Of a DNA stretch of 64,000 bases, positions 1-64,000 are shown piece after piece. Under the pieces are notes generated by a model. That model had not been told where the DNA came from. It made no database searches and worked only from the letters and a program-made list of their open reading frames with translations. How positions within the stretch are numbered: position 1 is the stretch's first letter; every line of letters starts with the position of its first letter. Made by a program: the position numbers and the translations under genes. The DNA is from Escherichia phage SUT_E420, in the sequence record OQ990039; one strand, given 5' to 3'.

Positions 1-7699: not shown

Positions 7700-7770
7700 A
7701 CCGACCGTAGGATTCGAACCTACATCTTCCACCAGTTACGGCTTGATAATACCAATTATACTAGGACGGC
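7700..7770 (-). ncRNA. tRNA-like element (T-arm and acceptor present, no anticodon stem)
   Basis: Perfect T-arm GTAGG-TTCGAAT-CCTAC, 3' acceptor GGTCGGT, D-loop GG, but no foldable anticodon stem and no encoded CCA; possibly the 3' module of a longer structured RNA. Confidence 0.3.
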
Positions 7771-7993
7771 AGTGTTACTACATAAGTGATTTCCACACCC
7801 CACTATTTATAAATCAGAGAAGAGTTTAGGGGAGAGGTTTCAGACGCCTCATTTTACACGTTCTAGCCACTAACCGGGATTGCCGCCCCCTGTGTACTAG
7901 TTTTACAACTAACCCACCGACTCTATTCAATGCGCTCCGGTTGGGATTCTGCACTCAGCGTAATCGGCTCGCTGTTCCCTAATTTATGAATAT

Positions 7994-8022
7994 ATTATAC
8001 AGAATTTATAAGCATTTAGCAA
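7994..8022 (-). promoter_or_regulatory. sigma70-type early promoter (minus): -35 TTGCTA, 17-bp spacer, -10 TATAAT
   Basis: Plus strand ATTATA-N17-TAGCAA; transcribes leftward into the 790-bp non-coding region 7197-7993. Confidence 0.7.
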
Positions 8023-8030
8023 ATGAATTT

Positions 8031-8465
8031 TTAGAAAAATTCACTAGCAATCAAAGCAGTTGTTTTACCGTCATAACGTCCGGGAAATTCTGCCTTAATA
8101 GTTTTCATTAATAGAGCTTTGGTAATACCTGGGTTTAATTTAACCAGTTCTGCAAAATACTCACGAATCTGAACCTCAGTCAGTTGACTTGGCTGATACT
8201 CTTGCAGCATGGAATAAAGCAGTTGCTCATAGTCTACATCAGTAGGAACTTCCATACCAACTTTAATAGCGCGTTGTTTTGCATTTTCTAGAGCCTTAAT
8301 CTGAGCTTTCAGATAGGCTACGAACTCGGTTCGAGTAACAATGTCTTTATCAATACGTTGCAGATCACCAATCATGGTCTGAAGATTAAGTGCCCGTTCC
8401 TTATCACCGTGAGTACGTGCTAGACTAAGTAGTCCACGAAGGGTCATTAGAATATTTTCACCCAT
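8031..8465 (-). CDS. hypothetical protein (144 aa)
   Basis: ORF in track; start overlaps the stop of the upstream small ORF (TAATG); no motif. Confidence 0.45.
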   Translation of the reverse strand: MGENILMTLRGLLSLARTHGDKERALNLQTMIGDLQRIDKDIVTRTEFVAYLKAQIKALENAKQRAIKVGMEVPTDVDYEQLLYSMLQEYQPSQLTEVQIREYFAELVKLNPGITKALLMKTIKAEFPGRYDGKTTALIASEFF

Positions 8466-8635
8466 TATTTCATCCCCAATGCTTGGTTAAAAGATTGTTC
8501 TGTCATAACTGCTGAGACTTTGGCGAAATCAAACTTTTTAGGGTTCGTAGTTATTTCAGCAACGTTAGAAGTTTTAACAGTTTTCGTAGTACGAATACCG
8601 CGAGTGTTAACACCAATAATTACAACTGATTTCAT
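8465..8635 (-). CDS. small hypothetical protein (56 aa), below the track threshold
   Basis: ATG at 8635 preceded by GAGAGGAAG; stop overlaps the next start (TAATG), implying translational coupling. Confidence 0.35.
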   Translation of the reverse strand: MKSVVIIGVNTRGIRTTKTVKTSNVAEITTNPKKFDFAKVSAVMTEQSFNQALGMK

Positions 8636-8667
8636 ATTTCGCTTCCTCTCATTAATTTATGAAAGTA

Positions 8668-8696
8668 TTATACAGAAATTTAAGTAGCTAAGCAAG
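8668..8696 (-). promoter_or_regulatory. sigma70-type early promoter (minus): -35 TTGCTT, 17-bp spacer, -10 TATAAT
   Basis: Plus strand ATTATA-N17-AAGCAA. Confidence 0.7.
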
Positions 8697-8703
8697 TAAA
8701 TTT

Positions 8704-9171
8704 TTAAGTTTTAGTGACAACAGGTTTATAGAATGTATGTCCCTTAATCTTAGTTGTTTTCTTAAACTTCTTTGTCCAGTAAGGTTTATCTTTACCACTA
8801 TGGAAGTATAGTGCTCCATATGTAGGATCTTGTGGTAAATCAACGTAGTATATCACTCTAGCTAAATTCTTAGCGGTTTGCCAAGCCTCATCAGTTTTAT
8901 CAACTTTTGGTCTCTTAGATACCCAAGAGAACTGGTTAGACTGATATACTACTTTACAGTAGGAATCTGGGAATTTACCGGAGTTTACACGGTTTTTAGT
9001 AACATGTGCAATCGCCGTCATTCCCTTTATGCCCTCACCACGACTTTCGAAATAGATATTTTTAGCAATGCAATCTATTTCTTTTGCATCGTGCGATGCC
9101 TGACTACTAAAGCTGAAGGTAAGGGCAGCTACTAAAAGCAAAGCTGCCTTCATTCTTTTTACTCCTGCCAA
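8704..9171 (-). CDS. secreted cell-wall hydrolase, SleB/CwlJ (Hydrolase_2)-like (155 aa)
   Basis: Signal peptide (MKAALLLVAALTFSFSSQA) then NIYFESRGEGIKGMTAIAHVTKNRV...FPDSYCKVVYQSNQFSW, matching the Hydrolase_2 core. Confidence 0.55.
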   Translation of the reverse strand: MAGVKRMKAALLLVAALTFSFSSQASHDAKEIDCIAKNIYFESRGEGIKGMTAIAHVTKNRVNSGKFPDSYCKVVYQSNQFSWVSKRPKVDKTDEAWQTAKNLARVIYYVDLPQDPTYGALYFHSGKDKPYWTKKFKKTTKIKGHTFYKPVVTKT

Positions 9172-9476
9172 TCATATTCAACACGATTGGGATTTTCTTT
9201 ATACCCTAAGTCAAGCAAATCATTACGCATATTTTGCTTAGCTACTGGGTTCGAGGTTACTAGTACCACTTTCTTTGGTCTCTGCCCAAATTCTAAGAGT
9301 AAACGAAGAATTTGATAACCTTCCATACCATCTACAGCCAAGTCATTATCCATATAAACGAAATGGCCGGTGGTATCAGTTTTATTCAGAAACTCTACAG
9401 CGGCTTCTGGGGTTCGAATGATAATGTCCATTCCGTGAAGATTACGCACATCATCAATCAAAATATGAAAAGTCAT
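9159..9476 (-). CDS. receiver (REC)-like domain protein (105 aa)
   Basis: N-terminal ILIDDVR, central YMDNDL and VVLVTSNP resemble a receiver fold; weak assignment. Confidence 0.3.
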   Translation of the reverse strand: MTFHILIDDVRNLHGMDIIIRTPEAAVEFLNKTDTTGHFVYMDNDLAVDGMEGYQILRLLLEFGQRPKKVVLVTSNPVAKQNMRNDLLDLGYKENPNRVEYDWQE

Positions 9477-9506
9477 AATAGCCTCGTTTCATCAATTTAA
9501 AAATAT

Positions 9507-9535
9507 ATTATACAGATAACTTAGTAACTTAGTAA
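9507..9535 (-). promoter_or_regulatory. sigma70-type early promoter (minus) with degenerate -35 (TTACTA) next to an 8-bp tandem duplication
   Basis: Plus strand ATTATA-N17-TAGTAA; CTTAGTAA is duplicated in tandem so the family-consensus TAGCAA lies 25 bp from the -10. Confidence 0.5.
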
Positions 9536-9926
9536 ATTAGCAAATACATTTTTAAATTGTGAAACTAGTAAACCGATAAACAGCCTAGAGGCGCCACAGG
9601 CCATATCTTATGAGCCATGTACCTTTGATCTAGGGTTTGAATCATCAACGAATACTTTGCATCTTTTAGCTTTAGAAGTTTAGAAGTTTGAGTTCTTTAA
9701 ACTTTTCAGCTTTCATACTTAAATGTTGATCTTTGAAGTTGTGTCGGTAATATCAACGACGCTTTGTTCTTACGTGTCAGCTTAAAAGGCTGGTGTAATA
9801 AACATAATCTCCAATAGATTATACTTTATAGTATGGTCAGCGGTCTTATTTAACCCCGTATTTCAACCGCTGCTGCGAGGTAAGATGCTTGGGCTTTCGT
9901 CTACCGATTTACTAGCTTTTAAATTA

Positions 9927-10565
9927 TTACTCTACTTCAATGAAGGTAGAGGCGTTAGACTCGGACAGAACAAAGTCAACATTTGTTGCAAAGTCCTGGT
10001 ATTCCTCGTCATGCTGCTTAATCAACTTCTCCAGTTCCAGCGGATCAATCAAGAATGGAGTATTCTTGAGTTCCAGCAGGTTGAGTTGCATTTTAACTTC
10101 ATCTTCGGAAGTTTTCTTATCACGGGTAGCCATGCTATCCTGCAAACGCTCATATTTAGCATCAAACTGTGCTTTCTGCGTATTAAACTTAACCGTAGCG
10201 GCATGGAACTGCTTACGCATGTTAGCCAGCAGTTGAGCTTTAAGCTCCATAGAACGCTTAGCTTCAATTGCTTCCGCAACAGTCATTTTACGAGAACCGA
10301 TCTCAACGATTGTTTCTGCATTGCTCTTAATCAGAGCAGATTTAATACGATCACGCTGAGACATCATATCCAGCAGAGACTGGAAATCAGTCTTAATACG
10401 AGTAGACAGATCAGCTACTTCGATTGCAGCGCCAACTACAACCTGGTTTTTATCCTTACCTTCACCAACAGCGATCAGAAGCTGCTGTTCAGTAGCTTTA
10501 CGGATTTTAGCTTCCAGAGATTTGATAGTTGCTAGAGCGCGAGTTTTAGAAATACGAGTAGTCAT
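9927..10565 (-). CDS. hypothetical protein (212 aa)
   Basis: ORF with ribosome-binding site; predicted helical; no motif. Confidence 0.45.
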   Translation of the reverse strand: MTTRISKTRALATIKSLEAKIRKATEQQLLIAVGEGKDKNQVVVGAAIEVADLSTRIKTDFQSLLDMMSQRDRIKSALIKSNAETIVEIGSRKMTVAEAIEAKRSMELKAQLLANMRKQFHAATVKFNTQKAQFDAKYERLQDSMATRDKKTSEDEVKMQLNLLELKNTPFLIDPLELEKLIKQHDEEYQDFATNVDFVLSESNASTFIEVE

Positions 10566-10618
10566 TATTTGTTTCCTTATATGAGGTTTGAGATTTGAAT
10601 TTGTTTAAAGTTGGTCTA

Positions 10619-10801
10619 TTACAGACCAATTGCCAGCAGAGTGCGCAGAACAGTATCGTTACTGTTATCAATTTTAGGATTAGCACGATTTAGCAGATCA
10701 AAGATTTTCTGGACACCTGATTGACGTTCAGCCATACGACGGATACCCAGATTACGAGTAGCTTTCTTACCATTTTTACGAACATTTTTAGATACTGGCA
10801 T
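10619..10801 (-). CDS. small basic protein (60 aa)
   Basis: Lys/Arg-rich N-terminus; own promoter 10842-10870. Confidence 0.35.
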   Translation of the reverse strand: MPVSKNVRKNGKKATRNLGIRRMAERQSGVQKIFDLLNRANPKIDNSNDTVLRTLLAIGL

Positions 10802-10841
10802 ATTTGTTTTCCTTTTATTGTTTTCTCAAATTTATGAATAT

Positions 10842-10870
10842 ATTATACAGAATTTTGGAGCCGGAAGCAA
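10842..10870 (-). promoter_or_regulatory. sigma70-type early promoter (minus): -35 TTGCTT, 17-bp spacer, -10 TATAAT
   Basis: Plus strand ATTATA-N17-AAGCAA. Confidence 0.7.
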
Positions 10871-10871
10871 A

Positions 10872-11573
10872 TCAAATTTTCATTTTTTCGATCATAGCTG
10901 CAACACAATAGCTTTCAACTAAGGCATCAAATGCAGGATCATGCTTAACCGGATAGATCCCATAACGAATGGTGTCCATCTTCTCCATTTTAGCTTTTGC
11001 CCAGCTAATACCTTCAGCCTCTAGATCTTTGTAACTATAATCAGCTTGCATCCAGAGATTACGAAGAGATCGAACATTGCCCAAATTCCAGAATTTCCAC
11101 GGAACTACCTCTTCATTGGTTCCAGCATGGAATGTGTTTGCAGAGTAGATAGTCATATCAAACTCTGGGCCATTACCATAATACAAAGCATTTTCGCCTA
11201 GAGCCAACTCCATAATATTTTGAGCCATAGAGAAGGCAGCATAGTTTGAGCCAAATTTATTAGTGCAATGATGTTTACCATTTTGGAAGGCAATCAGTTT
11301 TGGATTACGTTCCTTCATAGCTTCCATAATGTGAATAGCAGACGGGCTATTTTTAGCTTGATCCATCCAGAATGCTAGAGTAGATGCTGTAACTTTAGCA
11401 CCAGAATTAAGCTGATCTTGTACATCCAAAGTAACAAATACTAGATCAGGGTCTTTATCAATTCCATGCATAGCCACAAAAGCGAAAGAAGGCATTGCGA
11501 TATGAGTAGTACCACAATCTCCTGGAGTTCCCAGAGATTCAATATCTAGCATACCAAATGGTTTTACTTTCAT
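10872..11573 (-). CDS. DEDDh-type 3'-5' exonuclease-like protein (233 aa)
   Basis: Exo I-like LDIESLG, Exo III-like HDPAFDALV (His-x4-Asp), central acidic residues. Confidence 0.5.
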   Translation of the reverse strand: MKVKPFGMLDIESLGTPGDCGTTHIAMPSFAFVAMHGIDKDPDLVFVTLDVQDQLNSGAKVTASTLAFWMDQAKNSPSAIHIMEAMKERNPKLIAFQNGKHHCTNKFGSNYAAFSMAQNIMELALGENALYYGNGPEFDMTIYSANTFHAGTNEEVVPWKFWNLGNVRSLRNLWMQADYSYKDLEAEGISWAKAKMEKMDTIRYGIYPVKHDPAFDALVESYCVAAMIEKMKI

Positions 11574-11601
11574 AAGTTATCCTTTATTGTGTAGAAAACT
11601 A

Positions 11602-11838
11602 TTAAAGAGCTGTCTCTTTAATAGACTCCCACTTCTTGGGGTCTTTAAAACCAGGGAGCATATCCTCACTGACATCCCAGTTCTCTTCCATAGAGAAGTC
11701 GGGCCATTCATCCCAACTACCTTCCAACTCTTCATAACAGGTATCCATTACCTCATGACTAGAAAGTCGTGTATAATCCCTAGCTGACTTATGGGTGGTA
11801 GCACGGTTAAAATCATTCTTTGCCACAAAATTACGCAT
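11602..11838 (-). CDS. hypothetical acidic protein (78 aa)
   Basis: ORF in track; no motif. Confidence 0.4.
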   Translation of the reverse strand: MRNFVAKNDFNRATTHKSARDYTRLSSHEVMDTCYEELEGSWDEWPDFSMEENWDVSEDMLPGFKDPKKWESIKETAL

Positions 11839-11855
11839 AGTTTCTCCAAATAAGA

Positions 11856-11869
11856 GGGGCTTTCGCCCC
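11856..11869 (-). terminator. GC tetraloop hairpin (GGGGC-TTTC-GCCCC), putative attenuator
   Basis: Perfect 5-bp GC stem between genes 11880-12095 and 11602-11838; one of a family of similar hairpins. Confidence 0.35.
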
Positions 11870-11879
11870 CTGATTTAAA

Positions 11880-12095
11880 TCACTTGCCCAGCAGTTTAAG
11901 GATATTTTCCATAATAGTTTGGGCAGATTTTTCACTCTTGTTGGTTTCAGCCAACTTTAAAGCGAGTTCTTCCTGCTGTTTCTGAATATCAGCTGCGATT
12001 TTTTGATCAGCCTCAATACGAGCTTGAAGCTCATCAGTGATAGTGGTAAAGGAAGCAACGATTTCAGTAACAGAACGTGGTTTCTTAGAGAACAT
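11880..12095 (-). CDS. hypothetical coiled-coil protein (71 aa)
   Basis: ORF in track; no motif. Confidence 0.4.
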   Translation of the reverse strand: MFSKKPRSVTEIVASFTTITDELQARIEADQKIAADIQKQQEELALKLAETNKSEKSAQTIMENILKLLGK

Positions 12096-12159
12096 AAAAA
12101 ATATCCTTGATTAGTTAGAGAATTAGTGGATTGTAGGGGCTTCTGCCCCTATTTATCTA

Positions 12160-12675
12160 TTACTTCGCTTTACGCTTGCGAGCTGGTTTAGCAGATTTAC
12201 GAGCAGAATCACCAGTGAACTTAATGCCTACACCGTAACACAGAGCGCGAACATTATCTTTACTATACTCTACGCCAAAGATATTTGGCTTAACAGAACC
12301 AAACTGTCCACGAGTATCGCGCAATACATCTGCTGTTGGTTTACGCTTCTGGTTAACTGCCTTCTCGTAGTCTTTCATAGACATACCATTACGAGAGAAC
12401 AATTCAGCCCCAGCGTTGAAACTCAAAGATACTGGGACAGATTTGTGGCCGTAATTTTCTACATACATAACCATTTTGTAGGATTTACGGGTGGCATTTT
12501 TAGCTTTAGGCTTCTTACGAATCGGAGCCGGATTATTCAATGCTTGCGCAGCCTGAGCATCGGTAGGATGCTTACGCAGGTGACGTTCCAGACGAGCTTT
12601 GCGATTAGCCTCGGTCTGCGGGAAAGTTTTAACTGCCGGGGCTGCTTGAGTTTTTGCGTTTTTCTGCTTAGCCAT
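12160..12675 (-). CDS. basic protein, possible nucleic-acid binding (171 aa)
   Basis: Lys/Arg-rich termini (KPARKRKAK); own promoter 12714-12742. Confidence 0.45.
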   Translation of the reverse strand: MAKQKNAKTQAAPAVKTFPQTEANRKARLERHLRKHPTDAQAAQALNNPAPIRKKPKAKNATRKSYKMVMYVENYGHKSVPVSLSFNAGAELFSRNGMSMKDYEKAVNQKRKPTADVLRDTRGQFGSVKPNIFGVEYSKDNVRALCYGVGIKFTGDSARKSAKPARKRKAK

Positions 12676-12713
12676 TATTTGTTTTCCTTTTTGTTTATCA
12701 ATTTATGAAGTAT

Positions 12714-12742
12714 ATTATACGAGAATTTGAAGCGTTTAGCAA
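12714..12742 (-). promoter_or_regulatory. sigma70-type early promoter (minus): -35 TTGCTA, 17-bp spacer, -10 TATAAT
   Basis: Plus strand ATTATA-N17-TAGCAA. Confidence 0.7.
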
Positions 12743-12750
12743 ATGAATTT

Positions 12751-13200
12751 TTAATTTATTAACTGTAAGCTTCTTTTAATTTCAGACCTTACTTGCATCA
12801 AAAGGACTCCTAAAGTATTATCCCCGATGCCTCGGCAAACACCCCAATATGTATCTCCCCAGGTATTTCCTTCGATCAAAGTTGCATTTTCTGTTGCTAA
12901 CAGTTTATCTCTTAAATCAGGAATTGCAAACTTTAATCGTAAAAGCTCTAGCATTACATCATCTTTTACTTTATCCCAGTCAGAGCGTAGGGTTAATTTA
13001 CGTCCTCTACGTTTAGCAACTCCTGCATTTAGGGAGCGGAGTACATGAGCTACATCATCTTTTTGGTCGGATTTCATAGCCTGAAAAGCATGTTCTACAG
13101 TATCAGCATGCCATATCTCATTTAGATATTCGAAAGTAATTGGTGATAAATAAAAGTTAGATAAGAAACTATAAGTACCTTTAAATTCAGTAATCTTCAT
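12751..13200 (-). CDS. NADAR-family (YbiA-like, DUF1768) protein (149 aa)
   Basis: FLSNFY...EHAFQAMK and LIEGNTWGDTYWGVCRGIGDNTLGVLLMQVR closely parallel the E. coli YbiA signature. Confidence 0.75.
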   Translation of the reverse strand: MKITEFKGTYSFLSNFYLSPITFEYLNEIWHADTVEHAFQAMKSDQKDDVAHVLRSLNAGVAKRRGRKLTLRSDWDKVKDDVMLELLRLKFAIPDLRDKLLATENATLIEGNTWGDTYWGVCRGIGDNTLGVLLMQVRSEIKRSLQLIN

Positions 13201-13481
13201 TTTTTACGCCCCGCATCTTTAGCCTCCTCGGCTGTATAGATATACTGATAAGCCCCTTTGGAGTAGGCTGGAGCAGTACACATTTTCTTACGCTCAATCT
13301 CTTCTTGAGCTTTTCTTTCGCGTTCCGCTAATTCTTCGTCCAAATAAACTAAACGTTGTTCTGGAGGAGGTGGAAGACGTGTTTCTGGCTCGCCAATATT
13401 AGCCTTTCTTATTTGACGAGGTGATTGTGCACGTTTTCTCAATGGTTTAAATCCTAATGAATTTGAGTTATAGATCCGCAT
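13197..13481 (-). CDS. hypothetical basic protein (94 aa)
   Basis: ORF overlapping the NADAR start by 4 nt; promoter 13509-13537 upstream. Confidence 0.4.
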   Translation of the reverse strand: MRIYNSNSLGFKPLRKRAQSPRQIRKANIGEPETRLPPPPEQRLVYLDEELAERERKAQEEIERKKMCTAPAYSKGAYQYIYTAEEAKDAGRKK

Positions 13482-13508
13482 AAAGCCCTCCTCACTTTCA
13501 ATACGAAT

Positions 13509-13537
13509 ATTATACTAAATTATAGGGCTTTAAGCAA
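13509..13537 (-). promoter_or_regulatory. sigma70-type early promoter (minus): -35 TTGCTT, 17-bp spacer, -10 TATAAT
   Basis: Plus strand ATTATA-N17-AAGCAA. Confidence 0.7.
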
Positions 13538-13558
13538 GAGAATTTTTTAATTTATTTA

Positions 13559-14047
13559 TCACATCTCAGCCATTTCAGCTTCAGTAATAACTGTATTACA
13601 TAAGGCGTCTACAGCCTCATTACCACTAATACCAGAATGTCCTTTAACCTTAATAAAGGTAGGGTTAGTATTATGAAAGTTGATATACTGCTGTGTTAAT
13701 TTAAATGCTTCCTGCCAAAGTTCTAGATTAAGAGGAACTTCACCATCTGCTTTCTTCCAGCCTTTCCTTTGCCAAGAAAACATCCAACTTTCCATGCCAT
13801 TTTTGCAATAAGCAGAGTCAGTATAGATAGCAATTGGTCTATTATCTTTTTTAACAGACCAACGTAGGGCTTCTACGATAGCTGTGAGTTCCATCTCATT
13901 ATTTGTAGTTTTAGGATTATAACCAGATTTAGAACCTAAACGATCGTCGTTATCATCATAGACAATAAAACCCCAAGCACCTGGACCTGGATTAGACTTA
14001 CAAGCACCATCTGTGTAAATGTGGAAAACCGACATTATACCTCCCAA
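13559..14047 (-). CDS. rnh: ribonuclease H (RNase HI family)
   Basis: N-terminal IYTDGACKSNPGPGAWGFIV matches the RNase HI active-site region; C-terminal KGHSG...NE..D motifs present. Confidence 0.8.
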   Translation of the reverse strand: MGGIMSVFHIYTDGACKSNPGPGAWGFIVYDDNDDRLGSKSGYNPKTTNNEMELTAIVEALRWSVKKDNRPIAIYTDSAYCKNGMESWMFSWQRKGWKKADGEVPLNLELWQEAFKLTQQYINFHNTNPTFIKVKGHSGISGNEAVDALCNTVITEAEMAEM

Positions 14048-14316
14048 CTAATTTTAAGACCCATGTCTACAAAGGCGGCTTCTCGGTAGTATTGAGAGAG
14101 ATGATACCCCTTATCCGATAAGGTTTTTAGTACCGATTTAGCGGCTCCTGGCATTTCTCTAGGATTATATAGCCACCTAGCGTAAGGATTATCTCGAATA
14201 ATTACTTCTGTATTTCCAGACTTAGCAGCTTCTACAATCTTTTCTTCTATAAACTTTAGAAAAGCGGGTACTTCTGTTAATCCTGCAAGTTCTTGGGCTT
14301 CTTTGGCTGAAATCAT
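14035..14316 (-). CDS. hypothetical protein (93 aa)
   Basis: ORF overlapping neighbours by a few codons. Confidence 0.4.
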   Translation of the reverse strand: MISAKEAQELAGLTEVPAFLKFIEEKIVEAAKSGNTEVIIRDNPYARWLYNPREMPGAAKSVLKTLSDKGYHLSQYYREAAFVDMGLKISWEV

Positions 14317-14516
14317 GGCTTTTCACCTTCTGCTACACTTCTGGTTTTTGGTGGGATGGGAGGGTTAGGTTTTATAGCCGCTAATTCCCTATCTAAGAAT
14401 TCCTCTATTGCTCTATCTACAAAGTAGTCATAGGGTAAATGATAATGTTCTGATAGAGTAAGAAGTTTGTGCTCTTGGCTTTCTGTTAAATAAACTTTCT
14501 TTCTAAAGAGTCCCAT
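14313..14516 (-). CDS. hypothetical protein (67 aa)
   Basis: ORF downstream of promoter 14543-14571. Confidence 0.4.
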   Translation of the reverse strand: MGLFRKKVYLTESQEHKLLTLSEHYHLPYDYFVDRAIEEFLDRELAAIKPNPPIPPKTRSVAEGEKP

Positions 14517-14542
14517 ATGTGTATCTCCAATCTATAAAATAT

Positions 14543-14571
14543 ATTATATTTAAATTTCACTAAATAAGCAA
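14543..14571 (-). promoter_or_regulatory. sigma70-type early promoter (minus): -35 TTGCTT, 17-bp spacer, -10 TATAAT
   Basis: Plus strand ATTATA-N17-AAGCAA. Confidence 0.7.
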
Positions 14572-14589
14572 ATGAAATTTAAATATAAT

Positions 14590-14603
14590 AGCCCCGAAGG
14601 GCT
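14590..14603 (-). terminator. GC hairpin terminator after thyA
   Basis: Stem AGCCC/GGGCT with loop CGAA, flanked by A/T runs, between thyA stop and the next promoter. Confidence 0.4.
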
Positions 14604-14610
14604 ATTTAAA

Positions 14611-15465
14611 TTACACAGTGAATGGATATGCAATAGCAGGATGGTGTTCGTAACCACGAACAGTAAAATCATCCTTATTTACCCAGGTCAATACATCCTC
14701 CAGAGTTCGGATATTTGGATTGATTTCTAGAGTAGGAGGTGCAAAGGGTTCACGATCAAATTGCTTATGCTCCATCAAAACATTATACTGATCCTCATAG
14801 ATATGAAGATTGATAATCTTCTGGCGTGCAATCCCTGGTTTAAGGCCTGTAATCTGTGCCATTAATGCTAGAAGCGTATAGCACTGAACCATGTTAAATA
14901 CTTGGCCTAACAGGAAGTCATTAGATCTCTGGAAAGAGTTCAGATATAATGTATCTCCCAAAATAGAGAACTGATGAGTATGCATACATGGACGTAAGCA
15001 ACCCTTTGAGAACTCCCCCGGATTCCAGAAGGTTAGAATTTCCCCACGATCATCAATGCCCTTTTTCAGATTATGATAAATCTTGGCTAGTTGGTCAAAC
15101 ATAAGACCATCGGAATTAGTCCACTGACGTCCTTGAACACCATAGACTCGTCCCATATCATCCTCACCTTTACGGTATGGATTGTCTAGCCAAGCTAAGT
15201 TTTCATTTGCATTAGCATTCCATGTGTTAACACCAATAGCGCGGAATTGTGCTGCTGAATCATACCCACGTAGATACCCAATCATTTCCATTATTGCTTG
15301 TTTTGCAAACGCCTTACGAGTAGTAATAAGTGGGAATTCACCTGCACCTACGTTAAAAGTAAAATCTGCATCAATAATGGTGAGGCAACGAACCCCTGTT
15401 CTGGGATTCGTTACCCACTGACCTTCTGATAGAATACGTTTTCCAACTTCTATATACTGATCCAT
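14611..15465 (-). CDS. thyA: thymidylate synthase
   Basis: 284 aa; active-site region [10 protein letters not shown] and overall ThyA-like sequence. Confidence 0.9.
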
Positions 15466-15998
15466 TAATAAGTAACCAATTCCTGTACAAATCGCAGGCT
15501 GTTATCACTGTTTGCGCCAGTTGCGTAAACTAAACGAGTAGATTCATAGTTGTAATCTAGAATCGTATTATCCAGATATACATCTGCCTCTAGTTTTTGA
15601 TTACTAAAGATTGTGGATACAAAAGCACTTTCAATATGACCATATTGATACATTTCTAGAAGAAGGTTAGCACCACCTAGAACTACTGTCTGCTGATCTT
15701 TCAGAAATGTAGGTAAAGCATCCCCAATCTTAGAAATTGGGGTGTAAATATCATGTGTAATATCATCTGGCAGTGGACGATCAGCACGAATAAATAGGTC
15801 AGAAGCTCCAATCATACGTTCTCTAACGGCGTATGGAAGAGCTAAATAAGTACCCGCACCAATGATGATGTTATCTGGATTCAACACGTCCAGTTGAGAA
15901 TAGAAAGCATCTAGTTCTTCTTTGAAGGAACCCCATGGAAGTTTACCGCGGAGGCCGAACTCCCCATTCGGCCCAACTGCATACATTGCTGTAATCAT
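15465..15998 (-). CDS. frd: dihydrofolate reductase
   Basis: 177 aa; N-terminal [22 protein letters not shown] is DHFR-like; overlaps thyA and nrdB by one codon each. Confidence 0.8.
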
Positions 15999-17140
15999 AA
16001 GAAATCTCCAAATTCATTACCCAGATCTTTCAGAGTATCAGTAGAGGTCTCAGTTACCTGACCTACACGGTAGGCTGCACCAATCTGGATTTCTTGTGGA
16101 GCAGGCTGTAGAGAAGTAGTATCCAACCAGTTCATAATCCACGGAATAGGGTTTTTGGTGATTACTGGTAAATGACTAGGCCATTCTACACCGATGTGCA
16201 TAAATGCATTACGTCCCACAAAATACAGATATTCTTCTAGAAGTTCTGCATTCAAGCCAATCAGACTACGACCTTTGAAAATGAAATGACCCCATTCAAT
16301 TTCAGTTTTCAGAGTTTTCAGGAGCTGTGCTGGTGCTTTAGCCACTGCTTCATCTACCAGATCTTTGTCAAATTGCTGAAACATAATCTGGATGATTGCT
16401 TTGGACATCTGAGTGTGCAGAGCTTCATCTTTAGCGATTAATTGCAGATTTTTAGCAATACCTTGCAGAATATCGTTCTCTGCTAATGCAAAGGTACATG
16501 CAAAGGATGCGTAAAACTGCATTGCTTCCAGACCATAGATCGCAAAGTAAGCGTCTAATAGTTTAGCCTGAGTTTCACGTTTAACTTCAGGGAACTCAGT
16601 TTCTGGATATGTATTGTCGCCACGATGATCGCGTACTGCGATGAAATACTGACCTAACTGGTACAGTTCATCGAATAGTTCAACAGAATCAGCGATGCGC
16701 GCGAATGCTTCTTGGTTTTTGGTTACAGAATCAATAAATTCTGCTGGATCAGTCAGCACATTACGAATAATATTGCTATAAGCACGACTATGCAGGTCTT
16801 CAAAATAGCTCCACTGTTTGAGCATACCTTCCAATTCTGGACGACTTACAAGCGGCATAATAGCTGCTTCAGGGGCACGACTAATAAAGGAATCAGTTTG
16901 AGTTTGCCATGCTAAGTTCAGGAGTGTAATTTCCTGAATTTCTCGTGGGAGATTAGGCCATTGTTTCTTATCTGCTTCCAGACTGATTTCAGTTTCAGTC
17001 CAAAATTGAGAGCGCTGCAGAAGTGCCAGACGTTCTAGTTCTGGATGTGCTACACGTACATAATCTGCGATACCGAGAGAATCTCCCAGGAAAAGGTCGG
17101 CGTTAGTATGATCCCAATTCAGGTTTAGTAAAGTAGTCAT
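15995..17140 (-). CDS. nrdB: ribonucleotide reductase small (beta) subunit, class Ia
   Basis: 381 aa; di-iron ligand motifs (EALH, EGMLKQWSYFEDLHSRAY) in a ferritin-like fold. Confidence 0.85.
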   Translation of the reverse strand: MTTLLNLNWDHTNADLFLGDSLGIADYVRVAHPELERLALLQRSQFWTETEISLEADKKQWPNLPREIQEITLLNLAWQTQTDSFISRAPEAAIMPLVSRPELEGMLKQWSYFEDLHSRAYSNIIRNVLTDPAEFIDSVTKNQEAFARIADSVELFDELYQLGQYFIAVRDHRGDNTYPETEFPEVKRETQAKLLDAYFAIYGLEAMQFYASFACTFALAENDILQGIAKNLQLIAKDEALHTQMSKAIIQIMFQQFDKDLVDEAVAKAPAQLLKTLKTEIEWGHFIFKGRSLIGLNAELLEEYLYFVGRNAFMHIGVEWPSHLPVITKNPIPWIMNWLDTTSLQPAPQEIQIGAAYRVGQVTETSTDTLKDLGNEFGDFL

Positions 17141-17171
17141 TGATTTTCCTCTTTCTCACTATTTCAGGAAT

Positions 17172-17200
17172 ATTATAGCAAATCTGGTAGCGATTAGCAA
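17172..17200 (-). promoter_or_regulatory. sigma70-type early promoter (minus): -35 TTGCTA, 17-bp spacer, -10 TATAAT
   Basis: Plus strand ATTATA-N17-TAGCAA upstream of nrdB. Confidence 0.7.
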
Positions 17201-17206
17201 GTAAAA

Positions 17207-17689
17207 TTATAAACTATCAAGCTCCAATAGTTTAGCATCGCGCCATTCTATAGCATCCTCTAATTCTTTGAATGTTTTAGTATGTTTTACACCTTTTCTA
17301 GCAATCTGGACTTGGTAAGATCCGCTTGCTTTTTGGTGTATATTCTTAATACCTAACTTATTGTCTTTGTGCGCTCCGACATTCTTTCCATTGTTAAATC
17401 TATCAGATGCTAATAAATTAATTGCTCTATTATCATGACGTATTCTGTTGTCATGGTCTACTTCTTTTGGAATGTATCCATGAGTGATATAGAATGCTAG
17501 GATATGTGCATAGTATTTTTTACCCCTTACTTGCATTACTATATACCCTGAGCATTTTTCTAGAGAACCTGCTTCTTTGCCAGCAAACTTAGTATTAAAG
17601 GATTTATCTTCTCTAGGTTTGTGGGTAAAGATTCCAGTTTCTGGATTATAGTCAAATAACCCAGCTATTTCTTTATATTTTTCTTCCAT
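17207..17689 (-). CDS. HNH homing endonuclease with AP2-like DNA-binding domain (160 aa)
   Basis: HNH core (VDHDNRIRHDNRAINL) plus C-terminal GIKNIHQKASGSYQVQIARKGVKHTKTFKELEDAIEWR; lies between nrdA and nrdB. Confidence 0.65.
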   Translation of the reverse strand: MEEKYKEIAGLFDYNPETGIFTHKPREDKSFNTKFAGKEAGSLEKCSGYIVMQVRGKKYYAHILAFYITHGYIPKEVDHDNRIRHDNRAINLLASDRFNNGKNVGAHKDNKLGIKNIHQKASGSYQVQIARKGVKHTKTFKELEDAIEWRDAKLLELDSL

Positions 17690-17723
17690 AATCTAAAATT
17701 ACAGCTATGATAGGCCTAATAAA

Positions 17724-17737
17724 GGGGCTTTCGCCCC
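17724..17737 (-). terminator. GC tetraloop hairpin terminator (GGGGC-TTTC-GCCCC) after nrdA
   Basis: On the minus strand the hairpin is followed by TTTATT; sits between the nrdA stop and the HNH gene. Confidence 0.45.
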
Positions 17738-17744
17738 TTATTTA

Positions 17745-20078
17745 TTATAATTGACAACCACCGGATGCACATCCAGCAGCAGCTTCTTCACCTGCACCTC
17801 CACCATTTGCAGTATTGAAGTTTGCATAGTAGAAAGTTTTCCACCCATACTTAACAGCAGTCATGAAATCACGAACTACTACTGGGCCAGGAATGATTTC
17901 ATTCTCAAACTTGGTGTAGTCATAGTACATATTCGTACTGATAGACTGACTGAAGAATTTCTGCATAGTTGCTACCCACTTGATCCACTCGATACGATCT
18001 ACATCATAAGCCAGTTTATAGCTCATTAACGTTTCCCAATCGGTTGCACCTGGAGCAATTGCAATTACTTTATTTACTGCACTACCCTTGATAGATACAA
18101 TCTTACGAGGTGGTTCGATAGAGTTAGTAACACCTAACAGAACAGAAGAACTTTCTCCCGGCATCTGAGCAGTCAGAACAGAGTTACGCATACCATATTT
18201 CAGAATATCTGCACGCAGAGACTCCCAATCCATTTCTAGACCTACGGATACCAGTTCATCAACAGTTTTCTTGTACGTGTCGATTACCAGAATTCCTTTA
18301 GATGGTTTAGTACGATCAAACCACTCACATGCACCCTGTTCTTTAGCTAGGCGTACAGAGGCTTTATGCAGGAAGTAAGACAGTTTTTCAGCCTCACGGT
18401 GAATCCAGTTACGAGCTTCAATACCTTCATAAGCCAGACCTTCTGCTGCCATTGCACCTGCTGCGTTCATCAGGCCAATACCAACATTACGACGTTTCTT
18501 AGCCGTATATTCCATAGTTGGGAACGGATAATCCTGAATTTCAATAATTGTATCAACGAATTTCAGAAGGATGTAGCAAGTTTTTTCCCACTCAGCCAGA
18601 GATTCCATGCGTCCAAGTACAACACCGCCTAAGTTACACAGAGATACTTCACCAATATCCTCCGGCTTCATTTGATCAAGTTGTTCTTTTGTTTTATACA
18701 GTTCCGTGATATGATGGAACGGGCGTGTAGGCTGAGTAATTTCAACACAAAGGTTTGTCATACGGATCGGATCAAGGAAGTTACCGTGACGATTAGATTC
18801 CCCGATGTGATGAGCATACATACGTCCTGTTTCCATTCGGATACGTAGCCAAGTATCTAGGATTTCTTTTGCAGAGACTTTAGGAGCTGCTGGAACTGTT
18901 TTTCCTTCGTGGTCGATCTTTGTAAGAGATGCCACACGTTTCTCCGCTGCCACGTAGATTTCTTCAAATTTAGCCTCGTCATCACTATAAAACGCTTCAT
19001 GAACTTCTGGAGCATAGAAGTATGACATTAGCGTAATATCTTCGTTTTTAAGATAACGTTTTAACAAAAGATTGTTAAAGCTCAGAGAATAGTCCATCTT
19101 ATCGATTTTATTCTCATCTGTAGCACGTTGTTGCTTAACCTGCATCAATTGAATGATTTCAGGGTCGAAGTACGTATAAGACACTGTGGCAGAACCACCA
19201 CGAGTTTGCTGAGTATTGGCCTTTACTGAGCGGTCAATGTGTCGATAATATGGCAGTTTTCCGGAATGCGGGAATGCCCCATTTCGCACCGGATCAGCAA
19301 TTGATCGGCTTTCAAGATGATACCCGATTCCCGCTCTGGCTGCGACCATTTTGAAGACGATGTGCTCGGCGGTGTCGATTGAATCCAACGTGTCAGTGGA
19401 ATCCACGAGGCAGCAACTAGCAAATCCACGGTCACTAGAGCGCAGACCAACCAGTGGCGGCGTAGGAATGTTGATTTTGTGGAGTGACATTGCGTTGTAG
19501 AGGTCGATTGCATCTAGAATTGTCCAGTTAGGTTGAGATAACATCGCCATTGCCATACCCATGTAGGCAAACTGCGGAGTTTCATAGATTTCACCAGTGG
19601 CTATGTTACGACGGGAATACTTATCAAAGAACTGTTTCAGCCCACCACTAGTAAAAAGACGGTCACGATCATGGTCGATAACCTGATTCAGAGCTTCAAA
19701 TTGCTCATCGGTAATCCATGCACTCATGTCTTCCCATGCACCTACGCTAACCATATGGTCATGGAAGAAGCGCAGAGAAGGTGGTTCGAAGGAATCATAG
19801 AGGCGTTTACGCATTTGCGCAAGACGTAATTCCTTTGCTGGCACATCATATGCTGGATTATCTTTGATAAGACTTTCAGCAGCTTTAATTAATGCATCCA
19901 TCAGAGTGTCGGAATCTACAACCCCTTTAGGCAGAGTTTTTTGAGCAGCCATAGTAATGGCTGACCAACTTACATCAACTGTTTTGCAACCATACTCCGC
20001 CCAACCATTGAGTTTTTCAGGAGCAAAGTCTTCTACAGTACCGTCACGTTTAATTACTTTTTCAATGCGATGGCTCAT
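17745..20078 (-). CDS. nrdA: ribonucleotide reductase large (alpha) subunit, class Ia
   Basis: Start set at the Met of MSHRIEKVIKRDGT (ATP-cone) with ribosome-binding site AAGGAAAG; the track start is 35 codons upstream; catalytic Cys and C-terminal CxxC tail (CASGGCQL) present. Confidence 0.9.
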   Translation of the reverse strand: MSHRIEKVIKRDGTVEDFAPEKLNGWAEYGCKTVDVSWSAITMAAQKTLPKGVVDSDTLMDALIKAAESLIKDNPAYDVPAKELRLAQMRKRLYDSFEPPSLRFFHDHMVSVGAWEDMSAWITDEQFEALNQVIDHDRDRLFTSGGLKQFFDKYSRRNIATGEIYETPQFAYMGMAMAMLSQPNWTILDAIDLYNAMSLHKINIPTPPLVGLRSSDRGFASCCLVDSTDTLDSIDTAEHIVFKMVAARAGIGYHLESRSIADPVRNGAFPHSGKLPYYRHIDRSVKANTQQTRGGSATVSYTYFDPEIIQLMQVKQQRATDENKIDKMDYSLSFNNLLLKRYLKNEDITLMSYFYAPEVHEAFYSDDEAKFEEIYVAAEKRVASLTKIDHEGKTVPAAPKVSAKEILDTWLRIRMETGRMYAHHIGESNRHGNFLDPIRMTNLCVEITQPTRPFHHITELYKTKEQLDQMKPEDIGEVSLCNLGGVVLGRMESLAEWEKTCYILLKFVDTIIEIQDYPFPTMEYTAKKRRNVGIGLMNAAGAMAAEGLAYEGIEARNWIHREAEKLSYFLHKASVRLAKEQGACEWFDRTKPSKGILVIDTYKKTVDELVSVGLEMDWESLRADILKYGMRNSVLTAQMPGESSSVLLGVTNSIEPPRKIVSIKGSAVNKVIAIAPGATDWETLMSYKLAYDVDRIEWIKWVATMQKFFSQSISTNMYYDYTKFENEIIPGPVVVRDFMTAVKYGWKTFYYANFNTANGGGAGEEAAAGCASGGCQL

Positions 20079-20220
20079 TTGGCTTTCCTTTTTATAGTTA
20101 TCAGGATTTAAGGAATATTCTACTTTATTATCGGTCATTAGGCAAATAAAATTTTCTGATAGAAAAGGCCCGAGTATTTTCATACCCAGGCCCTGTATAT
20201 TACCAGTCTAGCTTTTTAGC

Positions 20221-20442
20221 TTATTCAATTACTTTAGCTCTAGCTACTTCTTTTAATAGAATATCTATGGAGGTGCTCAGCTCGTTATAATTGAATGGTT
20301 TATTTGGATTTGAGGTTACAATTTTCCACGCTAGGGTTGTCTTAGGACTTTCTTCCCCTTCCTTACGTGTAATCATATTAGCAGCACTCAGTGAAGTACG
20401 ATGTATTTTAGTTTTACGGCTCAGATGAACGACGTTTCCCAT
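20221..20442 (-). CDS. hypothetical protein (about 74 aa; start corrected)
   Basis: Track ORF overlaps phoH; internal ATG at 20442 with GGAAGGTG upstream sits just after the phoH stop. Confidence 0.35.
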   Translation of the reverse strand: MGNVVHLSRKTKIHRTSLSAANMITRKEGEESPKTTLAWKIVTSNPNKPFNYNELSTSIDILLKEVARAKVIE

Positions 20443-20443
20443 A

Positions 20444-21205
20444 TTACACCTTCCCCATGTCTTTAAAAATATCATAGAATGCTTTAGACTCAACAGAACG
20501 AACGTTATCAATCAATTCGATCATTGAGAATGGGGCATTTTCGTATTTTTCATAGACTTCCATAAGGAGTGCTAGACCTGAGTCACCTTTAATGTCTTTC
20601 TGAGCTATATCTCCGCAGATAATTAAACGGCAGTCTTGTCCTACACGAGTTAGGAGACAAATCATTGCCTCAACGGAAATATTCTGAGCTTCATCGACAA
20701 TTACATAGGAGTTGTTGAAAGTTCTGCCACGAGCATGTTCGACAGCCAAAAATTTAATTTTCTGACGTTCGACATATCCTTTATACGCATGATCGCCGAT
20801 GGCCCATTTCATACCATCAGCTATTGGCTCCAACCAAGGCTCTAGCTTTTCCGCTAGATCACCAGGAAGCATACCAAGAGACTTACCTAGAGGTTCATTA
20901 GGACGTACGAGAATCACTTGCTCAATATCTGAGTGAATGTCTGCGAGTTCCTGAGCTGCAAGAACGGACGGAATAAAGGTTTTACCAGTACCTGGCTCAC
21001 CGATACCCACAGTCACTGTGTTGTTCTTGATCATATTGATATATGATTTTTGCTCGCGGTTTTTACCTACTAGGGATTTAGCAACTGGGTTAGCGTAATC
21101 ATTAGAAAAATCAGCCTGAATTACGTTATTCTCATATTTGTTGCCACGCTTTCTTGAACCATTACGGTTCTCTCTTTTTTGACGTGCTTTTCCCATAAAT
21201 AACAC
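20444..21205 (-). CDS. phoH: PhoH-like ATPase
   Basis: Walker A GEPGTGKT and Walker B-like VIVDEAQN. Confidence 0.8.
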   Translation of the reverse strand: MLFMGKARQKRENRNGSRKRGNKYENNVIQADFSNDYANPVAKSLVGKNREQKSYINMIKNNTVTVGIGEPGTGKTFIPSVLAAQELADIHSDIEQVILVRPNEPLGKSLGMLPGDLAEKLEPWLEPIADGMKWAIGDHAYKGYVERQKIKFLAVEHARGRTFNNSYVIVDEAQNISVEAMICLLTRVGQDCRLIICGDIAQKDIKGDSGLALLMEVYEKYENAPFSMIELIDNVRSVESKAFYDIFKDMGKV

Positions 21206-21269
21206 TCCTATAGTGTACTTCGCTAACAGAGGATCAACAAAAAGATCTTGTTTATCAACTTACAAATAT

Positions 21270-21298
21270 ATTATACCAATATATACAGTAAAAAGCAA
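21270..21298 (-). promoter_or_regulatory. sigma70-type early promoter (minus): -35 TTGCTT, 17-bp spacer, -10 TATAAT
   Basis: Plus strand ATTATA-N17-AAGCAA upstream of phoH. Confidence 0.7.
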
Positions 21299-21490
21299 CT
21301 ACAATTTTAAATAAGCCTATGATATTGCATTTAAATAAAAAATTTGCTTGCTTTTAACGTGAGATGTGTGATACTAGATAATCATTTTATATCGCGTGCA
21401 CGAGTGTGTGATTATACAATTTTTAATAGAGATTGGCAAATAAAATTTTTTGACTCAGATCATGTTACAGAACTTTATAGTAAAATATTG

Positions 21491-21519
21491 TTGACATCCG
21501 CCCTCGAATGAGTTATAAT
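21491..21519 (+). promoter_or_regulatory. consensus sigma70 promoter (plus): -35 TTGACA, 17-bp spacer, -10 TATAAT
   Basis: Perfect hexamers upstream of nrdD; start of the rightward block. Confidence 0.75.
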
Positions 21520-21548
21520 AGTAGTCTTAGTTAGAGAAGGAGAGTATA

Positions 21549-23423
21549 ATGAATCGCAATGAAGAACTAAAGTATAAAGAAATGCAGGCGTTAATTAGAA
21601 ACTGCAAAGAGATTATCGAAGGGTCAGCAGATGAAGAGCTGCTGTTTAATAATGCTAATAAACCCTCAGAACGTTTCCCTACACAAAGGGATATGCTTGC
21701 AGGTGAATTGAGTAAGTATCTGATTCTAGAAGAAATGCCAATTCAGATTCGAAATGCTCATATGATTGGGGATATTCATTTCCATGATGCTGATTATGCT
21801 GCATTAGGCATGACTAACTGTTGTCTGGTAGCTTTGGAAGATATGTTGAAGAATGGTATGAAGGTTGGTAATGCTGAAATTAGCACTCCAAACTCTATCA
21901 CTACTGCGGCGGCTATTACTGCTCAGATTATCACTCAGGTTAGCTCCCATCAGTATGGTGGTACTTCTGTAGACCGCCTTGATGAAGTATTAGCCCCTTA
22001 TGTTCGTAAATCATATGACAAAAATCATGCGTTTGCAAAACGTTGGACTAAGGATGAAGCCAAAGCATCCGTAATGGCTACGGAGATGACTGAAAAGGAA
22101 GTCTATGACGCTTGTCAGGGTTTAGAATATGAAATCAATACCATGTTCAACTCTAACGGTCAGAGTCCATTTATTACCTTTGGTTTTGGTCTAGGAACTT
22201 CTTGGGAAGCACGTCTAGTACAGAAAGCAATACTGAAAGTACGCATGGATGGTTTAGGTATCAATAAACGTACAGCTATCTTCCCGAAACTGGTATTTGT
22301 ACTTCGTGATGGTGTTAACATGAAACCAGGAGATGTTAATTATGACATCAAGAAGTTAGCTATGAAATGTACTGCTGAACGTATGTATCCAGATTATATC
22401 AGCTATGACAAAGTTGTAGAAGTTACTGGAGACTATAAAGTTTCTATGGGCTGTCGTTCATTCCTAGCTGCTACAGAAGATGGTGAAACTGCCGGTCGTA
22501 ATAACTTAGGTGTTGTTTCTGTAAACTTGCCTAGAATTGCTATCGAAGCTGAAGGAAATATTGACCTATTTTTTGATTTGCTTGAACTGCGTGTGGATAC
22601 AGCGTTAAAAGCATTGGAGTGGAGAGTTGATCGCTTAAAATACATCCAAGCTAAAGCTGCACCCATCCTCTATATGTCAGGAGCCTTTGGGTTACGCTTG
22701 GAGCCTGATGAATATGTATTCGATCATTTCTATAATCGTGCTTCTGTATCTCTAGGGTATATTGGCTGCCATGAAATGCTACAGTTCATGTTTGGCAAAG
22801 ATATAGACACAATGTCCGAGACCTGCATCAAGTTTGTTCAGCGTGTATTGCAGTACATGCGGGATAGAGTCGATCAGAAGAAGGAAGAAACTAAGTTAGG
22901 TTATAGCCTGTATGCTACACCATCAGAATCCCTATGTGATCGCTTTTGTCGTCTAGACCGTGAATATTTCCCGGAACATGAAGATATTCTGTCCAAAGGA
23001 TACTACACTAACTCTCACCACCTTGATGTGGAACGTAAAGTTGCTCCTAACGTGAAATTTGATTATGAATCTAACTTTACTCCGATTGCTTCTGGTGGGT
23101 GTATTTCCTACGTAGAATTACCGGATATGAAACGATTCCCAGATGCACTGGAATGGGTTATTAATTATGCTGCTAGTAAGGTTCATTACTTCGGTATTAA
23201 TACTCCAGTGGATTCTTGCGGTAAATGTGGATTCTTAGGTGAAACAATAGCATCCGAAGATGGATTTAAGTGCCCTATCTGTGGTAATCATGACCCCGAA
23301 ACTCTTGAAGTAACTCGTCGAGTTTGTGGGTATCTTGGAAATCCGGGTGCTCGTCCATTTAACCCCGGCAAACAGCACGAGGTGATGGGCAGAGTGAAAC
23401 ATCAGGATATTCGAGCTAAATAA
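21549..23423 (+). CDS. nrdD: anaerobic ribonucleoside-triphosphate reductase (class III)
   Basis: 624 aa; C-terminal glycyl-radical motif RVCGYLG preceded by Zn-ribbon cysteines (CGKCG...CPICGNH). Confidence 0.85.
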   Translation: MNRNEELKYKEMQALIRNCKEIIEGSADEELLFNNANKPSERFPTQRDMLAGELSKYLILEEMPIQIRNAHMIGDIHFHDADYAALGMTNCCLVALEDMLKNGMKVGNAEISTPNSITTAAAITAQIITQVSSHQYGGTSVDRLDEVLAPYVRKSYDKNHAFAKRWTKDEAKASVMATEMTEKEVYDACQGLEYEINTMFNSNGQSPFITFGFGLGTSWEARLVQKAILKVRMDGLGINKRTAIFPKLVFVLRDGVNMKPGDVNYDIKKLAMKCTAERMYPDYISYDKVVEVTGDYKVSMGCRSFLAATEDGETAGRNNLGVVSVNLPRIAIEAEGNIDLFFDLLELRVDTALKALEWRVDRLKYIQAKAAPILYMSGAFGLRLEPDEYVFDHFYNRASVSLGYIGCHEMLQFMFGKDIDTMSETCIKFVQRVLQYMRDRVDQKKEETKLGYSLYATPSESLCDRFCRLDREYFPEHEDILSKGYYTNSHHLDVERKVAPNVKFDYESNFTPIASGGCISYVELPDMKRFPDALEWVINYAASKVHYFGINTPVDSCGKCGFLGETIASEDGFKCPICGNHDPETLEVTRRVCGYLGNPGARPFNPGKQHEVMGRVKHQDIRAK

Positions 23424-23465
23424 GCTAATCAGCCGGGTTGCTAGTCGACCTGGCTTTTATTTTAT

Positions 23466-23494
23466 TTGCTTTCAGCCAAAAATTTATATATAAT
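23466..23494 (+). promoter_or_regulatory. sigma70-type early promoter (plus): -35 TTGCTT, 17-bp spacer, -10 TATAAT, with conserved leader
   Basis: Followed by TAGATTTATAAATTTGAGAGGAG, the shared early-leader element ending in the ribosome-binding site. Confidence 0.7.
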
Positions 23495-23522
23495 AGATTT
23501 ATAAATTTGAGAGGAGAAAGGT

Positions 23523-23903
23523 ATGGAATTAAAGCCCTATATAGTTGAGTCTACATGTGGTGGTTTCCATCTTGGCGTAGACGATCTTAGAGAAGCTATT
23601 TTTGCATCTACTGGAGATTATTCCCATCTAGAGGGTATTGGATATTCATCAATTATTGGTGATTGGGTAGAAACAAATCTAGATGTATCACCATATAACT
23701 CAGATTGCTTGTTTGACGAGGATGAGGATGAAATAAAGTATGATATTGAATTTGTTTATAATAGAGTATTAAAAGTATACCAACGTAATCCCGAGGGATA
23801 CGAAGATATTACTAAAGGTATTAAACAGTATCTTAAAGATGTATACTATAATTTTTCTGATGAAGACCTAGAAACAGTTGCAGTGGAGTTTAATAATGGC
23901 TAA
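23523..23903 (+). CDS. hypothetical acidic protein (126 aa)
   Basis: First gene of the overlapping-gene operon 23523-26423. Confidence 0.45.
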   Translation: MELKPYIVESTCGGFHLGVDDLREAIFASTGDYSHLEGIGYSSIIGDWVETNLDVSPYNSDCLFDEDEDEIKYDIEFVYNRVLKVYQRNPEGYEDITKGIKQYLKDVYYNFSDEDLETVAVEFNNG

Positions 23904-24102
23904 GAATGTAAAACATCTTAAATATCGCTTAATTTACAATGGACGTATGGAAACAGAAGACCTGGCCCAATTAGCTATTAATTCTAACGAGGTTACAGTG
24001 CGTGCGCTGGCAATTGAAAAGTTGCGTGCCTCTTATGAAAATCGTGTTATGGAACTAGAGGAGAAACTTTATGGCATTCTCGAAGCCGATGCTACCAGAT
24101 AA
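23896..24102 (+). CDS. hypothetical small protein (about 68 aa)
   Basis: Start taken at MAKNVK; overlaps both flanking genes. Confidence 0.35.
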   Translation: MAKNVKHLKYRLIYNGRMETEDLAQLAINSNEVTVRALAIEKLRASYENRVMELEEKLYGILEADATR

Positions 24103-24292
24103 GGGTTTAAACGCCGCTTTGGAAAACGCATTAATGCAGCACTGGGAAACTGGCTATAAGGATGGTGTTGAATCCTGCGCTACTATGCTAGAAGTTATTG
24201 CTAATACCTTAATGGAGAAAGGCAATAAAGAATTAGCTGAGCTATTAGACAGTATTGGGCAAAACTTCAGAGAACAGGTGAAAAATGCGTAG
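24071..24292 (+). CDS. hypothetical small protein (73 aa)
   Basis: Overlaps the upstream ORF and the Sir2-like start. Confidence 0.4.
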   Translation: MAFSKPMLPDKGLNAALENALMQHWETGYKDGVESCATMLEVIANTLMEKGNKELAELLDSIGQNFREQVKNA

Positions 24293-25100
24293 ATTAATTG
24301 TTATTAGCGGTGCAGGTTTGAGTGTTGAAAGTGGTGTACGAGCTTTTCGTACTGATACTGCTAGTGGTAAAGCATTGTGGGATGATTATGATCTAGAAGA
24401 AGTATGTAATATTCATGCCTTTCGTGGTAATTTTTATCATAAAACCCATATGTTTTACAACAAGCGTCGTGAAGAGCTAAAAACTGTTGAACCCAATCTT
24501 GCGCATTTGCGTATCGGTGAATGGTATAAACAATATCCAGGTCAAGTAGTAAACTTGACTACCAACGTTGATGACCTTATTGAGCGTTCTGGCGTTCCAC
24601 ATAATGACATTCTACACATTCATGGATATTTAAAAGAGGTTGTTGTAGCTGATAGCTACAATAGTAGCAATAAACGGATTATTGATGTAGGATACAATTC
24701 TATTGATCCAGATGATTATAAATGGGTTAAACCTAATGTAATCTTCTTTGGAGAGCATGCTCCAGCATATGCGGAGATGTACAATGTTTTTGATGGTATT
24801 ACCAGTCAAGATATGATCATTGTGGTTGGTTGCTCTAACCAAGTAATTAACTTCTACTGGGAATTATTTCCTGTTCTTAATTTGACTGCTGCCAAGCTAA
24901 TGGTTGTTAACTACTATGATAGTGCCCTAGCGGCGGAACCGAGCTATCAAGGTATGACTCGTAGTGAGATGTACCAGCTGGAAGAACGCGGTATCCCTTA
25001 CTGGGGTAAAGGTGCGGTAGATGCTTTCAGTGATCCTGATTTTATTGCTCGTGTAGAAGCTCATTTAGGGGGTAGACCTTATGTGTCAGGAAATAAGTAA
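24285..25100 (+). CDS. Sir2-family (sirtuin-like) NAD-binding protein (271 aa)
   Basis: GAGLSVESGVRAFR matches the Sir2 signature GAGISxxSGIPxFR; downstream TTNVDDLIERSG and HIHGYL parallel the catalytic-region motifs; no CxxC zinc module visible. Confidence 0.7.
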   Translation: MRRLIVISGAGLSVESGVRAFRTDTASGKALWDDYDLEEVCNIHAFRGNFYHKTHMFYNKRREELKTVEPNLAHLRIGEWYKQYPGQVVNLTTNVDDLIERSGVPHNDILHIHGYLKEVVVADSYNSSNKRIIDVGYNSIDPDDYKWVKPNVIFFGEHAPAYAEMYNVFDGITSQDMIIVVGCSNQVINFYWELFPVLNLTAAKLMVVNYYDSALAAEPSYQGMTRSEMYQLEERGIPYWGKGAVDAFSDPDFIARVEAHLGGRPYVSGNK

Positions 25101-25593
25101 TACTCCAATTATTTTTCTAGACATTGATGGGGTGCTCAATTCGAGCATCTCCCACTATCATGCACCTGATGATGAAAAGATTTTCTTTGGAAGTGATTGG
25201 GTTTTCAAACCGCTTCTCAAGGCTTTTCAGGACTTTATTCGTCCTTCTCCAATAATGATTGTTGGAGTATCATCTTGGTTCTCTGTCAGAAATGAGATGG
25301 AGAACGTTCAGATTATGACCGGATTAGGCCTTATCGATCGTTTTCTTGGTACAACGGATTTTACTGGTGGTGGATTATCTAGGGGTAATTCTGTTCTTCG
25401 CTTCGTTGAAAAGCATAAGCTCAAACATTGGTGTGTGCTTGATGATGCGGGTGCTATGATGTATCAGTATCCAACGGTTATAGTCAACGGTAGGACTGGT
25501 ATAAATCTTCAAGATTTAAAAGCTGTTAGCTATATGCTAGAATTTAGCCCAGATCTTGAAATGTGTAAATCCTTACAACAATTTAAGGTGTAA
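25081..25593 (+). CDS. HAD-superfamily hydrolase-like protein (170 aa)
   Basis: IIFLDIDGVLNS resembles HAD motif I (DxDG); later CVLDDAG may be motif IV; overlaps the Sir2 gene by 20 nt. Confidence 0.4.
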   Translation: MCQEISNTPIIFLDIDGVLNSSISHYHAPDDEKIFFGSDWVFKPLLKAFQDFIRPSPIMIVGVSSWFSVRNEMENVQIMTGLGLIDRFLGTTDFTGGGLSRGNSVLRFVEKHKLKHWCVLDDAGAMMYQYPTVIVNGRTGINLQDLKAVSYMLEFSPDLEMCKSLQQFKV

Positions 25594-25595
25594 AT

Positions 25596-26024
25596 ATGTT
25601 CAATAATGTATTCTCTAAAGAAGCTAACCCAATTTTGGTTAACTTTTGGCGTACTCTTCCAGCTAGCCTGTATAATGAGGCTATTAACTCTTTGAAAATA
25701 TGGTGTGAGAATAACGAAATCTACTTTGCTTTTAAAGATGATATTGATGAAGCCCCCTGTATTGGTTTAATTGTTCAGGTAGAGGAGGGTCTTGAAGAGA
25801 TTGTCGGCTGGAAAGAGTTAGATGAAATGGGCTTAGTTTTTGCGTTAAACTATAAGCTGTTTATGCCTGCTAAGCATCGCCTCGTTGTTAACTATAAAAC
25901 TAGTGAATCTCCTGGTTTTCAAGTTAATGAACGTTACGGTTGGTCTTACTCACCAGAAGAAGTGAATGATGGTATCCAAAAACTTCGCCGTTTCGGGTAT
26001 ATGATCCCAGGTTTAACTGCTTAA
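25596..26024 (+). CDS. hypothetical protein, paralog A (142 aa)
   Basis: Shares CIG...W.EL.EMGL..ALN..LF.P...Y.P....L.R.GY..PGL with the next ORF. Confidence 0.45.
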   Translation: MFNNVFSKEANPILVNFWRTLPASLYNEAINSLKIWCENNEIYFAFKDDIDEAPCIGLIVQVEEGLEEIVGWKELDEMGLVFALNYKLFMPAKHRLVVNYKTSESPGFQVNERYGWSYSPEEVNDGIQKLRRFGYMIPGLTA

Positions 26025-26033
26025 GGAGGCAGA

Positions 26034-26423
26034 ATGGAACAAGTATATTGGCGTCAGATTGACCCTAGTTTGGTGAAACGTGCGGAGAAGCTGCTACAAC
26101 GTTGGTTGGGGGTAAGACAAGCCTCCTTCACTTTTCCTGAGCAGCAAATAGATGATCCATGCATTGGCGTTTTCCTGTCTGGATACGCCAGGGAATGGGA
26201 ACTGGATTGGAATGAGTTGTCTGCTATGGGTTTAATTGTTGCCCTAAATTTCTCTTTGTTCCATCCACGTGGTTTTGCCATATGTCGTGTGCCGGATGAT
26301 GGTTGTTCGCCCCATCTTTTACAGGTGGAAAATGATATTTGGGAGTACACTCCAGATATTCTCAAAGAAGCTAAAGAACAATTAAACCGTGTTGGGATAT
26401 ATGTTCCGGGATTAAATGACTAA
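26034..26423 (+). CDS. hypothetical protein, paralog B (129 aa)
   Basis: Tandem paralog of 25596-26024; ribosome-binding site AAGGAGG. Confidence 0.45.
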   Translation: MEQVYWRQIDPSLVKRAEKLLQRWLGVRQASFTFPEQQIDDPCIGVFLSGYAREWELDWNELSAMGLIVALNFSLFHPRGFAICRVPDDGCSPHLLQVENDIWEYTPDILKEAKEQLNRVGIYVPGLND

Positions 26424-26449
26424 TGATTTTTATTAGCTGAACTCTGATT

Positions 26450-26475
26450 ACCGAGTCATTTTGGCTCGGTTTTAT
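26450..26475 (+). terminator. rho-independent terminator
   Basis: Stem ACCGAG/CTCGGT with 9-nt loop followed by TTTTA; ends the Sir2 operon. Confidence 0.5.
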
Positions 26476-26517
26476 CCGTACTCAAGACCAATGATAGCAC
26501 CATCCGGAAAATTTTAC

Positions 26518-26546
26518 TTGCAGGATGCTCAAAATCTTGATATAAT
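26518..26546 (+). promoter_or_regulatory. sigma70-type early promoter (plus): -35 TTGCAG, 17-bp spacer, -10 TATAAT
   Basis: Followed by the family leader ATTTATATTGAATTGAGAGA; about 500 nt of non-coding leader follow before the next gene. Confidence 0.6.
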
Positions 26547-27045
26547 ATTTATATTGAATTGAGAGATATTAGTAAAAATTGATTTTGCTAATTTTTCTTG
26601 TTTACAATCCGCGATACGGAACAGTTAGGCTGCCCAATTAAGGGTTGTTTTAACTGTTACGTGTTAGTTTTTAAACAAATAGTTAATAGAATACTTAGCG
26701 ATCTGCGTCCCGTAGGAACCCTGGTAAGGCCTCGAAGCAACCTAGATAGAGGTGGTTGTGAAGTGAGACGGGAGGAGTGAAAAACTCCGAGACGTGATTC
26801 TGTAAGTTATATTGCATCTAGTATGAGCTAGTACATGAAGCATTAGGTGAGCAAATCTGGCTTAGCGGCCATCCTCAAGGATTTGTGCGGTATAGCAAAG
26901 CAGCAGCGCAGCGTGAAAGTGGAAGTTGCCACCCCACTTCAGTATTTGCGATTAATTTGTTGAGAAATTGACAGTAACAGTTGTTCTATTCTTTCTGAAT
27001 AGTCCTAAAGAAAACTTATTTCATTTCCAACACAGGAGTATTGTT

Positions 27046-29460
27046 GTGTTCTCAATCCTACAAGGTCATGCAGGATTTCATCGCGATTTAGCCACAGGCA
27101 ATTGGCGAGAAGTTAAAGCAGAAGACTATCTTTTTGCTAAAAGATTTTCCTCAAAGCATCCTGAAGGTAAACCAGCTTCAATGCCCTTCAAGTTTGATGT
27201 AATTGATGAAGTTGATCCTCAAACCCTAGTAGAAATGCTTCCTCTTATGAGACGTTTAACGTCTGACCCTCATATCGTTGCGGTACGAGGTCGATGTCTT
27301 ACACCTAAAAATAATGTGCGACGTAAGAAGGGCAACTTTAATGTATCTAACCCAAGTCATATAATTGCAATGGACGTGGATGGTATTGTAGATACAGGTG
27401 GTTGCAACAAGTTTGATCTTGTTGGCATGGCTCGACATATTATTAGAATGTTAAATAGTATTAGTGAGGATATGTTTCCTCTTGATGCAGGGTTTATCGC
27501 TCATGCATCGTCTTCGGCTGGGCTNNNNNNNNNNNNNNNNNNNNNNNNNNNNNNNNNNNNNNNNNNNNNNNNNNNNNNNNNNNNNNNNNNNNNNNNNNNN
27601 NNNNNNNNNNNNNNNNNNNNNNNNATGTTAAATAGTATTAGTGAGGATATGTTTCCTCTTGATGCAGGGTTTATCGCTCATGCATCGTCTTCGGCTGGGC
27701 TAAAACCAGGTATCCGAATGCACTTAATACTAGAATCTAATGTTAAAGTAACTCAGGGTCAAATCAAATTCTTATTTACATCTATCAACGAAAGTAGTAG
27801 ACAAAAGTATGGCTTTGATATTGCCGACTTAGCTTATTACTCTTCCGTACAGCTCCACTATTTTGCAGATCCGTTATTTACCGATGGTATAGTAGATCCG
27901 TTTAAAGCGGAGGGTGCTTCACGTCTGGTATTTGTTAAGGGTTCTAAAGTAAATTTACCCAATAATCTGGTTGACTATGAAACAACTAGAGGTGAGTTTA
28001 AGGAGGAGTTTTACTCTTTACTCGATCAAATTAAAGGTAAAAAAGCTGCCTCTGATAAAGTAGAGGAAACTATCAGCGAACTAGAAGAAGCTGAGGATGG
28101 AGTGTATCTACGTATCATACCTAAACTCTATCACAGAGCCTTAGAGGATGGTGTTGATTTTGCATGGCTAGAAAAAGAAATCCGTCCAGCCTTATCAGAA
28201 TATATTGCAACTAAAGATAACAGTCGCAATATTCAAGATTACTTTAATAACGGTCGTAAACAGGCTCTGAAAGCATTTGTTAATAATTCTAAACGTGATA
28301 TACCTGATGTTTTAAAGGGTATTCCACTTAAAAAGCTAGAAACTAATTCTCTAGAAACTGATAACTTCTTGAAATTAAATACTGTACCACCAGAAGGTTA
28401 TATGACTTTTGTAAAAGCAAGTCTAGGTACAGGTAAAACTACAGCGGTTGTGCGTTGGTTAGATTCAGGAGTTATTAAAGGTAATTTCTTAGCAATTACC
28501 AATACTAGAGCACTGGTATCTTCAAATGCCAAGAAATTTAGTGCAGGACAATATGATAAGTCTGTAGATATGCTTAATTTTAAGCGGGGTGCTATTGACC
28601 GTATGTCCACAACTATTCACTCTTTGCATAAATTCAAGAGTTTTATTGGTCAAATTGATGCAATCTTTATCGATGAATGTGATGCAGTAATGAATGACCT
28701 ATTATTCGCCCCGGTTGTTAAACAACGTCGCGAGTGTATTCAGGTTCTTCGGGATATTCTTGCAACTGCAAAAATCATTATATTATCTGATGGGGATATT
28801 AGTGCAGAAACAATTGAAGCATATGGTTCTTTGATTGAGTTTGATAAACCAGTAGCATTTTATAACCATCACCGTAAAATGCTATCAAAAGCTCATGCTT
28901 ATGAGTTCCCGGATGAATCCAGTATTTGGGTTGCACTTCAGACTTCTCTAGAGATGGGTGAGAAATCTATCCTAGTATCTGACTGTGGGCCGGATGAACT
29001 GAATGAGAAGGGTATGGCATTGCGTCGTAATACGGGTGCGTTAGTTAAGGAAATCCACTCAAANNNNNNNNNNNNNNNNNNNNNNNNNNNNNNNNNNNNN
29101 NNNNNNNNNNNNNNNNNNNNNNNNNNNNNNNNNNNNNNNNNNNNNNNNNNNNNNNNNNNNNNNGATATTAAGAAGTGTTCAAATGTCACTATCAAACCAT
29201 TCATAGAAGCTCTGAAAGGTAAGAAGAAAGATTTCTTCCTTAAAACAGGTCAGAGTGCTAACCCAAAATATGCCAGAATGTATCTTGGTATGATGGGTAT
29301 TGGTAAGGATATGAACACTGAAAATATTGTAGACTGGTACAGAACCTATTGTAAAATCGAGTGTATGCCAATCCCCTATAAGTTTATGACTGATGAGGAG
29401 AAACATATGCATGATGAAGCAATGGCAGAGCTAGGTGCTAGAAATGACAGTGAAGAATAA
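27046..29460 (+). CDS. large P-loop ATPase/helicase-like replication protein, putative origin-binding protein (interrupted by two gaps)
   Basis: Walker A LGTGKTT and Walker B IFIDECD; start set at GTG 27046 with ribosome-binding site ACAGGAG; gap at 27525-27624 is a duplication artefact, gap at 29064-29163 hides real sequence. Confidence 0.5.
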   Translation: MFSILQGHAGFHRDLATGNWREVKAEDYLFAKRFSSKHPEGKPASMPFKFDVIDEVDPQTLVEMLPLMRRLTSDPHIVAVRGRCLTPKNNVRRKKGNFNVSNPSHIIAMDVDGIVDTGGCNKFDLVGMARHIIRMLNSISEDMFPLDAGFIAHASSSAGXXXXXXXXXXXXXXXXXXXXXXXXXXXXXXXXXXMLNSISEDMFPLDAGFIAHASSSAGLKPGIRMHLILESNVKVTQGQIKFLFTSINESSRQKYGFDIADLAYYSSVQLHYFADPLFTDGIVDPFKAEGASRLVFVKGSKVNLPNNLVDYETTRGEFKEEFYSLLDQIKGKKAASDKVEETISELEEAEDGVYLRIIPKLYHRALEDGVDFAWLEKEIRPALSEYIATKDNSRNIQDYFNNGRKQALKAFVNNSKRDIPDVLKGIPLKKLETNSLETDNFLKLNTVPPEGYMTFVKASLGTGKTTAVVRWLDSGVIKGNFLAITNTRALVSSNAKKFSAGQYDKSVDMLNFKRGAIDRMSTTIHSLHKFKSFIGQIDAIFIDECDAVMNDLLFAPVVKQRRECIQVLRDILATAKIIILSDGDISAETIEAYGSLIEFDKPVAFYNHHRKMLSKAHAYEFPDESSIWVALQTSLEMGEKSILVSDCGPDELNEKGMALRRNTGALVKEIHSXXXXXXXXXXXXXXXXXXXXXXXXXXXXXXXXXXDIKKCSNVTIKPFIEALKGKKKDFFLKTGQSANPKYARMYLGMMGIGKDMNTENIVDWYRTYCKIECMPIPYKFMTDEEKHMHDEAMAELGARNDSEE
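27525..27624. other. assembly gap (100 N) flanked by identical 77-bp copies
   Basis: 27448-27524 is identical to 27625-27701; adds 59 artefactual codons to the ORF. Confidence 0.85.
29064..29163. other. assembly gap (100 N) without flanking duplication
   Basis: Flanks differ, so the true missing length is unknown. Confidence 0.8.
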
Positions 29461-29677
29461 AAAATGGGAAACAAGGAAGTTTCCAGTAAAAGAACGTAAA
29501 GTTCCTGTTTACGACACTTCGGAAAAGCTATGTAGGGTGGTACCGCATAGATTAGCTGGCATCCCTAACATATCCGAGTGGTTACTTAAACAACGGAAAA
29601 CAAACGTGTCTCTTCGTATCGGCTTTGAATTAGATAAAGTCTATGCTGAACTTGCTTCTTTACTCAAGGAATCGTAA
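29435..29677 (+). CDS. hypothetical basic protein (80 aa)
   Basis: ORF overlapping the end of the upstream gene. Confidence 0.3.
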   Translation: MLEMTVKNKKWETRKFPVKERKVPVYDTSEKLCRVVPHRLAGIPNISEWLLKQRKTNVSLRIGFELDKVYAELASLLKES

Positions 29678-29685
29678 AAATTTAT

Positions 29686-29714
29686 TTGCATAGTGCAAAA
29701 AATTTCTGTATAAT
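29686..29714 (+). promoter_or_regulatory. T5 PN25-like early promoter (plus): -35 TTGCAT, 17-bp spacer, -10 TATAAT
   Basis: AAAAATTTATTTGCATAGTGCAAAAAATTTCTGTATAATAGATTCATAAATTTGAGAGAGGAGTTTAAATATG closely matches the classical T5 PN25 promoter and leader as recalled. Confidence 0.8.
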
Positions 29715-29745
29715 AGATTCATAAATTTGAGAGAGGAGTTTAAAT

Positions 29746-30450
29746 ATGGCTGGTTCTCGTAGAAAGAAACATATCCATGAAATCCCGGATGAAGTCTTTA
29801 AAAAGGTTATAGAGCATCTGGAGAACGGTGGTACCAAGAAAGCAGCATGTGAAATGCTCGGCGTATCATCCAATCCAACTATGGAAAGGATGATTGAAGA
29901 ATGGCAAGACCGCCAGATTCAAGTGGCTGAAATGAAGAAAAAGAAACGTGGCACACTCATTGAAGGCATTGAGTTAGCTAACGTTATTGAACAGTATTTG
30001 TCTGGTGATTCTTTTGAAGAAATTGCCGATCGTAATTACCGCTCTGTAGCAATGGTTAAATCTGTTCTGGAACGATATGGTGCTCTGCTTCGTTTGAATG
30101 ATATTGTAGATCCATTGAATCCTCCAATTATTCCTGATGATGCTGTAGCAGAAGAATTTGCAGTTGGTGAGCTTGTTTGGGTTCCTGGATACCAGTGTAT
30201 CGGTGAAATCAAAAAAGCAATGGATAACCCTGTTGGTTGTTACCGTGTATGGCTTCTATCAGAAGGCAAACAACAGAACGTTCATTATATGAATTACGAG
30301 CTGGCTTCTGTTAAACATCTGGAAAAGTTAGGGGTAGACGTAAAATCTCTAGGATATAAGTGGACTCGTGAAGAAATTATTACGTTGATTAACGAAGCTG
30401 TTAAGGCTGCCCTGAAACTTGATAAAGAAAAAGGAAAACGCCGTGAGTAA
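29746..30450 (+). CDS. early protein downstream of PN25, possible HTH DNA-binding protein (234 aa)
   Basis: N-terminus MAGSRRKKHIHEIPDE; helix-turn-helix-like KKAACEMLGVSSNPTMERMIEEW. Confidence 0.6.
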   Translation: MAGSRRKKHIHEIPDEVFKKVIEHLENGGTKKAACEMLGVSSNPTMERMIEEWQDRQIQVAEMKKKKRGTLIEGIELANVIEQYLSGDSFEEIADRNYRSVAMVKSVLERYGALLRLNDIVDPLNPPIIPDDAVAEEFAVGELVWVPGYQCIGEIKKAMDNPVGCYRVWLLSEGKQQNVHYMNYELASVKHLEKLGVDVKSLGYKWTREEIITLINEAVKAALKLDKEKGKRRE

Positions 30451-30694
30451 GCTAACAGATTTGCTTAAAGATGGGGAAGTAAAAACTCTATATCGTAGAA
30501 GCTGGGATAATGACAATAATGGCTTAGTGTTACTAACTTTAGACGCTGACTCAGATGTAGTTACCCAACATACCTGGGTAGCTGGTAATTATCCCTATAG
30601 TGAGGTTGTTACGTTAACAGTATGCGAAGCTATTGCTGACGATTGGGAGATTGCCAGCATTGATGATATGCTTGCTGTTGGCCTGGTGGAGTAA
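30419..30694 (+). CDS. hypothetical protein (91 aa)
   Basis: ORF overlapping the previous gene; an alternative GTG start at about 30446 is possible. Confidence 0.35.
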   Translation: MIKKKENAVSKLTDLLKDGEVKTLYRRSWDNDNNGLVLLTLDADSDVVTQHTWVAGNYPYSEVVTLTVCEAIADDWEIASIDDMLAVGLVE

Positions 30695-30711
30695 CTACAG
30701 AAAAATTTCAG

Positions 30712-30740
30712 TTGCTTAATCCTATAATTCTTGATATAAT
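30712..30740 (+). promoter_or_regulatory. sigma70-type early promoter (plus): -35 TTGCTT, 17-bp spacer, -10 TATAAT
   Basis: Consensus hexamers upstream of gene 30798. Confidence 0.65.
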
Positions 30741-30797
30741 ATTCTCATAGTTTGAAAGAACTATTCTGTTTAATTCTTAATTAAGGAAATATAAAAT

Positions 30798-31208
30798 ATG
30801 ACTACTCCAACTCAGTGGACTGATGAACTGTTCGAAAAAATGTCTTCCGAATACGTTGCTCGTATGGAGCAATTCCCAGAGGATGAACGTCCGGGTGTTA
30901 GCATGGAAATTGTTAGCGAAATTGCTCAGGAAAATGGTGTAACTCCGAACGGTTTTCGTATGAAGTTGACCAAAGCAGGTGTATATATCAAGAAAGCTGC
31001 TGGCTCTGCTTCTAAATCTAGTGCATCTACTGGAGAAAAAGCTTCTGGTGGTTCTCGCACTTCCAAAGCCCAAGCTCATGCCGATCTTCGTTCAGCATTC
31101 TCTGATGCTGGCCTAGCACCAGATTTTCTGGATGATGCAATTATCGACAAACTGACCGGTAAAGCGGCTGCTCATCTGGCAGAAGCAATCCGAGCTATCA
31201 CTAAGTAA
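30798..31208 (+). CDS. hypothetical protein with high-expression codon usage (136 aa)
   Basis: Strong bias to GCT/CGT/CTG/GGT codons; Ser/Ala-rich central linker. Confidence 0.5.
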   Translation: MTTPTQWTDELFEKMSSEYVARMEQFPEDERPGVSMEIVSEIAQENGVTPNGFRMKLTKAGVYIKKAAGSASKSSASTGEKASGGSRTSKAQAHADLRSAFSDAGLAPDFLDDAIIDKLTGKAAAHLAEAIRAITK

Positions 31209-31244
31209 TTTTTAGATAAATCCACCAACAAAAGGAACACAGTT

Positions 31245-31541
31245 ATGACCAAAGCTGAAATTATCGCACAATGTGAAAAATTTGGTGAGTTTTATCTTCA
31301 TTACGAGAAACTTCGTCAGAAAGGAACCACGTACCTTCAGGGTACGATGGAATTTGATCCAGCCCAAGATAAATATCTGGCTGAGCGTATTAAACGTGAA
31401 CGTATTCGTAAAGCGAAAGATGATGAGATCCTTGTCTTCTCTCGTACTAATGATAGCTTCCGTTTTATTCCTGTCGAGAAAGTCCGTCGTGTGACTAGCC
31501 TCCAATCAGAGTTAGATCGTGCTTCTCCAGTAGGCCGATAA
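31245..31541 (+). CDS. hypothetical protein (98 aa)
   Basis: ORF with ribosome-binding site AAAGGAA; followed by a terminator. Confidence 0.45.
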   Translation: MTKAEIIAQCEKFGEFYLHYEKLRQKGTTYLQGTMEFDPAQDKYLAERIKRERIRKAKDDEILVFSRTNDSFRFIPVEKVRRVTSLQSELDRASPVGR

Positions 31542-31550
31542 GAAACCAAT

Positions 31551-31575
31551 TAGCCCCTATATGGGGCTTTTTGTG
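31551..31575 (+). terminator. rho-independent terminator
   Basis: Stem AGCCCC/GGGGCT with loop TATAT followed by TTTTTG. Confidence 0.55.
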
Positions 31576-31591
31576 TATTTGGGATATGTAA

Positions 31592-31900
31592 ATGAGCGAA
31601 CAGGTAAATCAAAACTATGAAGGACACGTTGATGACCAGTCCATCATACTTTGGGAGAAGGAGGGGGAACAAGTAAGATTAACAGTATCTGAATTTCGTG
31701 GGAATCTATACATGGGTATTCGTTACTGGCTTCTTGATATTAATGATGAATGGTTTCCAACGAAATCTGGCTTCTCTTTTCCTTACACCCTAGAAACAAC
31801 ATCACAGCTTTTCTATGCGTTTACACAGATTCTTAGCGAATCTGAGGTTTTACATGAAGTACAGAAACGAGCTGAAGAACTCAAAGCCAAGAATGCCTAG
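31592..31900 (+). CDS. PC4-like ssDNA-binding protein (102 aa)
   Basis: VRLTVSEFRGNLYMGIRYWLLDINDEWFPTKSGFSF resembles the PC4/Sub1 C-terminal ssDNA-binding fold. Confidence 0.45.
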   Translation: MSEQVNQNYEGHVDDQSIILWEKEGEQVRLTVSEFRGNLYMGIRYWLLDINDEWFPTKSGFSFPYTLETTSQLFYAFTQILSESEVLHEVQKRAEELKAKNA

Positions 31901-31917
31901 TTCTTGGCTTTTTCTTT
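31884..31917 (+). terminator. rho-independent terminator (10-bp stem)
   Basis: AAGCCAAGAA/TTCTTGGCTT stem with 7-nt loop, followed by TTTCTTT; overlaps the stop codon of the PC4-like gene. Confidence 0.6.
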
Positions 31918-31927
31918 ATAAATGTAT

Positions 31928-31956
31928 TTGCTTTCAACTCAGTTTTGTTATATAAT
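31928..31956 (+). promoter_or_regulatory. sigma70-type early promoter (plus): -35 TTGCTT, 17-bp spacer, -10 TATAAT
   Basis: Followed by the family leader ATTTATATAAATTAATGAGAGGG. Confidence 0.7.
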
Positions 31957-31986
31957 ATTTATATAAATTAATGAGAGGGTTGCAAA

Positions 31987-32259
31987 GTGAAAAAGATAAG
32001 TATAAGTACACTTAAACCTTTCCCGTACATCGGACAGCCTCTTATACTTATGTGGGAGGGGAAGATTAATGGAGAAAAGTATACTAAAACTAGAAGTGGG
32101 TATAAGCTGATTTCACTTCATTACGAAAAAGAAGTATTAGTAGCTGAAATATACTCTCCGTTGTCAGATAGGCTAGTAAAAACTACATATTTGCATCTTT
32201 GCAAAAATTATACATGGCACGGATCCACTAGACAACCCACATACTATGAGGCAGAATAA
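31987..32259 (+). CDS. hypothetical protein (90 aa, GTG start)
   Basis: GTG start with ribosome-binding site GAGAGGG; directly upstream of the ligase N-terminal ORF. Confidence 0.4.
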   Translation: MKKISISTLKPFPYIGQPLILMWEGKINGEKYTKTRSGYKLISLHYEKEVLVAEIYSPLSDRLVKTTYLHLCKNYTWHGSTRQPTYYEAE

Positions 32260-33231
32260 ATGACCAATGTAAAAGACTTTATTAAACGTTGCCAAGAAGC
32301 ATATTATCAAGGTATGTCTTTAATCTCTGATGAAGAGTATGATTGCCTGGTAAAACGCTTTCCGTTAGAAGAAGAGATCGGACCTAAGGGCGATATTCCA
32401 CATCTGTATCGTATGTATTCTTTACAGAAAGTTTATTATAATCGTGGAGATAAACCTCCGTTTAACCCGTTAGGTCAAGTAGAAACTGATAAGTTAGATG
32501 GTTGTGCAATTTCTCTGTTATATATTAATGGCGAATTTGTTCAAGCACTAACTCGTGGTAATGGTATTCTAGGGAATGATGTCACAAGCAACGTAAGATT
32601 GCTGAATATCCCTAAAAAGATTTCCCAAAAAGTACCTACTCAAATCACTGGTGAAGTTCTAATTACAAAAGAAGTAGAAAATAAACGTAACTTTGCCTCT
32701 GGTGCTATTAACCTCAAAGATAGTGATGATTTTGTACAACGTATCGGAGAAGGTGGTTTAATCTTCGTTGCATATGGTATCCAGTGTTCTGCTGAATCTG
32801 TAGGTATTACAGAAGCATATTTAAAAGATATGCTTTGGCTGGAGAATGAGAACTTCTTAACAGTTGTTAATGTGCGTTCCTTCTTTAAATGGATTCCGAC
32901 GGATGGTAAAGTTGTTCGTATTAATGACAACAACAAATTCTTCCGTGAAGGCTGGACTAATAAATTCCCTCGTGGAGCATTCGCTATTAAAGAGGATGAA
33001 GAAGGCGAGGTTACAACTCTTACTAAAGTTGAATGGCAGGTAGGGGCTTCTGGTAAAGTAACTCCAGTTGGTTATTTCGAACCGGTAATTATTGATGATG
33101 CTACAATTGTTAAAGCGACTCTTAATAACGTTGATTATATTAACTCTCTTGATCTAGAGATCGGTTGCCAGATTCGAGTGATTCGTGCTGGTGGTGTAAT
33201 CCCGTGCATAGTAGAGCGAGTATACGAGTAA
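32260..33231 (+). CDS. NAD-dependent DNA ligase, N-terminal part (adenylation domain)
   Basis: 323 aa; nucleotidyltransferase motif I KLDG (VETDKLDGCAISLLY) and LigA-like Ia region. Confidence 0.7.
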   Translation: MTNVKDFIKRCQEAYYQGMSLISDEEYDCLVKRFPLEEEIGPKGDIPHLYRMYSLQKVYYNRGDKPPFNPLGQVETDKLDGCAISLLYINGEFVQALTRGNGILGNDVTSNVRLLNIPKKISQKVPTQITGEVLITKEVENKRNFASGAINLKDSDDFVQRIGEGGLIFVAYGIQCSAESVGITEAYLKDMLWLENENFLTVVNVRSFFKWIPTDGKVVRINDNNKFFREGWTNKFPRGAFAIKEDEEGEVTTLTKVEWQVGASGKVTPVGYFEPVIIDDATIVKATLNNVDYINSLDLEIGCQIRVIRAGGVIPCIVERVYE

Positions 33232-33282
33232 TACATAACCCTTTGCTACCCATCTACCATATCGGAATTATAAAGTGGTTAT

Positions 33283-33310
33283 TGACATTTTCGCCGCTTA
33301 GGTATATACT
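33283..33310 (+). promoter_or_regulatory. sigma70-type promoter (plus): -35 TTGACA, 16-bp spacer, -10 TATACT
   Basis: In the spacer between the ligase halves; shares TTGACATTTTCGC with the promoter at 4125. Confidence 0.5.
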
Positions 33311-33374
33311 AGTATCATTCAGTTGAGGGATAGAAAGTTATGGCGAGGGTAAGCAAAGTTAGTTAAAATTGTAG

Positions 33375-33403
33375 TTGCTAAATGCTTAAATACTTGCTAT
33401 AAT
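33375..33403 (+). promoter_or_regulatory. sigma70-type early promoter (plus): -35 TTGCTA, 17-bp spacer, -10 TATAAT
   Basis: Directly upstream of the ligase C-terminal ORF with the family leader. Confidence 0.7.
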
Positions 33404-33433
33404 ATTTATATAAATTGATAAGGAAGAAATTTG

Positions 33434-34204
33434 ATGAAAATCGAAATTCCAACACAATGTCCCTCTTGTGGTTCTAAGCTAGATCTTGTCAACGGACAAT
33501 TATTTTGTCGGAATAAGTCCAACTGTCCAGCGCAATCAAGTAAGTTAATTGAGAACTTCTGTACAAAAATGAAGTTAAAGGGTTTTGGTCCAAAAACTAT
33601 TGAGAAGCTGGAGCTGACGAAGATTTCAGAACTATTTTACCTAACCGAAGAAGATTTGGTTAGAGCCGTGGGTAGCAAGGTTGCCGCTAAGTTAATTAGC
33701 GAATTAAATACTAAAGTTCGCGGAGACATTGACTTTGGTTCAGTTCTCGGTTCTTTAGGAATCCCTCTAATTGGAGAGGTTGCAGCAAAGAAATTATCCC
33801 AAAATTGCACTAGCTTCCACGATGTGAAGGCTGACGGCAAGGCTGGAGAAAATTATAAAGCCTGGCTAAATTCCCCACAAGGCAAGGATGTTATCGAATT
33901 ACCGTGGAAATTCTCAACTGGTGCTAAAGCTAAAACCGTCGTTACTGATGATTTAGTTGCCCAGCCAAATGGAATCGCGGTATGTATTACCGGATCTTTG
34001 CAAGACTTTGCAAATCGAACGGATGCAACAAACTATTTAGAAGGTCTAGGATATACGGTTAAGAAATCTGTTACCAAAGACGTCAAATACCTAATCTGTG
34101 AGGATGAATCGAAGCGTTCTTCCTCATCTTATAAGAAAGCCGAAACGAATGGGATAGAAATCCTGTCGATTAAAGAACTATTGGAGAAAAATAATAATGT
34201 CTAA
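33434..34204 (+). CDS. NAD-dependent DNA ligase, C-terminal part (Zn finger, HhH, BRCT)
   Basis: Cys4 Zn finger (CPSCGSKLD...CRNKSNC), helix-hairpin-helix region, BRCT-like C-terminus (IAVCITGSL...YLICED). Confidence 0.7.
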   Translation: MKIEIPTQCPSCGSKLDLVNGQLFCRNKSNCPAQSSKLIENFCTKMKLKGFGPKTIEKLELTKISELFYLTEEDLVRAVGSKVAAKLISELNTKVRGDIDFGSVLGSLGIPLIGEVAAKKLSQNCTSFHDVKADGKAGENYKAWLNSPQGKDVIELPWKFSTGAKAKTVVTDDLVAQPNGIAVCITGSLQDFANRTDATNYLEGLGYTVKKSVTKDVKYLICEDESKRSSSSYKKAETNGIEILSIKELLEKNNNV

Positions 34205-34964
34205 ACTGAACTGGAACGTAGAAGGTGTAACCGAGTCTCTGAAAGCAAAAGCCACTGCTCTGGGTGTTTCTGTAATCTCTCAAGAACAAGTAGCCGCTAT
34301 CGCCGCTGAACTGGCTGCTGAAACTGGCAAAGATGTTACCGCTCGCTCTGTTGGCTCTAAACTGCGTAAAGAAGGTTTTGAAGTACAGAAAGCTAACGAA
34401 GTACAGAAATCCCCGTGGACTCCTGAGCAGGAAGCTGAACTGGTTGATTTCCTGAACGCTCATGCTGGTCAGTATACCTATGCTGAAATCGCTGCTGCTG
34501 TAGCTGGTGGTCAGTTCGGTGCTAAGCAGGTACAGGGTAAGATTCTGAGCCTGGAAATGACCGCTTCTGTTAAACCAACTGAAAAAGCTGCTGCTGTTCG
34601 TTCCTTTACTCCGGATGAAGAAACTGATTTTGTTAATCAGGTTGTTGCTGGTGCTACTATTGAAGCTATCGCTGCTCACTTCGGTCGCAATATTAAGCAG
34701 ATCCGTGGTAAAGCTCTGAGTCTGCTTCGTGAAGGTCGTATCGCTGCTATGCCGGTACAGGAAACCTCAAGTGCTAAAACTCGTGAAGATCTGTTAGAAG
34801 GTCTGGATCTGGTTAACATGACTGTTGCTGAGATCGCTGAGAAAACTGGTAAATCTGAGCGCGGTGTTAAATCTATGCTGTCTCGTCGTGGTCTGGTTGC
34901 TAAGGACTATGATGGTGCCGCTAAGCGTGCTAAACTGGATGCAAAAGCTGCGGCTGCTGAATAA
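34197..34964 (+). CDS. abundant-type protein with 3-4 tandem HTH-like repeats, putative DNA-binding protein (255 aa)
   Basis: Internal repeats (...ARSVGSKLRKEGF / ...AKQVQGKILSL / ...IKQIRGKALSLLREG / ...ERGVKSMLSRRGL); strong high-expression codon bias. Confidence 0.5.
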   Translation: MSKLNWNVEGVTESLKAKATALGVSVISQEQVAAIAAELAAETGKDVTARSVGSKLRKEGFEVQKANEVQKSPWTPEQEAELVDFLNAHAGQYTYAEIAAAVAGGQFGAKQVQGKILSLEMTASVKPTEKAAAVRSFTPDEETDFVNQVVAGATIEAIAAHFGRNIKQIRGKALSLLREGRIAAMPVQETSSAKTREDLLEGLDLVNMTVAEIAEKTGKSERGVKSMLSRRGLVAKDYDGAAKRAKLDAKAAAAE

Positions 34965-34981
34965 TCTGGTAAATTAAACCT

Positions 34982-35018
34982 AAGGGGAGGGGGCTATGCT
35001 CCTTCCCCTTTTTGCATT
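34982..35018 (+). terminator. rho-independent terminator
   Basis: Stem AAGGGGA/TCCCCTT followed by TTTGCATTT, immediately after gene 34197-34964. Confidence 0.5.
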
Positions 35019-35046
35019 TAGAAGGCACGAAAGCGTGCAAAGGAGA

Positions 35047-36519
35047 ATGACCTTGTTTAACGTGCAAGCTGTAGTGTTGAAGATGCTTCTAGCTTCCGAA
35101 CAGAAGCAAATAGCATTGGAAACATTCTCAAAACTGCATAAAGATCATTTTAATGACGCTTTCTCCTCAATTTACCAAGCCGTCCAGAATTATTATAAAA
35201 AATATAACACAATGCCGTCCATTGACGCACTTATGCTTGAAGCTAATAGGAACGCCCGCCTTTCTCAAGCCCTAGTCGTCTTAGCTAACACTCAAATTCC
35301 AGAAGTGAGCATGGAACAGGCACTTGAAGTCCTAGAGGCCGAGTATACACAGGATTTATTCCTGAAGCTTCTAGAAACAGACGTGCTTCAAGATTTAACA
35401 ATGCTGGATCAGGGAGAAATTCTCAACCGAGTTGCCTCCCTTCACTTAAAATTAGAAGAGAAAGTAACGAATACTGGAAAAGTATTCAACGCAGATAACA
35501 TGCGTATTTTCCAGAGAGAAGAAGATACCAAACTGAACTTAATCGCTCTTGGTATTTGTAATGAGTTCGATGCTCAAATTGGTTTAGCTCGCACAGAAAC
35601 GTTACTGCTTGGTGGTTGGCGTGGTACTGGTAAATCCATTATCTGTTCAAACATACAGGTTCAGCAATATTTGAATGGAGATATTGCTCCATACTTCTCA
35701 ATTGAGATGAAAGAACATGAAGTATTTAGACGTAATCTAGCCATGTTAGCCGGGGTATCAGCACTAGCAATGCGTAATAATACTCTAGAAGGTGCAGCTC
35801 TATTGAGATTAGCCAGAACTAGAGCTAGAATGTTCAACGGGGGTGAAGAGCTTTTCGATAACTTCGTTAAACAGTATACAATGGCTAAGATGAGTGATTT
35901 CTACGATATGGAGAGTAAGCTAATAGAGGGGTATGAACTACATACTCCTATGATTATCGTTTATGACCCTGAACTGTCCATTACAACAGTTGACGTAGAA
36001 TTAAATAAATTAGTTGCTAGATATGGTGATAAAGTTACAGTAGCTTTACTGGACTATATTAACCAAACCCGACTTCCAGATTCTAAAACCATTGATATGT
36101 ATGACTGGAAGGAACAGATGGTTGTTAGCTCGTCTTTCAAATCCATCTGCCAGAAACATAACGTGGCTGGCGTAGCTCCCTACCAGATCGATCAAGATGG
36201 TAGAACACGTATGTCAAAGGGGATTCTTGATTCCGCAGACATGGCTGCTAATCTTAATGCTGCTAAAGCTGATAATGGTCAAGGTGCTATTATGTTTGAC
36301 TTTGTTAAGACTCGTTCTTCTGATAGCGTGAAGTTTATGCCTAAAATGAATTGGGAAACTCTGCGAATGGATAATACTACCAACCTAGCAATGGAAGATA
36401 TATCTCAAATGGAAGCTGAGTTCGTTATCCCTATTGAGAAGGATAAGCCGGCTCAACCTAAACGTGCTAAGAAAGACAAAACTGAAAATTCAACAGGTGA
36501 ACAGGCCAGCGATATATGA
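35047..36519 (+). CDS. DnaB-like replicative helicase (about 490 aa)
   Basis: Walker A GGWRGTGKS, DnaB-type SIEM motif, Walker B-like MIIVYD; start set at ATG 35047 (ribosome-binding site AAAGGAGA); the track start 34996 lies inside the terminator hairpin. Confidence 0.6.
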   Translation: MTLFNVQAVVLKMLLASEQKQIALETFSKLHKDHFNDAFSSIYQAVQNYYKKYNTMPSIDALMLEANRNARLSQALVVLANTQIPEVSMEQALEVLEAEYTQDLFLKLLETDVLQDLTMLDQGEILNRVASLHLKLEEKVTNTGKVFNADNMRIFQREEDTKLNLIALGICNEFDAQIGLARTETLLLGGWRGTGKSIICSNIQVQQYLNGDIAPYFSIEMKEHEVFRRNLAMLAGVSALAMRNNTLEGAALLRLARTRARMFNGGEELFDNFVKQYTMAKMSDFYDMESKLIEGYELHTPMIIVYDPELSITTVDVELNKLVARYGDKVTVALLDYINQTRLPDSKTIDMYDWKEQMVVSSSFKSICQKHNVAGVAPYQIDQDGRTRMSKGILDSADMAANLNAAKADNGQGAIMFDFVKTRSSDSVKFMPKMNWETLRMDNTTNLAMEDISQMEAEFVIPIEKDKPAQPKRAKKDKTENSTGEQASDI

Positions 36520-37406
36520 GTAGAATAACAGAACTACTTGATCTGAAAGGCATTGAATATAAAGACACAGGTGGGGACATCCTCATCTGTTGTCTCAATC
36601 CAGATCATGACGATAAACACCCAAGTTTGCGTATTGATCCTGAAACAGGTATTATGCACTGCTTGAGTTGTGGCTTCGGTAAAGGTATACCGAGCATTTA
36701 CCATTATTTTAATGAGACTCAGTACCGACAGTCTCCAAGACTATCGCAGGTACGTAAAAAGATTTCAGAGATTAGGAATGGATCTACAAATCTTGCAATT
36801 CCTGAATCTGCTTACCTTTTCGAAGGTGATTTCCGAGGTATAAGTTCTAAGACCTTGAAGAAATACTTTGCTTTCCAACACCAAGCAGACTGGGAAGGCA
36901 GAATTGTATTCCCAATCACAGATGCTGTTGGACGCAATATCCTATTTTTGGGTCGTTCTATAAACAGTTCTGCCCCTCCTAAATACTTAGTAAAACCAAA
37001 ACAAGTTTCACCACCGATTTTCCCTGTACGATATAATACTCCAGTTCTTATTCTAGTTGAAGGTATCTTTGATATGCTGAACCTAGAGGATAATGGTATA
37101 GACTATGCTTCTTGCTGCTTTGGTACACATCAGTTTACTTCAGATAACATTGCAGATAAGTTTAGCCCTTATATTATTGCTGGTGTAAAAGTTGTTGTTA
37201 TCTTACTAGATAATGATGCTTCTGGTAATAAAGCTGCACAAGCGTTGGCCAAGCTAATTCGTACAAAAACGCGTTTAACACCTGTAGTGGCTAACTTTCT
37301 TCTACCCGAAGGTAAAGACCCTGGTGACTTAAATAAAGAAGAAATTGATATGTTAGCAAAACGTATTGAAATTTTAGTTGCTGAATCGCTTAAAGATTTG
37401 GTATAA
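36516..37406 (+). CDS. DNA primase (zinc-binding plus Toprim)
   Basis: Zn-binding CCLNPDHDDKHPSL...CLSCGFG followed by Toprim DxD (VVILLDNDASGNKAAQ). Confidence 0.7.
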   Translation: MSRITELLDLKGIEYKDTGGDILICCLNPDHDDKHPSLRIDPETGIMHCLSCGFGKGIPSIYHYFNETQYRQSPRLSQVRKKISEIRNGSTNLAIPESAYLFEGDFRGISSKTLKKYFAFQHQADWEGRIVFPITDAVGRNILFLGRSINSSAPPKYLVKPKQVSPPIFPVRYNTPVLILVEGIFDMLNLEDNGIDYASCCFGTHQFTSDNIADKFSPYIIAGVKVVVILLDNDASGNKAAQALAKLIRTKTRLTPVVANFLLPEGKDPGDLNKEEIDMLAKRIEILVAESLKDLV

Positions 37407-37468
37407 TATATTGGTAAGTTAGAGAAGAAACACTGAAGTTATACTTACTTACCAAGAGGAGATTAAAT

Positions 37469-39661
37469 TTGAAAATCGCAGTAGTTGATAAAGCTCTAAA
37501 TAACACTCGTTACGATAAACATTTCCAGCTATACGGCGAGGAAGTTGATGTATTTCATATGTGTAACGAGAAGTTATCTGGTCGTTTGCTTAAAAAGCAC
37601 ATTACTATTGGAACACCAGAAAATCCATTTGATCCGAATGATTACGATTTTGTTATACTAGTAGGTGCTGAACCTTTCCTGTATTTCGCAGGTAAGAAAG
37701 GCATTGGTGACTATACTGGTAAACGTGTAGAATATAATGGATATGCTAACTGGATTGCAAGTATCAGCCCAGCCCAGTTACACTTTAAGCCTGAAATGAA
37801 ACCAGTTTTCGATGCAACAGTAGAGAATATCCACGATATTATCAATGGTCGTGAAAAGATTGCAAAAGCTGGTGATTACCGTCCTATTACTGACCCTGAT
37901 GAGGCGGAAGAATATATCAAGATGGTGTATAATATGGTTATCGGACCTGTCGCATTCGACTCCGAAACCTCAGCACTATACTGTCGAGATGGTTATCTGC
38001 TTGGTGTTTCTATATCTCACCAAGAGTATCAGGGTGTATATATCGATTCTGATTGTCTCACAGAGGTTGCAGTATATTATCTCCAGAAAATTCTGGATAG
38101 TGAAAACCACACTATTGTTTTTCACAACTTGAAGTTTGATATGCACTTTTATAAGTACCATCTGGGACTTACTTTTGATAAAGCACATAAAGAACGCAGG
38201 CTCCATGATACAATGTTGCAGCATTATGTTCTAGATGAGCGTCGTGGTACTCATGGCTTGAAATCTCTAGCAATGAAGTATACCGATATGGGTGACTATG
38301 ACTTTGAACTAGATAAGTTCAAAGATGATTACTGCAAAGCACATAAAATCAAGAAAGAAGATTTCACCTATGATTTAATTCCGTTTGATATTATGTGGCC
38401 TTACGCTGCAAAAGATACCGATGCCACCATACGCTTGCACAACTTCTTCTTACCAAAAATTGAGAAGAATGAAAAACTTTGCAGTCTGTATTATGATGTT
38501 CTAATGCCTGGTTGTGTATTTCTCCAGCGTGTTGAGGATCGTGGTGTACCNNNNNNNNNNNNNNNNNNNNNNNNNNNNNNNNNNNNNNNNNNNNNNNNNN
38601 NNNNNNNNNNNNNNNNNNNNNNNNNNNNNNNNNNNNNNNNNNNNNNNNNNGGGTATCGTGTAATCGCATGGGACTTAACAACTGCGGAAGTTTATTATGC
38701 TGCTGTTCTATCTGGGGATAGAAATATGCAACAGGTATTTATCAATATGAGAAATGAACCTGATAAATACCCGGACTTCCACTCTAACATCGCACACATG
38801 GTATTTAAACTCCAATGCGAGCCTCGTGATGTTAAAAAGTTATTCCCAGCTCTGCGTCAGGCTGCTAAGGCAATTACCTTCGGTATTTTGTATGGTTCTG
38901 GCCCAGCTAAAGTAGCTCATTCTGTTAACGAAGCTCTTCTGGAACAGGCTGCTAAGACAGGAGAACCGTTTGTTGAATGTACTGTTGCGGATGCGAAGGA
39001 CTATATCGAAACTTACTTCGGTCAGTTCCCACAGCTTAAGCGTTGGATTGATAAGTGCCACGATCAGATTAAGAATCATGGATTTATCTATAGTCACTTT
39101 GGTCGTAAGCGTCGTCTGCACAATATCCACTCCGAAGACCGTGGTGTTCAGGGTGAAGAAATTCGTTCTGGATTTAACGCAATCATTCAGTCTGCTTCCT
39201 CTGATAGCCTCCTTTTAGGTGCTGTAGATGCAGATAATGAGATCATTTCTCTTGGCCTAGAACAAGAGATGAAGATTGTTATGCTGGTTCATGACTCCGT
39301 GGTTGCTATTGTTCGTGAGGATTTGATCGACCAATACAATGAAATCCTGATTCGTAATATTCAGAAAGACCGTGGTATCAGTATTCCTGGCTGTCCGATT
39401 GGTATTGATTCAGATTCTGAAGCTGGAGGTTCTCGTGACTATTCTTGTGGTAAGATGAAGAAACAGCACCCATCAATCGCTTGTATTGATGATGATGAAT
39501 ATACTCGTTATGTCAAGAGTGTATTACTTGATGCAGAGTTCGAGTATAAGAAACTAGCTGCAATGGATAAAGAGCATCCAGATCATAGCAAATACAAGGA
39601 TGATAAGTTTATTGCTGTATGTAAAGATTTGGATAACGTAAGAAGGATTCTCGGTGCTTGA
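37469..39661 (+). CDS. DNA polymerase, family A (internal assembly gap)
   Basis: TTG start; 3'-5' exonuclease motifs (FDSETSAL, YAAKDTD) before the gap; motif A-like WDLTTAEVYYAA, motif B RQAAKAITFGILYGSG and motif C LVHDS after it; palm/thumb region missing at 38551-38650. Confidence 0.85.
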   Translation: MKIAVVDKALNNTRYDKHFQLYGEEVDVFHMCNEKLSGRLLKKHITIGTPENPFDPNDYDFVILVGAEPFLYFAGKKGIGDYTGKRVEYNGYANWIASISPAQLHFKPEMKPVFDATVENIHDIINGREKIAKAGDYRPITDPDEAEEYIKMVYNMVIGPVAFDSETSALYCRDGYLLGVSISHQEYQGVYIDSDCLTEVAVYYLQKILDSENHTIVFHNLKFDMHFYKYHLGLTFDKAHKERRLHDTMLQHYVLDERRGTHGLKSLAMKYTDMGDYDFELDKFKDDYCKAHKIKKEDFTYDLIPFDIMWPYAAKDTDATIRLHNFFLPKIEKNEKLCSLYYDVLMPGCVFLQRVEDRGVXXXXXXXXXXXXXXXXXXXXXXXXXXXXXXXXXXGYRVIAWDLTTAEVYYAAVLSGDRNMQQVFINMRNEPDKYPDFHSNIAHMVFKLQCEPRDVKKLFPALRQAAKAITFGILYGSGPAKVAHSVNEALLEQAAKTGEPFVECTVADAKDYIETYFGQFPQLKRWIDKCHDQIKNHGFIYSHFGRKRRLHNIHSEDRGVQGEEIRSGFNAIIQSASSDSLLLGAVDADNEIISLGLEQEMKIVMLVHDSVVAIVREDLIDQYNEILIRNIQKDRGISIPGCPIGIDSDSEAGGSRDYSCGKMKKQHPSIACIDDDEYTRYVKSVLLDAEFEYKKLAAMDKEHPDHSKYKDDKFIAVCKDLDNVRRILGA
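38551..38650. other. assembly gap (100 N) without flanking duplication, inside the DNA polymerase gene
   Basis: Flanks differ; motif spacing implies roughly 150 missing residues. Confidence 0.8.
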
Positions 39662-40151
39662 TTTCAAATTGCCCGTCTATACGTTACGGGCGTTTGTATC
39701 AATTGAGCAAGAAGGTGATTATTCCGTAATTACAACAAGATATAATAAATATGTGCTAGATAACAGGAAGTTGCCTGGCACGTTTTCTCAACGTAGGCTC
39801 ATTCTATTTGAGAAACGGAAAGAATTACCGTACAAGCTCTATCCTATTAGAGGTAGAATATCAATGTTGTCCCAATTAGTTGGGTCAAAGCGTAGCCAAT
39901 TTATAGATTCTGATGGAAATCTTATTAATTGGAAGAAAACTACGTTCTATGATGTTGTTACCTCTAAAGTTTTGAATTCAGCTAGAATTTATAACGGAAA
40001 ATACCAATGCTATGTAGCTAAAGTTCCATACCCATTTGTATTATCCTATGTTCCAGCTTATATAAGCTATATTCTGGTAAATAATAGCCCTGTTATTTAT
40101 CAAGTCCATCAAGAGGAGCCTGAAATTCCTAGACTTAGAATAAAATTATGA
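39654..40151 (+). CDS. hypothetical protein (165 aa, GTG start)
   Basis: AT-rich ORF between polymerase and helicase genes. Confidence 0.4.
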   Translation: MLDFKLPVYTLRAFVSIEQEGDYSVITTRYNKYVLDNRKLPGTFSQRRLILFEKRKELPYKLYPIRGRISMLSQLVGSKRSQFIDSDGNLINWKKTTFYDVVTSKVLNSARIYNGKYQCYVAKVPYPFVLSYVPAYISYILVNNSPVIYQVHQEEPEIPRLRIKL

Positions 40152-41500
40152 AGGTTGTTATATCTAATAAAGCCTATTTCAAGCCCGATGATGAACTTTG
40201 GGATTATTGTAGTAAGCAAACCACTTATCACATAGAGACAATGACTAGTAAATACCCTATTATGTATAAGAATAGTGGTGTTGTTGCTAAAGAGATTAAG
40301 TGGATTCCTATCACGCGTCTGGATTTATTAGATGCTAAAGGAGTAAAATACGAATTAGTAGATAAACGTACATTAGCTCCGGTAGATATACCAAAACCTA
40401 AGTTCAAGCTGCGTGAAGAAGACCAGCTCCCAATATATGAAGAGTGCGATGATACCTGTATTATTAATGGTAAGCCTGGGTTTGGTAAAACTATCCTAGC
40501 CCTTGCACTTGCGTATAAATTTGGCCAGAAAACTTTGGTAATCTGTACGAATACATCCATTCGTGAAATGTGGGCAGCAGAAGTTCGTAAATGGTTTGGG
40601 TTTGAACCGGGCATTATAGGTTCTGGGAAATACAATATTGATCCACCAATTGTAGTCAGTAATATTCAAACAGTGAATAAACATGCGAATAATCTTTCTA
40701 AAGTATTCGGTACTGTTATAGTTGATGAAGTTCACCATTGTGTGGCTACAACTTTCACCAACTTCCTAGAAATATCATGTGCTCGCTATAAGATTGGACT
40801 ATCTGGAACATTAAAACGGAAAGATGGTCTACAAGTTATGTTCAAAGATTTCTTTGGATATAAGATCTTTAGCCCACCGGTTAATAATACTGTTGCACCT
40901 ACAATCCATAGGTACTCCGTGCCTGTTGAGTTATCAGGAAACCAAAACGTACCATGGGCATTACGTGCTAATGATGTGTATAACCATCCTGAATATCGAG
41001 AGACTATTATAAACTTAGCACACTTATACGTGAATATGGGGCATAAAGTACTCATTGTAAGTGACAGAACAGAGTTAATCCAAACAGTACTAGAAGCTCT
41101 CGCACAGCGTGGTGTTACAACATATGAAATTATAGGGGCAACCCACTTGGATGACCGATTAAAAATTCAGGAAAATATAGCAAAAGGTGGGCCTTGTGTA
41201 CTTGCAGCAGCTCAAAGTATCTTCTCTGAAGGTATTTCCCTTAATGAGCTATCTTGTTTAATAATGGGGAGTCTCATTAATAATGAATCTCTCATTGAAC
41301 AGCTTGCAGGACGTGTTCAACGTATTGTCGATGGTAAACTCGACCCTATTGTTGTAGATCTAATTATGAAAGGTGGCACTGGACTAAGACAGGCTTCTGG
41401 ACGTATGGCAGTATATCGTAACAACGGGTGGAAAACTATTACCATGACTCCTGAGAAAGCAGTTCAATTAGCTAAAATTGCATTTGGCAACAGCTCATAA
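40148..41500 (+). CDS. SF2 DEAH-box helicase (T5 D10-like)
   Basis: 450 aa; Walker A GKPGFGKT, DEAH box VIVDEVHH, C-terminal helicase motifs. Confidence 0.7.
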   Translation: MKVVISNKAYFKPDDELWDYCSKQTTYHIETMTSKYPIMYKNSGVVAKEIKWIPITRLDLLDAKGVKYELVDKRTLAPVDIPKPKFKLREEDQLPIYEECDDTCIINGKPGFGKTILALALAYKFGQKTLVICTNTSIREMWAAEVRKWFGFEPGIIGSGKYNIDPPIVVSNIQTVNKHANNLSKVFGTVIVDEVHHCVATTFTNFLEISCARYKIGLSGTLKRKDGLQVMFKDFFGYKIFSPPVNNTVAPTIHRYSVPVELSGNQNVPWALRANDVYNHPEYRETIINLAHLYVNMGHKVLIVSDRTELIQTVLEALAQRGVTTYEIIGATHLDDRLKIQENIAKGGPCVLAAAQSIFSEGISLNELSCLIMGSLINNESLIEQLAGRVQRIVDGKLDPIVVDLIMKGGTGLRQASGRMAVYRNNGWKTITMTPEKAVQLAKIAFGNSS

Positions 41501-41512
41501 ATGATGTATAAT
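41484..41512 (+). promoter_or_regulatory. sigma70-type early promoter (plus): -35 TTGGCA, 17-bp spacer, -10 TATAAT
   Basis: Overlaps the end of the helicase gene; followed by the family leader. Confidence 0.6.
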
Positions 41513-41583
41513 ATATACATAAATTTGAGAGAGAAAGTTTCGGATTGATAAGAAAGTCCGAAGCAGAAAAATAAAAATTTTAG

Positions 41584-41613
41584 TTGCTAAATTCTCTCGA
41601 AATCTAGTATAAT
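41584..41613 (+). promoter_or_regulatory. sigma70-type early promoter (plus): -35 TTGCTA, 18-bp spacer, -10 TATAAT
   Basis: Second tandem promoter about 100 bp downstream of 41484-41512. Confidence 0.6.
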
Positions 41614-41720
41614 ATATACATAAATTCGAGGAGAAAACAAAAATTAAATTCTTCGATTATGAAAAGCTATACTTACTAGCTAGAGGAAATTCCGACCTAA
41701 TTATCAAGCTATTCAAAAGA

Positions 41721-42005
41721 ATGCTTACAGAGCCTGATGCTCATCAATTATTGGTCGGTTCCTCATTCATTTTGAATGAATCAACAATAGTTGATAATCC
41801 AAATAAATTGTCTAATAGACAACTGGCAGAATATCTAGGAATTTTAAGTCTACGAAATTATGCCGAATACAAGTTTACAAACGATCCTAGTTTGGACATA
41901 CAATATGTTCCAGTATGGATACCACGTTTAGTAATCGACACTAACCCACTAATCGCAATTAACAAATCGAAATTAATCTTTAAAGAGGAAATAAAATATG
42001 GCTAA
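41721..42005 (+). CDS. hypothetical protein (94 aa)
   Basis: ORF in track; no motif. Confidence 0.35.
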   Translation: MLTEPDAHQLLVGSSFILNESTIVDNPNKLSNRQLAEYLGILSLRNYAEYKFTNDPSLDIQYVPVWIPRLVIDTNPLIAINKSKLIFKEEIKYG

Positions 42006-42771
42006 GTCTTGGGGCGAAACTACTGGCGGTTCTAACGATAAAATCGAATTCCTGAAGTTCAACAACGGTATCACTCGTGTTCGTATCGTTTCTGGTGTTC
42101 TTCCACGTTATGTCTATTGGCTGACTAATAAAGAGGGTAACGTAGCTCCTTTCGAATGTCTCCGTTTTAACCGTGACAAAGAGAGCTTTGTTCGTGGTAA
42201 AGCTGATCCGGTTCATGAGATGGGCTTCTTCGAGAAAGAGCTGGATAAAGATGGTAATCGTGTTCCGCTGAAACCGAAGAAAAACTATATCGCTTTTGTT
42301 ATCGACCGTTCTGATAACAAACTGAAAGTAATGGAAGTCAAGGCTACTATTCTGAAAGGCATCCAGTCTATCATGAAGCAGCTGAGCCTGGCAACTCCGT
42401 TTGATATTGATATTTCTATCGAGAAAAAAGGTAAAGGTTTCGATACTGAGTATGATGTACAGCAGATTGCTGCTATGCAGTTCCAGATTAAGCTGCAAGA
42501 TCCTAACAGTGCAGAATCTAAGCAATATGCTGCAGATGTAGATCTGATCGGTGAAGCTATGTGTGATGAAGATGGCGACATCATTAAGTTCGAAAAAGTT
42601 CCTTCTCTGGAACAAACCTATCCGGTTCCTACCTATGAAGAGCAGAAAGAAGCAATTCTAGCCTTCATGGAAGGTCGTGAGAATAAAGATGATGATGCCA
42701 AATCTGGTAATAGCAATGCAGGCTCCCAGAAAGGTATTGACACAGAAGCTGCAAGCGATCTGGATGACTAA
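41998..42771 (+). CDS. highly expressed early protein (T5 D11-position), function unknown (257 aa)
   Basis: Ribosome-binding site AAAGAGGAAA, strong high-expression codon bias, acidic C-terminal tail (EAASDLDD); followed by a terminator. Confidence 0.5.
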   Translation: MAKSWGETTGGSNDKIEFLKFNNGITRVRIVSGVLPRYVYWLTNKEGNVAPFECLRFNRDKESFVRGKADPVHEMGFFEKELDKDGNRVPLKPKKNYIAFVIDRSDNKLKVMEVKATILKGIQSIMKQLSLATPFDIDISIEKKGKGFDTEYDVQQIAAMQFQIKLQDPNSAESKQYAADVDLIGEAMCDEDGDIIKFEKVPSLEQTYPVPTYEEQKEAILAFMEGRENKDDDAKSGNSNAGSQKGIDTEAASDLDD

Positions 42772-42796
42772 TAAATAGAGGGGCTTCGGCCCCTTT

Positions 42797-42896
42797 NNNN
42801 NNNNNNNNNNNNNNNNNNNNNNNNNNNNNNNNNNNNNNNNNNNNNNNNNNNNNNNNNNNNNNNNNNNNNNNNNNNNNNNNNNNNNNNNNNNNNNNN
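42797..42896. other. assembly gap (100 N) flanked by identical 77-bp copies
   Basis: 42720-42796 is identical to 42897-42973. Confidence 0.85.
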
Positions 42897-42956
42897 AGGC
42901 TCCCAGAAAGGTATTGACACAGAAGCTGCAAGCGATCTGGATGACTAATAAATAGA

Positions 42957-42979
42957 GGGGCTTCGGCCCCTTTCTTTTT
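42957..42979 (+). terminator. rho-independent terminator (GGGGC-TTCG-GCCCC plus T-run)
   Basis: GC stem with TTCG tetraloop followed by TTTCTTTTT; the first copy at 42780-42796 is truncated by the gap. Confidence 0.7.
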
Positions 42980-42984
42980 AACCA

Positions 42985-44139
42985 ATGAGAATATTATTTA
43001 GTGCTGATCATCATATCAAACTAGGACAAGATAAAGTTCCAAAGGAATGGCAGAAGCGTCGCTTCCTGATGCTAGGAGAACGGTTAAATGATATATTCCA
43101 TAATCATAACTGTGATCTTCATATTGCTGGTGGTGATATACTTGATGTTGCCGACCCGTCGTCAGAAGAAATAGAACTGCTTGAACAGTTCATGTCAAGA
43201 CTTGACCATCCAGGCAAAATCTTTACTGGAAATCATGAAATGTTAACGAAAACCATTTCATGTCTATATCATTATGCAGGAGTTATTAATAAAGTAACGA
43301 GTGGTAAGTGGGAAGTAATTACCAAACCATATCGTTCCCCTGAATTTGATATTGTTCCATATGACGAAATCCATAAATCTAAGTGGAAACCATCTGAATC
43401 AAAACTATGTTTCACGCATGTTCGTGGTGAAATCCCTCCACATGTAAAACCAGANNNNNNNNNNNNNNNNNNNNNNNNNNNNNNNNNNNNNNNNNNNNNN
43501 NNNNNNNNNNNNNNNNNNNNNNNNNNNNNNNNNNNNNNNNNNNNNNNNNNNNNNTCTAAGTGGAAACCATCTGAATCAAAACTATGTTTCACGCATGTTC
43601 GTGGTGAAATCCCTCCACATGTAAAACCAGAAATTGATCTAACTAAGTACAACTGTTATGATACTGTAATTGCTGGCGATTTACATTCTTATACTAATAG
43701 CCAGACTATCGGATCTACTAGACTCCTCTACCCAGGGTCTCCATTAACTACATCGTTCCATAGAGAACGCACAAAAGGTACAAATGGTTGCTTTATCGTT
43801 GATACCGACACATTAAAAGTAGAATGGATTGAACTCGGTGATTTACCACAACTGATTCGTAAAACAATCGGAGCTGGTGAAGAGATGGAACCTAGTGATT
43901 ATGATCGTGTAGTCTATGAAGTTACTGGTGACGTTGTTCAATTAAAGTCTATCAAAGACTCTGATTTATTAGATAAGAAGATTAACCATCGAGTTACTAA
44001 AGACGCTAAGTTAAATCTTGTTGATCTTGATATGTTAGGCGAACTTGAACTTTACTTCCGTGAAGTTGAGAAGCTATCTCAAGGCGACATTGATAGAATC
44101 TTGGCTAGAGCTGCGAAATATGTCAAAGATTACAATTAA
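42985..44139 (+). CDS. SbcD/Mre11-like nuclease (T5 D12-like)
   Basis: Calcineurin-like phosphoesterase motifs (ILFSADHH, GGDILD, FTGNHE); ORF contains the duplication artefact at 43455-43554. Confidence 0.75.
   Translation: MRILFSADHHIKLGQDKVPKEWQKRRFLMLGERLNDIFHNHNCDLHIAGGDILDVADPSSEEIELLEQFMSRLDHPGKIFTGNHEMLTKTISCLYHYAGVINKVTSGKWEVITKPYRSPEFDIVPYDEIHKSKWKPSESKLCFTHVRGEIPPHVKPXXXXXXXXXXXXXXXXXXXXXXXXXXXXXXXXXXSKWKPSESKLCFTHVRGEIPPHVKPEIDLTKYNCYDTVIAGDLHSYTNSQTIGSTRLLYPGSPLTTSFHRERTKGTNGCFIVDTDTLKVEWIELGDLPQLIRKTIGAGEEMEPSDYDRVVYEVTGDVVQLKSIKDSDLLDKKINHRVTKDAKLNLVDLDMLGELELYFREVEKLSQGDIDRILARAAKYVKDYN
43455..43554. other. assembly gap (100 N) flanked by identical 77-bp copies
   Basis: 43378-43454 is identical to 43555-43631. 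Confidence 0.85.
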
Positions 44140-46489
44140 GACACTAAAATTTAGTAACGTTATGTCTTACGGTAAGGACATCGTAATTCATNNNNNNNNN
44201 NNNNNNNNNNNNNNNNNNNNNNNNNNNNNNNNNNNNNNNNNNNNNNNNNNNNNNNNNNNNNNNNNNNNNNNNNNNNNNNNNNNNNNNNNNNGAAATATGT
44301 CAAAGATTACAATTAAGACACTAAAATTTAGTAACGTTATGTCTTACGGTAAGGACATCGTAATTCATCTCGATAAGAATCCCGTTACTCAACTAATCGG
44401 GGGCAATGGGCTAGGGAAATCTACAATTGCTACTGTTATTGAAGAACTATTCTATAATAAGAACTCACGCGGTATTAAGAAAGATGCTCTGTTCTCTTGG
44501 TCTTCTCCGAAAAAAGAATACGATATGCACGCTTATTTCTCGAAAGATGAGGATGAGTATGAACTGCATAAAGTAGTTAAGTCAACTGCTAAAGTAACTC
44601 TTATTAAGAATGGGGAAGATATTAGTGGACACACGGCAACCCAAACATACAAGATGATTGAAGAAATTATGGGTGGTGACTTCCAAACATTCACCAAACT
44701 GATTTATCAATCGGTGGGCTCCAATCTAGACTTTCTAAAAGCAACGGATGCAACACGTAAGGCTTTTCTTGTTAACTTGTTCAATCAAGAACAGTATAAA
44801 GAAATGTCAGAAACTATTAAGGCNNNNNNNNNNNNNNNNNNNNNNNNNNNNNNNNNNNNNNNNNNNNNNNNNNNNNNNNNNNNNNNNNNNNNNNNNNNNN
44901 NNNNNNNNNNNNNNNNNNNNNNNGATGCAACACGTAAGGCTTTTCTTGTTAACTTGTTCAATCAAGAACAGTATAAAGAAATGTCAGAAACTATTAAGGC
45001 TGACCGTAAAGAAATAGCAAATACCTTAAACAATTTGCAAGGCCAAATGGCTGTAATTACGAAAATCCTTAATGGAAAGAATAATCTAGGAACTCTACAG
45101 GAACCTGTAGAAGTACCGGAGTTTGATGAAGAACCATTAGCACAAGAACTTACTGAATCGAAAATTAAGGCGGCATTAGCCAAGTCTCAAGAGGCTAATA
45201 TTACTAAATTGCGTAATTTGGACAAAGCTGTACAAGTTGCCGAACAATCTTTCGAACCTTTCAAAAATTTACCCGCGCCCACCGACCAAAACGAAGAGAT
45301 CTCAAGTGTTACGCGTGACCTAACGATTGTGACCTCACGTGCTGGTGAAGTTAAGAAACGTTATCAGAAGTTCAAGCAAGAGGCTTCAAATACTGAATGT
45401 CCTACTTGTGGTACTCATCTGGATACAACTGCCGCTCAAAAAGCAATGGATATGGCTAGAACAGAATATGATCCTCTGTTCAAAGAGAAGCAATCTCTTG
45501 AAGCTAAGCTAGAACAGTTGAGGAAAGAACAACTTGAGTACGTTGCGTATATTAGAGCAAAGGATGCCTTGGATAAAGCAGTGGTAGCTAGGGACGAGTT
45601 CAAAAATTCAATGAGTGATGCTTCTTTTGAAGAACTCAATGTGCAAATCCTACAGGTGCAAATCCGACAATTAGAACAGGAAATCGCTGATGGNNNNNNN
45701 NNNNNNNNNNNNNNNNNNNNNNNNNNNNNNNNNNNNNNNNNNNNNNNNNNNNNNNNNNNNNNNNNNNNNNNNNNNNNNNNNNNNNNNNNNNNNGATGCTT
45801 CTTTTGAAGAACTCAATGTGCAAATCCTACAGGTGCAAATCCGACAATTAGAACAGGAAATCGCTGATGGACGTTCTAAGGTTGCAATTGCCAAAGAGCA
45901 TAATGCAAATGTCGAATTAGCCAATGCAAAATATAAAGCGAAACTAGAACAGATTGAGAAAGCTGAAGCAGAAATGTCCGAGATTACTTCCAAATTAAAT
46001 GAAGTATCAGAAGCTGTTGCTGATCTCGATATTCTGATTGCTGCATTGAAGAATTTAGTAGGATATAAACTAGAGCATAGTGTGAAAGTATTTGAAGAAC
46101 TAATTAATAAATACCTTTCTATTATGACTGGCGGTAAATTCGCACTTGGATTTGAACTTGATGAAACAAAATTACAAGTAGTAATCTTCAATGATGGAAA
46201 TCGTACCAGTATGGAGAACTGCTCTACTGGTCAACAGAGTCGAATTAACCTAGCAACCCTGTTAGCTATTCGGATGCTGTTAACATCTATTAGTAAAGTT
46301 AATATTAATCTTCTATTCCTTGATGAAGTAATTAGCTTTATTGATACGAAAGGACTTGACACTCTTGTTGAATTATTAAACGAGGAAGAAAGTCTAAATT
46401 CTATCATTGTTTCTCATGGGCATACGCATCCACTAGCTCATAAGATTACTGTCAAAAAAGATGCAGAAGGATTTTCCTACTTAGAATAA
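44119..46489 (+). CDS. SbcC/Rad50-like ATPase (T5 D13-like)
   Basis: Start at MSKITIKTLKF; Walker A GGNGLGKST, long central coiled coil, C-terminal signature/Walker B region (LLFLDEV); three duplication artefacts inflate the track ORF by about 177 aa. Confidence 0.7.
44192..44291. other. assembly gap (100 N) flanked by identical 77-bp copies
   Basis: 44115-44191 is identical to 44292-44368. Confidence 0.85.
44824..44923. other. assembly gap (100 N) flanked by identical 77-bp copies
   Basis: 44747-44823 is identical to 44924-45000. Confidence 0.85.
45694..45793. other. assembly gap (100 N) flanked by identical 77-bp copies
   Basis: 45617-45693 is identical to 45794-45870. Confidence 0.85.
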
Positions 46490-46492
46490 AAC

Positions 46493-47152
46493 ATGGCTGT
46501 AGATAGTAGAGAGAAAGGTAAACGTGGTGAATATCAGGTAAGAGATATTCTACGTGAGCGTACAGGTCTTGAGTGGGAACGTGTTCCTGGCTCTGGTGCT
46601 TTTGGCCAGAGCCACGGACTGAAAGGTGACATCTACCTTCCACCACAAAGCGGACACATTAGTAAATACTGCTTCGAAGTTAAGTGGTANNNNNNNNNNN
46701 NNNNNNNNNNNNNNNNNNNNNNNNNNNNNNNNNNNNNNNNNNNNNNNNNNNNNNNNNNNNNNNNNNNNNNNNNNNNNNNNNNNNNNNNNCACGGACTGAA
46801 AGGTGACATCTACCTTCCACCACAAAGCGGACACATTAGTAAATACTGCTTCGAAGTTAAGTGGTATAAAGATGATAATATATCAAGTAATTTATTTAAT
46901 GTTGGTGAATCCACTCTAGAGAAGTGGTGGCAGCAGTGCTCACGTGAAGGTGAGCAGATGAACTCCAAACCTGCATTAATATTCAAAAAAGACAGAGGAC
47001 AGTGGTTAATAGCTTTGGATAGCTCAGACCCAATGGTTGACAACTTAATGAGTCGTACCCATATGGTGTTAAATAAGAAAGACATGGAAATCGTAATTGG
47101 TTTATTTGAACCGTGGCTACATCATGCATCTGTTGAGGACTTAATTAAATAA
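46493..47152 (+). CDS. PD-(D/E)xK-type nuclease-like protein (T5 D14-like)
   Basis: GDIY...FEVKW resembles a PD-(D/E)xK core; contains one duplication artefact (true length about 160 aa). Confidence 0.45.
   Translation: MAVDSREKGKRGEYQVRDILRERTGLEWERVPGSGAFGQSHGLKGDIYLPPQSGHISKYCFEVKWXXXXXXXXXXXXXXXXXXXXXXXXXXXXXXXXXXHGLKGDIYLPPQSGHISKYCFEVKWYKDDNISSNLFNVGESTLEKWWQQCSREGEQMNSKPALIFKKDRGQWLIALDSSDPMVDNLMSRTHMVLNKKDMEIVIGLFEPWLHHASVEDLIK
46690..46789. other. assembly gap (100 N) flanked by identical 77-bp copies
   Basis: 46613-46689 is identical to 46790-46866. Confidence 0.85.
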
Positions 47153-48204
47153 TGAGTAAATCCTGGGGAAAATTTATTGAAGAAGAGGAAGCTGAAATGG
47201 CTTCCCGTCGTAACCTAATGATTGTCGATGGAACTAACTTAGGCTTTCGCTTCAAACATAANNNNNNNNNNNNNNNNNNNNNNNNNNNNNNNNNNNNNNN
47301 NNNNNNNNNNNNNNNNNNNNNNNNNNNNNNNNNNNNNNNNNNNNNNNNNNNNNNNNNNNNNGAGGAAGCTGAAATGGCTTCCCGTCGTAACCTAATGATT
47401 GTCGATGGAACTAACTTAGGCTTTCGCTTCAAACATAACAACAGTAAAAAACCATTTGCCTCAAGTTATGTTTCCACTATTCAGTCTCTAGCAAAATCTT
47501 ATTCTGCTAGAACTACAATAGTTTTAGGAGATAAGGGGAAGTCTGCATTCCGCTTAGAGCATTTACCTGAGTATAAGGGTAATCGAGATGAGAAATACTC
47601 TCAGCGTACGGAAGAGGAGAAAGCGTTAGATGAGCAGTTCTTCGAGTATTTGAAAGATGCTTTCGAGTTATGTGAAACTACATTCCCAACTTTCACTATT
47701 CGGGGTGTAGAAGCAGATGATATGGCAGCTTATATTGTTAAACTGATCGGGCATCTATATGATCACGTTTGGCTGATTTCTACTGATGGTGACTGGGATA
47801 CTTTATTAACTGATAAAGTATCTCGCTTCTCTTTCACAACACGTCGTGAATACCATCTTCGTGATATGTATGAGCATCATAATGTTGACGATGTAGAGCA
47901 GTTTATCTCCCTGAAAGCAATTATGGGTGATTTAGGGGATAATATCCGAGGTGTTGAAGGTATTGGGGCAAAGCGCGGGTATAATATTATTCGTGAATTT
48001 GGTAACGTTCTGGATATTATTGATCAGCTTCCACTGCCTGGAAAACAGAAATATATACAGAATTTAAATGCTTCGGAAGAATTGCTTTATCGAAACCTAA
48101 TTCTGGTTGATTTACCTACCTACTGTGTGGATGCTATTGCTGCTGTAGGTCAAGATGTATTAGATAAATTTACAAAAGATATTTTGGAGATTGCAGAACA
48201 ATGA
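47152..48204 (+). CDS. flap endonuclease / 5'-3' exonuclease (T5 D15-like)
   Basis: After removing the duplication artefact the product is 291 aa; N-terminus MSKSWGKFIEEEEAEMASRRNLMIVDGTNLGFRFKH matches T5 exonuclease as recalled; acidic active-site clusters (VEADD, STDGDWD). Confidence 0.9.
   Translation: MSKSWGKFIEEEEAEMASRRNLMIVDGTNLGFRFKHXXXXXXXXXXXXXXXXXXXXXXXXXXXXXXXXXXEEAEMASRRNLMIVDGTNLGFRFKHNNSKKPFASSYVSTIQSLAKSYSARTTIVLGDKGKSAFRLEHLPEYKGNRDEKYSQRTEEEKALDEQFFEYLKDAFELCETTFPTFTIRGVEADDMAAYIVKLIGHLYDHVWLISTDGDWDTLLTDKVSRFSFTTRREYHLRDMYEHHNVDDVEQFISLKAIMGDLGDNIRGVEGIGAKRGYNIIREFGNVLDIIDQLPLPGKQKYIQNLNASEELLYRNLILVDLPTYCVDAIAAVGQDVLDKFTKDILEIAEQ
47262..47361. other. assembly gap (100 N) flanked by identical 77-bp copies
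   Basis: 47185-47261 is identical to 47362-47438. Confidence 0.85.
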
Positions 48205-48647
48205 TTAAAATTAAATTAACTCATCCAGATTGTATGCCTAAGATTGGTTCCGAAGATGCCGCAGGTATGGATCTGCGAGCATTCTTTGGTACTAATCCTG
48301 CCGCAGACTTACGCGCTATTGCACCAGGCAAATCTCTTATGATTGACACCGGTGTCGCGGTAGAAATTCCGCGAGGTTGGTTCGGTTTGGTAGTTCCTCG
48401 TAGTTCTTTAGGTAAACGCCATTTGATGATTGCAAATACCGCAGGAGTGATTGACTCAGACTATCGTGGAACTATTAAGATGAATCTGTTTAACTACGGT
48501 TCTGAAATTCAAACTCTGGAGAATTTTGAAAGACTTTGTCAGCTAGTAGTAGTACCACACTACTCAACTCATAATTTTGAAATCGTTGACGAACTAGGGG
48601 AGACTGATCGTGGGGAAGGTGGATTTGGAAGTTCAGGAAGCAAATAA
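48201..48647 (+). CDS. dut: dUTP diphosphatase
   Basis: 148 aa; dUTPase motifs (AAGMDLRA, GVIDSDYRG) and C-terminal Gly-rich tail. Confidence 0.85.
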   Translation: MIKIKLTHPDCMPKIGSEDAAGMDLRAFFGTNPAADLRAIAPGKSLMIDTGVAVEIPRGWFGLVVPRSSLGKRHLMIANTAGVIDSDYRGTIKMNLFNYGSEIQTLENFERLCQLVVVPHYSTHNFEIVDELGETDRGEGGFGSSGSK

Positions 48648-48873
48648 TTTTACTGATCCTAATATGATAGGTATTGATACTAATATGTTAACTTATCAGA
48701 TTAAAACTGCTGAACCAGAAACGTTTGTGCTAAAAACAGATAAAGAAGGTAATGTTACTTTCTGGGACCCTGAAGGTTTTGTAGAGCTTTGTACTAATAC
48801 GGATAATGAGCATTTAAAACTACTATTAGCTATTTATAATCTTGGTATTATAGAAGGTTGTAGAAGCAAGTAA
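48610..48873 (+). CDS. hypothetical protein (87 aa)
   Basis: ORF overlapping the dut end; last gene of the rightward block. Confidence 0.3.
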   Translation: MGKVDLEVQEANNFTDPNMIGIDTNMLTYQIKTAEPETFVLKTDKEGNVTFWDPEGFVELCTNTDNEHLKLLLAIYNLGIIEGCRSK

Positions 48874-48881
48874 TAGAAAAA

Positions 48882-48914
48882 CCCCGGTGGATTTTGTCCA
48901 CCGGGGTTTCTTTG
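48882..48914. terminator. bidirectional rho-independent terminator
   Basis: 10-bp stem CCCCGGTGGA/TCCACCGGGG with A-run upstream and T-run downstream, between the convergent dut block and the tail-fibre gene. Confidence 0.7.
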
Positions 48915-48929
48915 TACTATGTATATGTA

Positions 48930-51698
48930 CTATGAGTTATCTGGCTTAATAAGCTCGCTAACAAGTTTCTTCAGTTCGGTTAATTCTTGCTCAAGTTTGT
49001 TAACTTTATCAGCTTGATAACGAAATGCGCAAGCTAGATCTGCCATAATGACGTTGTTATCAAGTGCTAATGTGTCATCTGCTTTGTCAACAACAATTTG
49101 GCGGTCTACATATTCTTCACCGTCATCGTTAACACCTATAACATCTGCAAAAATATCTCCACCAGGAATTAATTTTACATATTCCGGGTCTATTTTTAGA
49201 AGGTCTTGGGCTATTAAGCCAAATCGCTGTATGTTGCTTCCATTGTATTTAAACATTGTCGGAAGCCACTGCATAACGCGATCATAGCTTTCTTTTCCAT
49301 CTGTATAGATTATATCGTGCTTTAAATCTCTGTCAGAGTTAGCGGCCTTTTGAAAAATGAAGTTTCCATTTGATGACCATGTGGTTATATCGTTTGAGGC
49401 TGGTTGAAACTGGAAGTTACAGAAAAAATTACCATCACCACGAAGTCTTAACGAGCAAAAAGGCCAAGCATTATTTCCCTGTGGGATAAGACCCCAAGTT
49501 GCACGAATTGGATAACCACCAGTTGATTGTGTACCCCATGAAAGGCCAGGCGCCCATCCACCATCATTGTTAGGAATAATCTCGCCCCAAACAAGAGCAT
49601 TACCCCAATAGTTAGGATCATCCCAGCCCATTTGTTGGGTTTTGCCAGTGTATTGAGCAGAATGAGTTCTGCCGTCAGGGTAAAACTTGTGCATATAGGA
49701 CTGTATCCCTGCTTGATACAATTCTATTCCAAAAGATTCAACGTGTGTGTCGCCTCTTCTGATTAAACCAGCGATAGCGTAATCGTCATACCAGTTGTAA
49801 CGACTTACACCAGTCCATGTGTTTATTGGTGGATTCATGATTGAGAATAGTTGTGACGCATTGCGTTCATTCCCGTCTGCATAAATACCAGCCCCAGGAG
49901 CTAAGGAAATACTTTTCGCTCCCGAAAAAGTACCATTTTCATTAAACTGATAATACTGTGCTAACCCATTATGAAATACGCCTATTGTATGCTTTCCTAC
50001 GCCTACTTGAGTCTCAAAATACGACTGAGAAGAACCAATATCTTCGCCTTGGGTATTCTTTAGTTTTGAATGGTATATACCTGCGTTTGCAGTAACTGCA
50101 TTTTCCGTTTCATTTTCAACATTAAGACTAAGGAACTTTGGCGCATGTTTCTCACCAAGCCCTATATTATTTCTGATACCATTCGCATCCTTAGCACCTG
50201 TACCACCAAATTGAATACCTAGTGGTAGCCATTGATCGGTGGTAGCATCATAAACGCCCCAATGATCCCCGTCAGCTGGAATGGTTAGATACTTGTTTTT
50301 ATTTGGAGAATATAAAACTGTTTCTACAGAATTCTGAAACAGCCTATCAACTCCTAAATTATATCTAGCACCTTCAGGAGTATCTGCTCCTGTACCCCCA
50401 GCCGCAGTTGATAATGGAAGAGTTTCCCATGAAATTCCGTCACCTGTTGCATTTCTCTGAAGTACAATAAGACCATCATCTCTAATAACAAATCTATATA
50501 ATCTATTATGTGAATATAAAAAAGTATGAACCCCATCTTGCACAAGTGAGTCTATAAGGAGTGTCTGACGAGAAGCATTGATATCCAACAGATCTGAAAG
50601 ATTATTTTCTTTTAATAACGATTTACTAATGATACCTTCAGCTTTTCCAGCAGCCACTTCCGCGCGCCCAGCGTCTGTAGATGCGCTTTGTGCGCTACCA
50701 GCAGCATTGCTAGCTTGTTGTCCTGCTTCGATAGCGCTATTGCTTGCTTGTGCAGCGGAAGCAGCAGCAGCATCTTTTAGCGTGGTAGTTTCGGACACAG
50801 CAGCGTCCTTAATTCCCTGTGTGTCTATTTTTAGCTGCTCAACGTCTGATTTTAAAGCTACTGTCTCTGCTACTGCAGTATCCTTAATACCTTGTGTATC
50901 TATTTTTAGCTGTTCAACATCTGATTTTAAGCCTTGAATAGTAGTTACTGATTGGCTAGCTGAGGCTGCGGAATGGGCTGCATTGGTTTCACTAGTTTTT
51001 GCATTGGTTTCACTAGTTTTTGCATTGGTTTCACTAGCTTTTGCATTAGTTTCCGAGGTTTTTGCAGCGGATGCTGATGCGGCGGCTTGTGCAGAGAATA
51101 TTTCTGCCCCATCTCTATAGCCTTTAGAATCCGAAGCAGAAGCAGCAGCATTAGTTTCACTAGCCTTTGCCTTATCTTCACTAGTCTTTGCTGCAATAGC
51201 AGAAGCAGCAGCATTAGTTTCACTAGCCTTTGCCTTATCTTCGCTAGCCTTTGCATTAGTCTCACTAGTTTTTGCGTTAGTCTCACTAGTTTTTGCATTA
51301 GTTTCACTAGCCTTTGCCTTATCTTCGCTAGTTTTAGCATTAGTCTCAGATATTTTAGCTGCAGCTGCTGATTCCTCCGATTTAGTAGCTGATGCAGCAG
51401 ATTGAGTAGCAGATGTAGCGGACTGAGTGGCAGAGGCTTCAGAAGCTCCAGCAGAAATAGCAGCTTCCTGTTCAGAGTTCTTAGCATTAAGCTCCGAAGT
51501 TTTAGCCGCTATCTCAGAATCTTTTGCAGCTGCAGCAGACTTAGCTGCAGCCTCAATAGAAGATACTAACTCACTTGCAGTAATAGAGCTAATAGAATTA
51601 CCTAGAGTTACTGTATATCTAGGAAACTTACTAGCAGTAGCTTTAGTATCATCAATATTTAATATTTGTTGTACAATAATTTTAGTAGTTACTGCCAT
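48930..51698 (-). CDS. L-shaped tail fibre protein (pb1/Ltf-like) with C-terminal intramolecular chaperone domain
   Basis: 922 aa; N-terminal Ala/Ser/Thr-rich heptad repeats (KTSETNA/KASEDKA); C-terminal region (DLKHDIIYTDGKESYDRVMQWLP...GLIAQDL) resembles the self-cleaving chaperone of tail fibres. Confidence 0.7.
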   Translation of the reverse strand: MAVTTKIIVQQILNIDDTKATASKFPRYTVTLGNSISSITASELVSSIEAAAKSAAAAKDSEIAAKTSELNAKNSEQEAAISAGASEASATQSATSATQSAASATKSEESAAAAKISETNAKTSEDKAKASETNAKTSETNAKTSETNAKASEDKAKASETNAAASAIAAKTSEDKAKASETNAAASASDSKGYRDGAEIFSAQAAASASAAKTSETNAKASETNAKTSETNAKTSETNAAHSAASASQSVTTIQGLKSDVEQLKIDTQGIKDTAVAETVALKSDVEQLKIDTQGIKDAAVSETTTLKDAAAASAAQASNSAIEAGQQASNAAGSAQSASTDAGRAEVAAGKAEGIISKSLLKENNLSDLLDINASRQTLLIDSLVQDGVHTFLYSHNRLYRFVIRDDGLIVLQRNATGDGISWETLPLSTAAGGTGADTPEGARYNLGVDRLFQNSVETVLYSPNKNKYLTIPADGDHWGVYDATTDQWLPLGIQFGGTGAKDANGIRNNIGLGEKHAPKFLSLNVENETENAVTANAGIYHSKLKNTQGEDIGSSQSYFETQVGVGKHTIGVFHNGLAQYYQFNENGTFSGAKSISLAPGAGIYADGNERNASQLFSIMNPPINTWTGVSRYNWYDDYAIAGLIRRGDTHVESFGIELYQAGIQSYMHKFYPDGRTHSAQYTGKTQQMGWDDPNYWGNALVWGEIIPNNDGGWAPGLSWGTQSTGGYPIRATWGLIPQGNNAWPFCSLRLRGDGNFFCNFQFQPASNDITTWSSNGNFIFQKAANSDRDLKHDIIYTDGKESYDRVMQWLPTMFKYNGSNIQRFGLIAQDLLKIDPEYVKLIPGGDIFADVIGVNDDGEEYVDRQIVVDKADDTLALDNNVIMADLACAFRYQADKVNKLEQELTELKKLVSELIKPDNS
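50978..51350. repeat. tandem 21-bp/42-bp repeats encoding heptad repeats of the tail-fibre shaft
   Basis: Four near-identical copies of GCATTGGTTTCACTAGTTTTT at 50978-51062 and related 42-bp units to about 51350. Confidence 0.75.
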
Positions 51699-52120
51699 TA
51701 TTTAGTTACCCCATCACTGATAAATACTTTACCCTCCATTATACGAAAGGAGCTAATTGCAGATCCTATAACATCTCTAGTCATAATTATATCATAGTAT
51801 CCTGCGAATCGCTGACGAGGGTTATATTTATCTCTATCTTTAGATGCTCTAGCCCCTATATTTTCCACAGATTCTACTGGCAAACTTATAGCTACAGCCC
51901 CTTGAGCAGCATCAATAATATTAGTAGTAAAGGATGCTAATATCTCCGCATTCTCATCTAGGCTATTTTTTATAGTACCCCTTAGAGAATACCCGGTTAA
52001 GTTAACGGGGGTATTTGTAGGTGGATAAGTACTATCATCAACATCTAAGAACTGCATCATTAAACCATATGGTACTTTCTCATCTATTACTAAATCTATA
52101 ACTCTATTTTCAGTACTCAT
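51698..52120 (-). CDS. tail collar protein (T5 p132-like)
   Basis: 140 aa, between the pb4-like gene and the tail fibre; size and position match T5 p132 from memory. Confidence 0.45.
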
Positions 52121-52123
52121 TAT

Positions 52124-54373
52124 TTACCTTATATGGATGTACCCGTTTTGCAGGTCTATCTTCATTCTGTAATAGGCTTCCGGATTATCAGATAATGCAG
52201 CGTTTCTATCATAAATAACGTTAACACCGATCTGAGATAAGAAGGCATTATTTGCTACAATCTTACTGGCGGTTACCGTACCATTAACTATCATATCGCC
52301 ATGCAGTACCATTGCTGGGTTAACCCAACCGGAACCATTCCATTGACGAGTAAATGCAGATTGCGGAGCATTACTATTAAACTCTGTCAATACATCATAT
52401 CTAACTGGAGGACTACCAAAGTTATTCTGGAAGAAGGCATTAGCCTGCCCATCATCCCAACCACCAAGACCAGGAATACCTAAGGAATACATTCCAGGAC
52501 CACGTTGTCCATCATGTCCTATAGTACCTTCAGTACCACTCCACTGAACTACATCAGACCAGCTAGTACCTGCAAGTAGCTTATTAGTAACTGGGTCAAG
52601 TGTACCCGTAGTCGCATAGATATTTTGTGTCATATCTGTACGATTAGGTGGAGTTTTTGACCAACCAGGAGGCGGATAATCTTGTTCTAGTGGCTTTGCT
52701 GGAAGTGCAGTTGATATCTTATAAACAAATACTGTTTGCTTGCCCTGTATACCTGTTTGGATATCTACATCGCCATTTGGTGTTCCAATTACTACTCCAC
52801 TAGAAATACGTAGTACATCACCATCATAACGAATCCACTGTGTGGCATTACCAATGTCTAACTTAGCTTTGGCAGAGGTATTATCCATGCCCATCCAAAT
52901 ACCGGAGTTATTATCCCCCCAAGATTTACCTTGAGTGTAAATTGCTGGATTATCCTTACCGGATAAGTTAGTCATGATAAAATTCGCAGCATTAATATCT
53001 CTAGTAATTACTTTACCATCAACGTTAACAACACGGTTTATAGGATCAAAAGAAATAGGTGCTTTTCCCTCTTCATCTAGCAGACCAATGTTAATAGCAC
53101 CAGTAGCTGCATCGATTAAGAATGTCTGTCTCCAGATTTCTCCATCTTTCATGCTGCCCTTAATAAAGGCATAGTTAACATCAATACCAGTCTCATTGAC
53201 AAAGCTGTTATCTAGAGGAGTATCTTCATTCAATATAAATGTTACAGGAGCTGATTCTGTTATATCTTGTTTATTTGGTCCCCAGGCAATTGATGATACC
53301 TTAAAGGTATGTTCAACTTTCCATGGGAATGATATAATTGTTGCAGCTCTGGCAGCACCAACGTTTATCTTTTGAGCTTTAGCCCAGCCAGTCTTAGCGT
53401 ATTCTTCAGAATTTATATATGTAACCAAGAACTCACGAACATTAGCACCACCACCGCGTTCCCAATCCCACTCAATTCTAACATCATATCGTTCTTTACC
53501 ATCAGCAATTCGTGCAGCTTTAAAAACAATATTGATAGGTGCAGTAGGAGGAACAAAATTATAAGCTACTGTTAAAATATTAGGGAATTCATAGTACCCA
53601 GAAGAATCAACTGTAACACCATCAGGCATAGTTACTTGACCAGATATTCTGATCTTATAATCTCCGATAGGAACTCCACCAAATTTAATAGTAGAACCTA
53701 AAGCCCCAATGTAATACTTAGTCCAAGGACTGTCTTCAGTAGCTGTACTTTTTAACTCAATAGTACAGTAGCTTGCTTCACCAGTTGTTTCTACGACAAC
53801 TATCGGTGCACCTACCCCAACATCCACAGGTTCTGATTCAGATCTTGCTGCAACAATTATTGGCTTCTCTTTTGTCCTAAAGTTAGTCTCATTAGAGAGA
53901 TTGATACCAATCTTAGCCTCTAGCAGTTCAGAATCAATAATAGAGTCGTAGAAAGCCCCTTGAATCTCGTAAGAGGTTGAAGGGGTCAGGTTATTAATCA
54001 TTATGAAGAAAGTATCTATACCAGTATAATCACGTCTATCTATACTTTCTCCTGTCTTTAACCAAAAAGATCTACCAATAANNNNNNNNNNNNNNNNNNN
54101 NNNNNNNNNNNNNNNNNNNNNNNNNNNNNNNNNNNNNNNNNNNNNNNNNNNNNNNNNNNNNNNNNNNNNNNNNNNNNNNNNGAAGAAAGTATCTATACCA
54201 GTATAATCACGTCTATCTATACTTTCTCCTGTCTTTAACCAAAAAGATCTACCAATAACGTCATAGTCAGTATATATAGAGTGCTGGACATATGCCATTG
54301 TATATCCAGTCATTATACTATTTAAGACCATTTTGGCTGGTGCATTATTCGAAATCATTAAATGGATGCCCAC
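52124..54373 (-). CDS. baseplate/tail tip protein (T5 pb4-like)
   Basis: Large structural ORF downstream of the pb3-like gene; contains the duplication artefact at 54082-54181 (true length about 690 aa). Confidence 0.5.
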   Translation of the reverse strand: MGIHLMISNNAPAKMVLNSIMTGYTMAYVQHSIYTDYDVIGRSFWLKTGESIDRRDYTGIDTFFXXXXXXXXXXXXXXXXXXXXXXXXXXXXXXXXXXIGRSFWLKTGESIDRRDYTGIDTFFIMINNLTPSTSYEIQGAFYDSIIDSELLEAKIGINLSNETNFRTKEKPIIVAARSESEPVDVGVGAPIVVVETTGEASYCTIELKSTATEDSPWTKYYIGALGSTIKFGGVPIGDYKIRISGQVTMPDGVTVDSSGYYEFPNILTVAYNFVPPTAPINIVFKAARIADGKERYDVRIEWDWERGGGANVREFLVTYINSEEYAKTGWAKAQKINVGAARAATIISFPWKVEHTFKVSSIAWGPNKQDITESAPVTFILNEDTPLDNSFVNETGIDVNYAFIKGSMKDGEIWRQTFLIDAATGAINIGLLDEEGKAPISFDPINRVVNVDGKVITRDINAANFIMTNLSGKDNPAIYTQGKSWGDNNSGIWMGMDNTSAKAKLDIGNATQWIRYDGDVLRISSGVVIGTPNGDVDIQTGIQGKQTVFVYKISTALPAKPLEQDYPPPGWSKTPPNRTDMTQNIYATTGTLDPVTNKLLAGTSWSDVVQWSGTEGTIGHDGQRGPGMYSLGIPGLGGWDDGQANAFFQNNFGSPPVRYDVLTEFNSNAPQSAFTRQWNGSGWVNPAMVLHGDMIVNGTVTASKIVANNAFLSQIGVNVIYDRNAALSDNPEAYYRMKIDLQNGYIHIR
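54082..54181. other. assembly gap (100 N) flanked by identical 77-bp copies
   Basis: 54005-54081 is identical to 54182-54258. Confidence 0.85.
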
Positions 54374-57207
54374 TCCACAGACTGTTCTCCATCATCTCCT
54401 TCTGCTCTAATACGAAAATATAGTTTTCTATTTATTCCTAGAGCATCACTGTTATGAAGAGCAAAATCTGCCTTATTATACATTAATAAATAGTCATAAG
54501 TATACTGATTTTCAATACGTACACTTCTTAGCATTCTATTCTGGGAGTCATAGATTTCCAGAGTATAGAATATACTTTCTATTATATCTTCTTCTGGTAT
54601 CCTATCCCAAGCTAGTTTTACATCTGGGCCTACAAATTCAGTTACATCCCCAGAAGCCGTATTAGTTACCCTAAAATTAGATACTACACTTAGGTTTTTA
54701 GCAGAGTTAAGTTCTATAGATAAGGTTACTGGAGAACTTCTTCTACCATTTATATCCACAGCCCTTATTTCAAATATCGCTAAGCCTGCAGGCTCTCCAA
54801 TTATCTCTTGGATCATGCGTTCATTGGGATTTGTTTCTAGTTGCTGCACAATATAAGGCTCAGCATGCCCGGAATGCACGATAGAGTAATAAACTACGTT
54901 ATTAGTTAAGCTTGGAAGCCAAGATAACTCACCATTTTTTCCTATAGAACCAACTAAACCACCGGGTGTAGGAGTATATTTAAAATCTCTAGGAGGAAGA
55001 ACGTTGTTACTAATATCTGGTATATCATTACCACTATTATCTACTTGATCAGAGTTGATAAATACATCTTCCCCATACTCCTGTAGAGTAACATTTATCT
55101 TTCCTTCTCTAGAGTTTTCGACTTCATCTACTAAAAAGTACTTCTTATCCCATCCGTAACGGTCGTATGTAAATGCAATAGCATCGTTAGGCTCAATACC
55201 AATGAATTGATATGGTAAAGAAAATGAGAGGGTTCTAGAATACCTAGATTTCTTAAGTTCTCTGTCTGCAAAACTTCTAGCAGTATAGTAGTTAGTTATA
55301 TTTGCAAAAGATAATTGTAATTTTTTATCTAAATTTTTATCCTGCTCTTTATATTTAGAGTTATAAAAGGTAATAGAGTTAGTTTTCCAGCTAAGAGCTG
55401 GGTCTACTATGGATGCTTGAACTGAGTTGAATTTATTTCTACCAGTAGTATCTGATAGCTCTAAATCACCATAAGTATCCAGAAAATTAATCTCTAATGG
55501 AGTATTAGAATATTTTTCTACAGTAATCCTATATTGACCAGATAAGTTGTTAATAGCCCCACCGTAGGATTCTAGTAAACCTTGCACATTTTTAAATACT
55601 GATTCAGATGTATCTAGAATAGTATTCATTTGTACTATTTGTCTATTTTCTGCTAATGGATCAGTCCACCCAACATATCTCCAGTATGGCTGCCAGGATA
55701 CTTGGTAAGATTCATCTATAATATCTAAGATAGCAGCTTCTTGTACCAATTGTTGTAGGGGGAACTGATCAATAGCAATGTTTGCACCATACCTATCTGA
55801 AGTTAAGTAGTCAAGTGTTTGCCAAATACCATTTAAACTAGTACTATTAGCAGTTACTCTACCATCAGGATGATAGATTTTTATCTTCTTACCCTGAATC
55901 TCAGCACTAACTTCTGGAATCTCAGTTCTATTTTCATTAATAGTAAAGCGTACTACCGCGTATGCAGTATCTAATAATTTATATCTAGTATCCCAGTACT
56001 CAGGCCCATTACCGTTCATATTTTGGAGATAGAACCCACGTTCCTTCGCTATATTTACTAATACTTCAGAAGCCGTTTGATCAGCTTTTCCATGATAAGT
56101 CCAAATCCTTATATCACCATTACCATCATTATATTTATATTCCTGACCGTGCACAGAAGGACTACTAGAAGATATTCCTGATGCTATTCTTTGCATGGTG
56201 TCTCCTGCTACTTTTTTAACACCGAAACAGGTTCTAGCAGAGCTATCATTAGAGTCCATACAAATCATAGGGTTATCCCCAAAGGAAAAGTCAAGAAAAC
56301 CGTCTATCTCTCCTTCAGCAAAAGCGTATACTACGTAAACTATATTAGGATTGTGTAATTCCGTATCCGCAAAAATAGGTATTCCCGGTATTTTCTGTAC
56401 ACCATAAACTACTGGTATATACTTAGCAGCAAGGTTAAAATCTATATCTACTTCTTTAGTAACAGTCTCATAATACTTTTTAAGACTATAACTTCTAGAT
56501 AGTCCAAATAGCTTTTTCTTAGACTTTAGCTTGTATCTTTCTTCCTGTACCTGATACTTTGCTAGAATAGAGATACTTTTATTGGCATGAAAGAACCCAT
56601 AATCTTCCTGGTATTCAAGTCTTTTAGCCCCGTTAGATGGAACTAATTGTCCTGCTACAACCTCAAGCCCTCTATGAGAAGCATCATCAGTAAACCTACC
56701 GTTAACCCTATCAAAATCATAGAATTGGTTAGAACAATTCCAAGTAATTGTAGAGGTTCCAACCCCAGAAGTACTAATGTTGTCCTTAATACCTCCACCA
56801 GTAATTCTCCCTCTAAAGTATAATAAAGGGCCATTTGTGTCTGGGTCTACAGGTAAAATAGAACCATCCTCTGTAATAATTGCTTGGTGGATTGATACTA
56901 GTCTATCTAAAAAGGATACACCATTCTGCACTAATTTCAGTACTTCATCCTGTGCTGTACCTGTAATAGTAAAAGATAGGCTGCCAATAGATAAATCTCT
57001 ATTTTGTTTATGTGTGCTAATAGACTTAACTTTACCGGCCTGGTACAAAATACCATTATATAGTACATCTCTAAAATAGTCAGTTAAGTAAATAAAAGCA
57101 GTACTAGTACCTGTAGAGCCGGGTAATTCTAGAGAAATTAGACTAGCAGTTTTTATTCTGCTATTATTTTTTAAGTAGTTTCTAGCACTATCTAATATTT
57201 TTTTCAT
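54358..57207 (-). CDS. baseplate hub protein (T5 pb3-like)
   Basis: 949 aa ORF directly downstream of the distal-tail-protein gene, the usual position of the hub protein. Confidence 0.55.
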   Translation of the reverse strand: MKKILDSARNYLKNNSRIKTASLISLELPGSTGTSTAFIYLTDYFRDVLYNGILYQAGKVKSISTHKQNRDLSIGSLSFTITGTAQDEVLKLVQNGVSFLDRLVSIHQAIITEDGSILPVDPDTNGPLLYFRGRITGGGIKDNISTSGVGTSTITWNCSNQFYDFDRVNGRFTDDASHRGLEVVAGQLVPSNGAKRLEYQEDYGFFHANKSISILAKYQVQEERYKLKSKKKLFGLSRSYSLKKYYETVTKEVDIDFNLAAKYIPVVYGVQKIPGIPIFADTELHNPNIVYVVYAFAEGEIDGFLDFSFGDNPMICMDSNDSSARTCFGVKKVAGDTMQRIASGISSSSPSVHGQEYKYNDGNGDIRIWTYHGKADQTASEVLVNIAKERGFYLQNMNGNGPEYWDTRYKLLDTAYAVVRFTINENRTEIPEVSAEIQGKKIKIYHPDGRVTANSTSLNGIWQTLDYLTSDRYGANIAIDQFPLQQLVQEAAILDIIDESYQVSWQPYWRYVGWTDPLAENRQIVQMNTILDTSESVFKNVQGLLESYGGAINNLSGQYRITVEKYSNTPLEINFLDTYGDLELSDTTGRNKFNSVQASIVDPALSWKTNSITFYNSKYKEQDKNLDKKLQLSFANITNYYTARSFADRELKKSRYSRTLSFSLPYQFIGIEPNDAIAFTYDRYGWDKKYFLVDEVENSREGKINVTLQEYGEDVFINSDQVDNSGNDIPDISNNVLPPRDFKYTPTPGGLVGSIGKNGELSWLPSLTNNVVYYSIVHSGHAEPYIVQQLETNPNERMIQEIIGEPAGLAIFEIRAVDINGRRSSPVTLSIELNSAKNLSVVSNFRVTNTASGDVTEFVGPDVKLAWDRIPEEDIIESIFYTLEIYDSQNRMLRSVRIENQYTYDYLLMYNKADFALHNSDALGINRKLYFRIRAEGDDGEQSVEWASI

Positions 57208-57818
57208 AGACTTTCCCGTAAATTTAGTGAGATGTTGGAGTATGTTCCGTTATTATTTAGTGTAGATCCAAAAGCATCACCATTCATGAGTTTTGTTCTA
57301 AATAGGATTCCATTAAATACTGGCTTCTCCGCTCCAGTAGTAGTTATAAATAAATCAGGGTATAAGTTTATAGACCATGTATTACCTGATTTGTTAAATG
57401 ATGTTATTTTATATACTTTTGGGTGGTTAGACAGCTTAAATAGATCCCCCGGTTTTGGGGTACCTGTAAGAAACCCTTTTGTATCCATAGTTATATTAGA
57501 ACCCTTCTGTCCAGCAGGTATATTTACTAGACTAGTATTACCTCTAACTCTAAAAGCTTCGTATTGGGGTAATATAACATCTATATAACCACCAGTCCTT
57601 TTGTATTCTAGAATAAAAGCATCTAGAACACTATATTCATCTGGAAATAATTCTGGATAAGAAATATTTATACCCCAGTATTGAGCAGATACCTTAACTT
57701 CGTTAACTTTACCATTTGGTAACTCATCACGAATTACTGGGTCATTATCAATCAGGTTAACACTTTCGAATCCTAAGCCTGAAAGTTCTGGATTCGTGTA
57801 TGGGTCTGGTAATCTCAT
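57204..57818 (-). CDS. distal tail protein (Dit, T5 pb9-like)
   Basis: 204 aa ORF immediately downstream of the tape measure gene. Confidence 0.55.
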   Translation of the reverse strand: MRLPDPYTNPELSGLGFESVNLIDNDPVIRDELPNGKVNEVKVSAQYWGINISYPELFPDEYSVLDAFILEYKRTGGYIDVILPQYEAFRVRGNTSLVNIPAGQKGSNITMDTKGFLTGTPKPGDLFKLSNHPKVYKITSFNKSGNTWSINLYPDLFITTTGAEKPVFNGILFRTKLMNGDAFGSTLNNNGTYSNISLNLRESL

Positions 57819-57894
57819 AGTTAATTTCTCCTCTTTAATAACAATATTATAATAGTATTAGAAAATTTTATCAAGAAATTTTTATTTTTCCATA

Positions 57895-57920
57895 AAGAAA
57901 AGGAGGACTCAAAGTCCTCC
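57895..57920 (-). terminator. rho-independent terminator/attenuator (minus) between tape measure and Dit genes
   Basis: Stem GGAGGACT/AGTCCTCC; on the minus strand followed by TTTTCTTTATGG. Confidence 0.45.
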
Positions 57921-57927
57921 TCCAGTT

Positions 57928-60900
57928 TTAAGAATTTCCTAATGTTTTCAGACTAGCACCGTTCTCATTCAGAGCTAATTCTACTGCGTCTCTTAGAGCA
58001 CTACTATTACTAGAAGCAAACTCTCTAAAACTTGCAGCATCCATAGCACTAATATTCAAGATGATAGGTCTTCCTGAAGTTGAGTTAGATGAAGTTTTTA
58101 GCTCATCATTAGGTGTAGCTTTCATAGGAATCATAGGGGTAACTACTTCTGTACCATGCTCACCCATTTGATAGCTAACCCCAGGGTACATATTACCACC
58201 CTCAGCACGAGGAACGAAAGAGTTAGCGCTACCTATACCTTGATCGCCACGAATATAAGACAGTTCACCTGCATTAGCAGACATGGACACATCTATATTC
58301 TTCTGACGTTCTCCTAAGGTTAGGTAACTAGTTGTATCCGCTCCAGAATCTGCAATACTTGACATACCAGATGCAGAAGATGCTTGAGCAAGAGCTAAGG
58401 CACCTGCCAAACCTGCCGCCACCATCAAAGGAATAGAGAACGGGTACGGTACAGCTGTCGCCGCTTGCATTACAGCTACTGCAGTTTGGATGATGATCTG
58501 CTTCTTAGCTGCGTCTTGTTGAATCTTCAACTTTTCAGCTTCTAGTTTCTTCAACTTAGCTTTAGATGCTTCTGATTTACCATCACGTTTCTGCTCTGCT
58601 GCAATAGCCTGATCAATTGCACTAACCTGTTGACTAGTACTATATTGAATCATAGAGGCCACAGTCTGCATACCTGCTGCGATCGTGGAAGTAGTGTCTA
58701 AAGACCCCATAGAGAACTGAATCATAGCATTGGTTAAATTACCCATGCTTTGAGCTACAGCAGTTGCTTCGGAATTTAACTCAGATAGTTTAGAAATTGC
58801 CTGATCATAAGAAGCCATTCTATTTCCCATATCAGCAAAATCTTTATCTTCTCCAGATAGTCCAGTTGTAGGAGTGTACACAGCACCTAAAGAAGATCCA
58901 ACAGAAGCTTGCATCTCCGCATTTCTCTGTGCCCTTAAACCTGCTAGTTGTGCCCTAGTTTCAGCTATCTTTTTATTATATTCCGCTTGTGCCGCAGCAT
59001 TACCTAATGTTTTCTGCTTTAAGTCTTCATATAATTTTAGCTGTTCCTGTAAGCGCTCCGCATTTCCCATTAATGGTTTAGCAGTAAATTGTCTTTGCTG
59101 TTCTTCCTCTCTACCAGCAGCCATTGAAGCAATCTGATCTTGGCGGAATTTCCAGATTTCACGTTCAATTTGGGCTTGAGCACGTCTAGACTGTTCCGCC
59201 TCTTTCTGTTTATCAGCTTGTTTTGTATACCATTCGTACTTCTCTTTTTCAATGGTCAATTCAAGATTTAACTGTGCTAAACGATACTGAGTATCTGTCA
59301 TAGTACGGTTATTTAAGAGAGCTATCTCACGGTCTACACCCAGAATTTTATCTGTATAATCCTTAACTTTCTTCTGAGCTTCCATACCCTGATTGGTAAG
59401 CTTAAGTTTCTCCAGCTGAATTTTTTCAATCTCTTTCTCAACAGCTTTATTTCCCTGATTAGTTTGAAGTACACGGCGTAAAGCAGCCTCTTGCTCTTCT
59501 AACTGTTGGAGTTCTAAACGCCTACCGGCTTCCTGTGCTTTTTCTTTATCTTTAGTTTGGTTGTATACGTCAGCTATCTTCTGTTGAACTGCTAACTGGT
59601 TCTTAGTCTCATTACCGGTTAGTTTAACGTACTCAGATAAGGCCTGAGACGCAGTTTTCATTTCAGACAGAGTATTATAGCCTAGGTTAAGGTTTTTAAC
59701 ATACTCGTCTGCACTTTTACCAGTACCTTGAGATAGTGATTCTATATTTTTTATAGCATCTGCTAAAGTAGCACTAGTCTTAGCAGCAGTATCTGTATTC
59801 TGAGCAACGTTCTGTATATCATTAGCTAAGTCACTAGCAGTTTTCTTAGTCTGATTATATGCCTTTTGTTGTTCAGTTAGTCCTTTTAATACAGTAGAGT
59901 TAAAATCGTATACAGCATCAGGATCAGTAGTATCTCTCTGTAGATTAATCTGTTTCTGAAACTCTGGATTAGCTTTTGCAGCAGCAGCTCCAGCAGCCTG
60001 ATAAGCTGATTTCCAAGCATTGAGGTTCTCTGTAGAATCCTCTACTTCCTTACCGAGTCTAGTTACTTGTAGACCCATAGCTGCGGTTTCTTCTACAAAC
60101 TTTTTATTAGCTTCGGAAGCACCCGCGGCTGCAATACCAACAGGAATACCTTCACCAACTTGACGTATAGCTAGTTTTGTATAGAAATCTGCTTGTTCCA
60201 TTCGTTTATCGAACTCAGATTTTAGCTTATTACGCTTATCAAGAGATTCCTTATACATATCTAGAGCTTTATTATAGCCTTCTTCAGAAGCAGCTAAACT
60301 TAAAGCAACAGCACCAACGTTGGTAGGGTCTATCTGTCTATTAGTTTTTTCTTGAGCTCTAGCTGCCTCAGCAGATATAGAAGCCTGAGATGTATAAAAT
60401 ACTGTGTTGATAGCATCAATTACTGGCCCTAAATACTTAGCAGCAGCTTGTTGTATTTTTCTTAGTGCAGCATCTGCATTAGCAGCAAATTGCTCCCATG
60501 GAGTTGCACGTAGTACTTCATCTAGATAGCCAAACCGTTTAGTAGATTCAGCAATTACTGCATTAGCATATGCTTGTTGCTTCTGGAAAGTGGTAAGACT
60601 ATTAACATTATATGTTATACCTGTGTTTGCAGCATTTAACTGTTTAACATAATCAGCGTATGCGTCATTAAGACGGATAGTGACACCAAGTTCATCCAGA
60701 AGTTCGATTTCTTGTTTAGATACGCCCTTAATTACACGGTTAAGTGCATCAGTCATATCAACGCCAAGAACAGCAGCCGCACGACGAGCTACTAAACCAA
60801 ATTTATTAAGTTGTTCAGCATCAAATCCATAAGCAGATGCTGAAGATGCCTGTCTCATTGCTTCCTCAAAAGAAATAGCATATCCAGCAGCTTCTTGTAG

Positions 60901-61608
60901 TGATCTAGCAAGGGTCTGAACAGGAGTACCTGTCTGAGTACCTACTATAACACCAAATTTTTCTAGACGATTTAGCTGATCACCTAGTTTAAGTTGTTCA
61001 AATGCTGATTGCAAAACGAAGATGTTGGAAGCAAGAGCTGCGTACATAATAGGTAGACTACCACCGATCTTAGCCATTGCCGCAAAATCACGAGTTGCAC
61101 CACGTGCTGAACCAGAGGTATTACCAATAGCTCTAGAAGCTCTACCAGCGGCACCAGCAGTGTCGTTAAAACCTCTAGCTGTACCACCTAATGCTCTATT
61201 AGTATCGTATAATCTATCCTGGACTTTTTCTGTTGCAGCTGCAACATCATTACCCATTGTTTTAACAGATCTAGAAACTCCATCAAATCCAATTTCTAGT
61301 TTATCTGTTACTTCAATAAGTTGGATAGCCAGGTAATCTAGCTTATCACCAATACCATCAATGGATTTAGTAATACCAGCCATACCCCTACTAGCTTGCA
61401 TTTTAGTAAGACTTTTCGCTGCTCTGTCTGCTGCCCTCTCAATGGAATAAAGAGTTCTGGGCATTTTACCTAACTGCTCATTTGTCAGTTCGGAAGCAGC
61501 AGCAGCATTTTCCAACGCATCAGATACGTTTTCAATAGACTTTGCAGTACGAGTTGCCCCCTTCTGTTTAACGTCTATTAGTAATTCTCGTATTAGCTTA
61601 TCAGTCAT
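57928..61608 (-). CDS. tail tape measure protein (T5 pb2-like)
   Basis: 1226 aa; Ala/Gln/Lys-rich coiled coil, hydrophobic segment near residue 1000, C-terminal Gly-containing region; canonical siphovirus position. Confidence 0.8.
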   Translation of the reverse strand: MTDKLIRELLIDVKQKGATRTAKSIENVSDALENAAAASELTNEQLGKMPRTLYSIERAADRAAKSLTKMQASRGMAGITKSIDGIGDKLDYLAIQLIEVTDKLEIGFDGVSRSVKTMGNDVAAATEKVQDRLYDTNRALGGTARGFNDTAGAAGRASRAIGNTSGSARGATRDFAAMAKIGGSLPIMYAALASNIFVLQSAFEQLKLGDQLNRLEKFGVIVGTQTGTPVQTLARSLQEAAGYAISFEEAMRQASSASAYGFDAEQLNKFGLVARRAAAVLGVDMTDALNRVIKGVSKQEIELLDELGVTIRLNDAYADYVKQLNAANTGITYNVNSLTTFQKQQAYANAVIAESTKRFGYLDEVLRATPWEQFAANADAALRKIQQAAAKYLGPVIDAINTVFYTSQASISAEAARAQEKTNRQIDPTNVGAVALSLAASEEGYNKALDMYKESLDKRNKLKSEFDKRMEQADFYTKLAIRQVGEGIPVGIAAAGASEANKKFVEETAAMGLQVTRLGKEVEDSTENLNAWKSAYQAAGAAAAKANPEFQKQINLQRDTTDPDAVYDFNSTVLKGLTEQQKAYNQTKKTASDLANDIQNVAQNTDTAAKTSATLADAIKNIESLSQGTGKSADEYVKNLNLGYNTLSEMKTASQALSEYVKLTGNETKNQLAVQQKIADVYNQTKDKEKAQEAGRRLELQQLEEQEAALRRVLQTNQGNKAVEKEIEKIQLEKLKLTNQGMEAQKKVKDYTDKILGVDREIALLNNRTMTDTQYRLAQLNLELTIEKEKYEWYTKQADKQKEAEQSRRAQAQIEREIWKFRQDQIASMAAGREEEQQRQFTAKPLMGNAERLQEQLKLYEDLKQKTLGNAAAQAEYNKKIAETRAQLAGLRAQRNAEMQASVGSSLGAVYTPTTGLSGEDKDFADMGNRMASYDQAISKLSELNSEATAVAQSMGNLTNAMIQFSMGSLDTTSTIAAGMQTVASMIQYSTSQQVSAIDQAIAAEQKRDGKSEASKAKLKKLEAEKLKIQQDAAKKQIIIQTAVAVMQAATAVPYPFSIPLMVAAGLAGALALAQASSASGMSSIADSGADTTSYLTLGERQKNIDVSMSANAGELSYIRGDQGIGSANSFVPRAEGGNMYPGVSYQMGEHGTEVVTPMIPMKATPNDELKTSSNSTSGRPIILNISAMDAASFREFASSNSSALRDAVELALNENGASLKTLGNS

Positions 61609-61625
61609 GTTTTATTTTTCCCAAT

Positions 61626-61656
61626 AAAAAAGGCTCTGGGCAAATCACCCAGAGCC
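61626..61656 (-). terminator. rho-independent terminator/attenuator (minus) upstream of the tape measure gene
   Basis: 9-bp stem GGCTCTGGG/CCCAGAGCC; on the minus strand followed by TTTTTTATTGGG. Confidence 0.5.
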
Positions 61657-61691
61657 AAGCCTCATCGTGGAACGCCCATTGGAGGAAACTT

Positions 61692-62060
61692 TTACCGTGC
61701 ACGAGATCTAGCATGTGGCTTAACGTTAGGAATCCTTCCGTTTTGCGGTTTATGCTGCTCAGCACGCTTACGTGCAGCATCTACAGCTTTAGCATCAAAT
61801 ATATTGATAATGTGTAGAACGAATTCTTTTTCTATAGGATCAGTAATCCCATAAATATCAAATAAAACACCTAATGCAGCCTTATCCTTACCTATAAAAA
61901 TAGGGAAGTCACCCGGTATGAAACAGTCAATTAGACTGTTATAAATATTCATACTAATAGATACAATAGGTGGAAAATCTTCGAGTTCAACGGGCATAGC
62001 CTTAGGATCAGGCTCTATACCCATTGACTCGCAAAGTATTAAATATTGTTGTTTAGTCAT
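61692..62060 (-). CDS. tail assembly protein, possible chaperone partner (122 aa)
   Basis: Small ORF between the chaperone-like gene and the tape measure gene; basic C-terminal tail. Confidence 0.4.
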   Translation of the reverse strand: MTKQQYLILCESMGIEPDPKAMPVELEDFPPIVSISMNIYNSLIDCFIPGDFPIFIGKDKAALGVLFDIYGITDPIEKEFVLHIINIFDAKAVDAARKRAEQHKPQNGRIPNVKPHARSRAR

Positions 62061-62121
62061 TTTAGATGCTGAGCTTTTAATACATTTGTCTGCAAAATCA
62101 GCAACAGCATCTAGGAGTTCT

Positions 62122-62526
62122 TTACGCTTTTGGGCTACGAAAAGTGTCTAAGTGGAACACTGTTTGGTTGATCCAAGAATCAAACGCAGCAGAGTTCTGC
62201 ATAAGCATTACAGCATTATCGCGGCTAAAAGGAACTTCAGTAGCGGGATCAGCATCTGTTTCAATCAGCATCAGTTTTTCAACGTCACCTACAGTCAAAC
62301 CAGTCCAACCTTTAATAGCTGCGTCAACAAATGCTTCAATGAACTTATCATCATCCTGCACTTGTATCAGTGTACCATTAACCCATTCGTCACGTTTAGC
62401 AGAAGAAATAACACGTTTAGAGGTAGCGCGAGACATATAGTTAAGTTCTAGTTTAAAGTTTGGCATACCTGGGTAGGAAAGAGTAATAGTACGAGTATCA
62501 AGAGTAATATCTTTTAAATTAATCAT
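62122..62526 (-). CDS. tail assembly chaperone-like protein (134 aa)
   Basis: Acidic small protein upstream of the tape measure gene, the typical gpG-like position. Confidence 0.45.
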   Translation of the reverse strand: MINLKDITLDTRTITLSYPGMPNFKLELNYMSRATSKRVISSAKRDEWVNGTLIQVQDDDKFIEAFVDAAIKGWTGLTVGDVEKLMLIETDADPATEVPFSRDNAVMLMQNSAAFDSWINQTVFHLDTFRSPKA

Positions 62527-63422
62527 TTTTTAATTTCTCCAAAGAAATCTATTCTCACTGGGTCTGAAGAAGCAGTAGGTATAATATCCCACTCAACTCT
62601 ATACACATCTGAGAAATCTAGGCGTTTTGTAATACGTGCTGAAGGAAAATCTATAGAAATATTATTATTTCTTATATTTAAAGGTACATCTACCTCTGGT
62701 TCGACATTGTAAACCATATCTCCTGCAAAACGTTTTAAGTAATATAGAGAAATAGTTGCCGAAGCATTCATTTCATTTACATAAGCTCTTTTATTATTAT
62801 AGATTTTATTTATATCAAAAACACTCTTATCTTCTCTCCAAGAGCACTGCTGCTGGAAAGATAAAGAGGCAGAGATAAGACCTGGTAAGACGCTACCATT
62901 AGTAGAAGCTATTACTGGGCTATAAGACATTACTTCACCCTGTATAATAGAACCTGCTTCTCTATATGTAGATACTTCGGAAAATTTCCCCGATTCAATA
63001 CCAACATTAAGAATTGGTATGTTCTTATCTAAAGAAAAATCTACCGTAGATACATAACAGTTTTCAAAATATACACAGTTATTATCTTTATTTACTATAT
63101 AGATATTGAACATAATAGGTTCAATATTATTACTATATAGTGGGAGTAAGAAAGTATTACCTTTTCTATCAAAACCTAACCATTCAAAGAAGTTAGCCTC
63201 AGTAAGAGTATTACTGAAATTTACTGCTAGAGAGATAGAAGAGGGGGTTTGAGCATTTATAATAGAGTCTGCATAGTTAGTTCTACGATGAACAGTCCTA
63301 CGAAGAGTCTTGAATTCCTCGTAGGAAGTCTGTATATCATAGTTTGATAGGGCATCAAAATGAAATGCCCTACCATCATACTCAACTATAACTTTTGACT
63401 CTCTCATTAGAGAGTAGTACAT
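62523..63422 (-). CDS. tail structural protein (possibly T5 p140-like)
   Basis: 299 aa ORF immediately downstream of the tail tube gene. Confidence 0.4.
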   Translation of the reverse strand: MYYSLMRESKVIVEYDGRAFHFDALSNYDIQTSYEEFKTLRRTVHRRTNYADSIINAQTPSSISLAVNFSNTLTEANFFEWLGFDRKGNTFLLPLYSNNIEPIMFNIYIVNKDNNCVYFENCYVSTVDFSLDKNIPILNVGIESGKFSEVSTYREAGSIIQGEVMSYSPVIASTNGSVLPGLISASLSFQQQCSWREDKSVFDINKIYNNKRAYVNEMNASATISLYYLKRFAGDMVYNVEPEVDVPLNIRNNNISIDFPSARITKRLDFSDVYRVEWDIIPTASSDPVRIDFFGEIKK

Positions 63423-63426
63423 TTAA

Positions 63427-64000
63427 TTAGCCACCAGCAGTAACTGTAATGCTCTTAGTACCTTCTACACCAGAACCGTCTTTAGCTACAGCTTTGACAG
63501 TAACAGAACCTGTCTTAGTAGTGTCCGCAGTTAATAAACCAGATTCTGGATCAATTGTAGCTGCATCACCACTAGAAATAGACCAAGTTACAGCACTATT
63601 AGTAGCATCTGGCGGAGTTACTTCAACAGACATCTGTAGAGTATTACTGTTCTGTACTGAAGTAGCATTACCAACAGATTTAACTGTGATTGATTCAACT
63701 AGTTTTGGTGGAGTTTTAGCTCCATCTCCTGTAGCAATCAGATTAGCCACAGTGGTTTTAGTATACTTGTTAGAGAAACCAAGATAACCTTCATCACCAG
63801 TATCCAAATCTGTAGGGATAGCTTTAAACTCTACTGAAGTACCAAGTACATCATCAGTCTCAATAGTAGGAATGTTAACGTGAGCCTGTTTAGCAACCAG
63901 CACAGCTGCCGGACGTTCATCATCGTATTCACCACCAAGGATAAGTGCGATTTCAAACTTGTTAACTACCTTCAAGGTTTTGATAAGATCTTTGTACAGT
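63427..64000 (-). CDS. major tail tube protein (T5 pb6-like), C-terminal part; 5' end beyond the window
   Basis: C-terminal Ig-like segment (TPPDATNSAVTWSISSGDAATIDPESGLLTA...VTVKAVAKDGSG); reading frame stays open to the window edge. Confidence 0.6.
   Translation of the reverse strand, partial: LYKDLIKTLKVVNKFEIALILGGEYDDERPAAVLVAKQAHVNIPTIETDDVLGTSVEFKAIPTDLDTGDEGYLGFSNKYTKTTVANLIATGDGAKTPPKLVESITVKSVGNATSVQNSNTLQMSVEVTPPDATNSAVTWSISSGDAATIDPESGLLTADTTKTGSVTVKAVAKDGSGVEGTKSITVTAGG

Follow-up and report, generated by a model that had tools for sequence, protein, structure and literature searches.

The open reading frame at 48930..51698 (minus strand) of the 64,000-nucleotide window analysed here, a stretch of the genome of Escherichia phage SUT_E420 (OQ990039), had been called a tail-fibre gene with a repetitive shaft in an initial annotation, which raises the questions of which fibre it encodes and how its repeats behave among related phages. 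The frame begins with ATG, encodes 922 aa, and its start codon overlaps the stop codon of the gene upstream (TAATG). The product matched PHROG tail-fibre families (best E 6e-242), and near-identical genes in Tequintavirus records are annotated as tail fibre. The coding sequences of Escherichia phages SUT_E1520 and SUT_E520 were 100% identical to this gene, and those of T5_ev212 and EC148 were 99.9% and 99.7% identical, respectively. The two ORFs upstream carry a Pfam LtfC domain and four PB4 domains. The former ORF (51698..52120, minus strand; 140 aa; E 1.6e-14), named p132 or collar protein in relatives, is the predicted attachment partner of the fibre. The gene, ltf, thus directly follows ltfC/p132 and pb4 as part of the tail-tip module of Markadamsvirinae, and it occupies the same genomic slot as T5 pb1. 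The order flap endonuclease, dut, 87-aa gene, terminator, ltf, ltfC and pb4 is as in T5, and the ltf-ltfC-pb4 side is likewise found in SUT_E1520. The terminator is a predicted bidirectional intrinsic hairpin (48877..48911; 15-bp stem with 8 GC pairs) between the ltf stop codon and the convergent 87-aa gene; at the syntenic position, the T5 record carries an annotated 'efficient bidirectional rho-independent terminator'. A promoter scan gave 11 candidates against 10.8 expected from shuffles, and hence no excess. The fibre of DT57C is branched and includes LtfB as a second protein, whereas this locus holds no second ltf gene and is adjoined by the terminator and the convergent gene. The 922-aa ORF, the synteny, the PHROG matches and the near-identical annotated coding sequences bear out the assignment to a tail fibre, and the ORF is very probably the only lateral (L-shaped) tail-fibre gene carried by a T5-like siphophage (Tequintavirus), with a coiled-coil shaft, a distal tip and a self-cleaving chaperone.

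The N-terminal region contains a collar-anchor domain homologous to those of T5 pb1 and DT57C LtfA. DT57C LtfA (PDB 8HQZ chain d, 1076 aa), the closest solved relative of the N-terminus, matched aa 1-196 (8hqz_d, E 1.5e-34), and T5 pb1 aligned with aa 1-227 only (52% identity, E 1e-31, BLASTP), including the SETNAK heptads. In the cryo-EM structure of DT57C, strands formed by the N-terminal residues of LtfA lie within the LtfC ring, and T40 marks the start of the trimerising helix of a three-helix coiled coil (PMC10713586). The match to both proteins marks aa 1-40 (51579..51698, minus strand) as the putative anchor for the LtfC/p132 collar. These first ca. 40 residues, over which the AF2 monomer model was disordered, would run as beta-strands into the dodecameric collar of LtfC/p132, much like the collar strands of LtfA, and the predicted helix start at aa 41 compares with residue 40 in DT57C.

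In the shaft (aa 41-359), a homologue of the DT57C LtfA coiled coil, two long helices were predicted by AF2, at aa 41-188 (51135..51578, minus strand) and aa 196-359 (50622..51113, minus strand). They are separated by a non-helical stretch with pLDDT <50, SDSKGYR (aa 189-195, 51114..51134, minus strand), which is a predicted helix break and a possible hinge; the relatives S133 and DT57C LtfA likewise contain a G[YF]RD motif. In the first helix, Ala is typical of heptad position 3 and Ser of position 6. A run of 28 consecutive heptads in the protein had these residues in 23/28 and 26/28 cases, respectively. The 3.5-residue periodicity of the first helix was strong (z=15-23), a level reached by 0/2000 shuffles. 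Over the whole of aa 196-359, the heptad periodicity was not significant, probably owing to register shifts caused by 25-aa and 11-aa units. The AF2 helix from aa 41 and the strong periodicity are compatible with a coiled coil from about residue 40, the model being that of a monomer and blind to oligomeric state. By analogy with the DT57C cryo-EM structure, we infer that three chains form one fibre, whose shaft core would consist of Ala/Ser heptads, interrupted once at the predicted break (aa 189-195).

At the opposite end, the C-terminal chaperone domain named in the initial annotation was confirmed as an intramolecular chaperone of the Peptidase_S74 type (aa 788-922, 48933..49337, minus strand; 135 aa). 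PF13884 matched aa 788-842 with 33.0 bits against a cut-off of 22, over profile positions 1-58 of 58. The T5 chaperone, of the same type and 133 aa long, uses a Ser1264/Lys1269 dyad (PMC4690869). Its S-x4-K spacing equals that of Ser788 (codon 49335-49337) and Lys793 (codon 49320-49322) in the present protein, and S788, D789 and K793 were invariant in 44 homologues, so the catalytic residues, the absence of which would have spoken against a chaperone, are in place. A PDB search with the last 164 aa (E<=10) retrieved a weak DT57C LtfA match only and neither T5 pb1 nor K1F chains; the case for the catalytic residues is therefore based on the match to the Pfam profile, on agreement with the motif as published and on the invariance among homologues. 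T5 Asp1239, Arg1250 and Thr1263, which lie upstream and complete the catalytic site, had no equivalents mappable by sequence. In this type of chaperone, autoproteolytic release follows folding, and upstream Asp/Arg sensor residues are contributed to the active site by a neighbouring chain. The K1F endosialidase chaperone, the founding member of Peptidase_S74, belongs to the same Pfam family, and the Ser...Lys autocleavage motif is as described for K1F and T5 (PMC4690869), but the passenger here is a fibre tip and not a sialidase. A C-terminal helix was predicted by AF2 at aa ~881-917 (residues 523-559 of the modelled fragment). Through this helix the chaperone would trimerise and template the folding of the tip, and after folding, the Ser788/Lys793 dyad would cut the predicted scissile bond Asn787|Ser788. 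Autocleavage of the fibre protein is suggested by analogy with the known chaperones, and the mature product, of 787 aa, probably ends at Asn787.

Between shaft and chaperone lies a distal region (aa 360-787, 49338..50621, minus strand), beta-rich in the AF2 model, with an NLSDL motif and two GGTGA...NLG/NIG motifs. It would fold into small beta domains and a beta-rich receptor-binding tip, putatively at aa ~540-780 (pLDDT 83-93), for which the monomer model showed no convincing match to solved structures. BLASTP detected no similarity to T5 pb1 beyond aa 227, and the region from aa 228 to the chaperone was unrelated to pb1 by both BLASTP and phmmer. The middle and distal regions of DT57C LtfA are likewise unrelated to this fibre, a weak match over the S74 domain excepted. 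T5 pb1 had been given as about 1,400 aa, which is right (T5 ltf, 4191 nt = 1396 aa), and it is 474 aa longer than the present fibre. Its oligomannose-binding bullet domain was detected neither by BLASTP nor in the PDB search, which gave no pb1 chain matches; receptor specificity is thus expected to differ from that of T5. With only aa 1-227 aligning to pb1 (52% identity), the proposal that the fibre is a distinct host-range determinant gains support at the level of sequence. The bullet domain defines the specificity of T5 and not the fibre family.

Fibres resembling the distal region together with the chaperone were found in other siphophages and in prophages, namely in Hanrivervirus (Salmonella phage slyngel, recorded as Drexlerviridae/Hanrivervirus; 731 aa, ~86% aa identity), Seuratvirus ('Aeromonas phage SD04'; 827 aa, ~89%) and E. 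coli prophages (814 aa, ~80%), with an overall range of 78-89% at the protein level. The distal modules were 88-92% identical in DNA over ~1.2-1.9 kb. In contrast, the N-terminal attachment domains of these fibres differ, the Seuratvirus type having PF08400 ('prophage tail fibre N-terminal') in place of an anchor of the T5 type, and so do virion context and genome (~50 kb, ~60 kb and chromosomal prophage, respectively). The distal half is probably a cassette that unrelated lineages of siphophages have passed between one another by horizontal exchange. For Markadamsvirinae, the lateral fibres are reported to recognise specific O-antigens, to be dispensable on K-12 and to show conservation at the N-terminus alone (PMC8594841). 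The ligand of the present tip is most likely a surface glycan of the O-antigen type, to which it would bind reversibly and so speed up adsorption before pb5 engages the outer-membrane receptor. Since the isolation hosts of phages with this allele include rough K-12, O157:H7, ECOR4 and Salmonella, no host pattern points to one glycan.

The shaft repeats had been described as near-perfect 21/42-bp repeats at 50978-51350. They are real, and the 21-bp units do encode heptads as proposed (AK[TA]SE[TD][NK] type), but they do not form a single near-perfect block: there are two arrays with 68-91% matches, separated by ~70 nt of non-repeat sequence (SDSKGYRDGAEIFSAQAAASAS), and only array 2 and the 63-bp copy in array 1 are near-perfect. 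Array 1 (aa 117-188, 51135..51350, minus strand) comprises ca. 10 units with 42- and 63-bp higher-order copies; TRF reported it at about 51135-51348 with period 21, 9.3 copies and 68% matches, rising to 81% at period 42 and to 96% over 1.9 copies at period 63. Array 2 (aa 211-240, 50979..51068, minus strand) comprises four AK[TA]SETN units (TRF: 50979-51066, period 21, 4.2 copies, 91% matches). The longest exact direct repeat within ltf was 45 nt, of which ~3e-21 would be expected by chance. The duplicated segment reported earlier was also recovered: LKSDVEQLKIDTQGIKD is present twice (aa 257-273 and 282-298), each time as part of a 25-aa unit with 8 further residues, in a tandem duplication at aa 257-306 (50781..50930, minus strand). 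The two copies (50856-50930 and 50781-50855) were identical at 57/75 nt, and at 45/51 nt across the 17 identical residues. Since they have diverged at synonymous sites, the duplication appears to be old and stably maintained.

Before the repeats are interpreted, it has to be asked whether the arrays were mis-assembled, in which case the copy number would merely reflect collapse or expansion during short-read assembly and the length of 922 aa would not be real. The window is a scaffold of short-read contigs with 12 runs of 100 N, 10 of which are flanked by 77-nt duplications, and in P0002 (873 aa), a related contig from Logan, exactly 147 nt are missing between two copies that have a 32-nt exact repeat in common, just as an assembler with k=31 would collapse the array. 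However, ltf lies inside one uninterrupted 6720-nt piece. The gene was also exactly 2769 nt long in six phage records with 93-100% identity (SUT_E1520, SUT_E520, T5_ev212, EC148, MM-1 and Elw), representing five phages, four laboratories and four countries; EC148 was assembled with a different assembler from 250-bp reads, which span a whole array. Because the assembly overlap of 77 nt exceeds the longest exact repeat (45 nt) and the six records agree in length, an artefact of the kind feared in the initial annotation is highly improbable. We rejected P0002 as a case of live copy-number variation, since its 147-nt deletion joins the copies that share the 32-nt repeat in a k=31 Logan assembly. 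Taking the repeat number as real, one may then suppose a true contingency locus, at which high-frequency copy-number change in phage populations tunes fibre length or antigenicity, and the earlier wording 'VNTR-like' and prone to slippage leaned this way. Every unit is in frame and a multiple of 21 nt, and relatives have gained, lost or converted whole units: VEc33 has +7 aa and +11 aa, with one extra heptad unit in array 2, MET_P1 has +11 aa, OSYSP has +36 and +11 aa, with a third copy of the 25-aa unit, and in EC148 one heptad is converted, 8/10 of its differences falling within 22 nt. Measured from the N-terminus to the NLSDL motif, shaft length varies between 352 and 416 aa across those T5-type fibres that have a similar tip. 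Nevertheless, the unit-sized in-frame indels (7, 11 and 36 aa) were seen only at ~89% identity, and copy number was constant in all records with >=93% identity, P0002, probably an assembly artefact, being the sole length variant among close relatives. The units are moreover imperfect (68-91% identity), which lowers slippage rates, and the 25-aa duplication is old. Neither near-identical units throughout nor copy-number polymorphism among close isolates was thus found, and a contingency locus is unlikely. Since only the more distant relatives differ by in-frame units, the unit-sized variation stands and the rapid dynamics do not: the repeats would drive a slow change in shaft length. As the 21-bp repeats encode whole heptads, slippage, the presumed mechanism, or unequal recombination would add, remove or convert units while sparing the reading frame and the coiled-coil register, giving a slow shaft-length polymorphism among relatives.

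The repeat region also contains a 180-aa ORF in the +1 alternative frame (50945..51487, minus strand). That it is a real overlapping gene might be argued from its frame, which spans 187 codons between stops and is kept open by all relatives down to 89% identity, and from a 'hypothetical protein' coding sequence in Salmonella phage SA001; the SA001 annotation coincides, however, with a frameshift-fragmented ltf. Composition alone explains the open frame, which persisted in 18% of resamplings in which the ltf protein was recoded with synonymous codons. Substitutions relative to OSYSP were 52 synonymous and 21 non-synonymous in the ltf frame but 6 and 64 in the alternative frame, and the product, of low complexity (LVKLMQK repeats), had no match in a PHROG search. 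The ORF is therefore spurious and a by-product of the repeats, as had been stated, and an overlapping gene is extremely improbable. As for the tip, the distal region might act enzymatically, as a depolymerase of the tailspike kind, and not only bind, considering that endosialidases and other depolymerases are also matured by S74 chaperones (Pfam 'Chaperone of endosialidase') and that aa 95-155 of the shaft resemble N-terminal segments of the solved phage depolymerases 7vyv and 7lzj (E ~1e-3). The latter matches are restricted to the low-complexity Ala/Ser shaft, though, no enzymatic Pfam domain was found in aa 360-787 at E<=0.01, and no enzymatic activity is known for the nearest T5-type fibre tip of characterised structure (PMC4690869). 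A depolymerase is thus quite improbable, and a binding tip is the preferred reading.

The gene is of an ordinary and already known type, with identical copies already in GenBank, and its significance beyond correct annotation is small. The correct label is lateral tail fibre, where SUT_E1520 has 'hypothetical protein' and other records have 'tail tip protein', and the 180-aa ORF, already called in the public SA001 record, should be left uncalled. The repeats also provide a clean example for assembly quality control, with the array resolved at k=77 and apparently collapsed in a public contig at k=31. A more speculative and rather doubtful idea is that the heptad/hendecad arrays have been selected as a 'length dial' and recombination joint, with 7-, 11- or 25+11-residue steps adjusting how far the fibre reaches to the depth of the O-antigen or capsule layer on the host, while the shaft DNA offers homology for swapping distal modules among Tequintavirus, Hanrivervirus, Seuratvirus and prophages; if so, shaft length would shift by ~1-5 nm per step with the coiled-coil register undisturbed. 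The receptor-binding module itself circulates in at least four phage and prophage lineages, and knowing which glycan it binds would help to predict host range in several groups of biocontrol coliphages.

The 922-aa lateral fibre gene ltf (48930..51698, minus strand, as are all features of it described below) starts with an ATG that overlaps the stop codon of the 140-aa gene directly upstream (TAATG). This upstream gene, LtfC/p132, lies on the same strand and matches the LtfC family of Pfam; pb4, the straight-fibre protein, with four PB4 Pfam domains, is also encoded upstream on that strand. Downstream, a strong bidirectional terminator hairpin (48877-48911, both strands; 15-bp stem with 8 GC and T-runs on each strand) separates ltf from a convergent 87-aa gene, which is accompanied by dut and the flap endonuclease gene. 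The gene order downstream of ltf is the same in T5, and a bidirectional rho-independent terminator is annotated in the T5 record at the matching position. Since the locus is ordered as in T5 and the close DNA matches of ltf were all Tequintavirus genomes, the 922-aa protein is the lateral (L-shaped) tail fibre, homologous to T5 pb1 and DT57C LtfA. The locus carries only one ltf gene; therefore, the fibre is a single protein as in T5, unlike the branched fibre of DT57C (PMC4728585). In the T5 RefSeq record (NC_005859, 8056-8480), the collar protein p132 is split into two short CDS, T5.135 and T5.136, whereas LtfC is encoded by a single 140-aa gene in the window and in all relatives; according to the DT57C paper (PMC10713586), an erroneous frameshift in the T5 sequence accounts for the split.

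The N-terminal part of ltf matched DT57C LtfA (aa 1-196; PDB 8HQZ chain d, E 1.5e-34) and T5 pb1 (aa 1-227, 52% identity). In the cryo-EM structure of DT57C, the N-terminal residues of LtfA are beta-strands augmenting the LtfC sheets inside the collar, and a long helix from T40 enters a three-helix coiled coil projecting radially (PMC10713586). The ltf anchor (aa 1-40), assigned by homology to these two proteins, was disordered in an AF2 model of aa 1-360, in which the shaft (aa 41-359) was predicted as helices 41-188 and 196-359 with a low-confidence break at 189-195 (SDSKGYR). The initial annotation had described the shaft repeats as heptad-encoding, and this was borne out: aa 56-251 are 28 consecutive heptads in register, with Ala (23/28) or Ser (5/28) at position 3 and Ser (26/28) or Tyr or Phe (2/28) at position 6, and the core residues recur with a 3.5-residue periodicity (z=15-23) that 0 of 2000 shuffles reached. 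Tandem Repeats Finder placed the repeats, which are real, in two arrays rather than in one continuous block: array 2 at 50979-51066 (period 21, 4.2 copies, 91% matches) and array 1 at ca. 51135-51348 (period 21, 9.3 copies, 68% matches), with ca. 70 nt encoding SDSKGYRDGAEIFSAQAAASAS between them. Array 1 fits a period of 42 better (81% matches), and a higher-order copy of 63 bp better still (96%). Thus, "near-perfect" holds for part of the repeats only, and its extent is the sole qualification to a description confirmed overall. Since the non-tandem aa 41-113 also showed significant 3.5-residue periodicity (z=8.5), the tandem DNA repeats represent the stretch of a longer coiled coil with an Ala/Ser core that was homogenised most recently. 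The same SETNAK heptads occur in T5 pb1 and Epseptimavirus S133, and the shaft segment was matched by many tail-fibre PHROGs. The internal duplication is present as well: LKSDVEQLKIDTQGIKD occurs twice, at aa 257-273 and aa 282-298, each copy heading a 25-aa unit (7+7+11) in which, on direct reading, Leu, Val and Ile stand at alternating 3-/4-residue spacing with one stutter per unit. The two unit copies show 18 differences in 75 nt, yet share 17 identical residues; this indicates that the duplication is old and has been maintained by selection, rather than having arisen by recent slippage.

The copy number of the repeats could have been an assembly artefact, the more so as the window is a scaffold. 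It holds twelve runs of exactly 100 N (5911-6010, 27525-27624, 29064-29163, 38551-38650, 42797-42896, 43455-43554, 44192-44291, 44824-44923, 45694-45793, 46690-46789, 47262-47361 and 54082-54181), ten of them flanked by an exact 77-nt duplication, a pattern that marks joined k=77 contigs. Seven gaps are crowded within 42.8-47.4 kb, where the pieces are only 472-896 nt. A gap with its duplication spans 100+77 = 177 nt, exactly 59 codons, so that ORFs continue across the gaps and gain an X-run and a duplicated peptide; pb4, for example, is 749 aa in the window versus 685 aa in relatives, and the flap endonuclease is altered likewise. However, ltf lies wholly within one uninterrupted 6720-nt piece (47362-54081), and its longest exact direct repeat, at 45 nt (ca. 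3e-21 such expected by chance), is shorter than 77, so the assembly graph is unambiguous across the gene. The gene was also 100% identical in SUT_E1520 and SUT_E520 (Australia; 150-bp reads, SPAdes) and differed by 2 nt in T5_ev212 and by 10 nt in EC148 (Denmark; 250-bp reads, CLC), while its length was likewise exactly 2769 nt in MM-1 (Germany, 95% identity) and Elw (USA, 93%). The repeat number thus withstands the suspicion of collapse, and an artefact is rejected for this window. An MM-1-like phage in Logan contig ERR11439706_286 (k=31; 1501-4122), 99.8% identical over the 3' 2 kb, lacks exactly 147 nt (7 heptads) of ltf. The deletion joins two copies sharing a 32-nt exact repeat, and given the k=31 assembly it was not counted as biological variation; it is probably a k-mer collapse rather than a real loss of seven heptads.

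Length differences were found among more distant relatives. In VEc33, ltf carries an additional AKTSETN heptad and an additional 11-aa unit, both in frame; the 11-aa unit is also present in MET_P1_179_112 and, together with a further 36 aa (25+11), in OSYSP. Coiled coils tolerate indels of 7, 11 or 36 residues. Since all the in-frame indels were of these sizes, the repeats mediate changes in shaft length. Six phage records at 93-100% identity showed no difference in ltf length, and such change occurs only on a timescale of ca. 10% sequence divergence. Whole-unit, in-frame differences between relatives do exist, but "VNTR-like" implies faster change than these records show. Of the 10 differences in EC148, 8 fall within 22 nt (51234-51255; gene nt 444-465); through them, an AKASEDK heptad has become an AKTSETN heptad like its neighbour, a change that looks like gene conversion from one repeat unit to another inside the gene.

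The 180-aa ORF in the +1 frame of the same strand (50945..51487) exists and is spurious, as had been proposed. It had no PHROG match, and substitutions follow the ltf frame: codons differing from OSYSP were 52 synonymous and 21 non-synonymous in that frame versus 6 and 64 in the alternative one. Synonymous resampling of the ltf codons left the +1 frame open in 18% of trials. The ORF arises as a side effect of the Ala/Ser/Thr/Glu/Lys/Asn-rich repeat, in which few codons can create +1 stops. In Salmonella phage vB_SalS_SA001 (MN445182, 503-3315), it is annotated as a "hypothetical protein" (QKE54278), and frameshifts break ltf into three CDS.

The C-terminal domain (aa 788-922) covered the Pfam Peptidase_S74 profile in full (33 bits, cut-off 22). 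Its Ser788 and Lys793 are spaced as the catalytic Ser1264 and Lys1269 of T5 pb1 (PMC4690869), and the Ser, Asp and Lys of the motif were invariant in 44/44 homologues, down to ca. 36% identity, in agreement with the chaperone assignment made initially. The domain is 135 aa in ltf and 133 aa in T5. It ends in a long predicted helix, which matches the published S74 architecture ending in a trimeric coiled coil (PMC4690869). By homology, three ltf chains would trimerise, and the chaperone would nucleate folding of the tip from the C-terminus, then cleave the Asn787-Ser788 bond and leave; the mature 787-aa fibre would stay attached through its N-terminus to the LtfC collar.

The distal region between shaft and chaperone (aa 360-787) is predicted to be beta-rich. 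It contains one NLSDL and two GGTGA...NLG/NIG motifs, and the tip (aa ca. 540-780) was well predicted (pLDDT 83-93). No similarity to T5 pb1 was detected beyond aa 227, in line with the proposed distinct host-range determinant, and PDB searches found no pb1 chains. The distal half is instead shared with fibres of Hanrivervirus slyngel (Drexlerviridae, ca. 50 kb; 86% aa identity, with 88-92% nt identity over 1.2 kb), in those of the Seuratvirus "Aeromonas phage SD04" (Queuovirinae, ca. 60 kb; 89% aa identity), whose N-terminus is lambda-type PF08400, and in 814-aa proteins of E. coli chromosomal contigs (prophages; ca. 80%). The module was also present at 88-90% nt identity in "Campylobacter phage" records MG065643, MG065649, MG065657, MG065680 and MG065681 (49,946 bp). 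These host labels and that of SD04 (MH230177) are odd, the module otherwise occurring in E. coli, Salmonella and Shigella phages. Nt 1-600 of the MM-1 gene were 100% identical to the window and the rest 79-97%, suggesting a breakpoint for recombination close to array 2 and the 25-aa units; from these alignments, recombination inside ltf is visible even among the closest relatives. Lateral fibres of Markadamsvirinae are reported to bind one or a few O-antigen types as primary receptor and not to be essential on rough K-12, with conservation of their locus limited to the 5' end (PMC8594841). Phages with the present allele were isolated on K-12, W3110, O157:H7, ECOR4 and Salmonella Thompson.

Every feature of ltf has published precedent: the collar anchor and coiled coil in DT57C, the S74 chaperone with a Ser/Lys dyad in T5 and K1F, and the variable distal module in the BASEL studies. 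Public records already hold identical sequences, most of them with a tail-fibre annotation. The observation is correct but ordinary, and ltf fits the well-known scheme in which an anchor conserved within its lineage is joined to a receptor cassette that is exchanged horizontally.
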